Assembly: GCF_018977255.1 (NCBI RefSeq)
Contig: NW_024704742.1
Coordinates: 77,688,001-77,752,000 of the forward strand
Length of the DNA stretch: 64,000 nucleotides
Direction: 5' to 3'
Origin: Callorhinchus milii
Lineage: Eukaryota
Below the pieces are notes generated by a model, which was not told the origin of the DNA, made no database searches, and saw only the letters and a list, made by a program, of their open reading frames with translations. This document shows, in pieces, positions 1 to 64,000 of this stretch. Numbering within the stretch: position 1 is the first letter of the stretch; every line of letters begins with the position of its first letter. A program made the translations under genes and the position numbers.

Positions 1-559
1 CCCTGTAAATGGAGAATATTAAGAAAACACCAACTGCAAAAAAAATACTAGAGGCCAGGGAGCAACTCCATGGGTAAGTGCCTATCAGTAAAAGTAAATA
101 ATGAAAGCAGAATGTTGTGACCCTAAAACTGACTATTACCAGTGGTTCATACGTTCACAAAATGCATTCAGACCTGAGACTGCTTCCTGAACTATAGTTG
201 AACTTGACCTCAATGTTCACTGTTACTTCAGATTGCTACCATGATCTGAAATTGATTGTGTGCGCAGGCTGGATGCTCCCCAATAAAGCTGTCTCTGGAA
301 ACTATACAAAAACCACGTTAGATTCAGGGATATATTAAAGAAAGAGTCTTTTATAAGGTTTCTTGATTATAGAGGGCCGTGCAGGAAATGGTGCACATTA
401 CATAAAGATTTTCAGCACAGAAGGAGGTTATTTCATCAATCGTGTCTGTGCTTTGTTGACACAATTGTGATGCATGGGAAAGTTTTCAATAAGAAGATTA
501 AACTTTACTTTGGGTGAACTATTATTTTGCACGAATGGAAATACTTTAAGCAAGTCTGC

Positions 560-740
560 AGTGGATTATCATGCTGTCCATTTCACCTCTGGTATCTAGA
601 TTCAAATCCAACCCAAATTCATTTGGTTGAAAATTTCTCTTTAAATGGATCTAGAATGATATCTTAACACAGCCTACAGAATTTAAATGAGTTTCAACAG
701 GCTTAAGCCTAAATATGTTTCAGGTGTCCCAAACTGGGCT
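560..740 (+). mobile_element. Degraded LF-SINE-like tRNA-derived SINE fragment
   Basis: TTTCACCTCT..GATTCAAATCCAACCCA (B-box region), then AAATGAGTT and CAGGTGTCC, in the order I recall for LF-SINE. Highly diverged. Confidence 0.4.
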
Positions 741-831
741 TTTAGTTAAATATATCAGATAGCTTATAATGGGGTGCAACCAGAAATAACTGCAAAAAGC
801 CTATGCCTCATGGGTGTGACTCTGATAAAGA

Positions 832-890
832 GTGAGAGAGAGAGCACGGAGAGAGCATTGAGAGAGAAAGAACAGGGTAGAGAGAGAACA
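832..890. repeat. Imperfect (GA)n microsatellite
   Basis: GAGAGA runs seen directly. Confidence 0.8.
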
Positions 891-959
891 TGGGGAGTCT
901 GAGGGAATTTAGTACCAAACGGATTGTAACACATATCGCACAGTCCAGTGCATGCTCTA

Positions 960-1410
960 AAAACCTTAGATCACCATCCAAAACTCTGTGTCCTTTCCTG
1001 CATCAGACTCCACAACCCCTGCCCTTGATAAGCACCACTAGCTCCCCATTCCCCAAAGGATAGAATTCAAGATCCTCATTCTTGCATTCAAATCCCTTCA
1101 CAGCCTTGCCCCTAAGTACCTCTGCAACCTCCTCCAAACCTGCCACCCCAGCCAATTCCCCTTACTCAGCTAATACCAGTTGCTTCTTGTACTCTGTCTG
1201 ATCTGTCCCATTCAACCCCTTCTGCATTGCCCTCTCTCTCTCCCCACCTTTAGGAGCCGCTCAAGACCGATCTTTTCATCCGCACATTTTGTCACCCTCT
1301 TCCACCTTCATACTTCTCAGCTTCCCCCTTCTCCAGCTTTGGCTCACAGTTAACCCTTATGAAGCACTTTGAGATGTCTTCCTGACATAAAATGTGTTAT
1401 ATAAATGAAA
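960..1410 (+). mobile_element. L2-clade LINE 3' fragment
   Basis: GAATTCAAGATCCTC..TTCAAATCCCTTCACAGCCTTGCCCC..TACCTCTGC (FKIL..FKSLHSLAP.YL-type motif) and the GAAGCACTTTGAGATGTC..TATATAAATG tail. Confidence 0.8.
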
Positions 1411-1469
1411 ATTGTTTTGATTCAGGAAATGATGGTTATCAATACAATTGAATATCTGCCAGCTGTGAG

Positions 1470-1650
1470 TCCAACAGATGAGGGGTTAAACCGAGGTCCT
1501 GTCTGCCTGTTCAAGTGGATCCTATGGCACTACTTGATAAGAATACAGTTTCTTCCAGTGTACTGGTCAACAATCCCCCATATAAAATTGATCATACAAT
1601 TCATAGCTGTTTGTGGAATTTTGCCGTGAGCAAATTGGCGGCTGCATTCA
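1470..1650 (+). mobile_element. Deu-domain SINE fragment
   Basis: GATGAGGGGTTAAACCGAGGTCCTGTCTGCCTGTTCAAGTGGAT..ATGGCACTA, the Deu-domain-like core repeated many times in the window. Confidence 0.75.
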
Positions 1651-1671
1651 CTTATATTCACTTTAATATTC

Positions 1672-2092
1672 ACTTGGCTCAGTGTCTTGCCTCTTGCCTC
1701 TGAGTCAGAGGGTTGTGGGTTCACGCCCCGTGTCGGGACTTGGAATCACATATCTAAGCTGACATTCCAATGCAATCCTGCATTGTTGGAGGTGCCCTCC
1801 TTCAGATGAGATGTTAAACCGAGGTCCTGTCTGCCTGTTCAGGTGGACGTTAAAGATCCCATATCACTGCTTGAAAGGAGAAAGGAGTTTCTCCCAGTGT
1901 CCTGGCCAACAATCCTCCAAAATAAAAAAATTTAACACTTACTCCGTGGGTGTTTGTGGAAAATTGCTGTGTTCAACTGGTTGCCCACAAATACACAGTC
2001 AATCTACTTTACAGTATATCATATGAAGCAATTTGAGATGTCTCAATCACAATCATAAGAGACGATAACAAATGCAACGATTATTATTATTA
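1672..2092 (+). mobile_element. Near full-length tRNA-headed Deu-domain SINE (SacSINE1-like)
   Basis: TGGCTCAGTG A-box, GGGTTCACGCCC B-box, Deu core GATGAGATGTTAAACCGAGGTCCTGTCTGCCTGTTCAGGTGGACGTTAAAGATCCC, L2-type tail ending in (TTA)n. Confidence 0.8.
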
Positions 2093-2109
2093 AAATACAC
2101 AATTAATAC

Positions 2110-2695
2110 TTGTGCATCCAGGCTTTTATCATGACCAGGCTCGACTATGCCAATGCTCAGCTTGTCGCACTACCCAGCTCTTTACTACACAAGCTACAAA
2201 CTGTCCAGCACTCTGCAGCTGTGTCCCACACCAAATTCCGAGAGTCTATCACCCCCACATCTTTGCGTGACTTCACTGGCTCTTCATTCCCCAGTGAATC
2301 AGTTCAAAATCCTTGTTATCATGTTCAAAACCCTCCACTGTCTCACCCAACCCTACCTCTGCGACCTTGTTCAACCACACTGACACAGCTGCTCCTTTCA
2401 CTCAGTGAACATTGACCTGCTTCTTGCCCTGCCCTATCAGCCCCACCATTAGCGGGCAGGCTTTCAGCCATTCTACCCCTTGTTGTCCTGAATTCTATTC
2501 TGAAGTCCCTCCGACTCCCTCCCCTCGTTCAAGCATGTCTCAAAACGCACCTCTGCGACCATGATTTCAATCATCTTTCTCTCTCATTTCCCTTCGGCAC
2601 CCACCCTCAGTTCAGGTGCCCATCTAGCTTTGGCATGCAATTTGAGCCATCCTCCTGAGGGGAAAGGCACTATATAAACGTAAATAGTGTTGTAT
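2110..2695 (+). mobile_element. L2 LINE ORF2 C-terminus and 3' tail (degraded)
   Basis: Translates as IQAFIMTRLDYANA..LHKLQTVQHSAA and FKILVIMFKTLH..PYLCDL. Confidence 0.85.
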
Positions 2696-2834
2696 TGTAT
2701 ATCGTATAACGTGCTTTGAGTTATCCTCTTAACGTGACAGATGGTGTATTGAATGCAAGGATTATTAGTATAAAATAGGATAGTTTTAGGCAATGACACG
2801 TTTCGGGAAATGTTAGTTACCAATACATTCAAAT

Positions 2835-3320
2835 AACAACAACCACAACAACAACTTGCACTTATATAGCACCCTCCATGCAGAGTAGGGTCTCAGAGCG
2901 CTTAACAGTGGCGTAGCCTGACTCTGAACCGGGAGAGTGGGGAAAGGGGGAGATGGCCGTAACCATGGTCAAAGAGGAAAGCTTTTAGGCAGGATTTGAA
3001 AGAGGGGAGAGAGGGAACAAGGGGAAAAGATTGAGGGAGAGTGGTCCACAGTATTAGGGCGTAGTGGCTGAAAGCTCGACCTCTGACAGTGGAGCCGAGG
3101 GTGGAAGGGAAAAGCAGGAGGCCAGTTTTGAAGTGAGGAGGTCGGAAAAGTAGGGAGGTGCCAGAGAGTGAATGAATTTGAACACGAGTGTAAGGATCTT
3201 GAAGTCGAGCCGTTTGGTGATGGGGAGCTAGTGGAGTCTGGCTAGAACTGGCGAGATGTGGGTACGGAATTTGGTACAGGTCAGTATGCGGGCGACAGAG
3301 TTTTGAATGAGCTGGATCTT
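2835..3320 (-). mobile_element. L2 LINE 3' fragment
   Basis: Minus-strand STVRGRAFSHYA..W..LPQS..SFKSCLKAFLF with a (TTG)n tail. Confidence 0.85.
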
Positions 3321-5769
3321 GTATCAAACGTCTGCAAACTTGGGAGACAGTTCCAGACATTGACATTATGTGAGAGAGATAATGTATAAAACTTTGCTTC
3401 TGATATTTTGTGCATATTACAATTCACTCAGTCGAAAACACCCCGGAGAGTATGGGGGAGGGGTGTGTGGGGAGGGGTGCAAGGGCAAATGGAAGGGAAT
3501 TGATGGGAATAGGAGTTCCATTATAAACAGAGTTTCGCTGAATCCCTAGTTACCTCATGTCAGTTCATTCCACTTTATATTAAAAATTATTTGCAACTAT
3601 AGTTGAAGTGAATGAGTGCAAACCAAAGTGACCTGAATTGAGAAAGTTCAAGTTAATCCACATGAAATGATTTATGCCTCTTGCTCGGTTCTAAAAAAAA
3701 TCAATTGTTGAGATCATTTTTCATACGACCTGATAACAGTCTGTTTGTTTACATTGGAAGATGAACATTTGTACAGATGGGTGAAAAATCTTCAGTGCAA
3801 ATAAGCCCCTTCATGTGACACCTAAACTAATTGCATCCTGTTCCACTGGGTAGACTGTTTTTGTAATGACACAAATTTTGATGCTAATGATAAATGTGAA
3901 TGTGATAGCAGTATTGCTAGAAGCTATTGGAACCCAAGCTGTAAAAAACAAATTGAAAATCCTCTTTTTATTGTATTTGCTGTTGTCCTTTTCCAATGGC
4001 AAACATGCAATAAAGAGGACATGCATCAACACAGTACAAAAAAGCAAGGTTTAAGGAAATTGTGGACGTGTTAAATTCATTCTTCACATCAAATGAAGAT
4101 TGAACACATTCCAGGATCAGGTCAAACTGTCTTGGGAGTCTTTGACATATTTCGAGGTCTTTAAAACATAGGTTATTTGGTAGCTTAAAACATAAATCGT
4201 TAGAGGATAACATAATAAATGGGATACACCTGGTATTTTTTTCAAGAACATAAGCAAGCAAATTCTGGTTCTTTTTTCAGGCACTCTATAAGTAAATAGC
4301 ACTGAGGACACAGTTTTCAGTGTATTCATCAAAAGACTCAAACATAAATCAGTGAATCAAAAACCTGATATTCCAACACTAACTGACCATAGACAGATAT
4401 TCAGTGGATTGGTAAATTTACTCTTTACTAACGACCAGGTAGATTCCGTTGGTCCAGACATTGAAGCATTAACCATGGAGTTGCTGCAAAGTGCTTACAG
4501 AGACTCATGTCTCTGTGGGCTGACCAGACTTGTATATTTTGAGCTCATGTTCAGTGTGTTCGTTCAACAAAGCCCTGAAAAAATCTCTTGTAGATGTGGC
4601 CTGTAAAGATGGTATCCCTTAGAACGCAAAAATATTTCTGGCTGGATGGTTGTCAATTTTTAGCAATTGGGATTTTGTGGGGGATTATAGACTTTCAAAT
4701 ATCACTTTACAGGATAACGACAACTGGAGTCAATCATCCTGCAAAGGGGCACCTTAAAAGCCACTCCTGTTTTGAATGGCCCTAAAGTGAGGAATTCGAG
4801 ATGGTGCTTCCAAGCATTTTTTAAGGTGGCTCTGGGCGCTACCATTATTCAGAAGTTGAAGCAACAGTGTGTTTCTAAACATGTTACTACATCCTCCACA
4901 CATGAGACATCAATACTTTGTCACATGTGATCCAGTTGAAACAATGCTGTCCAAGTCAGAGTCGCAAACACTGTAGAATATCATTTTTCACACAAGTGAA
5001 GCATTGCCTGCTGCTCTCAAATGGTGGTTCATTCATTTCTCTACTTTGTCACACTGTGAACTGTCCACACTATTTCCCAAAGTGCCAGATACCTACATGG
5101 AGTTACGAGCACCCTGAGTCACCTCCACTTTATTCATCTATCATGACGGCTTCAACATATCTCTTTGACCATGCTTTCGGTCATCCTTCCCCTCCCAACC
5201 CACTTTGAATCCCACTCCCAGCTCGGATGCCTAGACAGCAGTGTGAAGCTCTTTGAGACATCTTCCCAATGTGAAAAGTGTTATAAAAATATACAACAAC
5301 AACAACTTGCATTTATATAGCGCCCTTGACGTAGGGTAGCGACCCGCAGTGCTTAATATAAATTCTACTGTATTATATTTCATTCCTCAATATACAGGTG
5401 GTTTGACATGCCCATAGCATCGAATAGCAAATTGTCATGGTTAAGATGAGATCCTTCCTCTTTAACAATTCACTTTACAGTATATTCTGTGAAGTGCTTT
5501 GAGAAGTCTTGAAGACGTGATCAGGCGCTGTTTCAAATGCAAGGATTATTATGAACTAGTAATCTAGTTTATTTCAAAGAGACAACTTTTTATCAATCTG
5601 ATTATCAGTGGACAATATAAATGACCTCATATAGTAGAATGTACTGTACATTGACTTCTATGAAGAGTATAATCCCAAGCTGTAGCCATTGATGAACCTC
5701 TGGGACCTACTTATCCAACCATTGCCTCCATTTAGTGCTTCATGTCCACACGCACACACACACACACAC

Positions 5770-6040
5770 CCTAACATCAGCGTTTGGGCTTTCAGCCTCT
5801 CTGCCCCACTCTCCGGAATTCCATCCAAAAATCCTTTCAACTCTCCTTTCTCTCACCATTTTAATATCCACCTAAGACTTTCCTATTTAACTGAGCTTTT
5901 GGCCATCACCCCTCACCCCACTCCTCCACACCATCAGCCCCTCCATCCCCCAGCTCAGGTGCAAACACTGGACTGTCCAGCGCTTTGGGACATCCTCCCA
6001 ATGTGAAAGGCTCCATATAAATGTATATTTTTATTGTATA
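5770..6040 (+). mobile_element. L2 LINE 3' end
   Basis: WAFSLSAP-type segment and CAGCGCTTTGGGACATCCTCCCAATGTGAAAGGCTCCATATAAATGT tail. Preceded by (CA)n at ~5747-5770. Confidence 0.7.
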
Positions 6041-6379
6041 GTATGGGGAGTATATTAAAACCCTGGCTAGCCAGACAGATGGTGGGGGTCGGGAGGGGTT
6101 AGATTCCATCCCACGAGCCAGGATTTCCGAATAAATGTAATTACGATGCCGTATTAGCATTTGCTGATATTTTTCAGTCGGTAAATGCCAGTCCCAGCAT
6201 TGTAATTGTTTGAATCATGTAAATAGAGTATGCTATCTTCTGCTCAAAGGATTCAATCTGAGTCAATGTCAATATACCTGGTCACTAAAGGCCAACGAGG
6301 ATGGTGAGGCGAGTGGGTGGTTATACATAGCCGGAGTCCCATCAAGCCCAGTCCAACTAGGTATGAATTCCGGATACCC

Positions 6380-6765
6380 GGATACTTGTAGCTTAGTGGA
6401 TAGAGCATTCGCCACTCAAGCGAGAGAACCTGGGCTTGATTCCCCGGTAGGATGAATTGTTGGGCAACTTTCCTTACTCCACATGCCTCTGTTTACCTAG
6501 CAGTAAGTAGGAATCCAGTTATTAATCGATTGCTGTATTGCTTTTCCGGTGTAATAATTCCTTCAAATAAATTTTCTAAAAAAAATTATAATTTGGTCAC
6601 TCAATGCACGACTGTCTGTAGGACACTGCTGTACGCAATTGGCTTCCGCGTTTCGCCCACAAAATATACAGTCAATTCACTTTACTGTATATTCTGTGAA
6701 GCACTTTGAGACGTCTCGAAGACATGATAAGGCTCAATATTAAATGCAAGGATATTATAATATTA
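6380..6765 (+). mobile_element. tRNA-derived SINE, long (older) subfamily with central domain
   Basis: A/B boxes, GGGCAACTTTCCTTACTCCACATGCCTCTGTTTACCTAGCAGTAAGTAGGAA central segment, shared tail. Confidence 0.85.
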
Positions 6766-7682
6766 ATCATGAGGAATGAGCCATTCTTGGCAATGTCTTT
6801 CAGCTCCCTCCAGAGATTGGATCATTTAGGGATGGGCAATAACAATAACTTGTCTTTATATAGCGTTCCTCCCCACCTCCCCACCCACACACATGGGGTA
6901 GTATCCCAGAGGACTTAAATAAAATGGGACAGGTTCAATTGGAGCAGATCTTTCCTCATTCCATATTTTATTTTTGCCACCAGTGAAAAAAATGAAATTT
7001 ACTTCAGTCCAACTTAACATACAACATGCAATTGATTCATTCATTCTGGCGGGGAAAACACAACAATGCAGACACTAATGTATAAAATATAGATAAGCTT
7101 GCAATATTTTAATGTTGTTAATGCTGTCTACACCTGCTGCCTAAGAAGGCGAAACAGTGAGGAGTCTACTTCCACCCAACAGACTGGATCATTAAGGCCT
7201 TCAATCTGCTCAACCTTTGCCGCCAGCTATTCCACCCTTGATGCCTGATGAATTTCTGCTAAGGCCCACTAGTTCATACACGAAATCCGAATATCCACCT
7301 TGTGTGGCAATGTTCAAGGGTTGCCCTATTGCCACAGAAGGTGAATGGCCAGTGGGCTGAAATTTCCCGGTGACACTAAGCAATGCAATTAGAAAGCGTA
7401 CAATATGCCAAGCCATTCACAACCATGAGGTTATTGTGCCCTCTAAACTCCATGACAATGTCATGTAATTGGCAACCCTCAGAGGGTGGAACACTACCCA
7501 CTTGCGCTGCCATGGATACGCTCCACCTTTGAATGTCCAGGTCTGACTCTATTACATTCTCCCATGAGGAGCAATGGACAGTCAGAAATATTTTCAGTGA
7601 ACAAATGCTTTCTATTCAAACCTGCAGGTTTTGCTTTAAAGTTTATGAATGGAACAAGATAAAATAACCTTTTTATTAATAC

Positions 7683-7998
7683 AATAATAATAATAATCCT
7701 TGCATTTGATATAGCGCTTTTCACGTCGGGAGGATGTCCCAAAGCGCTTCACAGAACACATTGTAAAGTGAATTGACTGTATATTTGTGGGCGAACGCGG
7801 CAGCCAATTGTGCATAGCAATGTCCCACAAACAGTCGTAGATTGAAAATTACCAATTTATTATTGTTTTTTGTTTTGGAGGGATTATTATTAGGCGTGTG
7901 GAGTAAGGAAACTTGCCCAAGGTTTCGCCCTGCCTGGAATTGAACTCAGGTCTCTCACCTGCAAAGCGAGTGCTCTAACCACTGAGCTACAGGACTCC
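7683..7998 (-). mobile_element. Young tRNA(Ala-like)-derived SINE, short subfamily (SINE2-1_CM-like)
   Basis: Near-identical to the copies at 8383, 9571, 26166, 28880 and 32053. Has A/B boxes and a (TTA)n tail. Confidence 0.92.
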
Positions 7999-8382
7999 GA
8001 GCACATAACCACATTGTTTGTAACCGAAAAAAAAAAATTTCACCATTAAAAATGCAATACATTTGAAGCGATTTGGTACTAAGTACATTTCCTAGTGTGT
8101 AATTGATCTAATTAGCATTAAATAGCACCCCCAATTATTTGCTGAAACAGTTTGTGTTGTAATTGCTTGTAAACTAACCAAGTTTCTAGTAATTTTACAG
8201 TATTATTGACGGAGTATGCCACGTTCTGAGATGGAGTGTAGAAAACAATTATTATTTTCACTCAGGGCAGAGCAAGGAATCCTTGCTGCATTTGACAGGT
8301 TAACAAGCAGTGATACTTATCAAAAAGCCACTTATTCCTGGCAAGATTATTATGATTATTATGATTATGATGATCCTGTTTT

Positions 8383-8707
8383 AATAATAATAACAATAAT
8401 AATAATCCTTGCATTTGATATAGCGCTTTTCACGTCGGGAGGATGTCCCAAAGCGCTTCACAGAACACACTGGAAAGTGAATTGACTGTATATTTGTGGG
8501 CGAACGCGGCAGCCAATTGCGCACAGCAATGTCCCACAAACAGTCGTAGATTGAAAATGACCAATTTATTACTGTTTATGGTTTTGGAGGGATTGTTATT
8601 AGGCGTGTGGAGTAAGGAAACTTGCCCAAGGTTTCGCCCTGCCTGGAATTGAACTCAGGTCTCTCGCTTGCAAAGCGAGTGCTCTAACCATTGAGCTACA
8701 GGAGTCC
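8383..8707 (-). mobile_element. Young tRNA-derived SINE, short subfamily
   Basis: Same ~320-bp consensus. Preceded by a (GATTAT)n microsatellite at 8345-8373. Confidence 0.92.
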
Positions 8708-9570
8708 AAGAGTTTTGAGATGCTACATAACGTATTTCCAGAACGCTCAGCTATTTTGAATGCAGACAAATGTCCAGATTTATGAAACTGTTATCTGTTT
8801 AGAGAATGAAACATTTAGTCAAGTAGTTTTTCACTTAACCGGAAGCAAATGCATTTTTGCATGCCTGATATCTAGCTCTGACCACTGTATTACCTCCGAA
8901 CCACAATCCTCCGTCGACTTTAAAAGAGAATATAAATGATGCCTGGGAGTGTAAGGTTATAGCATATTCGAAGAGCCTGAATGATATCCTGATCCATGAG
9001 GGAGTAAGAGCTATTTTCTACTACATGGTAACCAACTACTCTCATCACTTTGCACAGCGTACAAAACTGGTCAACGATGCAAATATTTATTTCGAACTAC
9101 ACACTGCATCAATCATTTACATTTTAATATTGTCTCTTGCCTCTCCAGTATGTGTTGTTCAGATATCGGTTGCAGCCATTTGTCATCTTACCTCATTTGG
9201 TAGCCCAGTCACTTGTGGGTTTAAGCTCCATGGACCTGAGCTCATCGTCCAATATTGAAGAGTGCGTGTTTTATCTCAGTGGTGCCATTATTCGGATGAG
9301 ATATTAAACTAAGATCTTCTTTCTGGTGTATGTTAACAATTCCATGACTTTATTTGAAAAGGAAGTTTGGGAAATCGGAGGAGGAAACCAAGATCCTACA
9401 GGAGTACTTAATGGGGTAAGCAACTGGGTTGGCACAGGCAAATGGAATTCAATACAGATGAATGCAAAGCGTACTGCAGATAAGAAAGAAAAATAGGAGG
9501 CAGCAAGCGTAATAGTAATAAATAATAATCCTTGCATTTTATATGTGTTACAAAGAGAGCTTTATATAGA

Positions 9571-9895
9571 GTGGAATCCTGTAGCTCAGTGGTTAGAGCT
9601 CTCGCTTTGCAAGCGAGAGACCTGAGTTCAATTCCAGGCAGTGCGAAACCTTGGCCAAGTTTCCTTACTCCACACGCCTAATAATAATCCCTCCAAAACC
9701 AAAACCAATAATAAATTGGTCATTTTCAATCTACGACTGTTTGTGGGACACTGCTGTGCGCAATTGGCTGCCGCATTCGCCCACAAATATAGTCAATTCA
9801 CTTTACAGTGTGTGTTCTGTGAAGCTCTTTGGGACGTCCTCCCTATGTGAAAAGCGCTAAATCAAATGCAAGGATTATTATTATTATTATTATTT
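9571..9895 (+). mobile_element. Young tRNA-derived SINE, short subfamily
   Basis: GTAGCTCAGTGGTTAGAGCTCTCGCTTTGCAAGCGAGAGACCTGAGTTCAATTCC head with a (TTA)n tail. Confidence 0.92.
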
Positions 9896-10184
9896 ATATG
9901 GTATGCACATGGGCTGATAACTGGCAAATGATGTTTTATACAGATAAACGCACGATACAGCCTAATAATAATCCTTATAGTCTTTCAATTTGCTTTTCAT
10001 GTCGGGAGGATGTACGTACATATAGGAAGTAAGAATAGGAAATATGTGTACTCCATGTATGTGAGATAGAACATGCAAAGAGGAAAATTTAAAGAGTCCT
10101 AGCAGTACCAGTTAGCTCATTGTCCACCATGTTCAAATAGTGTGAAGCAGCAATAAACAAAGTGAATAGACATGTGTGTAACCA

Positions 10185-10770
10185 TGTAAATGTAAAGAGG
10201 GACGCTCGAGCTGTAACCAAAGAGCACCTGAAAATGTATCTATGTCTGTCTGCCTCCCCCCATAAAGGGTGAAATGGCAGGGAGTGAGGTAAAGGCTCAC
10301 CGTCCTGTAAAAGGATGGCAGAGCCGAGACTAGCCCATCTGTGTAACTGCTCTCTGTAGAAAATGGGAACAGAACGCCGGGAGGGATGCCGCAGGGACAG
10401 GGGTGGGACTGGTTGGGTATATGGTGTATCTGTATGGGTTTGTCCGAGCATGTGTTTGGCTAAACATGTGCGCATAAGGTGCACATCCAAAAGTGGCAAG
10501 TGCGCCTTATCAGGGTGTGTGCAGGCGTGCACATGGATATAGTGCACACAGGGGAGATTCCCATCTGTCTTAAAAGGGAGCGTCCCAAAAATATGTACAC
10601 ACATCCTGTGTGCTGTGAACTGTCCGCAGTCCCCACTAAGATGGGGGTGTATAGGGAGTGGGGTACAAGACCCCATTTGTAACTGTGCCTTGCAAAGGGT
10701 GACAGAACCCCAAGGCAGGGAAGCCTGGGTCCCAAAATGATGGAGAACAAAATCAAACCAAAGATTTACA
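10185..10770. mobile_element. Unclassified insertion, possible solo LTR
   Basis: GC-richer block bounded by TGTAAAT...ATTTACA, lying between contiguous CR1 pieces. No clear TSD. Confidence 0.35.
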
Positions 10771-11289
10771 AAGATTGTACAGCACAAAACCAGGCCACTT
10801 GGCTCAACCAGTCAGAGCCAGTGTTTATACCCTACACAGGTCTCCACCCATTCCTTACTCCCTCTCATACCTTCTATTCCCCTCTCCCTCATGCAAGTTG
10901 AGACCAAATCCCAGAAGTTTTACTCAGGCTGTACAGTCCTCCAGTGAGGCCACTTCTAGAGTACGGAAAACAGTTCTATTCACTGCAACATAAAGAGGCT
11001 GCTTTATAGAGGTACACAAGATTTTAAATGGATTGAGGAAGTCAACTCAATACAATAGTTTCAGGCATACCAAGGCAACAGAATAAGAGAGCCTCTGGGA
11101 AGCAAAACCAGTTTGAAGTCAGAAAACAGGAAAAAATTTTTACACAATAATAATAATCCTTGCATTTGATATAGCGCCTTATCACATTGTTGTCTCAAAG
11201 CGCTTCACAGACTATACGGCAGGTAATTAACAAATGGAACAGATTATTAGTAAAAATCATTGAAGTTAAGATGTTGGATTCATTTATGA

Positions 11290-11610
11290 AATTGTCCAAA
11301 TGATTGAAAACTCTGCCGCCCGTGCCCTCACCTGTACTAAGTTCTGCCACCCCATCACTTATGTTCTTGCAAGGCTCCACTAGCTCTCTGTTGCAGAACA
11401 GATCAATTTCAAGATGCTCACTCTCATTTCAAATATCTTCATCCCCTGGCATCTCCCTAACTCTCCAATCTACTTACACCCCTCTCCACTAGCCGCCACC
11501 TTTGAACAGCTGGTTTGGCTCTTCTGCCTGTCTCTTGTCCCCTCCGCTCCACAATTGGTGGCCGTGCTTTCAGCCATTATTTGTTGGATCTCTGGAACTC
11601 CTTGACTCCA
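11290..11610 (+). mobile_element. L2 LINE ORF2 C-terminal fragment
   Basis: ENSAARALT..PIT.VLARLH and PLRSTIGGRAFSHY..LWNSL. Confidence 0.8.
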
Positions 11611-14124
11611 TCATATTTTCAAATTCACCAAGAGGGCTCAGGTTCAGCAGCAACCTACTGTGAAGGGCAGTTTCCGGAGAAACACCAGGAACTATTTCTT
11701 TACAAAGATGGGTCTAGAATGGATTACAAGGAAAGGTGATGGAGGTCAGGACTGGGAACTAATTTAAGAAGCAGATTGGTGTTGTAGTGGGAAGACAGCA
11801 GGGATAGCATTCTGGTGGGATGAGATCAAATAGGCAGATGGGCCTTTTTCATTTGAATCTCTTGTGATCTTGCAGATGTCCTGTGATGCTGTTTTTGTTT
11901 TACCATAAATAGTCCAAAAGCTATTTTCTGCTTTCTGGTTCCCTGATTATTTTTATTGTTATGTGTAGCATGCTCAAGACAAATCAGACTTGCAAACAAA
12001 GTAATACTGTAATTATCAGCCACCACATGACATGTCAATCATTACAGTACAATTTCAGCTAGAGAAGGAAACCAATGGAAGTGCCAGTATCTGCTGCCAA
12101 TCTTATCTCCCTATCTGCTGTTTGGATTTCCAACATGTCTCCCTGAATTCCTTCTCAGGCTTGTCAGTTCGAAGCTTTCACTTCCCTATCCCACTCCTTG
12201 TGAGGTCTCCCTCAATTCTAGCTGTTTGTCCCGTACATCTGCTCGTAGGAGATACAGTTTGAAAATGTAATTCAAATGTAACTCCTTTCATCCTGTAAAT
12301 CAGAATGCAAAATAATCCCAACACCTCAGCTATTAACTGCACACCAAACCTCCAGTCAGCTCTGGGATAATGGTGTAATATTTATGTAGTATTTGTTAAC
12401 ACATTCCATTTCTTATGTGAGGAATCATTTTAATGAAAGTGGAGCAGGTGAGCTCTCCTTTTCCAGGCAAGCGGCTTGCTCTATTCAGGGTCCTTGTATT
12501 ATGTACAATTGGCTGTCACTTTCATCCACAAAATTCAGTCAATCCACCCTACAATATACCCTATGAAGCGCTTTGAGACATCTCAATAATGTGATAAGGC
12601 ACTGTATCAAATGCAAGGATTATGGTTATGGATGTTTACAGAGAACAAACTTTGTAAATTTAAGGCTCCCACTCCATTGGTTTCTTTTGTTTATTTGGGT
12701 TCCACAGCATTTATGTGCTGAAAAACGTGCTCTCCTTGGCCAAAACATTCACTTTTAGAAATTAGCCTGGAGGTTTGAAGCACACAAGCACTCTGGGATA
12801 CTACCTTGCATGAAGGGCACTATATAAATCCAATTTGTTGTCGTTGTTTATGTTTTGCAAGATACGTCACCATTTAGGTTAATGTCTTCAATTTTCTAAA
12901 AGTGGTATTTGAGTGATAGTGAATTGCGTACATAGTGATTGAGTATATAGTAATATATTTCTCATTGCATCTACTGTCAAGTAAGATTCTGCTACTTATC
13001 GCAATTTTTTCTGGGAAACTAAGCTGGATGAACCTGGGCCAATTATGTCTGTACTTTCTCCCAAAAAAATACATGTGTGCGCCCAAATACACACACTAAA
13101 TAATAATCCTTGCATTTGGTATAGCGTTTATCATGCCATCAAAATATCTCACAGTGCTCCACAGGATTTTGCTGTGAAGTGTCGGGATTGTGTATTTTGT
13201 AGATAAATGTGGCATCTAATTTCATGCAGCAATTCCCCACAAACAGCCTTGAAGTGAATGATCAATTGTATTTGGGGCATTTTGGTCAGGATATTGGGAT
13301 AAACTCCTTTCTCTTTTCAAGTAGTGCCATCTCATCCAAAGCGTGGTACCTCTAACAATGTAACACAAACCCAACACTACATTGCAGTGCCAGCTTAGTT
13401 GTACTGGATGACCAAAGAAGTCTAATGAACCTGTATCCTGTCCATTTGAGAGAAAGTATGATTGCCTCTTCACTATTGCTTGTTAACTGTATCTCCTCTG
13501 CAGAGATGCTGGTATTGTATTGCAGTAAAGCTGTATGTCTTTGTTATAGTTTGCCTTTAATTTCTCTATACTGATGTGCAATCCAGAAAAATATATTCTT
13601 GGAACTTACTACCAGCTCTGTCTAACGTTGTTATGCTCTTGCCAGTAGTGTGTAATTGTAGCTAAAGACTCATACAGATGTGTCCTTGTTTAGTGTTGAA
13701 TGGGGAGACTCCTTTTATCAAAGTATTTTCAATATTTCAAACAAACTAATTTAATGCCAAATGCCTTAACTCAGTTGTTGTGTTCTGCATGATTTCAGTC
13801 CATTGGCTAATCTTTCTTCGTAATTATTAGATGGCTGGCTGAACAGTCTTTGTTTGTACACTTACTTGGCTGTTCATTTTTATTTTGATCACTGTAAAGA
13901 GTTATGACTATAAAGTACCAGCATGTCTTACTGGAATGCCTCTGTAATGGGGCATTCAAACAGCTGTTTTATCTCATATCCATCAACATATTTTAGAGGT
14001 GTTACAGCAAGTAAAAGGTCAAGTATAAATAAGATTGGATTGGAATCACTGGAATCTAGTAAAATAGCATTTTAAAATGCACAGGGAGATTCCCTAACCA
14101 TGCTACAACCGAGTCAAAAGACAG

Positions 14125-14450
14125 TTCTGTAACTCGGTGGTTAGAGCACTCACGTCACAAGCAAGAGAGCTAGGTTCAATTCCCGGCAGGGCGAAACCTT
14201 GGGCAAGTTTCCTTACTCCACACGCCTAATAATAATCCCTCAAGAAAAAAAACAATACTCATTTGGTCACTCAATTCACGACTGTTTGTGGGACACTGCC
14301 GTACGCAATTGGCTGCCTCGTTTTACCCACAAAATGTACAGTGAATTCACTTTACAGTATATTCTGTGATACGCTTTGAGACATCTTGAAGATGTGAAAG
14401 CGCTATATCAAATGCAAGGGTTATTATTATTATTATTGTTATTGTTATTA
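14125..14450 (+). mobile_element. tRNA-derived SINE, intermediate form (central domain absent, old-type tail)
   Basis: CACACGCCT joined directly to AATAATAATCCC, but with the TATATTCTGTG..GAGACATCTTGAAGA tail of the older copies. Confidence 0.85.
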
Positions 14451-15799
14451 CAGTTGCTTGTTATGTATTCAATATAGCAATAGATAAGGCTCTATTGTGG
14501 TATGTCATGAATCATAAGCCCATCATAACAGATTGGAACTATGCCACCTCTTTTGCCTAGTACAGGTCACCTTCCCATTCCTTCTTTCTTATTTGTTGCC
14601 TTTATCTAGAAGATAAACCTTGTTCTCAAAGTTGATTGAATCCTATTTAGTTATTATTGACCACCCCTTTTTTGCAAATTTGCTCTAGTTTACGAAATAG
14701 GAAATTCCTTCAGTGCACTATGATTTAATAATCACTCCCTTAAAGTAAAATCATTAGTGATGGTATTCAAACACCTGAGTGAATGACTAACTAAATGTGT
14801 GTGTGAAGGAATTGTACATGGGCAGAAATTCTAGCTAGGTTTAGACTTACTCTGTTTATGAACATCCAGAACTTGGTAAATTGTTGACTTCAGTCTTAAC
14901 GTTGTAATTGGTATATTCTATAGTTCTTCAAAGAATTTACAACAAACTGCTTCAAAATTAATGCTTTATTTAAACATTTGCTAAATACTGTGCTCTAAAT
15001 GTTACATAAGGAAAGTAAATGTGGATCTAGATGAAATTTCTCCCCCGCCAACCACCCCCACCCTCTTGTGTCTCTTATCTCTTAGCTGCTTTGTCCTTGA
15101 CTGTCTAGGTTTAGCTATCAGTACTGGTATGTGTGAGATTAAAACGTTTTCCTATCCTGATTTATCTAATTGATTTTATTTTAGGTTTAACAAACTCTAA
15201 CTTTTTCACATGGCATTTGGTCATAAAATAGAAAAACAACTATCTCAATGTCCTAGCTACTGCAGATTATAGTATTTGCTGAATCTGATACTAATTCACG
15301 TGTACCTCCCTTTTTTCTTCTATGAACTGATCCTGAACTTGAAGTGATCTAAATTTGTCACACTTAGATATTTTCAAATTGCCCTAGAAATGTGCAATGC
15401 AAATGAAGAGTTTGGAGTCGATGTTCATGTTTATTTCCCCACAGTAGCATAATCTGATTTGTTTAATAACTTTGCTTTTAAACATTGTTATGGAACTGAA
15501 GAAAACATTGTCGGTTGTGATTAATACATACATTTATGAATCCTCATTTTGATGGAACTGCTGTTACTTTTGACTGAAAGATAAAATAAATGCTTATTTT
15601 CAGTGACTGGTCGATGTGAAAACTTGCTGTAAAGATGCAAGTTAATTTTTCCTAAACAGAAATTATCTTTAATAATAATAATCCTTGCATTTGATATAGT
15701 GCCTTATCAGGTTGCTGAGATGTCTAATGGAGCTTCACAGAATATATTGTAAAGTGGATTCACTGTGTTTTTTGTGGGTGAAATGCAAATTCTGATTAT

Positions 15800-16140
15800 C
15801 TAACTTTTGATACTGCAAATGCTGCATGATGGCAAACTGAGGTGAAAGTCTGCCTTCCTACTCCCCTAGGAATTATCCCTTATGTGAAATCTACCAGTCT
15901 CCTGTAATCTGCCCATATGTGCCATGCACTTCAAATAAATTGACTATTTGGCAGGATGCTTGCTGGTACTTTAGAATCCCTGTAGGTCTCTCCATACTCT
16001 CTCCCATCTGGCACAATCCCAATTTCCCATTCCGACTGCAGGAAAGTGGATTTGGCAACTGGCTGGCTAGGAGAATTGAGACTTTTGCAGATTTATTCCT
16101 CATGGGTGACCTCAGATTGTTTCAACAGCCAAAAGGATCA
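15800..16140 (+). mobile_element. L1-clade LINE ORF2 C-terminal fragment
   Basis: LSPIWHNPNF..GFGNWLARRIETFADLF..DLRLFQQ resembles the C-terminal region of fish L1 ORF2. Confidence 0.6.
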
Positions 16141-17539
16141 ATATCATCTTTCACGCACAGACTTAAATAAATCTCGTCGGCCATGGCATTTCACTTTCTG
16201 ATAAATATAAATAAAGTTAACTTCTGTCCACTAGAATCTCTCCTTCAAGCCCAAAGATAATGGCAACAACTGAAAGCAAATTTATACTGTGCGAGATGTT
16301 ATTACTATGGATATCAGAGAGTGATATGTTTGTCAAAAGTTCTGTGATCTTCCAAATCAAAGTACAAATAGAACTACTGGTAGGTTTTGATTTCCTCCTC
16401 ACTTGAGTGACAGTTTTAGGATCCTCTGCTGGAGCTTGGGGAAAGAGGCAGCTGGTCTGACAGAAACTGGGGCAGGTGGTGGAACTGCTAAACCACTGCC
16501 TATTTTCCCTCTTTAGTGACATGGTGGGACAGACTGTAGACTTGCCATTTTTTGCCAAGGTTATTTTATTCATGTTTCTTATGCCCTCTTGCGACAAGAA
16601 TGCTTGAGCTTCTCTTCAATGGGCCAAGTCTCCAAGTTTCTTATTTAAAAATAAATGGTTCACTTTTATTGCTTGTGCAGACGTTCTGTTCACTGCTCCA
16701 TGTTTTCTATAAATGATTGTTGGACCATGTCTTACAGTATTTCTGATAAAAGTCTCTAGTAGGTAATCAATGATAACAGCGCAACAGAGCACTTGTCCAG
16801 CTTGTCCTATCCACCAAGCCATTGCAGGGTTGAGGACATCTCTTCACTTCCAAGTTTTTGCAGGTTACTGCTGACCTGCCTAGATGTATCACACATATTT
16901 CTTCAGACCCAGTTCAGGCCTAGTTAACTTACTCACATCAGCCACCACCATCCCTCGCCATGCTGTGAGAGGAACTGTTTACTCCAAAAAGTGCCCCTAT
17001 AAGATGAAGGCCTGAGCTAGGATTCAAACCTAGAACCCTCTAGGTGTAAGTCAGCCGACTGCTTCAGCCAATTAAGCTACTGCCACTATCATGGGCAGAA
17101 ATGCTGCATTACTCAACCAGTGGAAAATCAAGTTTTTATACAGTGGAGTGCAGGACATTTGATTTTAATCTGCTAGATATGGAAACTGGTATCTGGTGAT
17201 CCCAGGAAGGTCGAGATTGGGAAGTAATTACAGGTGGTCTTCCATTTTATTTCTACTTGAAGTAAAATTATTCTGCCATTGCATAATAAATATAATAATA
17301 TTTGCATCTGACATACCACCTATCAAACCAAAATGTCTCATACAAGTAACTGTGATCAAATGCAGTTTAGAGACAGTTCACAAGCAAACACAACGACCAA
17401 TTTGCACACAAGGTCCCACAAACAACAGTGTATGATCATGGAATGTAGTGCATTGTTAGCCAGGACACCTAATCTTTTCAAACAGTGTCATGGGATCTTT
17501 AACACCCACTTGAAAAGGCTTTACTAACAAGATAATAAT

Positions 17540-17995
17540 AATTATGATAATAATAATAATAATACTCACATTTGATATCATGCTTTTCACTTCAGGAGGA
17601 ATCTCAAAGCACTTCACAGCACATATTGTAAATGATGTGTTTTTGTAGGCAAGCACAGCAGCCAGTTTACAAATAGCAATGACCCACAAACAGATATGAA
17701 GTGAATAATCATTTGTATTGGGGAATTGTTGGCCAGGACACCAGGAGAAAATCCTTTCTCTTTTTGAATCGTTCCATGGGATCTTTAACATCTGACAGGC
17801 AGATGAGATCTCAGTTTAACATCTCATTCGAAGGACGGCACATCTGACAATTCAGTACACCCCAGCACTGCAATGGACTGTCAACCTAGATCATATGATT
17901 TCCAATACCCAAGATTTGGAACTCATATGGTGTGAGGCTTGAACCCACCACCTCCTGACTCAAGAGTGCTAGTCGAGAGTGCTACCGGCTGACAC
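17540..17995 (-). mobile_element. Deu-domain SINE
   Basis: Reverse complement of the Deu core (GGCCAGGACACCAGGAGAA..CATGGGATCTTTAACATC..GTTTAACATCTCAT) plus tRNA head. Confidence 0.8.
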
Positions 17996-19034
17996 AAATT
18001 CACCCATTCAATGTGATAATAGCAGACTAGATTCAGAGGCTAGAAAGAAATCATTTTACATGTTTTATGAGTCACCTAAAATACTCAACTTTTTTGCTAT
18101 TTAATTGTTGAAGGACAGTTTTTTTTAACACTGATATCCCAATGGATCCAGCCATTAACGTACTGATGCATCTGCCTGGTCTCCAGGTGGTTGCACAGAG
18201 GAAACTCCTTTCTTCACAGAATGGGTGCCAGGTGCGTTCCAGGTTTTTGTAAAACTGCAATCATTGGCATAGAGCACTGGAAAATGTCTGTATAATGTAT
18301 GGTTCCTCCAGTATAACTTACAAAAGCTTTGGTTCCTCTTCTTTGACAGATATCAAGCTACCTTCTTTGGCTCATTAATCAGGAAGACTAAGAGTATGAG
18401 GTTTTGAAGTAGGTTTTGGTCATAGAACAAATTTTACTCTTATTGGACTGGTTCAATAGTTTGGACCGAGAATTATTCAAAGTGATTGATAACCTGCATC
18501 TGATAAATAACAAATGTAATAAATATGCATTTGATATAGTACCTTATCATATCATTATATCAAAGTACTTCATAGGATTTTACTGTAAAGTGCAATGATA
18601 GGGTATTTGCCCACAAAACTTACTGCAGTAAATCCTGTAAAATGCTTTGACATGTCACCCTCACACAAAAGACGATATATCAAATGTAAGGATTAGTATT
18701 ATTTTTATGATTTTGTAGGTGATCTACAACATGCACCTGAACAGGCACACAGGATCTTGATTTAACTTCTCATCCAACAGAGGGAATAGCCAATGTCTTC
18801 CTTTATTGAAAGCTACATATTGGCATATCTTCTGAAGGGTTTGCAGGCCAGAATGTTGCACAAACACAGGACCTTGCAGGCAGTATGGGATAGAATCTTG
18901 TCATTGATCTAATTCTTTCTACAGTGAGTTCCTATCTCAACTGCGCCAATATAGGGTTTAAAGCCCAGTGGTTGTCCACAGGGAAGGAGGTAAAGTCTGG
19001 GTTAGTCATCCTTGTCTGTTCTTGCATTCTTCCA

Positions 19035-19335
19035 CCAGCTAAGCGAGAGGATCCAGGACCGATTCCCAGGTGGAGCGAAACCTTAGGGAAGTTTCCTTAC
19101 TTCACACTCCCCTGTTTACCTAGCAGTAAGTCAGAACCTGGGTATTAGTCGATTGGTGGATCACTTTCTGGGGTAATAATCCCTCCCCCACTCAAAAAAA
19201 ATGTGGTCACTCAATCCACCACTGCTGCCACGTTTCGCCCACAAAATACACTTTACAATATATTCTGTGAAGCGCTTGGAGATGTCTCAATGATGTGCTA
19301 AGGCACTATATCAAATGCAAGAATTATTATTATTT
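19035..19335 (+). mobile_element. tRNA-derived SINE, long subfamily
   Basis: GCGAAACCTTAGGGAAGTTTCCTTAC..CCTGTTTACCTAGCAGTAAG central segment and shared tail. A second tail copy lies at 19395-19500. Confidence 0.8.
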
Positions 19336-19609
19336 CAGCAGAATGACATTTGCCTGGTAGCAGATCATATGCCTGACCTCTAAAGTCTCACGCACAAAAA
19401 ATACACAGTCAATTCACTTTACAGTATATTTTGTGAAGCGCTTTGGGACGTCTCAAAGACGTAATAAGGTGCTATATCAAATGGAAGGATTATTATTATA
19501 TATAGGAACTACAGTAAAATAAGATAGAAAACTATTTTTAAAAATTATTCTACTTTTTTTAAATTTTAGTTTATCTCATATTTGAGTTTGTTAACTTATG
19601 CAGAGTACA

Positions 19610-19870
19610 TTTCCACTGGGTGCCAGAAACCTTGTGTTACCACACCCATTCTTAATATTTAAGTCTAGACAATGAATATAAACTGGCTCTTGTACCAAAG
19701 GGCGATCTAATCACTTTCCTACCCTAGAGTAGTTACTGGATAGCAACCAGAAGCAGGAACAATGGCTGATTTATTTCCTCTCCGCAATTCAGGGTATTGA
19801 ATCCAATTGTAGCACCCTTAACTGAGATCAGTTAACTCAAGATAGATCAGGGATCGACCATTGCACCTTC
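19610..19870 (-). mobile_element. Ancient AmnSINE2-like SINE
   Basis: CTGGATAGCAACCAGAAGCAGGAAC..GGCTGATTT..CCAATTGTAGCACCC..CTGAGATCAGTTAACTCA matches the reverse complement of the consensus as I recall it. Similar to 25190-25478 and 40000-40140. Confidence 0.55.
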
Positions 19871-21556
19871 ATAGGATTGCATCATTACATTTTACAGTTA
19901 ATCCTCTAAAGCACGTTAAGATATCCTCCTGACACGAAAGGAGCTAAATTAGATGCAGGGATTATTATTTTTATTATTATGTTGGATAATTGTCAACTGT
20001 CAGTTCTTTGCATTTAGCTTCAAATAGCTCTTGAGTGCTATCATAATAAAGCTAAAAATCACGTCCATATTCTGATATACTTACCCTTTCCATAATTTTC
20101 CCACACTGTAGGTTCCCTGTGTTATCTAAACCATCTATCCTGATGGTAAGTGGAGTTGAAGCAAAGGACAGAAGTGAGGGAGGGACAATCAAAATACTAG
20201 CTAATTTGTACACCTCCCAGTGACCTCCTCAAGTGCAGCATTGGTGGAGGTCCAAGAACAGGCTTTGTACTTTAACTTGGGAAATGGTGTACAGTATGAG
20301 TGAGATTTGAATGGGAAGAGAAAACGAATTCATCAAATATATGAAGGAAAAATATTAGGGCGAAAATTGCAATGTGTGATGTGTTAATTAATGACGATTG
20401 TACCAATTAACACATTATTGAAAAAAGCGACCAGTCACTGTTTACTTGTTAGACTACTGGCTTAATTTAAAGAAACAAATAGAGTAAAGATGGTATGTGC
20501 TACCCAGCAGGGCAGTGCCACTTTTGGTGGGCTGGGAGTCCAACACCAGCCACTTGCTGGCTTCTACATGCATTCTTTCTGACTGGATTCAGGGAGAAGG
20601 ATAGCCTCCAGAATACTTACAGACCAATTGATTTAATACATCAACTGGTTATGTTTTCAATGATGTGTTCAGTGATTCAATGAATAATAATAGAATAGAG
20701 GTATAATTAATAGATCAAAATTTTCACCCCAAAATATTGTGCAAAGGTAAAGTAGCACCTGAATAGCAATGATTTCACAGACCCGGAGCGTGGAATGTAA
20801 ACCACATTGCATTGTTCATGGCTCCTGTCAGACATCTTTCTAAGTATATCATTTTGTTTGAGTTCAAAGACAATATGTTACAGATGGTGTACTTATTTTA
20901 ACGTAACATGGGTTCATTTACTTAATAAACTCACTTTATGAATTAAGAACTAGTGAATGGTTATAGGATGTGTTATTTGATAAGTAACATCGTAGTTGTG
21001 TTGTTAACAAACAGATTAACATCAGTTGGCTTTAATAATATGTATGAAAACATAAGGTTAACACATTTCAGTTAAGTCTAACATGGTCACATCATTGTTA
21101 ACGTTTGCATGTGTCCCCATGGTCATGGATATTACCAGAGTACAAAAGAATTATAAACACAAAATCAGAGAGAAATGCATAGCCAGAAATTGCAAATAAC
21201 CTTGCACCCCAGAGTTTACATGATAGACTTCTTTGTTAGTTTGGACAAAGAGCGTAATATGTGGGTTGTGTTAACCGTGTGCCTACATTATTTCTACAGA
21301 GAAAATTATAAGTACCCTTATTTCTATAGTTTTGATGATTCATGAATCCTTCTTGTTATGTTATTACCTGTAATAATTATATTATTACAGTTAATAATAT
21401 AATTACCTATAATTTCCTGTTTACACATGCACAATCCACAAATTGGATCCCAGTTTTGCAAAAATCAAGAATATATCCAGACGCCCACAAGAGGGCATTA
21501 TAAACAACACAGAATAAAGACCAACAGCGCCCTCTGCACTCAAATGCTTGGATAGA

Positions 21557-21933
21557 TAATAATAATAATAATAATACTTGCATTTGATACAGCATTTTCT
21601 CACTTCTTCTAGACGTCTCAAAGTACTTCACAGAATATACTGTAAAGTGAGTTGACTGTATACTTTGTGGGCGAAACGTAGCAACCAATTGCGCACAGCA
21701 GTGTCCCATAAACAGTCATGGATTGAGTGACCAAATTATTATTGTTTTTTTGAAGGATTATTATCCCCGGAAAAGTGATCCGCCAATCCACTAACAACCG
21801 GGTTCCTACTTACTGCTAGGTAAACAGAAGCGTGTGGAGTAAGGAAACATGCCCAACATTTCGCCCTGCCGGGAATTGAACCCAGGTCTCTTGCTTGCGA
21901 GGCGAGTGCTCTAATCACTGAGCTACAGGACTC
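21557..21933 (-). mobile_element. tRNA-derived SINE, long subfamily, full length
   Basis: Complete head (GAGTCCTGTAGCTCAGTG..GGGTTCAATTCCC), central segment and tail. Confidence 0.9.
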
Positions 21934-23654
21934 ATTTTGTGCATTAACTTACTCCTGCAATTACAATAACTTACCAATGGAAAAAGTCTTGAGTTTAGGA
22001 GAGAACAGTGCATGTGGCGCCACTGTCAACAGTTACCAAACAACACTTTTGCAGTAATTTAAGAGTCCCTTCAACTATATATAATATATATGGATATTAA
22101 CTTATGTCCTCAAGACAAAGGACATGAACTAAACGTTCACTCTCTTCACATTGCACTATTTTTACTCTGCTAAAATATCAAAAAAAACAATTCAAGTAAA
22201 ACTCAGTGAGTTGGTCTGACATTAGAATTTATAGACCTGAACTTTCTTTGACAGGCAAAATCTGAAGCTTTATTATTCACGTCTGACATTTTCCTGATAT
22301 GGAAAATTATTTCCATAAGAACAGGGTTTATACTGTGTATAGTTTTCCTGACAATAAATACTTCCTTTCCTTTTACCCAATGCCTGGCTAACAATGGACA
22401 AACCCATTAAACATAACCAAGTTCGACTTTTGACAGTTAATACCAGTTATCTCAACATTTATATGGACTTAATTCTCACTAATATAGGCTCTTAATTTCA
22501 TCTACAATGTGTTATGGAGGGGGAATGGAAGTTAGCATGTGGATAAAAAGGCACTTTCAAATGAGGAGCAATGGAGCATAGAAAGGCGGATAACCAGATA
22601 ACAAATGAGTCCAATGTGGCATTGATACTGGTTCCTCACCATCTTCTTAATCAGAGGTCAATGTGTTGGAAGTGAGTTAGGAAAAAAATATAAACAAGCC
22701 TTTATTTTTAACATGATGAGGAAAAAGAATGATTACTTCAGTGGCTGAGTGACTTAAAAATTAGGGTCTGTTAAGCTCCCTCCACCCTCCTGTTACAGGG
22801 CAACGCATGTGACCATCTGGCAGTGATGATGGGTCAAGCCAAGCACACAATGGGTTAACTGGGTGGACAGAAGAAGTAAACTGGGTGGATGAATGCATTG
22901 TAAGATTTCTTAGGTCAATCATACCATGATATTAGTGTACATATTCCAAGTGCTCCTTGCCATATTGGTAGTAAGCCTCTGAAATTTCCCTTGGTACTCC
23001 ATTTAAATGTCTGATGCGCTCTGCACATTCATGGTAAACATGTTAGGAGATTTTTAATCTGCATCAGATCCAGTCTGAATAACAGGAAGGCAATAATCCG
23101 CAAATGATGACTTCTCCTTTGTATTGCAAAAGCCTCCATTTACTGTTGCCGGAAAGTAAGTATAATGTCATTGCAGACAGCAGAAACAGAGATATAGTTG
23201 GGGAGAAAAAGATCTGAAGCATCAGTTGGGTTGAGGTCAAACCGAGTTCTCGGTTCTGGCCTCCGAGAATGAGAGAAACCTCATGTGGGTTCAGCCTTGC
23301 GTGTGAACAGGAGAAATGTCACTGTGGAACTGAAACCGTTGCATGCGAGAAGATGACCTGGAATGGAACATGGAGCCTGAAGGCAAGATATTTTGGGAGT
23401 TATTAAAGTCCTGCCTTGTTAAAATCAACCCTTATCCTACTTCTAGTGGCCAAAATTTTGATAGCAACCAGATGGACTAAGAGAGTATTCAGCTTCGAGG
23501 TCGGTACGGATGAATGCGCTGCCACAGATCTCCAAGTTGGAACTTACTTCCTTTAGAGAATTGAGTGGACCATGAACACATCAGCAGAGATGCTTTTGTA
23601 CATCTAAAATGAGCACTGATCCCAATTGGCTTTGAGTAAATCTCTACCCGATGG

Positions 23655-23995
23655 AGGTATAACAATCTTGACTGATACTTCAATGCAATGTTGGGAAAGT
23701 GCTGCATTGTTGGAAATGTCATTCTTCGATGAGATGTTAAACTGAGGTCCCATCTGCCTATTCAGGTGAATGTTAAAGATCCCATGATTCTGTTTGAAAA
23801 GAGAAGGGAATGTTTCCCGGGGTCCTGGCCAATAATTCCCAGATAAAATTGGTCATTCACTGCATGGGTGTTTGTGCGCAACATTGCTGTGCACAAATTG
23901 GCTGTTGTGTTTGCCTACAAATACACAGACACTACAGTTCACAGTAAATCCTGTGAAGCACTGATGAGGAAAGCACTATATCAAGTATTATTACT
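23655..23995 (+). mobile_element. Deu-domain SINE
   Basis: GATGAGATGTTAAACTGAGGTCCCATCTGCCTATTCAGGTGAATGTTAAAGATCCCATG core. Confidence 0.8.
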
Positions 23996-24399
23996 ATATT
24001 GAGTGAAGATATGATGTGATAATCATTATATCCTGCATTTTTTACCCCACTCTCACAATGGAGTTTCTAATAAAGAGGGTGCTTTTATTGTCAAAAATAT
24101 TTTCAGCTCAATGTAATAACCCATTTATGTCCTACTTATTTTAAATTATTATAACTTTTCACCCGCAATCTACAAAAAAGTAATTTTATCAAAGGAAACT
24201 GTGAACAATTGTGGAAATAGATTTGGTTTTTATCATCTTTGTGAATAAATAAAATAATTCCTCTCATATTCCACTGATAGTTCACTAATAAAATAATAGT
24301 TCACCAATAAACTGTTCCGTCAGTGAATGAGTCCTGCAATGCCATCTCAGTGCCTGCAGATCATGTGGTAAACTTTAACCTCATTAATATGGTTATAAA

Positions 24400-24680
24400 A
24401 AGGTTACATTGAGTAACACAACATGGCCATTCGGCTCAACTATTGTGTGCCAGTGTTTATACTCAACAGAAGTTCTTTCTCCTCCAATTCCCCTCACTAT
24501 ATGCCTCTGTTCTCTTCTCCTTTACGTATGTATCAAGTTTGCTCTTAAATACATGCTTTTTGCTTCAACCACAGCTTCCGGCAGTGAATTCTCACCACCC
24601 TCTGTGTGAAGAAGTTCTTGCTGAACTCATTTTTAGATCTACTAGTAACCATTTTATATTTATGCACACCAGCTTTTAAT
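24400..24680 (-). mobile_element. CR1-type 3' end
   Basis: GGCCATTCGGCTCAA..CTCTTAAAT..GCTTCAACCAC..GGCAGTGAATTC..ACCACCCTCTGTGTGAAGAAGTT, the reverse complement of a CR1 ORF2 end and 3' UTR. Confidence 0.75.
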
Positions 24681-25189
24681 TACAGTCTAATATCAGAGCA
24701 GGGTAGTTGATTAAATGGGGACCATTTTCATAAAGGAGTTTTGACAATACTTTTTAATTTGTTTACAGTAATAAAATGCATTGTTGTAAATTGCATCAAA
24801 ATGTGGTATGCATCACAACAATAAAATTGACATAAAGCTGATTATTTTGGTTCTTTTTTCCATTGGGAAGAAAGAAATTGTTTTGCTAAACATTTTTGCA
24901 GAAACCAAAGAGTCTACAAAAGCAATTCTGAGTTTCAACTGTGTGACGAGTGTCTCCTGTGGATGGGGATTCTGACTGTGACCCCATTCCTGCTTGTAGA
25001 GGCATAATAATTTTCATGGTTGTAAACTTAACCTCTTTGAAAAGTTGAAAATCATTGAAAAATAAGCCTTCAAAGTTTATATTTGCAAGAAACAGGGATT
25101 TTAAAAATAGCTGAAAAGTCTCACATTTGGGTTCCCTCCTTGTCAATATTCTCCACACTATTTATGTGTTTGACTCCTTTTTTAATTAT

Positions 25190-25478
25190 ATGTTTCCGCA
25201 GCCACCCTCTGGCATCTCTCCCAAGAGGAGCATTATTCATGTGTAAGCCGTGACACTAAGTGACGGCAGATTATTCACTCATATAAAAGGATCACAGCTG
25301 AGCCCAATGCTGTCCCCATTTTCTGCTGTCTACCTTGGGACACAGAGGCCAGTGAAAGTAGCTCTACCCTGCTGCCCCATCTGGAATCCTTTAGCTCATC
25401 GCAGACTGGAGATCAAACCTGGGATGTTCTGGATCTGCATGGCTCATCTCTACCCTAGATAAACTCACTGAGCCATCA
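25190..25478 (-). mobile_element. Ancient AmnSINE2-like SINE
   Basis: Minus strand begins GATGGCTCAGTGAG..GAGCCATGCAGATCCAGAACATCCCAGGTTTGATCTCCAGTCTG. The 3' part CACATGAATAATGCTCCTCTTGGGAGAG matches the recalled consensus. Confidence 0.55.
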
Positions 25479-25804
25479 ATTCTTCCCAACACTGCCAATC
25501 TGCTGTACGCAATTGGCTGTCGTGTTTCGCCAACAAACATAGTCAACTCACCACAGCATATTCTGTGAAGTACTTGGAGACATCTAGAAGATGTGAAAAG
25601 TGCTATATCAAATGCAAGGATTGCTATTATTACTTAAGCAACAAGAATCTAATTTTCATTTGTAGAAGACGGTCACAGCTTTAAAAATTGAGCTTTATCC
25701 ACAAACCAACCATTTCTGGACAACAACAAGTACAGATTGAATATTTGAATGGTATTAAAAGGTTCAATTAGGTTTTATTTTCTAGGTATTAATCCTACAA
25801 TTAT

Positions 25805-26165
25805 TATAGTAATAATAACCCTTGCCTTTAATATAACGCCTTATCACATTTCTGAAACATTTTAAAGCACCTCACAGGCATTACTGGAAATTGTAGTGAC
25901 TGGATAATTGTAGGCATTCTTGGCAGCCAGTATGATCATATCAATATCCCACAAATAACAGTAATGACCATTTTTTTTTATCGGGGAATTTCCAGGACAC
26001 CAGGAGAAACTCCATTCTCTTTTTGATTAGTGCCACAGAATCTTTAAGATCCACCTGAACAGGGAGATGGGACCTCAGTTAACATCACATCTGAAAGATG
26101 GCACCTCTGACAATGCAAAATACTCCCAGCACTGCATTGGAGTGTCAGCTTGGACTATAAGCTCA
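25805..26165 (-). mobile_element. Deu-domain SINE
   Basis: Reverse-complement Deu core, abutted by the following young SINE. Confidence 0.8.
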
Positions 26166-26478
26166 AATAATAATCCTTGCATTTGATATAGCACTTTTCA
26201 CGTCGGGAGGACGTCCCAAAGTGCTTCACAGAACACACTGCAAAGTGAATTGACTGTATATTTGTGGGCGAACGCGGCAGCCAATTGCGCACAGCAATGT
26301 CCCACAAACAGTCGTAGATTGAAAATGACCAATTTATTATTGTTTTTGGTTTGGAGGGATTATTATTAGGCGTGTGGAGTAAGGAAACTTGACCAAGGTT
26401 TCGCCCTCTGCCTGGAATTGAACTCAGGTCTCTCGCTTACAAAGCGAGTGCTCTAACCACTGAGCTACAGGACTCCAC
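26166..26478 (-). mobile_element. Young tRNA-derived SINE, short subfamily
   Basis: Near-identical to the other young copies. Confidence 0.92.
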
Positions 26479-28879
26479 TTCAAAGTACTTCACCGGAGAC
26501 TGTTTGGTAAACTTCTCAGAGAAGGTAAAACAAAAGCCAGTGAACAAATAGCAGTTAGCTTGCTATTGCAATTCATAAGTGTTCTATATCAATTTTAACG
26601 CTGTTAGCATCTTATATGTATTGTGATGCATGTGCCAGGAGTAGAATCTCTCTTGGCATGGAGCAATAAGACATGGAGGTACCTGAAACTGCAATATATT
26701 TTGACATGCTGGAAACCTACAATGCCATGATTTAAACAACACAATAAAATGGAGGTTCCCCTCAGCATATTTTGAATCCCAGCCCATGGGATTTATAAAG
26801 TGCGCTTTTCACGCTCTCTTGTTCGGTTTCTATATTGATTCAACATTGTGTTTGAAGTTAGAAGAAAAACTTTCAGTGTAATATCTTATGTTATAGCTCA
26901 AAATGCTTTGTGGTATTATCGTCAAGTGTAGTGAATTATTATAGGCAAACAAGACAAGCTTTTTATGCACAGTAAGGTTCCACAAACAGACATAAAGTGA
27001 ATGACCAATTTAATTAGGAGAATTGTTGGCCAGGACACACGGAGAAACTCCCTTCTCTTAAAGTGGACTCACTCTAATCCATGTAAAGAGAAAGCAAGTC
27101 AAATGAGTCTCACGATCATTTGTGCAGACAAACAATTCTTCACAGCACTAAATTTATTCACCTTCTATTGAGAATCAAAGCAATCTTTCACAGACACTCC
27201 CTGTATTCATTTTAGTTTCTATTAAACTAGAATTATAAACAAATCCTTGTCAAAGGGTGAGTCACTCGTCAAAGAAGTTGGAACTCAGAACTGCTTTAGC
27301 AGTCTCTTTGTTTTTTTAAAACACTTGACAAAATAGTAATGCATTTACAAACCCAGCATAAAACATACTACAGTATTCCAATGACTACACAAAGGATGAC
27401 ATGCGATAGAAATTAGAAGTCTGCCCTTTGTCCAGCCTAAACCCCTCCACATTTTATCAACATTTGAAATTTTTAACCCAAAACACTTCTAAAGAATGTG
27501 ATACTAATGATACCCCTAAATTATTAATCTGGCAGATGAGAGACAAACCATTAAAACTCCCTTTATGAAATCAAAGAAGAAAAAACTTTCTGTACTGAAA
27601 GCCTTGTTCAGTAATTGGTTTGAAGTTTTGTTTCACTTATCTCTGTCTGTTACTGACATCATCGGGTGATGTCTGCAGAGTGTAATGGAGCCAGGCAGAC
27701 AGTGTGAGGGTGCTACACAAACAACGGTCTGCACAGCAAGAACCCCAGGGTGTTTGGGTGACCTTATCACATGCACTATGAATGTAACTTTAGCACATTG
27801 ACACCGTCTGGCACAGCAGCTTATCTCAGCCAGTTTCCACGTTGATGTCTGTGACATTCAAACTTCACTGACACAAACGCAAAAGAATGTACAGGCGATA
27901 GTCAAAGACCAAGGAATATTGGCCGTATTACAAATTATATTTTGACAGTTTTATTTGTTACTGATATTATGCATCCTTCTTAAAAGAGACTATCCAAACA
28001 CAATAATGTGCGCTAAATTATTTTATGTAGGTTTCAGTTGGCATAAATCTAGTGAAAAGTTGTACGTTCCAATGTTTGTCAGGATGAATTATTTATGTAT
28101 TTCAGAATAAAAACTAATTTCAAATAAATATCACTTTCATCTTGAATAAGTGATTTTTAAAAAAATCAATCTTGATTTTTTCGGGGCCAAATGAGAAGCA
28201 AAATCCAGGTGTTTTTGTGTAATTAATCCTCAATTTTGGTGCAATAAAAGGAAATTTTAGATTTATTTTGAAATACAACAAATGTTTATATAGTGTCTCT
28301 TGTGTCAAAGGAATGTCTGGAAGTCTTAACAAACATTCTACTGGAAACCGAGCAGGAAAATAGGATCTTTAAAGATGTTAACCAGAGGCACAATCAAGAA
28401 GATATGTTTTTAGGAAATTTTGAGGGAAAAACTTTTTTTTAAGACATAGTGAAATAGCAAGTTGAAGAGCTTTTGGAGTGATCCAGAGGACAGAGGCATA
28501 GTGGGTTATGGTTCAGGCACTGATAGTAAAGAGTAGGGATCAGGACCAAACAGTAGACCAGAGTGGGAAGAGTGTATAGCCTGGAATGTACAAGTGGGAA
28601 GATGGCACAGATAGGGTGAGGTGAGACCGTGGAGAAATTTGAAAAATAAAGAATGTTAAATATAATCCTCTGAAATACTGTCGGCCAATGAAGATTGGTA
28701 TGATGGGAAAATGGGTGACAGAGCTTTGGTGGGAGTATATTGTAAAGTGGAGTGACTGTGTATTTCGGCCACAAAATACATAGTCACTCAATTTTACAGT
28801 ATATTCTGGAAGTGCTTTGAGACGTCTCAATGACATGATAAAGCTCGATATCAAATGCAACAATCATTATATTGTAATT

Positions 28880-29217
28880 GTGGAGTCCTGTAGCTCAGTG
28901 GTTAGAGCACTCGCTTTGCAAGTGAGAGACCTGAGTTCAATTCCAGGCAGAGCGAAACCTTGGGCAAGTTTCCTTACTCCACACGCCTAATAATAATCCC
29001 TCAAAACCAAAACCAATAATAAAAATTGATCATTTTCAATCTACGACTGTTTGTGGGACATTGCTGTGCGCAATTGGCTGCCGTGTTCGCCCACAAATAT
29101 ACAGTCAATTCACTTTACAGTGTGTTCTGTGAAGCGCTTTGGGATGTCCTCCCGACGTGAAAAGCGCTATATCAAATGCCAGGATTATTATTATTATTAT
29201 TATTATGATTATTATTA
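28880..29217 (+). mobile_element. Young tRNA-derived SINE, short subfamily
   Basis: Full head-to-(TTA)n copy. Confidence 0.92.
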
Positions 29218-29269
29218 AAGAACTTAGGCACAGTGTTCTGGATCATTTGAAGATACTGGAGAGTAAAGT

Positions 29270-29900
29270 TGAGGAGACCAACAACAACAACAACAAGATT
29301 ACATTTGTATAGTGCCTTTCACGTCCCAAGGCACTGGATAGTGTATAGCATTTCAGACCTGAGCTGGGGTCAGGGGGAAGAAAGGGAGGGGAGGGGAATG
29401 GGGGTGACCGATGGCATGGTCGAAGAGGAGGGTCTTGAGGCAGGACTTGAAGGAGGCTAAGGAGAGGGCAAGGTAGAGTGATTGGGGGATGGAGTTCCAG
29501 AGGTTGGGGCAGAGAGGCTGAAGGCTCTCCCGCCAATGGGGGGCGGGTGGGTCGGGGGACATGGAGCAGGCCAGAGCTGGCTGAGCGGAGGGAGTGAGCA
29601 GGTTGGTAGGGGGTTAGGAGGTCGCAGAGGTAGGGTGGGGCGAGGGTATGGAGAGCTTTGTAGGTGAGGAACAGGAAGCAGAGCATTGAAAATATCCACC
29701 CTGGAGGTGACAGAAGCTAGGATAAAAATGAAATTAGCAACAGTGAGACCGAGGAGAGGATTCAAATGAATAATGATCTGAAAGTTGAAGGCCTTCTTGG
29801 CAATGAAACGAATGTGGGTTTTGAAACTTGGGATCAAGCAGAACGCCAAGTTTACACATCAACTGAGGCAGGGATGTGTCTGAAATCCGAGCCGGGGCCA
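29270..29900 (-). mobile_element. L2 LINE 3' fragment
   Basis: LTYKALHTLAPPYLCDLL.PYQPAHSLRS and PPIGGRAFSLSAP..WNS.PQS..SFKSCLKTLLF, with a (TTG)n tail. Confidence 0.9.
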
Positions 29901-30334
29901 CATCGATACTAACAAGAATTAAACAAAACGACATCACTCCTGTCAGCTGCTAATGCTATTGTGTGACTTGTATGAAGCTTGTATTAATATCTCAAACCAG
30001 CAGCAGTATAAAATTAATCATCCTCTTGGGAAGTACAATTTTGAGAAAATGATGAGTCGCCCAATGAAGGCACAAATGGAAGTAAAAGCTACAGCATTTC
30101 TATTGTTATCTACACCTATGCTATTATGCACTGACACATCATAAATGTTAAAAAAAGTTATTAAATATATAACTGTCTATTAGGAACAGGGATAGAGCAT
30201 TGAGTCAGTCAAGCCTTCTTACCATATTGGTTATTCCCTTCGCCTATAAAACACACTTTACAGTTGAACATATTTAAGCCATCAGGATCAATATCCCTCC
30301 CCCCAGTGATTTATTTCACAAGGCTATTCAAGGC

Positions 30335-30880
30335 TACAACAACAAGAACAACAAATTACATTTGTAAAGCACCTTTCATATCAGGAGGACGTCCCAAGGC
30401 GCTGGAAAGAAAGGAATTTGGACTCGAACTGGGCAGGGGTTGGGATCAAGAGGAGTGAAGGGCAGGGAGGGTAGGAGAATGACCAAAGGCACGGTGGAAG
30501 AGGAAGGTCTTGAGACATGCCTTGAAGGAGGCAAGGGAGGGAGCGAGGCAAAGGGACTGTGGGACAGAGTTCCAAAGCGTGGGGCCAGAGAGGCTGAAGG
30601 CCTGACTGGCGATGATGGGGTGGGCCAGGTAGGGACGAAGAGCAGGCCCCAGCCTGCTGAGCAGAGGGAGTGGATAGGTCTACGTGGCATTAGCAGATCA
30701 CAGAGGTTGAAAGGGGCAAGGCCATGAAGGGTTTTGAAGGTGAGGCTGAGGATTTTGAACTCTGTCCCCTGGGGGATGAGGAGCCAGTGGTGCTGGGCGG
30801 AGGTGGGAGGAATAGGCTCATGGCTGGTGCGGAAGAGGACATGAGCTGTAGAGTTCTGAATGATCTGCAGCTTGCGGATG
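30335..30880 (-). mobile_element. L2 LINE 3' fragment
   Basis: Homologous to 29270-29900 (KLQIIQNSTA.., FKILSLTFK..HGLAP). Confidence 0.88.
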
Positions 30881-31569
30881 GAAGAATTGGTGAAAAAGCT
30901 CCAGATCTTAAACCCAATTCACAAGCATTACATATTTGATAAGAGAGTGGTTTCTGGGGAGGGAAGATGGGGTGGGGGGAGGGGAAGGAGGGGGGAGGAA
31001 ATCTTCCTCCTGCCAGTTGCAATGGTCATTTACAGAGAAAATAAGTGCTAAATTGGCCCAAGTAAAGAACACAGGAATTGTTTTGAGAATCATCTGAGTA
31101 TAGCCTGAGGCACCATCAGGGAAAGGCTGCCACCCGGCACTAAAGGAACATCTAATCTGCAGTTAACAAAGTCATTAGTGTACACAGAGGCAATGTGAAA
31201 GCATTGCCCTTATTAATTTTTGACATTCAGCTCAACTCTCTTACCAAAGCAGCAAAACTGGGATTCAAGACTAACAAAAGGAAAATTTTGAGGTGACTAA
31301 TAATCCTTGCATTTGATATAGCGCCTTTCATGTCATATGAATGTCACAAAGTAATTCAGAGGATTTACTGCAAATGTAGTGACTGTGTATTTTACAGGTG
31401 AAGGTGGCAGCTAATTTTTGCCAATGTCTCTCAAATAGCCATCAATTGAACGATTTTTATTTGGAGGATATTTGACCAAGACACGAGGAGAAACACTTTG
31501 CTCTTCTCTTTCCAAATAGTGCCAATGGATATAATGTTCATCTGAACAGACTTTAATGCCTACCACTCA

Positions 31570-32698
31570 ATATGTCACGCAATACCTGCCCTTTCACCTC
31601 CTCCAATTCCACTGTCCAGGGCCCCAAACACAGTTTTCAAGTGAGACAGTGATTTACGTGCATTACCACCAATGTAATTTACTTCATTCGCTGCTCACAA
31701 TGTGGTCTCCTCTACATTGGGGAGACGAAACGCAGAATCTTCGTTCTGTCCGCAAGCACAACCCTGAGCTTCCGGTTTCTTGGCATTTCAACTCTCCCTC
31801 CCACTCGCACTCTGACCTCTCCTTCCACAGTCTCCTACGCTGTTCCAATGAGCCACAGCACAAGCTCGAGGAACAGCACCTCATTTATCTGCCAGGGACC
31901 TTACAGCCCTCAATATTGATTTCAATAATTTCAGACTATAACAGCTCACCTTCCCCCTCCCCTCTTCTGTGACCATTACCACATCATCTGGGTAACAGAC
32001 ACACCTTTTCTCTCTCTGGTCTGTCTATTTTGTTGCAATGATTCCTCACTTTAATAATAATAATAATCCTTGCATTTGATATAGCGCTTTTCACGTCGGG
32101 AGGACGTCCCAAAGCGCTTCACAGAACACACTGTAAAGTGAATTGACTGTATATTTGTGGGCAAACGCAGCAGCCAATTGCGCACAGCAATGTCCCACAA
32201 ACAGTCGTAGATTGAAAGTGACCAATTTATTATTGTTTTTGGTTTTGGAGGGATTATTATTAGGCTCTGTGTGGAGTAAGGAAACTTGCCCAAGGTTTCG
32301 CCCTGTGCCTGGAATTGAACTCAGGTCTCTCACTTGCAAAGCAAGGGCTTTAACCACTCAGCTACAGGACTCCACTTTGTTCTGCAGTATTAACATCTCT
32401 ATTCCCCTGTTTTGTTGCAATCCCCCTTTGTTTTGCATCATTAGCACCTCCTTTAACCCATCATTCCCTGTCCTCTACCCCATTTTCTCCTTTATCTTCA
32501 TGCCCTGCCTCCCCCCAGTCTGTTAGCTCTTAAAAACCTCTCCCTCCCAACATGCCCCAGTTCTGGCGAAGGGTCGTGGACTCAAAAGGTTGACTCTCTT
32601 TCCTTTTTTCTTAGATGCTGCCTGACCTGCTGAGTGTTCCCAGCGACTTCTGTTATTGTTTCAGAGTTCCAGCATCAGCAGTATTTTGCGTTTGTTTA
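31570..32698 (+). mobile_element. Penelope-like element: GIY-YIG endonuclease remnant plus 3' terminal repeat, split by a SINE
   Basis: IRCSQCGLLYIGETK (TGCTCACAATGTGGTCTCCTCTACATTGGGGAGACGAAA) and PVSWHFNSPSHS..KLEEQHLIY..GTLQP. The 3' part GATGCTGCCTGACCTGCTGAG..CCAGCATC carries a degenerate hammerhead at 32559-32596. Confidence 0.85.
32053..32374 (-). mobile_element. Young tRNA-derived SINE inserted in the Penelope element
   Basis: Young consensus, with Penelope sequence on both sides. Confidence 0.92.
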
Positions 32699-32939
32699 AT
32701 GCCCACCAGATCAGGCACATTGAACCTTGGTTTCAAGACTTATCTGAAAGATATTATCTCCAACAATGCCACACACCACCTGCACTATATTGGAGTGGTA
32801 GCCTTGACTATGCTTTCAAAGTCCTGATGTGGGGTTTGAACTCACAAGCTTCTGATTCAAATGTGAAAATGCAACCAGCTGAACCAGGCTGACACAAATG
32901 GTAAAAGTATCTCCTTAAGCAATATCTTCCTTGGGGGTG

Positions 32940-33358
32940 GTATNGGGGGGCAGTGGATAACGGTGTCTTCTTGGAACTGAAGTGGCTCCAAGGTTTGGCA
33001 ACGAATGTCGGAATAGAGCCAGCCCTCTGTGGCAGTCTCGGTAATCCGGTTCCTTAGCCAGGCGGTCTGCAGTATTCCAGGGCACTGTTAATGACACTCA
33101 TTGGCAAGACTTGGAAGGGCAGACCAGTCACTGGGGTCAGAGAGCCATCCCATTCAGCTCCTGTTAACCCTGCAAGCCAAAGCCGTAACGGGTAGGGTGC
33201 TCCTAGCTAGACAGGCAGCGGGAAAGCTTTCCAGACAGCGATATCAATGGTAAGCTATGTGGTTTCAGCTGGTTAAACTCCAGCAGTACCCCAACACTCT
33301 GGGGTCCCCAAGCCCTGGTTCCTGCCAAACTGCACTTAATACTTTCCAGAATTAGGTA
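32940..33358 (+). repeat. Unclassified interspersed repeat family X (copy 1)
   Basis: Shares GG(C/T)AAGCTATGTGGTTT.A.CTGGTTAAACTCCAGCAGTACC..CCAGAATTAGGTAA with copies at 40820, 42640, 53481, 53990 and 63470. Confidence 0.8.
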
Positions 33359-33429
33359 ATAATAATATAATAATCCTTGCATTTGATATAGTGCCTTATC
33401 ATATCACAGAATCATACCGCCATCACTTT

Positions 33430-34730
33430 TGCAAAGTGTTTGCAAAGGTAAGTCGCACAGTTCCAGTTTGTCAATCCACTCTTGATTCCTTTGCTCTCCT
33501 CACTTCCTGAACTGTCTCCTAATCATGTAAGTCGCCATGATACACCAGCCACCTCCGCTCCCTTAAAGCACAGGTGCATGCCGTTGAATTCACCTGGCTT
33601 AAATCGAACTTAATGGTCCATCAATGGATCTGGCTACACTTTATCAAATCCTAACGCTCCTCCCTCACCTCTGCTAAATTGTAATTCTACTCCAAGACAA
33701 TCTTGGAGGCCAAGGACAATTCCAAGCTCCTCTCACCAACCAGCTCCTCCGTCCATTCTCTCATGCCTCGCTCATCCTCACCGCCAATGCCAACTGCGAG
33801 GCGAGGCTGGACTTCCTCAAATCCAAAGCTGAGGGCATTCGCTCAGCTGCCTCTATCCTTCCATCTACTACCCCCTTCCCTTCTCACCCCAGCCTCTACC
33901 CATCCCTCCCTCCATACCTTTGAACCTGTCTTCCACTCCTCTCTAACCACCACTATAACCCGCATGAAACCGACCACCTCCTACCTCGACCCCATCGCTA
34001 CCTCTCTCCTTACCTCCCAGCTCCTTGCCCCTCTACTCACAGACATCATAAACCTCTCCCTGTCCACTGATACTGTTCCCATCCTATTACAAACGGCCGT
34101 CATCACTCCTATCCTTAAAAAACCTTCCTTGGACCCCTCACTGCTCTCAAACTACCGCCCCATCGCCAATCTCCCTTTCCTCTCCAAGGTCCTGGAATGA
34201 GTCGTTGCTTCCCAGCTTTGCTCCTTCCTCTCCCGCCATTCCCTTCACGAACCCCTCCAATCGGGTTTCCGTGCCGCCCACAGCACAGAAACAGCCCTGG
34301 TCAAAGCAACAAATGACATTCTGACCATCTGCAACCAGGGCTTCCTCTGCCTCCTCGTTCTACTTGACCTCTCTGCTGCTTTCGACACCATCAACCACTC
34401 TATCCTCATCCACTGCCTCTCCTCTCACCACCTCACCACGCTGTCCTTGATTCGTTCAGATCCGTACCTCTCACGCAGCCTGCACTTCATCTCCTCAAAC
34501 GGCTTCTCCTCTAGCCCCCGGACCGTCTCGTGCGGCATTCTTCAGGGCCGTGTCGTTGGTCCCCTCCTTGTCAATATCTACATGCTCCCTCTTGGTCACA
34601 TCATCCGCCGACATGGGGTCAACTTCCACATGTTTGCAGATGACACCCAGCTCTACCTCTCTGCCTCCACCCTTGACTCCAGGACCACTGCTGCTCTGAC
34701 AGAATGTCTGTCAGACATCAAGTCCTGGAT
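33430..34730 (+). pseudogene. L2 LINE reverse transcriptase fragment (stops and frameshifts)
   Basis: AVITPILKKPSLDPS..NYRPIANLPFLSKVLE*, QSGFRAAHSTETAL, LLDLSAAFDTINH, QG.V.GPLL.NIYMLPLG, MFADDTQLY. Confidence 0.93.
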
Positions 34731-34835
34731 TAAATCTCTTCTTAACCTTCTCTGCTCTATGGGGAACAATCCCAGCCACTCTAGACTATCCACATAATTG
34801 AAGTCCCTCATCCCTGGTATCATTCTAGTAAATAT
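34728..34835 (-). mobile_element. CR1 LINE fragment
   Basis: FTRMIPGMRDFNYVDSLEWLGLFPIEQRRLRRDLI. Confidence 0.8.
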
Positions 34836-35114
34836 TTCAACACTAGCTGAATCATTGGTTTGCATGCATCTGAGAACTAAAAAGATTTGTCAAGCCTCTT
34901 GAATTAAAAAAAATCCCCTTTCCAATCCCCTAATCCTCTATTATCCTTTGCAGTTTCAAGATACCTGAGATCTTTGGACATGTATTATTGTAGTATTAAT
35001 GTTGGTTACAGAGCCATTGTTTATTAGTTGAAAATTATGAAACTTTTTGGTCCAGGGATATATAATCTAAGAATTAATCATTTATTAGTCTACTAATAAA
35101 ACATTAGAGTAGCA

Positions 35115-35400
35115 AAGTTCACAAGATCAGGCTGGATGAAGAAAGCCCCTTGGCCAATCTGATCTTATCCCTCCAGAACACCCACCTTACCTTTCCCCCA
35201 TCACAGCAACAAGCAGCTTTTTAAATGAGTCTAGTGTCCTAGCCTCCCGGCAAACTAGACCTTACTGTCAATCAGTTCCAGTCACTGATTACCCTCTCAG
35301 TAAAGAATGTCTTCCCGGTATCTGTCCTAAAATTGCGCTTTATAATTCTAAACCTATGTCCACTTGTTCTACTGCCTTGATGCATCTTAAAATAATGATT
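35115..35400 (-). mobile_element. CR1 LINE 3' end
   Basis: Reverse complement is homologous to 58530-58855 (SRTSGHRFR..FRTDTGKTFFT.RVI.DWN). Confidence 0.75.
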
Positions 35401-36199
35401 TGAGTTTACTTTTCCTGATATTTGAGGATCATTATTGCTATAATCATGCTGTTTTATGCTTGTTTCAACATCACAGTTTTGTGAACTGCAAACCTCTCAA
35501 ACCAGCAGCCCCAGCATTATTGCTGGTAATTGTCAGCAGTCTGAGGGTTAAGCTTTTCACAGTTTTTACACCCGGTTTGAATGAAATATCTGCAAATAAA
35601 AGCTTGACAGGGATGATGCATTTTACTGAAGACAGCCCCAGCTTTCACACACATAAAAAACCCTGTAAACCTTGCTCATTAATCGTTACTTTATATTCAG
35701 CAGCTCGCACTCTCACTTCCAGTTAATCACAGCTACATTAGATACATTTTTCTGTCAAACTGGGCATGTTAGGCAATACAAAATAGTAGACCCGATATAT
35801 AATCCATCAGTGTATTCATAAATTGATCACTCCTGTCCAATAAATATTCAATTTCATTGTTCCATATTTAAGTGAGCACATGTATAGGTTTAAATAATGC
35901 CTAAGTCTCCAGTCTCCAGTAACCCTTCATGCTGGTTAGTGTCATGGAGAACCTGAACGTAAAAATGTAGAACTACCTCAACTATTCTCTGTTATATGTG
36001 TTTTTAAAATATATGTAGTTTATGTACTACAGATACCTGAAGCTAGATTTAAGTTTCATCATCATTGACATTGCTATATTTTGGCTATTATGGTTTGTTA
36101 TATTGGTAATTTATTCATGGAGTAGAAAGTACAACTATGATATTAATCACCAAAAATACCAGTCCACAATGCCTGTGGTCCCTAAGCGCCATGACTTTT

Positions 36200-36217
36200 G
36201 TGTCAGCCTAGCTCAAT

Positions 36218-36248
<31 letters not shown>

Positions 36249-36635
36249 GTGGGTTCAAGCCCCGCTTTGGGATTTGGAATCACATACTATAAGTTGAAAC
36301 TCCAATGCAGTGATGGGGAGCATTGCATTGTTGGAGATGCCGTTCATCAGTTGCGATGCTGAACCCAGGTCTTGTCTATCTGTTCAGCTGGATGTTAAAG
36401 ATCCCATGGCACTGTTCGAAAAGAGAGGGTGTTTCTCGCAGTGTCCTGGGCAACAATTCCCCAGTAAAATAGGTCACTTACTCCATGACTGTTTGTGGGA
36501 CACTGCTATGTGCAGTTGGCCGCTACGTTTTGCCCACAAAATACACAATCAATCCACTTTACAGTGTATCCTGTGAAGCGCTTTGAGACATCTTGATGAC
36601 GTGATGAGGCACTAGATCAAATGCACGGATTATAC
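36200..36635 (+). mobile_element. Full-length tRNA-headed Deu-domain SINE
   Basis: TAGCTCAATGGTAGCACTCTTGCCTCTGAGTCAGAAGGTTGTGGGTTCAAGCCCC head, Deu core and shared L2-type tail. Confidence 0.88.
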
Positions 36636-36647
36636 TTATTATTTACT

Positions 36648-38000
36648 ACAACAGCAACAAAAACTTGCACTGATATAGTGCCCTCCATGAAGCGCCTCAG
36701 AGGGCTTAAGAGTGGCGGAGCCTGACTCTGAGCCGGGGGGGGGGGGGGGCAGCGGTGGGGGTCGGGAGGTGACCATAAGCACAGCGGGAAAAAAAAGCGG
36801 GATTTGAAAAAGGGGAAAGGGGGGGGGCAAGGTGGAGCGATTCTGGGAGAGTGATCCAGAATTTCGGGCTGTAGTGGCTGAAAGCACGACCTCCGATGGT
36901 GGAGCGGAGGGTGGGAGGGAAAAGCAGGAGGCCGGTGCCAGTCGAGCGGAGGCGAGGGTGGTGGATTGGGGATTGAGAGGTAGGGAGGTGCCAGGGAGTG
37001 AACGGATTTAAACACGAGTGTGAGGATCTTGAAGTCAATCCATTCAGTTATACGAAGCCAGTGGAGCCTGGCCAAAACTGGTGACATGTGGGTACAGGTT
37101 TGGTCCAGGTCAATATGTGGGCAGCAGAGTTCTGATTGAGCTGGAGATTTTGAATGGTGGAGCTGGGGAGATTGGCGTGTAGTGCGTTTGAGTAGATGAG
37201 GGAGGAGAGGTGGTGGAGGAGGATGGCGTGGTCGACTCTGTTGAACACAGCAGAGAGATCCAGGGGGACAAGGAGGCAGAAGGAGCCCTGGTCACAGATA
37301 AAGAAGATGTCGTTTGTGACATTGATAAGCGCTGTCTGAGTGCTGTGGGCAGTTCAAAAACCAGACAACAGGAGCTCGAGGAGGAATGGAGCGAGCGTTG
37401 TGACCAAAGTTGACCTGCAACAGTGCTTTCCAGGACTTTGGCAAGGAAGGTTAGGTTGGAAAGGGACAGTAGTATTATTATTAATTTAGCAACTAAGGCC
37501 AGTATTTGCTGAGGAGAGGGAATGGCGAGCAATAGGGTCACAGCAAATGCGGATTTCGGTAGAGTAAGGCTGTGATTGAATGTGAGGATGAGAAATAATT
37601 CAATCTCCTGGGGTTGGGAACCAGTGGATATGAACAAGGTTGAGGTTAATAGGCTAACACAGGGCAAACATGAGCTGTATGTTTTTCTGGATGATCTGCA
37701 GTTTATGTAGAAAGGGGGAATAATTGAGCCTGGAGTTGATGGGATCTCAAAGAAATAATAGGAGAGATGGGCAATGTTGCAGGGTTGACTGAAAGCAAAG
37801 CTAGTGAGAGCCAGGATGTAAGATTTTGAAGGATAATTGGGAGATGAACAAGACACCGGGGTTCTGCACCAACTCCACAAGGTGGTGTGACCATCCTTGC
37901 AGATCGACGTGGTTAGCTGAGGTGATTTGAGAAGAAGTTGACAGGAGCCAAACAGGAGAGGCTGTAGAAAGTTAGAACTCATCCAGGACTTGAATGCACC
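36648..38000 (-). mobile_element. L2 LINE fragments (composite)
   Basis: IKSWMSSNFLQ-type segment, LSNLTFLAKVLE, SPVLARLHWL..DFKILTLVFKS and STIGGRAFSHY. Confidence 0.85.
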
Positions 38001-39399
38001 AAGTGAAAATTTCATGACCTTCCATCCTTCATGGTCTATTGAAAGCTCTCAGATGGTTCAACTCCCATTTTTTACTTCAACCACGACATAGCTCTCATCT
38101 GCTACTTCACCGTTTTGTCAGCTCTGACCAATGGATTGTCCTCTACAACAGTTAGCACAGGTTTTGCATTCAGACAGAACATAAGAACATAAGAATTTGC
38201 TAGGCGTAAGAAGACCAAGGTCCATCCAGTTCACCTACCACCATCCTTGACAAGTAGTCGCTTGACATGCTGTGTCCCGAACTTTATATTGTATCCCGAG
38301 ATATTATTTTCTATACATCTCCACAGGCGGCCTCAATAAATTAGCTGTAGAGAGCATGAGTCCTATTTTGTTTTAGTCTGTTTCTCGTTTTAACCACTTC
38401 ATTATGGAGACATATTGAGTGCCCATATATTACAATATATTATATTATATTATCATATAATAAGGTGGAGGGGAGAGCCAATGTTTTGCCAGGTTGCATT
38501 TTGAAGATTCTGTTATTGTGCCTGTGGGGTTTTAAGGTCTGAAAAATGATATGGCAAATCTAGTGAAATGACACAGTTACTTCTGTTACACCACAGCCAG
38601 ATTGATAAAAAAAAGAACGTTTTCAATGCAAAAGTTTATTGTCTCTTCAGCAAAACTATCAGTGAACAAAATCTGCTGAGATGTTAAACCAACTACTCAA
38701 TCATCAACTCAAGTTGTTACAGTCGCTGGTGACTGAAATGACAGAGAATTGATGTCTTTTCCCACTAATCAGTCATTTCAATGTAGTGAGACACTTTATC
38801 ATGCTTTTGATAGTTGTCACTTTGTGAGAACTCTGTCTTTTCAAAAACATCACAATACGATTTTTTAATATTTGAAATAATATTTCTCAATTTTTTATGT
38901 TGATTTCCCTCCCTATACATCCGCACCCCCATAGTGTCGGGAGTCTGTAGTGTTGTGGTTACTCCAACAACAAAAATGCAAAGTCAATCCACTTGCAACA
39001 TATTCTGTGAAGTCCACTTGCTAAAGGAACATATTTTGTTTAATGTAGGGTTTTCAATAGAGGGTAAAATGGAAACAGCTTTTCGAGTTGAAATGTTCAG
39101 CATAGTTACCATGTGCCAAAGAAGGGATGGAAATAATTCTGCAAAAAAAATCATACCTAAGCGGTTGAACAGAACAGCTTATGGTACAAAGTGCTTTATA
39201 TAAACAGAATTTACAACACAGTTCAATTAGGTTAGAAACCAGAGGAGGCACCAAACAGAGGGAAGGAAAAAAATATGGAATCAAATCAACCTATAGTTTT
39301 TCTGTGGCATACCTGGTGTCCTCGAAAACGGCATAAACTGAGACTTAAGAACAATGGAATCGACAAAGAAATCAAGGAGACAATGAAATCTGCAAAGAA

Positions 39400-39725
39400 A
39401 GAGTTCGATTCCTGGCAGGACAAAATGTTGGACAAGTTTCCTTACTCCAGTAACAATCTGTTTACCTAGCAGTAAGTGGGAACCCACTTGTTAATCGATT
39501 GGTGGATCGCTTTTCTGGGCGGTAATAATTCCTTAAAACAAATAATAAATCGGCCATTTCAATCCACAACCGTCTGTGGGACACTGCTGTGCACAATTGG
39601 CTGCTGCATTTTCCCATAAAATATACATTTAATTCACTTTATAGTATATTCTGTGAAGGACTTTGAGACATCTCAAACACGTGATAAGATGCTATAACAA
39701 AAGCATGGATTATTAATGTTATTAG
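39400..39725 (+). mobile_element. tRNA-derived SINE, long subfamily (5' truncated)
   Basis: GTTCGATTCC B-box, CTGTTTACCTAGCAGTAAGTGGGAACC and shared tail. Confidence 0.8.
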
Positions 39726-39999
39726 AATTTTTTCAAGTGATTGATCAGAACATCATAGTTTGTACAGGTTATAAACAGCTTAGTTTCTGTTACTTTACAT
39801 CTGCTCTTTGAATTTCAATATTTTCTTTTCCCCTAAATAAGAGATAAAGTTGTTAAACACAGCAAATAGACTAACTCCAGGTCTTAACGTTTCTTTCTAG
39901 GGAGAGCATTTCTATATAACTATTCCTATTTATCTATTTTCTGCTTTTTTTTCCCCCAATTTTTTTAAGTTCTTTTCACCTGAAGGCATTGAACTCCTT

Positions 40000-40140
40000 A
40001 GTTTTATTCTTTTACGGGATTGCACCAAAGTCAAGTGTAGCCCCCGACAGATGTACAGCTGAGATCAGCTACTTCAGTGCACACCAGGGATTCAAAATCT
40101 GCAACTTTTTTGCAACTAAACAACATAGTTTAGCACTAGG
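40000..40140 (-). mobile_element. AmnSINE2-like fragment
   Basis: TGTAGCCCC..GCTGAGATCAGCTACTTCAGTGCACACCAGGGATTCAAA, homologous to 19790-19860. Confidence 0.45.
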
Positions 40141-40324
40141 CTGTACCTTTACCTACAAGCTACTATTGTTATTTGAAAGGAAACTTAAAATCTATAATTT
40201 TTGCCCTTTCTGTAGGGAATTTCCTGAACATAGTTGCAAGAAAAAGAAGAGAAACAGAAGCTCTCGTAATACCAGCACAAGACCAGTCTATTACGACCTG
40301 ATATTATAAAAATAACATCTTAAA

Positions 40325-40812
40325 GAGAAACGTTGATCCAAAAGGCCAAATATGTTATCAAGCACCAAAACCAGTAGATCACAGTGTCATCATGTCCAGC
40401 CCGAGCACAGAGTATCTGATTAGACATAGTAATGTAGCTGAATATATTCACTGGACGATTTGTAAACACTTTGATATTGATGTAACTGATATGAACATCA
40501 ACCAGCAAAAGTGATATTGAGAAACAACTACAAGAAACAATCCGTGACTCACATGTATCTACAGATAGAACAGTAATCTGTAACGAACAGATATTATTAT
40601 GAAGTATCAAATAGACTGTGCATGTAGTATTATTGATATGACTATCCCAAGTGATTGCAGCATGAAAAATAAGGAACTGGAGAAAATAAGAAACTATATT
40701 TATCTACAAATTGAATGTGGCAATGTAAAATATAATTCCTATAATCATTGGTGCAACTGGAACTGTAAATCAGACTATTCAACAATGGTTTGACAAAAGT
40801 ACCTGGTAAACA
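40325..40812 (+). pseudogene. R4/Dong-clade non-LTR retrotransposon C-terminus (zinc knuckle plus restriction-like endonuclease), degraded
   Basis: Manual translation across frameshifts: DPKGQICYQAPKPVDH.VSSCPA, EYLIRHSNVAEYIHWTICKHFDI, YEHQPAKVI, TDRTVICN..DII, IIDMTIPSDCSMKNKELEKIRNY..LQIE, IIPIIIGATGTV. Confidence 0.8.
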
Positions 40813-40819
40813 AAGAATC

Positions 40820-41145
40820 AAAGTGGTCCTAGCTGGACAAGCGGCAGGAAAGCTTGCCAACCAGTGTTCTCAATGGCAAGCTATGCAGTTTTAGTTGTTA
40901 GGCTCCAGCAGTACGTTAATGACTACCCTGGGTCACCAAGCCTTGGTTCTTGCCAACCTGTGCGTAATACTCTCCAGAATTGAGTAAACAGAATCCATCC
41001 CTCCAGGGAGAGAGTGTGTATTCCACTTTAATAAATATCTCTTGAATTTCCACGTATAGATGGGATAGAGGGAACTTTCAATTTGGTTTAAATACTTTTA
41101 ACCAAGGTGGTGGGTTTCCACATGTGACAGGTACCAAAAAAAAAT
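40820..41145 (+). repeat. Repeat family X (copy 2, with 3' end and A-run)
   Basis: Family core, ending GGTTTCCACATGTGACAGGTACC followed by an A-run. Confidence 0.8.
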
Positions 41146-41248
41146 AAACACTACATTTAACAGCAAATATTCTGAAGCACTTTGAGATGTTTCAGTATAA
41201 AGTGCTACTGTATATCCAATGCAAGGATTATTAACAGTTAAACTTTCT

Positions 41249-41856
41249 CATGTTTAGCTTCATGTAAATGCTTCAACAAAGCCATTTCTATCTCACAAGT
41301 AGAGGAGAGGTCATTCATAGCTAAGATATAGAGAAAAACACCAATACATAGGTAGTTTGAGACATATGTGCATACAACCGCCAGGAAGGTGGAGGGCAAA
41401 CTAGATGGACTTTGATCTTTTATTGTCTAGCATTTCTTATGTTCTTATGTTTTTATGTTAATCATTCTAAGGTGGATTCAAACCTAGGTCCCTAAGGTGA
41501 AAAGAAACTGAGCTAATTCACTACTAAAGCCCAGAAAAATACATGTTCATGGCTTGCTCAGCTTCTCAAAATATGTCAGTATGTCAATGTACAGCTTATA
41601 TATCATGATGTGAAAGGCGCTATACAAATGTAATTTTGTATTGTGTTATAATATTGCAGCTTGTGTTCATCGCCACAGGGGGACAGCATTTCTCCTTCGT
41701 TTCTCATGCCATTGATTTCATTGAGTTATGCAGTAAGTCTTTTAGACACCAGTAATTAACATGTTTAGCTTCATATAAATGCTTTAGCAAAGCTATTTCT
41801 ATCTCACCAGTAGAGGAGAGGTCATTCACAGCTAAGGTATAGAGAAAAAACCCAAT
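41249..41856 (+). repeat. 97-bp direct duplication (41249-41345 and 41760-41856)
   Basis: CATGTTTAGCTTCAT..AGTAGAGGAGAGGTCATTCA..TAGAGAAAAA..CCAAT occurs twice, 511 bp apart. Confidence 0.9.
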
Positions 41857-42639
41857 TATGGTTCAGAGCTATCAGTTATTGTTCAACTGTTTTAAAGTTT
41901 TTGATGCTAAGACGAATATATTTTAATATGGTAATATTGAATTGAATCAATATAAAATTACTGAATAATATAGCAGGATATTTGCAACTAAAATCTCATT
42001 AAAATAACAATGTGTATTTTATTAATTCTAGAAAAAACAATCCTGAGAGAATAAAACTGGACTAACATTATAAACCGTAGCTGCTAATATAATGCATTAG
42101 TTATTTCCTTGTATCATCTTATTACCATCGTTATCCCTGCTTAAGTATGGTGATGGTTTTCCACAGTCAGACATCCGCCTGACTAAAAAATAACATTTAA
42201 TCTGTTTACTTTTATGAAAAAGAAATCATGAACAGTAAGATTCATATGGATTGTGTTTTAAGGTTTCATTGACGTGAATAACTTGTTTTCAAGATTCATT
42301 CCCGTGATTTGTGATGCATATATTCAGGTGAAAGGTGCAACATACAATGTTGCTAGCTTCAATTAAACACGATGAAGTGAAAAATATGTGAAATATAATA
42401 ATAATAAATGTTCCTTGTGTTAAATAAGGAACATTTATGATAACTAGCAGCATGTGAAGCAGCCCTCTCCAGTTATCTGGTATCATCCTCTAACAATCGC
42501 TTGCTTTCATTTTAGTCACACGATCTTTAAAATTTAATTTTTAGTTGGTGGGAAACTTTTACCCTTTTTGTATATACAGTATTTTTAATTTCATAATTTC
42601 AGCAGAAGAAACTGGGGATGTGGATTATTCCCAATCGGC

Positions 42640-42988
42640 ATCTGTTAACCTGACAACCCTAATGGGTAGGGTGGTGTTAGCTGTATAAGCAGCGGAAAAG
42701 CTAGTCAGAAAGTGTTATCAATGGCAAGCTATGGGTTTAGCTGGTTAGACTCCCGCAGTACCCCAACGCACAAGCTGTGATCCCCAAGGAATGACTCTTG
42801 CCAACCTACATCTAATTTTGTCGAGAATTAGGTAAGCAGGGTATGTCTCTCCAGGGAGAAAGTGCATATTCCATTCATTTCCAAAAGAATTTCCATGTGT
42901 TGGTGGGATGCATGGAACCCTCAGTTTGGTCTGGATACTCTTAAGCACAGTGAGAGATTTCTGCATGTACCCAGTTGCTAAAAAAAAA
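42640..42988 (+). repeat. Repeat family X (copy 3)
   Basis: Family core and 3' end ..CATGTACCCAGTTGCT followed by an A-run. Confidence 0.8.
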
Positions 42989-43289
42989 TCCCACATCACT
43001 TTTAATAGATCTAAGACAGATCGGGGTTCCAAAAAATTGAAAAAATCTGCATCCGTATTTTTATTTGACCCTCTTGAATCTTATTATCCAAGAATACAGT
43101 ATATATATAGTGTAACGTGTTTTCTCTCCCTAAGTGAGCTGCAACTAAATAAACCTGAAGCTCATCAAATTCTTAGATAATAATCCAGAGAAAGAGGAGA
43201 AAACAACTTTGTATCAATCAATCATTTTAGTGGATATGACTATCCCCAATATTATCAAAGGTTCAGTTGCCATTTTTGACAAGCATTTT

Positions 43290-43683
43290 CATAACAATAA
43301 CAATCTTACAATTTGTTACAGCACCTTTCACATCAGGAGGATGCTTTACACTGTAAAGTACAGTGACTGTGTTTTGTGGGCAAACAAGGTAGCCAATTTG
43401 TAGACAGCAATGTCCCAGGGAGAATTGTTGACCATATCATCGGGAGAAATTCCCTTCCCTTTTTGATTAGTGCCATTAGATTTTTAACGTCCATCTCAAT
43501 AGGTAGACAAGGTCTTGGTTTAAAGTCTCATCCGAAGACAGCACTTCTGACAATGCAGCACATCCCCAGCATTGAATTAGAGTGTTAGCTTGGACTATAT
43601 GGTTTCTAGCCTTGATATAGGGCTTGACCCACAACCTTCTGACTCAGAGGCAAGGGTGCTACCATCTGAGCCAGACTGACACA
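43290..43683 (-). mobile_element. Deu-domain SINE
   Basis: Reverse complement of the 36200-36635 type. Confidence 0.8.
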
Positions 43684-45559
43684 TGAGCATCCCCCTAGAC
43701 CGGGATATTGGTGGGGAGGTAGAAATATCCAGCTTCAGAGTTAAATTATTTTGTAGAATGAAACTGCATCTCACCTAACACGCAGTCTAAAAATGGAGAG
43801 ATACCCAAAGGTGCTTCCTTCAAGTCTCTGCAATGAACTGAACTCCTGTCCTATTTTTCTCCACTGAGGCACGTTTTTATTCTGCACTGGACTAGTTTCC
43901 ATTTCATAACTCAGTAACTGGCAACTCAGACATTCTTTCTTTCCCCTGCATTTGACAAAATGTAGAAAGGATCATTTGCAAAATAATTGCTTTGCCTACC
44001 AGTCAGCATGGGGAATAACCATGTATGCACGCTTGTCCTCATGCATGGCTTGAAAAGAAACTTTATGTTATCTGGGTTCCTCGTGTCTGAATCCATTTAG
44101 ATTTAGATGGAAGTAATCCATTCCCTTCTACGAGTTGCCTAAGGCCATGGGCCCATCTTGGAACAATTCATTTTGTAGCTAGTAACACTCAATGCAAGCT
44201 ATGACATTTGTCAGTGATATAAAGTGGTTTGGAAATATAATGAAGAATGTGTTCCACATCAAATAAATGTTATGATCTCTACTTAATGTTTGCATACAAT
44301 GTTATGACTCTATAGTTATTTGTAGGTGGAGATTGAAGCAGCAGAACAAGTAATGGGAAAATAGTGGACAACCCCTGTGTGTTCTCCAAAACAGGTCAAA
44401 TGGAGCATTCATTGCTGAGAGGCAGGGGCTGAGGTTGAGAATATCCAGGGATTGACGTCTCCAAATCCCATTCCCCAGAAGGGCTTTAAAAGGAAGTTCC
44501 ACTCAATCATATGAAATGTCTTCTCTGGATCTTGGGAGATTATCCCAGATGGTATGTTTTGTTCGGTGAATGATTTTCAACAGGCAGTGAACATTATTGC
44601 CAATCTCTTCCACAGACGAATTCAATTTGTTCTGTTTAGTGACTAATTGCTAAACTGTAAGGACTAAATGTGGCCGAGTTTGCATTTGCACTAACATTTG
44701 GGTTCATCTTAACAATATGTGAAAACCGAGAAAAAGAAGAGGTCCTCAAACCCATTCCCTCTACAGTCCAATTTTGATCTAATTGCACAACAACACGCAC
44801 TATTTTGGACTATCCGTATTTTGGATAAGCAAACAATGTATATAATTGGACATCAGGCAAATTCAATTGGCTACAGTACTAACTAAAAAAAATTGTTCCA
44901 TCTGGTGTTATACTGCCATATTCACTCACTTGTTCATAGTGGTGGAGGTCAAAACTGGGCATATTGTGAATTGGATCATATTCAAGGCAACATCTGCTTC
45001 ATTTTGATAGAAGGCATCCATTAACCTGTGACAGGCTGCAATACCTTTACTGTGAAAGTTAGAAAATTTAACAAGTTCAAATTGCAGAACACTCAGTTAT
45101 TCATAATTGACCACCATCTGGTCTCTCTTTCTGCAATGGCAAATAATAAAGATGGAGATTCCTGAATGGATCATCTTCTTTATGGTTCTCAAACAAGAAA
45201 TGGCAGTATTCCAGAGTATTAAACACCTCAACAGTATGCTATGTGATTTGTAAAAGTTCAAAGACCATTTTTCTAGGGATAGTGTGGTTAAAACCGAAAC
45301 ACTTTATAATTCCCTAATGGTTGAAAATGAGCAATTCCCAGCTCTGATAATAAACAACAAATATGTTGAGCTGTGTTAGCGTGTGGTAAGCTATTCAACT
45401 TTTTTATTTGAACAAGTTAAATAATCAATTGTACAAATCATGAATTGTCTATCTTCAATTAGCAATGGGAAATGTGAACCAGTCACCCATAAATCCTGAA
45501 TAGTAAATCCTGATGGAATTTTTTTTGGTCAGTCTGCCATCGGACACATAAAAACTGTA

Positions 45560-45880
45560 ACTTGCATTAATATAGTGGTCTTCAAACTCACAGCAATGTG
45601 GTTTGACGCTGAAAGAGAGGGGAGGTGACCAAAGGCATGTTGAAGAGGAAAGTCTTCAGATGTGATTTGAAGATGGGCAAAGAGAGGGCAAGACAGAGTT
45701 CCAGAGATTTGGGGCATAATGGCTGAAAGCACAGCTGGTAATGGTGGAGCAGAGGGGATGAGGGATATGCAGAAGATCCAAGCAGCTGAGCAAAGGTAGC
45801 AGGTAGTGAAGTGGGGTGTGAGCCGATCGGAGATGTAGGAAGGTGCCAGGGTGTGAAGTGATTTAAACCAGGAGCAGAGT
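45560..45880 (-). mobile_element. L2 LINE 3' fragment
   Basis: GGCTGAAAGCAC..ATGGTGGAGC..GGTGCCAGGGTGTGAAGTGATTTAAA, as in the other L2 copies. Confidence 0.7.
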
Positions 45881-47269
45881 GAGAATAATCTCCGCGCTCA
45901 CTGACTGCTTTGCCCCTCCATGTCCTACCAATGAGCCCATTTGGCTGGTCTGGCTTCAGCAGTGCCTTGCAGACCTATGTAGCTCACAAACTGGTCTACT
46001 GAGACTGCCATAGAGATTGATTTGATTCCATTTCATTGCCAAGCACATCACCTTGGAGTCAGTTCAGCTCCAAGGAGTGTTTACCTGTGTTTACCTGCTC
46101 CCTCACACACACACCCAACAAAGAGGATGGAATGGAATCATATCTGCAAGCTGCAAAAGGAGAAAACATTATCCTTACTGAACTGATGATTTCTGAAACA
46201 ATTTTCATAATTTTATTAAATACCCTGTATAGCAGGTCTCTATATCCAAATAGTATATATGGTATACTCTTAAATACGTATATTCTTTTTATCTGGGATG
46301 TACGATCTGGGATACTTTGTCATAATTTACATGCTGAGAAATGTGTACAGTCCCGTAAAGAAACAAATCAGATATCTCCTTTCAAGAGGAGACAAACTGA
46401 AATCTGTTGGAAACTGAAATAGAAAACTGAACTAGTCGTAGTTTTGTCCCTCCTTGTGCTTTTATTGCTGTAAATTATGTAGTCTTTTGAACATACATTT
46501 GGGTCTTGAAATTACCTAATGATAGAAATGCTTCTCACAAACTCTACAGCAGCTGTAAATCCATGCTACCACAGATGTGCGCAGTATGTGAACAACTGGT
46601 ATCCAGAAGAATTCACTTGGAAACAGAAAAGGAGGGCATTAGAGACACACGCAATAGGTAGAACAATATGTTGGACTTTTTATATAATGTGCCTTGTTCT
46701 CTGATAGTACTTACAGCATCTGGCTAACAGATACCTTGTTGGAATTGTGTATTATCAAAGAAATATATGAACATTATCAGTATAAATGTAATGTTCATTG
46801 TTTCTTGTATGGTTCTTACTCATGTGTTTTTTGGGGGAGGCTAGGAGCGAAGCATTGCATCTAAGTGGAAACAAAGTACATCTTGAACAACAACAGAACA
46901 ACTTGCATATAACTGCAGATTTGATGAAAATATTCAGCGTCGAAAACTAATATAAAGTGTATCAATTAAAAAAGCATTTGGCAAGCACACTAAATATTGT
47001 ACTAAGTAATATTTTACATAATTATGATGGACACAAAATGTATTATTTTATAAAGCACCTTGCGTAAAGTATGGAAACTATATCTATGACATAACCTGGC
47101 TCAGTTGAGTCACAAGATTGTGTGTTCAAATAAAGGCTTTGAATTCAAGACTGACACTCCAATGCAGTGTTAGCAGAGCGCTGTGTTGTCGGAGATGTCG
47201 TCCTTCAAATGAGGCATTTACCGAGGTCCTCTCTGCCTGTTCAGGTGGACATTAAAGATAACAGCTTTT

Positions 47270-47432
47270 AAGAGAGAAGTAGATAATTTTTTGGGGAGGA
47301 CAAGTTTGCAGAGCTATGGGGAGAGCGCGGGGGAGCGGGATTGAATTAGATAGCTCTTTTCAAAGAGCCAGCACAGACACGATGGGCCGAATAGCCTCCT
47401 TTTGTGCTGTATAATTCTATGATTCTATGATC
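47270..47432 (+). mobile_element. CR1-type 3' UTR with (TTCTATGA)n tail, following a Deu-SINE fragment (47090-47260)
   Basis: CAAAGAGCCAGCACAGACACGATGGGCCGAATAGCCTCCTTTTGTGCTGTATAATTCTATGATTCTATGA. Confidence 0.8.
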
Positions 47433-49544
47433 TTAATGCTTGTCAATGGATACCTATCTACAATATTATACTCATTTGTTACCGCTTCCACAATCAGGGG
47501 TTGTTGCCTTCCCTGTTCCACATGAAATTCCATCTGTTATTGCTTAGCCAGTATATTGCATGTATCCACATTTGAGTGCTACGAGACTTATAATAAATTG
47601 CCTAGCCAACTATTTGTTTTCTGAACAATTTTTATAATGTTTCTAAAAATACCTTCATCAGTCATCAGCAATGCAAATAGCAGGAAATCCAGAACAGACA
47701 CCATAGGAACATCACCAGTCACTGCTCCCCAGAGCCAGGCATGTGCATTTCATCACCTTTAGGTCTCCATTGGCAAGCCAACTTTGATGAATTAATTAAT
47801 TCCATGCACCTTTTTCCTTTTTTCGAATGTTCACATGCACAACTTTATGCATTGTCTTCCAAAAAGTAAATTATATCCATTGAAAGTAAAATATAACTGG
47901 CTGCCAAGTGTATAAAGCATGTCTGCTTTACTTACATAATATGTTTGAATGTTTTTAATGTATGATATTGTACACAAATTAGAAAAAAAATCAATTAAAG
48001 AAAAGTTTGAAGTCTTGAATAAAACCATACCAGCATTTTTTATGATCTCTGTACTTTTAAAGAAATTGATGAGTTCTTGTAAAACATTCTGAAACATTTC
48101 CCCGACAACGGACATTAGACCAACTGTTCTATATTTCTACTTCACGTCTCGTTTCTCCTGAATATTAGGATTATGATAAAAAGAAGAATCCTTGCACTTG
48201 ATATAGCTGGGGCAAATGGAGCTCTATGTTAACTACAATAAAGTACAATTTGCATTTCATATAGCACCTTTCACATCAGGAGGCAGTCTCAAAGTGTTTT
48301 ATACTGCTGACTGGCCACTGGAGCTGGAGAGGTGAAGAAATAACTGAAATATTAACCACAGCCTCTTCTATTTCTTTACTTGTCTTATTGTGGGAAATAG
48401 GTGCCATCACATCTGCTCCTAATGTATTTTGAATATTTAATGCTTTTTGTTTCTTGGTACCGCGCACTTTACTGATATCTGCGTATTTTAGAGATCCCAA
48501 AGCCAGGTTGGCTGGATATGGAAATTGTCCAGAGATAACTATAAACATTGGTGTGAAAGAATCATTTAGTACATATTTCATTTTCTCCACTCCATATTTC
48601 ACTTCATTTATCTTTCAAATGCATCATTTTGAAGAGGTTCTCACACTGCCCTCACATTATTTCTGCACCATCCAAAAAATTTTATTTAGTCATTCATTTC
48701 ATTGCCATTTTGGGGGACATTGCAAATGCAGATTAACTGCAGTGTTTTCCAACATAAACCACTAAACTTCAAAGTAATGTAATGGGTGAAACATTATGAC
48801 ATATTTTGATATGATAAGGCCTTATATCAAACGGAAGCATTATCCAAACTTTCAATTTCTTAATTATTTTTGAGTCCCATAATGGTTAGTCACTATTGTT
48901 TTATTCATTTTTATGTTGTTTCCAAAAAAAAATGAAAAGAAAAAGAATCTCTCCTGAATCCTAGGCTTCATCAGGTTGTTTTTTTTCATCAGAGTATCCA
49001 AACCGAACTGAGAGTATCCCAAACTGTAAACTGTACTGTACATGGATATTCCTGAGATGTTTGTCATCCCGAGCCATGAGGACCTTGACTGATACACCAG
49101 AGTCTGGGCTGAGAATCCCGTACAGTACTGGGGGAGCCTCCCTCGCATTATCAGAGGTGCCATCCTTTGGATGAGATGATAAACCGAGATCCCATCTGAT
49201 TTTTTCTTCAGGTGGATGTTAAAGAAAGAGAAGGACATTTCTCTCAGCGTCTTGACCAACCATCCACAAGATAAATTGATCATTTGCTTTCTGGCTGTTT
49301 GTGGGGTTTACTTTGACGCAATTTAATGTGGTAAAACATTATAACAATGCAGTTTATTCCTTTTAGGTACAAGTTATAGTTTTGCAGAATCAATATTTTG
49401 CCTCTGTGTTGCATTAAAATGTCAGATTTTCAACATTTGTACAATTGGAGCCGTAGGGGATTAAAACAATAAATAAATCCCCTCAGGGATCAGACATTGA
49501 GGCGAGTACAACAACAACAACAACAACACAATGACATTTGTATA

Positions 49545-49745
49545 ATAATAATAATAATAATCCTTGCATTTGATATAGCGCTTTTCACGTCGGGAGGACG
49601 TCCCAAAGCGCTTCACAGAACACACTGTAAAGTGAATTGACTGTATATTTGTGGGCGAACGCGGCAGCCAATTGCGCACAGCAATGCCCCACAAACAGTC
49701 GTGGATTGAAAATGACCAATTCATTATTGTTTTGGGTTTTGGAGA
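49545..49745 (-). mobile_element. Young SINE, 5'-truncated
   Basis: Matches the 3' two-thirds of the young consensus. Confidence 0.9.
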
Positions 49746-49791
49746 TCATAAGCTCAGTCGAAGAGGAGGGTCTTGAGACGGGTTTCATAAC

Positions 49792-49940
49792 AACAATAAT
49801 CATTGCATTCGATAGAGCGCCTCATCACGTCTTCGAGACGCCTCGAAGCGCTTCGCAGAGTGAACTGTAAAGTGAATTGACTGCGCGTTTCGTGGGCGAA
49901 ACGCGGCGGCCGATTGCGCGCGGCAGCGCCACACAGACAG
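49792..49940 (-). mobile_element. Old SINE tail with strong GC/CpG gain at the CpG-island edge
   Basis: Aligns without gaps to the SINE tail consensus but carries about 20 A/T->G/C differences. Confidence 0.85.
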
Positions 49941-50265
49941 GGGGGGATTTTGTTTCCGTGGGTAACGGTCCTTACGTTTGAATGGGGTTTGAATGTCACT
50001 AACGGTCAGTGTTTAAGTGTAACGGTCCGGGATGGAATGTAACTGTTTTACGGCAAAGTCCGGAGCCGCATTCCCGCGCACGCGCACTGCGCAGTGTGGC
50101 GGCCGGGGGCGTTGTGCGCAGGCGCGGTGCGGTGCTCAGGCCGGGCTGTGAGGAGGTGCGGGCGCCGCAGTGACCGACAAATGGCGGTGACGAGGGCACA
50201 GGACAGCGCTCCAGGTACCGCGGGGGGAGGGGAGCGGCGCGAAGCCGGGACCAGCAGGGTAGCCC
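49800..50265 (+). promoter_or_regulatory. MPDZ: CpG-island promoter of MPDZ with NRF1-like and YY1-like motifs
   Basis: The only CpG-dense block in the window. GCGCACGCGCA (50076-50086) and TGCGCAGGCGCG (50115-50126) are NRF1-like; CAAATGGCGG (50178-50187) is YY1-like. Lies 6.8 kb upstream of the ATG exon. Confidence 0.8.
50090..50214 (+). other. MPDZ: Probable 5' UTR first exon of MPDZ (start approximate)
   Basis: Lies in the CpG island and ends at the donor CAG|GTACCG. Exon 2 has an acceptor upstream of its ATG, so an upstream exon is required. Confidence 0.6.
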
Positions 50266-51810
50266 TCACCCCAGCCCACACCCTCCCCCCCCCACACCAG
50301 CCCCCTCTCCCCCCCACCCTCCCACCCCCACACCCACCCCCCCCTCTCCCCCCCACACCCTCCCCCCCCCCCCCCCCCTCTCCCCCCACACCCTCCCCCC
50401 CACACCAGCCCCATCTCCCCCCCCACCCCCCCCTCTCCCCCCACACCCACACCCCCTCCCCCCCCCACCCCCACCCCCACACCCACCCCCTCTCCCCCCC
50501 CCCCCACACCCCCCTCTCCCCCCACACACCCAGCTCTCCCCCCCACCCCACCCCTTCCCCCCACACACCCCCACTCCCCCCCCACCCACCCCTCCCCCCC
50601 ACACCCACCCCCCCTCCCCCCCACACCCCCCCCCCCCCCCCCCCCCCCCCTCTCCCCCACACCACACCCCTCTCCCCCCCCACCCCCCCACCACCCACCC
50701 CCCCCCTCCCCCCCACACCACCCCCCTCCCCCCCCACACCCCCCCCTCTCCCCCCACACACCCCCTCTCCCCCCCACCCACCCCCCCTCCCCCCCCCCAC
50801 ACCCAGCCCCCTCTCCCCCCACACACCCCACCCCCCCCACCAGGCCCTCTCCCCCCCACACCCAGCCCCCCTCTCCCCCCCCACCCACCCCCCTCCCCCC
50901 CCACACCCAGGCCCCCTCTCCCCCCCACACCCCCCCCTCCCCCCCACACCCACCCCCTCTCCCCCCACACCACCCCCATCTCCCCCCACACCCAGCCCCC
51001 TCTCCCCCCCACACCAGCCCCCTCCCCCCCACACCCAGGCCCCTCTCCCCCCACATCCCACCCCCCTCTCCCCCCACACCCCCCCCCTCCCCCCCACACC
51101 CAGCCCCTCTCCCCCCACACCACCCCCCTCTCCCCCCCCACACCCAGCCCCCCTCTCCCCCCCCACACCCACCCCCCTCTCCCCCCCACCCAGGCCCCCT
51201 CTCCCCCCCACACCAGGCCCCCCTCTCCCCCCCCACACCCCCCTCCCCCCCCCACACCCAGGCCCATCTCCCCCCACATCATCCCCAGCCCCCCTCTCCC
51301 CCCCCCACACCACCATCTCCCCCCCATACCCCTCCCCCCCCACACCCCCCCCTCTCCCCACACCAGCCCCATCTCCCCCCCATACCAGCCCCCCTCCCCC
51401 CCCCCCACACCCCCCCCCTCTCCCCCCCATACCAGCCCCCTCTCCCCCCCCACACCCCGGCCCCCTCTCCCCCCCCCCCCCCAGGCCCATCTCCCCCCCA
51501 TCATCCCCAGCCCCCCTCTCCCCCCCCCACCAGCCCCATCTCCCCCCCCCCACACCAGCCCCATCTCCCCCCCACAAGCAGCTCCCCTCTCCCCCCACCC
51601 AGCCCCCTCTCCCCCCACACTCCAGCCCTCTCTCCCCCACACATCCAGCCCCCTCTCTCCCACACCCAGCCCCCTCCCCACACCCACCCCCCCCCACACC
51701 CACCCCCCCACACTCAACCCCCCTTCTCATCCCCACACTCAGCCCCCCTCTCACTCCCACACCCAGTCGCCCCTCTCACCCTACACACCCAGCCCATACC
51801 CCCAAACCCA
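50262..51810. repeat. C-rich degenerate minisatellite (~20-bp unit CCCCACACCCAGCCCCCTCTC)
   Basis: About 1.5 kb of C runs separated by ACA/TCT/AG, with very few G on the + strand. Confidence 0.95.
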
Positions 51811-51969
51811 GCCTCCTCTCACAGAAACAGCCCCTCTCCTCGGTAGAGCATTCGTCCCCCGAACAGAGCCTCCCCACAACCAGAGGTCCCACTCCCATCC
51901 ATCCCCAGCTGGAGCCCACAGCAGTTAGTGCTGTGGGACCTTAATGTCTACCTGAACAGGCAGACAGGA

Positions 51970-52110
51970 ACAAAACACAAAATAATGCAGATGCTGGAAT
52001 CTGAAATAAAAACAGAGAGAGCTGTGAAAACTCAGCAGGTCAGGCAGCATCTGTAGAGAAAGGAATGTGAGTCAATGTTTCGGGTCCACGACCCTTCCTC
52101 AGAACTCCTG
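51970..52110 (-). mobile_element. Penelope terminal-repeat fragment inserted in a Deu-SINE
   Basis: Reverse complement of 32559-32698. Flanked by CAGG(C/T)AGACAGGA direct repeats (51957-51969 and 52112-52124). Confidence 0.8.
52069..52107 (-). ncRNA. Minimal type I hammerhead ribozyme motif (Penelope-type), probably inactivated
   Basis: Minus strand reads GAGTT-CTGAGGA-A-GGGTC-GTG-GACCC-GAAA-CATT-GACTC. Confidence 0.65.
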
Positions 52111-53480
52111 TCAGGTAGACAGGACCTCAGTTTAACATCTCATCAAAAGGAAGGCACCTCCAACATTGCAGCTCTTACCCTGCACTGTATTGGCTTGTCA
52201 TCTTAGAGTGAGTTCAGCTGGGTGCCGACACATGTGGAAACCTATCACCATGTTTAAGAGTATCCATGCATCCCACCTACACATGGAAATTCCAGAGATA
52301 AATTGTTGGGATCTTGCATCCACAATGTTCTGACTCAGACTAGTGTAGTACCAACTGAGTCAGGCAGACATCATCCCTCGTAACATCAACATCTTTGGCA
52401 GGGTTAACACATTTGAAATGTTTAATTTATTGTTAACACTTGTGCTTTTAATTTCAAATTACCAATTTATGTGGATATTAATCCTGTTTGATTTGGATAC
52501 TCTTTAGCATCCAACATCCGTCTGACCCCCAAAAATAACTCCAGGACGATAGTTTTGTAAACTTTCTCATGTATCTTTTTAGTAATATTCTGCAATTTAT
52601 TAAGGCAGTTTTAATTGACTATGTTTGCTTTTTAACCAGTGATAAATATAATGGATAGTATTAACTGTCAGGATGCACTTTGTACTTAATGTATGGTGAT
52701 GTTCACATTGAAGGATTGATAACTGATATAATTACTGCAGGCTTGATAATGTAGCAACCAACAGTTGGTTGCTGGTACTTATCTTCTGTATTGTGTTATG
52801 TATTTACATTTCGAAGGAATCTTCAAAAGTTAATTCTGTAGAAAAACTAGTCCTGAATATCCTCCATACCTGGTAACTACTCCCTCTTCTACATTAACGA
52901 AGATGCTATTCAGGGCTTTGTCAGACTCATTAATCTGTTAATCAGTATTAACTTTAAGGATTCTGCTTCAGTAGCTTTAATCTAAATGAAATGCATTTGT
53001 TTGAACAACAGGGTGAGTTTGCCATAAATGTTGGATATTTAATATTATTGTTAAAAATTGAATGGCTAGTTTACATCAGTCAGTTTATATACCTTAGTAA
53101 AATAGGTTTCTACATCTTTTTGGAAGCTCATTTGTATTTATAAAGTCCACCTAATATTTTTGTTACACTTGTTTAGATATTCAGATTATGGNTTTTTTCT
53201 GTTGTAAGTGTGGACTATATTCCTGGTTTGTTTTAGTTATAGAACCTCTCCATGAATCGGGCTGAGTTATCAAACCTATTCAGATTAGTTCAGTTTTGTC
53301 AGCAGCATTGGGTAGAACACATTTTATACAAGGCTATCAACTGCTATATTGTGCCCACTTTAATAAGATTGACAACTAGATAATTAATTGATTATTTAAT
53401 TTTCTGTCTCCTTAAATTTTTGAATATGTGGACCTTATAAAAATAGCTTTTTATCATCTGGGTATTTGACATGCACAAAC

Positions 53481-53710
53481 TCACCATGTTAAACAGTCTT
53501 CAACCCATACTACTGTGAGTTCCACAAATGTATGCTCTCTGTTGGTCGTGTATCAAATGCGCCCTTTCCCTGGAGGAACAAACTCTGTTTACCTATCCCG
53601 AAGAGTTTAGGCAAGATTAGAAAAAAATGCATGAGGCAGTAGGATATTGAAAAATAATTCCACAGGGAAGGGGCAAAGTGGCTGGAAGTTTGCCCACTGA
53701 TAGTCGGATG
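53481..53710 (-). repeat. Repeat family X (minus-strand copy; a further fragment at 52218-52300)
   Basis: Reverse complement reads CTCTTCGGGATAGGTAAACAGAGTTTGTTCCTCCAGGGAAAGGGCGCAT, matching the other copies. Confidence 0.65.
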
Positions 53711-53989
53711 AGCGGCATGAAGTTGTATAATTATCAGATGGAAAGATATGATACATTTTGCAGTTTTGTTTACTCAGCAGACATACACCTCTTTGTCTGT
53801 ATCAAGACAATTTATTCCCAGTACTTTCAGGTCATTTGTATATCAAAGGGCTAAGTATAGAACAAGATGAAGAAAGAAAGCAGAACCTTAGACACCTAGG
53901 ACTGGAGTACTAATATATTCTACTATCCTCTGATGGGGACCTAAGCTGGTCTTGGGGCTGAGCTGGATTCAAGGGAATGATGAAATTGA

Positions 53990-54415
53990 ATCAATCTCTG
54001 GTGGTCTCAGTAGTGGTACCTGAGCCGGATGGGTACACAATACTCCCAAGACATTGCTGGTAACAGACAAGACAGTTTGGCTCATCAGTAGGACTTGGAG
54101 CGGCAGACAAGTCAATGAGGCAAGGTATTCTTCCCCCTCGGCTTCTTCCCCCCATCTGGCTTACTGTGCAAGACAGTGCCCGAACTGGGAGGGTGGTCTT
54201 GCTGGACAATCAGTCTAAGCTTGCCTGACAGTGGCCTCGGTGGCAAGCTATGTGGTTTTACCTGGTTAAACTTCAGAAGTACCCACAACTTACTGGAGTC
54301 CCTAACCCTTAGGTCTTGACAGCTTGTGCCTAATACTCCTTCGGGAGAGGGCGCACATACCATTTCAGGCACAAAAAAAAATCCACATGTAGGTGGCATG
54401 CATTTCTGGAACTCG
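53990..54415 (+). repeat. Repeat family X (long copy)
   Basis: Aligns to 33020-33358 (GTCTC.GTA..GGT.CCT.AGCC, GACTTGGA.GGCAGAC.AGTCA, family core). Confidence 0.75.
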
Positions 54416-55019
54416 TGAGTCTGGTTTGGGCATTTTTAAGCATTCTGATGGGTTTCTAAATGCGTCAGATATCTGGCTGACTAAACAATATTTTAAAATA
54501 CCAAAATAATGAAATTGTTGACTAGGACGCCAGAAGAAACTGGCATTGTAGCTTATGGTGGGAATTTGTTTTAAAAACAAAGCAATTAACTTTTCCTTGA
54601 AGGACATTCTCCTTGCAAGGCAGATTTTTGTTGGAAATTTTGGAATGAAGAGTCTTATTTTACTATAAGAAACTTGGCATGTAGAAATACAGATATGTCC
54701 CCATATCACTGTGCAGCATTGGATGTTAATAATGTGAATCAATATTAATTTCAAAAATTGGTGGTGTGGTGGCACAAAATGTCGGTGCTCATGATCCGTC
54801 AGATAATGTTCATGGTTCAGCATTGCTACTGTGACAAGCTGGATGTTTTAGAAGAAGAATTCCTGAGAGCCATTCCAGCCTTCAATTTCAGAGAACATTG
54901 GTGGAAATCAACTAAAGATCACTCATTTGTCCTGTTGATGGGATTTTACAATTTGCATTTATATCATACCTTTCATGTTGGGAGAAAATAATTTATAGTG
55001 TTGGTTGGACACCCGAACT

Positions 55020-56190
55020 GGTGGTGGGAGCCAAGGGAGGTGAAAGATGACTGAAAGCACGGTCAAATAAGTACATTTTGAAATGTGCCTTGAAAGATGG
55101 GAGAGAGTGAGTCAAGAGTGGAACCTGGATAGAGTTACAGAGAGCAGCGGCATAATGGCTGAAAGCCTGCCCACCAATAGTGGGTTGGATAAGGTATGGG
55201 ATATGAAGCAGGCCATTGCTTGCTGAGCAAAGGAAGCGTCTGGGTCAGTACATTTGAAGGAGGTCGCAGAGGTAGTGATGGGGTGAGACTATGGAGGGAT
55301 TTAAAGGTGAAACCAAGGATCTCAAACCCAATATGCTTAGGGAGGGGAGCTAATGAAGCCAAATAAGGGTGGGGTTGAGGGCACGCAGAGTCTAATGTGA
55401 GAGAGGACCATGGCCTGCAGAATTCTGGTCAATATGCAGCTTGTAGGAAGAGCTGGGTAAGCCAGCAAACAGTCTGTTCATGTAATAAAGCCTGGACATG
55501 ATAAACGCATAGGTCAGAGTCTTGGCGGCCCAAGGGGGAGGCAATGGCAGAGGTGGACAATATTTTGGAGGTGGGGGAAAGCAGATGGAGTTGCAGCAGG
55601 AATATGGGGTTTGAAAGAGTTGGGGAGTCAGACAAGACACCAAAGTTCTGCACTGGCTCTGCTAGATAGAGCGTGCATCCATGTAGATTGGTGTTAGTAC
55701 CTGAGGTGAGAATGTGCTGATGGGAGCCAAGCAGAAGAGCCTCTGTCTTATCGATATTCAACTTAAGATAGTTAGAGTTTATCTAGGACTGACAGACAAT
55801 CAGTCAGAAAAACAGTGCTCCTGGAATTAAGGGTGGAAGCACAGAGGTAGAGCTGGTGGTCAGCTGCGTACAAGTGGAGGTGAACCCCACGCGTGCAGTG
55901 GGAACATATAGATAGTGAAGAGGAGACGGTCGATGATGGGGCTCAGAGGACCCCTGCATGTGACTCAAGGATGGGAGAGAAGCCGTTTGAAGAGACAAAG
56001 TGGAATTGCTGAGATGGGTAAGAGTGAAACCAAGATGGGACAGAACCATGAAGGTGGAGGAGGGAGGAGAGGTAGTAGAGAAGGATAGGATGGTCAAAGG
56101 TGTCGAAAGCAGCAGAGATTGAGGAGGCAGAGAGACTGGTTGGAGATGGGGAGAATATAATTGGTGACTTCAACCAGGAAGATGCATTGT
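55020..56190 (-). mobile_element. L2 LINE RT-to-3' fragment in MPDZ intron 1
   Basis: ISAAFDTFDHPILL, LYAADHQLYL, LNIDKTEALLLGS, AFIMSRLYY.N.L.AGLP. Confidence 0.88.
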
Positions 56191-56209
56191 TTTGTACTTG
56201 TTATTCAAT

Positions 56210-56580
56210 AAGTCAATCGCAAGCAAGAGGACCTGGGTTCGATTCCCAGTTAAATAGCCATGAGGGCGAAATTTTTGGCAAGCTTGCTTTACTCCACACG
56301 CCTTTGTTTGCCTAGCAGTAAGTAGGAACCTGGTTGTTCTATTGGCAGATCACGTTTTTGGGAGTAATCCCTTCCCAACAAAAATAAATTTAAAAAATAG
56401 TAATAATTCAGTCACTCAATCCAGAACTGTTTGTGAGACATTACTGTACGCAGTTGACTGCCGCGTTTCTCCCACAAAATATTTAGTCAATCCACTTTAC
56501 AGTATATTCTGCGAAGCGCTTTGAGACATCTCAAAAGACATGATAAGGCACTATATCGAATGCAAGGATTATTATTATTA
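56210..56580 (+). mobile_element. tRNA-derived SINE, long subfamily
   Basis: GGGTTCGATTCCC, GCCTTTGTTTGCCTAGCAGTAAGTAGGAACC and shared tail. Confidence 0.85.
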
Positions 56581-57065
56581 ACTAAAATGAACCTACTTGT
56601 GTAAAGACCATATTTGTTGCTTTTTGGAAAGCTGAACCTTCATTTCAAAGAGCATTTGTATTTCATGGAACTGTATATACTTTGAAAAAAATATTTATGC
56701 TGCAGTGAGCCACAAATCTAGAGTTTTAAATGCCTTTGAAGTTTCTTAATAAAATGAAGTTGAGAAAGGATCCATTTTGTAGCAGAGAACATCTTCTGAC
56801 CTGTGTGTGTGGGAGAGGTAGGGTTTAGAATTAGTAGTGACATCTAATCCTCATGGCTACTTACTGACTAAGCGATTGACTGCTGACTATAAATGATGTA
56901 TGTTAAATGTGACTAAGTTGATGAGTCCAACCAGATGCAGACAAAACAAAATGTGAATTTTTTGATATATGTTTTCTGGATTTTATATAAAATTGTGTAT
57001 TTTTTTTCAGGACAAATTTAATAGGATTTTGGTTCCAGAGGATTGATTTCATTTCACCACTCGAG

Positions 57066-57081
57066 ATGTTGGAAGGTGTAG
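57066..57081 (+). CDS. MPDZ: MPDZ first coding exon (exon 57011-57081; 16 coding nt, MLEGV plus G)
   Basis: Acceptor TTTTTTTCAG|, ATG TTG GAA GGT GTA G|GTAAGA. The phase-1 junction joins the next exon as GAT (Asp). Matches the recalled mammalian start MLEAID. Confidence 0.88.
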
Positions 57082-57939
57082 GTAAGAAACAAGTTCAGTG
57101 TGCAGTTTTAATACAACAATGAATCTGGTAATTATCTGTTTCGAAGTATATTATTTTTGTTCACTAAACTGGCTCTGATACTGCTTGAATCGTTTAAATC
57201 TGGTAATGGATCAGATGTACTGTGAGTGGAAATCAATTTCAGTTTGGAGCACAGCTGAGCTCCAACTGTGTTTGGAGCACAGTTGAATTGACCTCTTTAA
57301 GATCAAGCCAGCTATTATTGGGGCCTCTAAAGCATTTTGAGAGGTGTGTTTAGAATGGTTTACCATATGCACTTCACATTCACTTCAGATGATAGGTTTA
57401 GGATTAATGTCCTTTTTAAGAATTAGTTGCTTCTAGGTTTTTTTTTGCTTAATTTTAAATGGGTGGGGGGGGGGGCAGTATAAGTTTAATGTATTTAAAA
57501 TTGTTTATTGGATAACTGTTTGTTGCTATGGATGAGACATTTGCTCCTTAACTCTTAGACTTGGATTAAAATCCAGATATATTTAATAACGTGAAAGATT
57601 CTTCTAAACTGACTTTGAACAATTTAAGAGAAATAAATGTGGTCAGTATCAGTTCAATTTATTGTTATAAATTGAACTACAAGTGTGTGCTAGAGGTCCG
57701 TGAAGTGACCGGATAGATACCGACTGAGCTGCCGTGCAGTTTCTTCACAGAAAACCCCCTCTTTCCCAAAAAACTTCTCTACGTCCTTCATTCCAGCTCC
57801 CCCACCACCCTGCCTCAGCGACCTCCCGACCTGGCCATTCCCTATGCAGAGCAAATACCAGCTTGCTTTGAGAGTGCTTTAAGATGTCCTTGTGCAAATG
57901 ATGTTACATTTCTTCTGTGGCCCGTGGATCTTTCTCAAA

Positions 57940-57982
57940 TAGGGAATCCGGCCTGTGGCAGCCAAAAGGTTGGACCACCCTG
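57940..57982. mobile_element. hAT-type DNA transposon terminus
   Basis: ..CCGGCCTGTGG..AAAAGGTTGGACCACCCTG (reverse complement CAGGGTGGTCCAACC) resembles a hAT/Charlie TIR. Partner end not found. Confidence 0.45.
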
Positions 57983-57984
57983 AT

Positions 57985-58212
57985 CTAAGCTGTCACTCCA
58001 ATACAGTGCTGGATGGGCACTGCATTGTTGAAGGTGCTGCCCATTGGATATAAGACATTAAACTAATTTTCAACACCAGGTCAGGTAGATGTTAAAAATG
58101 CCAGGGCACTATTTGAAGAGCGAAGGGAATTTCTCTTAAGTGTCCTGTCCAAAAGTGCTCCAGATAAATTGGCCATTCACTTCTTGGCTGTTTGCGGATC
58201 ATTGCTGTGCAT
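57985..58212 (+). mobile_element. Deu-domain SINE fragment
   Basis: GCACTGCATTGTTGAAGGTGC..GATGTTAAAAATGCCAGGGCACTATTTGAAGAG. Confidence 0.7.
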
Positions 58213-58529
58213 TTTTATTTTATGGAGGAAAACTAGTAAATCAATGATAGCCAGTAGAAACTAAGACAGAAAAATGGATTGAAGCCTGAGAGAGATATAG
58301 CAAGCAGATGAATGAAACAAGCAAATAGAACAATTTAGATTGAAGTACCATTTTATTAGAGAGAGACTGAAGAGAATTTGAATTCATTACTATGGATCAT
58401 ATTGGCTTTTTCGCCGGTGGCCTACTAAAATGGCAATAACTTGAGAGTAATGCTGAACGTTAATATAAATTAACTGTAGGTGTGCCTCCATTGCCTATGC
58501 TAGAGTGTTACTTGGGAAAGGAAGGTGAC

Positions 58530-58855
58530 TCAGAGGGGACCTCATGGAGGTATATGCTATTTTAAATGGGATTGAAACATAAACCCAGATCATTACTTTA
58601 GAATGTATCGTGACAGTAGAACAAGAGATATAGGTTTAGAATTGTAAAGGTAATTTCAGGACAAATAACAGGAAGTTTTTCTTGACTTAGAGGTTATTCA
58701 ATGACTGGAACAGGAAGGATAGTAGAGGCCAGGGCACTAGTCTGATTTTAAAAAGCACCTTGATGCAGTAATTGGGGAATGGTAGGGTGAGTGTTTTGGA
58801 TGGATGATATCAAATGGACCGAAGGGCCTTCTTTATCCTGACTGATCTTGTGAGG
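58530..58855 (+). mobile_element. CR1 LINE 3' end
   Basis: LRGDLMEVYAILNG..SRTR..FRTNNRKFF..RLFNDWN plus 3' UTR. Confidence 0.8.
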
Positions 58856-58921
58856 TGAAATTCTTCTTTTATGTGCTCCTTTTCTAAAATTTAAATTGCA
58901 TTAAATAAATTTTGCTTACAG

Positions 58922-59088
58922 ATACTCCACGAGCCTTACAGGCTCTGGAGCGTTTGCAAGCCAAACTACGAGAGCGAGGGGATGTGGTGAATGAAGAGAA
59001 GCTCAATTTATTGAGATCTGTGCTACAGAGCCCACTCTTCAATCAGATCCTGAACCTGCAGAGCTCTGTTCAACAATTGAAAGATCAG
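58922..59088 (+). CDS. MPDZ: MPDZ (multiple PDZ domain protein, MUPP1) exon encoding the N-terminal L27 domain
   Basis: TTACAG| ... |GTAAGA, 167 nt, (D)TPRALQALERLQAKLRERGDVVNEEKLNLLRSVLQSPLFNQILNLQSSVQQLKDQ. Closely matches recalled human MPDZ (RALHAAERLQTKLRERGDVANEDKLSLLKSVLQSPLFSQILSLQTSVQQLKDQ) and fits it better than the paralogue PATJ. Confidence 0.95.
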
Positions 59089-60179
59089 GTAAGAGTCATG
59101 AGATGTCCTAAAATATCAAGGTAACAAAACCTCGCTAAGATGCATTTGGCCTTGTTTTATGAATTATGGAAGCATAAAGATTTTTCACATACAAATTGTT
59201 TCAATGTTTGTATTGTGTGATTTTCAATGGTCTAACGAGAGTGGTTATTTCAGTGACATCAAAAATATACTTGTTAATAAATAAACTTCCAAGTATTGTT
59301 CAGTGGTAAGGTTTATTTTTTTTTAATTCAATCAAAATTACTTATTGTATTCTGCTCAAGATAAATTGCTTTACTCTGGCCATCACCAAAATGATGTGTG
59401 CAGTTAGTTGGGATTCAAAAACTCTTATTTTGAAAAATCATGACTTTCCACCCCTCCTCTGTTTTTCACTGATTTTTTTCTCTTTTATCTCTTCTTAGCA
59501 ATTAACTTGTTAGTATGTTTCCATGGATTTTAGTGATTCTTGGTGATCATTATTCAATTACTGAAAAGATTCCGATAAGCAACCCCATTATCACTTTCTA
59601 TAGCTTTAGTATAGCTGAAAGGCCACGGTTTGTTTACATAAGGTCACCATATGTAAACCTTCCCTGTAGAACTGGAACTTCTCCAGGAGATAGCCATAGT
59701 TTTGTGACTTCAGCCTTGATTTGCACAGAATTCAAACTTCAAATTCCTCGCTTAATTTAAGCAGCATCAAACCAGTTCTCAAACCAATAATAAGTTTCAA
59801 TATTAACCAGTTGTAGTATAATCTTTCCTGGAAAAGGAGAGACAAAGTTTTTACGTGATTCCTTACAACAGTAAAGATGCATCAGTATGGGAAACATTTT
59901 GTCCTATGCACTGCACATAAACGTAACAGTAGAGAATACCTCTGCCTGGAATGATGGATACAAATTATATTGTAACGTGAAATATTTTAACCATTGTTGT
60001 CAAAACCTCTCACATTGATTTGTATTTACCAAGTTACTATATTTTGTAAAATGTATTTTATGAAACAATTTTTTTCTAATTTTTTTCCTATCTTTTACAA
60101 TCTTGTTTGGTAGCCCATATTAGGAATACTTGGAGTACAACAATCTGAAATATTTTAATAACATTGATATTTTGGATAG

Positions 60180-60400
60180 TTGATAGGCTGGAACGCATTG
60201 CCTGAAAGGGTGGTCGAGGCCGATTCGATAACTACTTTTAAAAATGTGGTGGATGGGTATTTGAGGAGGACGGGTTTGCAGGGTTATGGGGAAAGGGCTG
60301 GGAAGTGGGATTGACATTAATTGCTCTATTCAAAGAGCCGGCACAAACTCGATGGGCCGAATGGCCTCTTTTTGTGCTGTACAATTCCCTGATTCTATGA
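60180..60400 (+). mobile_element. CR1 LINE 3' end
   Basis: WNALPERVVEADSI.TFK plus a 3' UTR ending GATTCTATGA. Confidence 0.85.
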
Positions 60401-61159
60401 TACTTTTTTTAACTTTTCCAGTAATAGATGTTTGGTGGAAAGAATGTGGATCTTAAATTTGATCCACTGGCGTTGGGATTCTGCTCCTTTCCTCTTGATG
60501 TTCTTTTGTTTTTTTCTGTTTTTTATTAGCTCATATAATTACTGATTATATTTAAGGTTAAAAAAAATTTTAAATCCCACATTGCAGTGAAAGATTTTTT
60601 TTCTGGCACATGCGGAAACCCATCGCCATGCTAAAGAGTGCCCAAAGCAGACAAGTTTCACATATGTATGCCGCCTACTCATGAAGATTTTCCCATGTTT
60701 GGAATGGAATGCACGCTTGGATGTACTCACCCTACTTTTCTAATTCTGGAGACTAGATTGGCTTCGGGATGCCACATTGTGCATTGATTTACTGCTGGCA
60801 TTTAACCAGCTAAAACCGCTTAGCTTGCCATTGAAAGCACCGTTCAACAAAGACGACCTTACTAGTTAGGGCTTCAGCTTGCAGGGTTAGCAGGGGTTGA
60901 GTGAGAAGAATCCCTGCTTCCAGTGAGTGACTGGTCTGCTCCTGCTAGTGTGCCAATCAGCCATGCACACAAGAACGAATACCAAACCACAATTTACAAC
61001 AGGAGGGGGAAGTAGAAAGATTTTTTTAAAAAATCCAAGCCTACAGCTAAAACTCCAAGGCAGAATAAAGGCATGGCCTTTCACAATTTTGTTCAGTCTG
61101 TTCTTTTTTTTTTCTTTAATTTTTTTATGGGCTTATAGTCTCAGACTGAAAATACTCCC

Positions 61160-61310
61160 TGAGAGATGACACTTCAAACAATGCAGCATACACCCCTAGG
61201 ACTACCCTGGAGTGTCGGTCTAGACTATGAGTTCAAATTCCCTATGTGAGTTGAATCCACAAATCTATGACTCAGAGGTGAGAGTGCTATCAATTTAGCC
61301 AGGATGACAT
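61160..61310 (-). mobile_element. Deu-SINE head fragment
   Basis: GACTCAGAGGTGAGAGTGCTATCAATTTAGCCA is the reverse complement of the SINE head. Confidence 0.65.
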
Positions 61311-63469
61311 CTTTATCTAAATCTTGTTTTGAGGTATGAAAATGTTCATAGGTCACCATGGGCCTTGCTTCCTGCACACTATGCAATGCACAGGAAAAGT
61401 TGTTACCTTTGCACTGCCCAGGAATCTTGACATTAGACATTTTTGTAGTTGNAAAAAATTGATACCCAGATTTTTTAAAAAATTAGGTAAGTCTCGATAA
61501 GGAACATGCAGAATTAAGTACAGTACATGACTAATCATAGTTAGATATATCCTCTATATGGGGGCGCATTTGTTTCCTTATGTCTTTGTACATTTAAAAA
61601 AAACTTACAGTGTGCTTTTCTTGAAAACTGAATACTCTGCCTTACTCCCAAACGCAGCGCACGTGTGCACACACACCCACACATACACACACACACAGCA
61701 TGATGATATTTTAATGGATAACGATAGGGATGGTTGATTACTTTTCAGATTTAGTATTACAAGTCTGTTTAATGGTACAAAAGAGAGTTTTTCATGGTTA
61801 AAAAGAAACTGCACACGGGTTACATTGCTTATTGTTGAGGTTAAGTCTGAAAATAGTTTCAGGTTTTGTGGCCCCAGATTTGCATAATTGTTTATAGGGT
61901 AAAAGCGAATGTCTGTTTGTCAGTTTTGTTTCCTCTCAAATAAGTGGCAGCTCATTTGTTTTAGTTGGCTTGTGCGTAATGCAAAAATGTGAAACTAACT
62001 TTTGTTACGTGCTTAAGAAGCTGCTAGTACTCAAAATAGTTACTTTTTGACATGTGAACAGCAACAAGATTACATTTGTATAGCGCCTTTCACGTCAGGA
62101 GGACATCCCAAGGCGCTGGACAGTGTACAGCATTTCAGACCCGACGCTGGGGTGAAGGCTAAATAACCGAGAGGCCAATGATGTAGCAGTCGCTGCTTTC
62201 AGCCAAGGCAACAAGGAATTATTTTTTAATCTAATGGAATTTGTTTTAACCTATGTCTAGGCTGTTGAGATAAGCCACATTCCAAAGAGTGACAAACTAA
62301 ATGCTGTTTGTTGTCGTTTTGGTCAGCCGAATAAATTTTCTTGATTGAATATTTCTTGATTTATACCATAAAATATTCAATCAAAAAAAACTGGCAATAC
62401 ACGATTGATTGAACACGTTCATACCTAGACTAGTGCAAATGTTCGGCGGGTTCCTTTTTGACAACAAGTGGACCGTGGGTTTGCCATCACTCCTATTATG
62501 TCTATGAGTAAGTAAATTGACAGCTTGTTCATGATTATTGAACCATTTTGAGTCATATTATTGCGGCACTGAAAAATGATTCACTTCGTCAATTGCTATG
62601 GTAACAAACCTGAAAAAGTAAAACAAAACAACCCAGATTGTGTGAAATGGAGCAGATGTAATTGCTTGTAAATCTGCATGGCAGCAATTAGTGATCTAAG
62701 CTTCTGATGTTTATTGAGGGTAACCAAATGTGCACATTTTTTACAGTACATCTGTTTTGTTTTTTCTCCTACTTTGTACAGCACCTAACGTCTCTAGACT
62801 GACCATGCAATACAGTGCTGGGGTGATATTACATTGTGCATTAAACCAAGATTATATCTACTTCTTCAGGTGGCCGTTAAAGAACCCAGTCTGGATAACT
62901 TGTCACTGAGCTTTTTTTTCCCTTGGAGTGACGAGTTATCCAGAGTTTATTGTATTTGTTTTTCAACTATTTGTTTTACAAGGGTGCAATTTTTAAAACT
63001 ATTGATTAAGTTTCTCAAGTGTATATGTGAAGACACATCATTTTTACTGCAATGGAGGCCTAGGTCCCCTATTTTAATTTGTGCCAAATCTGCCAAGGCC
63101 AGTCTAACAAAGCGTATAACAGGAAAACAAGCTGCTAAGATTCCCTGTTGCAAGACTGACATTTCTGACAAGTTGTTTGTCCCAGAATTAGGTCTTGTCT
63201 ACTTTATTTAATAATTTTTACAAGAATTTGATTATTTGTTCCTATTCAGCTGGTTTGGAGATGGAGTGGTGGAGGTGGAGCATATTGAATGAAGAGTAAG
63301 AAAGGTATACAAATTCACCTTGGATGTGGAAGTCATTATTCTTCAAATTAAGTTAACCTCCAATTCCCTTATTCTTCCTTTTGAGAATAGGATCTTTGTA
63401 CATATCCATGCTATCATTCTCATACTGTTTTACTAAAAAAAACTATTTTGCTATTTTGATTTTTCCCAA

Positions 63470-63730
63470 TTGGTTCCTGCAAGCCAAAGTCCAAATGGGT
63501 AGGGAGCTCCTTGCTGGACAAGCAGCGTGAAGCTTGCCAGTCAGTGCTCTCCATGGCAAATTTTGCGGTTTTACCTGGGTAAACTCCAGCAAATCCTCAA
63601 ATCGCACTCTGGAGTGACTTGGCTCTCAGCAACATGCGCTCAATATTCTCCAGAATTAGGTTAACAGGGTGTGTCCCTCCAGCAAAGGAGTACACATTCC
63701 ATTTCAGACACAGGAAAATTTCCACGTGTG
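63470..63730 (+). repeat. Repeat family X copy
   Basis: CCTGCAAGCCAAAG..GGGTAGGG..AAGCTTGCCAG..GGCAAA..AAACTCCAGC..CCAGAATTAGGTTAACAG. Confidence 0.8.
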
Positions 63731-63764
63731 AATAGTAAAAATAGAAAAGCGGATTATGTTCTAG

Positions 63765-64000
63765 AGGGGAAGAGACGAGGTAATGTTAGTGTTCAGAGGG
63801 ATTTGGGTGAACTTGTACACCAGTCGCAAAAAGTTAGTATGCAGGTACAGCAAGCAATTAGGAAGGCTAATGCCATGTTGGCGTTCGTTGCAAAAGGGTT
63901 TGAGTACAAGAGTAGGGAAGTCTTGCTGCAATTGTATAAGGCCTTGTTGAGACCACACCTAGAATATTGTGTACAGTTTTGGTCTCCTTATTTAAGAAAG
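63765..64000 (+). mobile_element. CR1 LINE ORF2 fragment, open to the window end
   Basis: VQRDLGELVHQSQKVSMQVQQAIRKANAMLAFVAKGFEYKSREVLLQLYKALLRPHLEYCVQFWSPYLRK with no stop. Confidence 0.92.

Follow-up and report, generated by a model that had tools for sequence, protein, structure and literature searches.

A GC- and CpG-shifted SINE tail at a promoter CpG island of Callorhinchus milii, a possible record left by GC-biased gene conversion

The mechanism of GC-biased gene conversion (gBGC) and the use of repeats as its reporters are both already established. In dog CpG islands the loss of CpG is suppressed and substitution of A/T by G/C (W>S) is raised, at 0.26 vs 0.06 (Berglund et al., PMC4350167). 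Promoter hotspots operate in most mammals with PRDM9 (Joseph et al., PMC11161765), conversion events in the zebra finch are enriched at islands with a GC bias of 59% (PMC12047795), and these two sources show that hotspots at hypomethylated islands do not require the loss of PRDM9. In addition, GC peaks at transcription start sites (TSSs) follow recombination history (PMC11323403; PMC13712754), the origin of new islands has been ascribed to transposons as well as to gBGC (PMC11170920), and Alu repeats served as reporters of gBGC in 2005 (work cited in PMC2346554).

For the elephant shark, the methylome has been described in species-level statements, with SINEs hypermethylated and expressed TSSs hypomethylated (PMC5437953). 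Its PRDM9 has been read as a KRAB-SET protein without SSXRD, with a zinc-finger array that is not rapidly evolving, and as the only case without detected expression in RNA-seq (Baker et al., PMC5519329), whereas elsewhere it is counted as complete (Cavassim et al., bioRxiv 2021.06.08.447603). Because these readings disagree, and because promoter hotspots coexist with PRDM9, the locus described here is not decisive on PRDM9; the proposal in a first-pass annotation of this DNA, that recombination is directed to CpG islands ‘rather than by PRDM9’, does not follow. Our literature search, with most of the subscription literature outside its scope, found no report of gBGC at CpG islands in cartilaginous fish, and these fish are unmentioned in the accessible part of PMC13186367. 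The repeats themselves are well described: CmiSINE (SINE2-1_CM, SINE2-1B_CM) and SacSINE1-CM of Callorhinchus milii have a common 3' tail, this tail is common to three SINE families and one LINE, and about 520,000 insertions carrying it have been counted (PMC5499810).

The window analysed here is a stretch of 64,000 nucleotides of the Callorhinchus milii assembly, in which there are 28 SINE-tail copies of at least 80 aligned bases, namely the focal copy and 27 others. The features around the focal copy and its gene are as follows.

49100..49306, plus strand: older Deu-type SINE piece, a nearby control with no GC bias (W>S 14/100 and S>W 21/91 vs 10 other pieces)
49553..49744, minus strand: young 5'-truncated SINE copy (differs from 6 sister copies at 4 sites)
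49745..49786, unstranded: small piece of a different repeat that separates the focal SINE tail from the young one (brief matches at 29419 and 30481; many contigs over the fragment)
49780..50262, unstranded: CpG island of 483 bp, GC 0.61, 55 CpGs, o/e 1.27
49787..49940, minus strand: focal SINE 3' tail, 5'-truncated, GC- and CpG-enriched (alignment to the window copies)
49963..50027, plus strand: 8-base motif, present three times in the stretch that leads from the SINE to the core of the island (the window's only 3 occurrences)
50076..50125, plus strand: two GC motifs in the island core, at 50076 and 50116 (the window's only 2 matches)
50181..50214, plus strand: probable first coding exon with ATG, 34 bases, GT donor at 50215 (from the reading frame)
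50281..51763, unstranded: C-rich minisatellite with a 22-bp unit, about 68 copies, where intron 1 begins
58922..59089, plus strand: second coding exon with an L27_2 domain of the MPDZ/PATJ family (PF09045, E=5.7e-32; AG/GT borders)

The bin 49501-50000 is the sole 500-bp bin in the window with an o/e above 0.8, and the focal SINE gives 20 of the 55 CpGs of the island as well as its upstream edge. The focal tail sits 240 bp upstream of the probable first coding exon, whose junction with the L27 exon is in frame and has no stop. The gene belongs to the MPDZ/PATJ family, the second exon also matching PATJ L27 structures at E about 1e-13. The promoter had been assigned to MPDZ in the first-pass annotation: the family stands on the L27_2 domain, and a protein-atlas search with the L27 exon gave no usable match to split MPDZ from PATJ. 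MPDZ is therefore kept as a tentative name. The 8-base motif presumably has a MYB-like core, a stretch over its first copy is, by eye, what we take to be RFX X-box-like, and we assume the GC motifs at 50076 and 50116 to be NRF1-like. The minisatellite begins 65 bp into intron 1 and abuts the island.

The focal copy consists of the tail only, with no body or head match behind it, and is therefore filed as the shared tail only, since the family cannot be named without a body. Its minus-strand orientation was read from full-length copies in the same orientation with a minus-strand tRNA head (for example, the copy with its tail at 7684-7842 and its head at 7925-7996). In the window copies a tail of about 160 bp precedes either a short tRNA-headed body or a Deu-type body. 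All seven Rfam tRNA matches of the window (7925-7996, 8634-8705, 9579-9641, 21861-21932, 26408-26470, 28884-28955 and 32306-32366) are found where SINE copies end, on the side away from the tail, and represent SINE heads and no tRNA genes. The fragment at 49745-49786 is LINE-like by eye and resembles the end of L2 ORF2 on the minus strand. Further upstream, 49376-49498 is repeat-like at low copy, with matches in organism B contigs (14 differences, 2 gaps) and in a second organism A contig (8 differences).

The 27 other copies were sorted by eye from the alignment into 7 young, 14 ‘mid’ and 6 older copies. The 14 mid copies have the diagnostic letters and the gap pattern of the focal copy and align to it without gaps, and their majority, with CpG restored where both decay products were present, was taken as the reference over 149 columns. 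Relative to this reference the focal copy carries 22 W>S changes, 2 changes in the opposite direction (S>W) and a single neutral one (W>W), so that about a quarter of its A/T letters have become G/C. The W>S changes fall on 22 of 85 W sites, vs 64 of 1042 in the 14 mid copies (Fisher P=5.4e-8; about 1.5e-6 by hand calculation when corrected for the choice of 1 of 28 copies). This control is conservative, because differences of sub-lineage among the mid copies were counted as changes. Divided by position, 13/40 W sites are changed in the island-near half and 9/45 in the far half (raw counts). Compared to the ancestral state, the focal copy has gone from 9 to 20 CpGs and from a GC content of 0.43 to 0.56; its GC content (0.564) is the highest of the 28 copies (others, mean 0.398, sd 0.043), and its CpG count is at the top of the 28, the next being 9. 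The nine ancestral CpGs are all kept, vs 72/109 lost in the mid copies (P=6e-5), which together show 78 losses at 220 CpG bases, and 11 CpGs are newly gained. The first-pass annotation had counted about 20 W>S, 2 S>W and 1 neutral change in a gap-free alignment, with every ancestral CpG kept, about 11 new ones and ordinary CpG decay in old copies of the window, and our recount agrees with it on each of these. Changes of the other kinds are few: non-CpG S>W stand at 2/46 in the focal copy vs 54/532 in the mid copies, and neutral changes at 1/149 vs 32/1794. Thus, the focal copy is not simply older, and greater age was rejected as an account of its changes.

The changes were recounted under two further rules. 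When letters found in at least two mid copies were taken as inherited, the W>S changes fell to 19, while the 2 S>W and the single W>W stayed; when only letters found in none of the 27 other copies were admitted, 9 W>S, 2 S>W and 0 neutral changes remained, and the mid copies have 0-3 such W>S changes each. At the nine ancestral CpG sites both decay products (TG and CA) are found among the other copies. At the sites of the eight CpG gains that take a single step, just one of the two products, either TG or CA, is found among the other copies whatever their age group (young, mid or old), and the gains are therefore derived. The same single-product pattern rules out a reversed polarity, in which the focal copy would be the fossil of a CpG-rich ancestor. 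Four of the gained CpGs are each present in a single mid copy as well (the copy at 56419 has those of 49810 and 49855, that at 36483 has 49908, and that at 14276 has 49922), and up to four of the gains may thus be inherited or lie at mutable sites; the clustering of gains common to other copies has P=0.06. Among the W>S letters that create no CpG, 3/8 are private to the focal copy.

Compared to the focal copy, neighbouring repeat pieces show no bias (W>S/S>W of 14/21 at 49100, 5/3 at 48170, 3/4 at 52117 and 4/5 at 56419). The GC bias is local: it is absent 0.5-0.7 kb and 1.5 kb upstream and 2 kb and 6 kb downstream, and is confined to the island edge. The first-pass annotation had claimed an acceleration of W>S at a CpG island, and this is upheld by a local bias at the sole island of the window, about 4-fold as in dog islands. 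The young SINE immediately upstream, which it had called near consensus, indeed has only the four differences listed, all of them W>S, with 0 S>W and 0/20 CpG bases lost. Taken alone this bias is not significant (P=0.15 for three W>S, P=0.10 for the lack of CpG loss), and the difference at 49703 is a common family variant. The change at 49687 in the young copy lies at the same homologous site as the focal change at 49929. Conversion between the two neighbours was considered for this likeness and rejected, since the flanking differences two bases to either side are not common to both. The copy at 56419-56581, 6 kb into intron 1, has two gained CpGs in common with the focal copy and otherwise ordinary decay, and may mark a small sub-lineage. 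Taken together, the focal SINE tail has undergone a real, strong and local shift of GC and CpG at a promoter island.

Independent sequence was available as contigs of four public runs, placed on the locus at 85% likeness, for which summed depth does not measure copy number. Two samples of organism A gave contigs over 49906-50262 and 49889-50262, with 2 differences each. These two independent-looking runs confirm the 3' half of the focal copy, one sample being possibly the source sample. At all 13 listed changed sites between 49815 and 49891 the family letter makes up 28-97% of the summed depth in run X3, a share to be read with the fact that placement at 85% favours contigs like the focal copy, and at site 49927 it makes up 21% of a small depth in the run contigs. 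Many paralogous contigs overlie the focal copy in these sets, and the letters read there are unphased. In runs X11 and X13 of the second organism the SINE family is present and 50026-50262 is not covered at 85%, which is no proof of absence. Metagenome scans gave 0 matches with a focal-specific pattern and likewise 0 with a family-wide control pattern, and the empty focal scan therefore carries no weight.

We further analysed how far protection from deamination could account for the CpG gains. At the 22 TG/CA sites, 0.7-1.6 gains are expected without faster fixation of W>S (0.7 from the TG/CA>CG rate of the mid copies corrected for re-decay, 1.6 from the rate of other W sites), and 8 are seen (P=3e-7 to 1e-4). 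Hypomethylation is needed, yet it is insufficient for the acceleration of W>S. A fit with free age and a constant conversion strength gave B=2.85 (CI 1.5-4.85; P=1.5e-6 vs the clock-only model). With sites that create no CpG alone, B is 1.78 (9/61 changed, LRT P=0.014), and W>S vs S>W at non-CpG sites in the lenient count has P=0.007; in a strict, hand-picked non-CpG set with 4/57 changed the signal vanishes (P=0.32). The first-pass annotation had held that protection alone does not explain the pattern, and the deficit of expected gains bears it out, whereas its own argument, from about eight changes that create no CpG, is weaker than it had put it. Likewise the excess of non-CpG W>S on which it had staked its reading is found in the lenient count and is gone in the strict one, as far as the focal copy alone can tell. 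The context of the changes also matters: CpG-creating sites are changed more often (10/24) than others (10/61; P=0.02), and the same number of W>S changes scattered at random would give about 6 new CpGs where 11 are present (P=0.005-0.012 across four settings). Human gBGC has no greater strength at CpG sites, and mis-polarisation inflates such signals (PMC4510005). Given CpG gains above random and moderate non-CpG support, a contribution beyond plain gBGC is indicated: CpGs may have been selected for, mutation or repair may depend on sequence context, or some of the letters may be inherited.

Four other explanations were weighed against conversion. Selection may have recruited the tail as an upstream promoter shoulder, favouring changes that create CpGs or motifs for an unmethylated island and for binding sites. 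The surplus of new CpGs over context-blind W>S, the preference for CpG-creating sites and the share of the island's CpGs that the focal copy provides all suit this account, but the lenient count gives an excess of non-CpG W>S too, many single fixations of tiny effect would each be needed, and the GC peak at amniote TSSs tracks recombination history and not selection (PMC11323403, PMC13712754); we consider it unlikely. It is quite unlikely that the letters were inherited and kept from a rare GC- and CpG-rich source, be it a SINE lineage with few members or a partner L2 LINE through its tail. Such a source is suggested by the four gained CpGs and several other letters that occur singly in other copies, by the sharing of the tail among three SINE families and a LINE (PMC5499810), and by the changes at 49823 and 49845, which pair in a predicted terminal stem-loop. 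However, that pairing has a random chance of 0.20 and three other changes break predicted pairs, none of the 27 copies has more than a few focal letters, the opposite decay product is missing at the gained sites, and 21/21 copies compared pairwise are poorer in G/C at the differing sites. A GC-rich subfamily with the same substitutions, named in the first-pass annotation as the finding to look for against its reading, was sought and rejected within the window, since 0/27 other copies there carry the diagnostic block of changes. Similarly, among the longest contig pieces, which were those listed, the only foreign one over the focal copy has 111 bp and 19 differences, and the summed depth, which is no copy number, drops over the focal copy from about 96,600 to 200 at the end where most letters have changed.

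Hypomethylation together with mutation that is locally biased around the start of transcription, and no conversion bias, would fit the full retention of CpGs in the focal copy; mutation peaks near human TSSs exist (PMC13712754), and an excess of TG/CA>CG is found in human SNPs (PMC3025853; further related literature, PMC4417305), a kind of signal that mis-polarisation inflates (PMC4510005). This explanation is nevertheless very unlikely, given that it leaves the gains seen far above those expected without faster W>S fixation, that there is no rise in S>W or in neutral changes, and that the human TSS peak spans all mutation types with a net loss of G/C (PMC13712754). An error of assembly or sequencing might be suspected at a site that borders a long low-complexity array, where no locus contig among those listed spans the 5' two-thirds of the copy; the contigs of the two organism A samples, one of them possibly the source, speak against it over the 3' half. 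Editing of the SINE RNA before insertion is contradicted by strand symmetry: a single strand carries 10 T>C and 11 A>G changes, a mixture that A-to-I editing cannot produce. An RNA-edited retrocopy of the ADAR or APOBEC type, with one change type on one strand, is therefore excluded, and for artefact and editing together we see hardly any likelihood.

The explanation that we favour, and hold to be somewhat probable, is that GC-biased gene conversion acted on a promoter hotspot in unmethylated DNA; the ‘long-lived’ hotspot of the first-pass annotation is a putative one. Three features of such hotspots are found at the focal copy: a promoter CpG island, suppressed CpG decay, and raised W>S without raised S>W or neutral changes. 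According to this explanation, a promoter that was unmethylated in the germline would have received a truncated SINE tail on its upstream edge. The sequence shows that CpG decay of the tail stopped there, the methylation state itself being one that we infer. Meiotic breaks on the open promoter, the presumed cause, would have been followed by heteroduplex mismatch repair favouring G/C; the pattern itself is seen, new A/T>G/C variants having been fixed about 4x faster than in the sister copies and G/C>A/T variants not. The SINE copy would thereby have joined the CpG island as a neutral by-product, and a CpG-favouring component (mutation or repair context, or mild selection) probably adds to this. 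Inactivity of PRDM9 is not needed. Points against gBGC are the loss of the non-CpG signal in the strict set (P=0.32), the two S>W changes that remain, the CpG gains above random, the four gains each found in one other copy and the non-significant bias of the young neighbour. The support, read from sequence, comes from one locus chosen after the fact, and a single locus proves neither the use of promoter hotspots nor a context-dependent bias.

The finding is chiefly of use because it points to a genome-wide test that would cost little, in a lineage for which we found no such data in the literature. If SINE tails at island edges generally shift, then one genome and a repeat alignment would answer whether promoter hotspots are used in a jawed-vertebrate outgroup, and from the surplus of CpGs at this locus one could learn whether conversion bias outside mammals ignores sequence context. 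A bolder reading, which we put forward as doubtful, is that recombination occurs at promoter islands despite a persisting KRAB-SET-ZF PRDM9, that conversion bias prefers CpG-creating alleles by repair of the TDG/MBD4 type, unlike in humans, that SINE tails are turned into island shoulders, and that several hundred thousand tails would form a historical hotspot map at base-pair scale, for a vertebrate class in which our searches turned up no recombination map.

Compared to the known repeats, the tail of about 160 bp in tRNA-headed short copies and Deu-type copies of the window is arranged as in CmiSINE and SacSINE1-CM (PMC5499810), whereas the focal copy is bodiless and is likened to them by the arrangement of the tail and not by consensus letters. 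Compared to dog islands (PMC4350167), CpG loss is likewise suppressed and W>S is raised about 4-fold at a promoter island, at 0.26 vs 0.06 both there and here. The dog result is genome-wide, outgroup-polarised and linked both to a recombination map and to a PRDM9 that is dead; the present case is one copy, polarised by paralogues, with an extra preference for CpG, in a species whose PRDM9 status is disputed. The PRDM9-independent hotspots of mammals and birds (PMC11161765, PMC12047795) have in common with this locus a promoter-like CpG-rich site and a GC-biased substitution footprint, and differ from it in that recombination, methylation and cross-species stability were measured there, while the focal site is known from its sequence. 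A process known from dogs and birds would be seen here in a cartilaginous fish, most likely via biased repair, at recombination, in unmethylated DNA. In 2005, Webster et al. reportedly related Alu substitution to the large-scale crossover rate. As in that work on Alu, SINE copies are set here against their source sequence so that the direction of substitution can be read; the difference is one of scale, the present case being one copy whose distance to an island is measured in base pairs.
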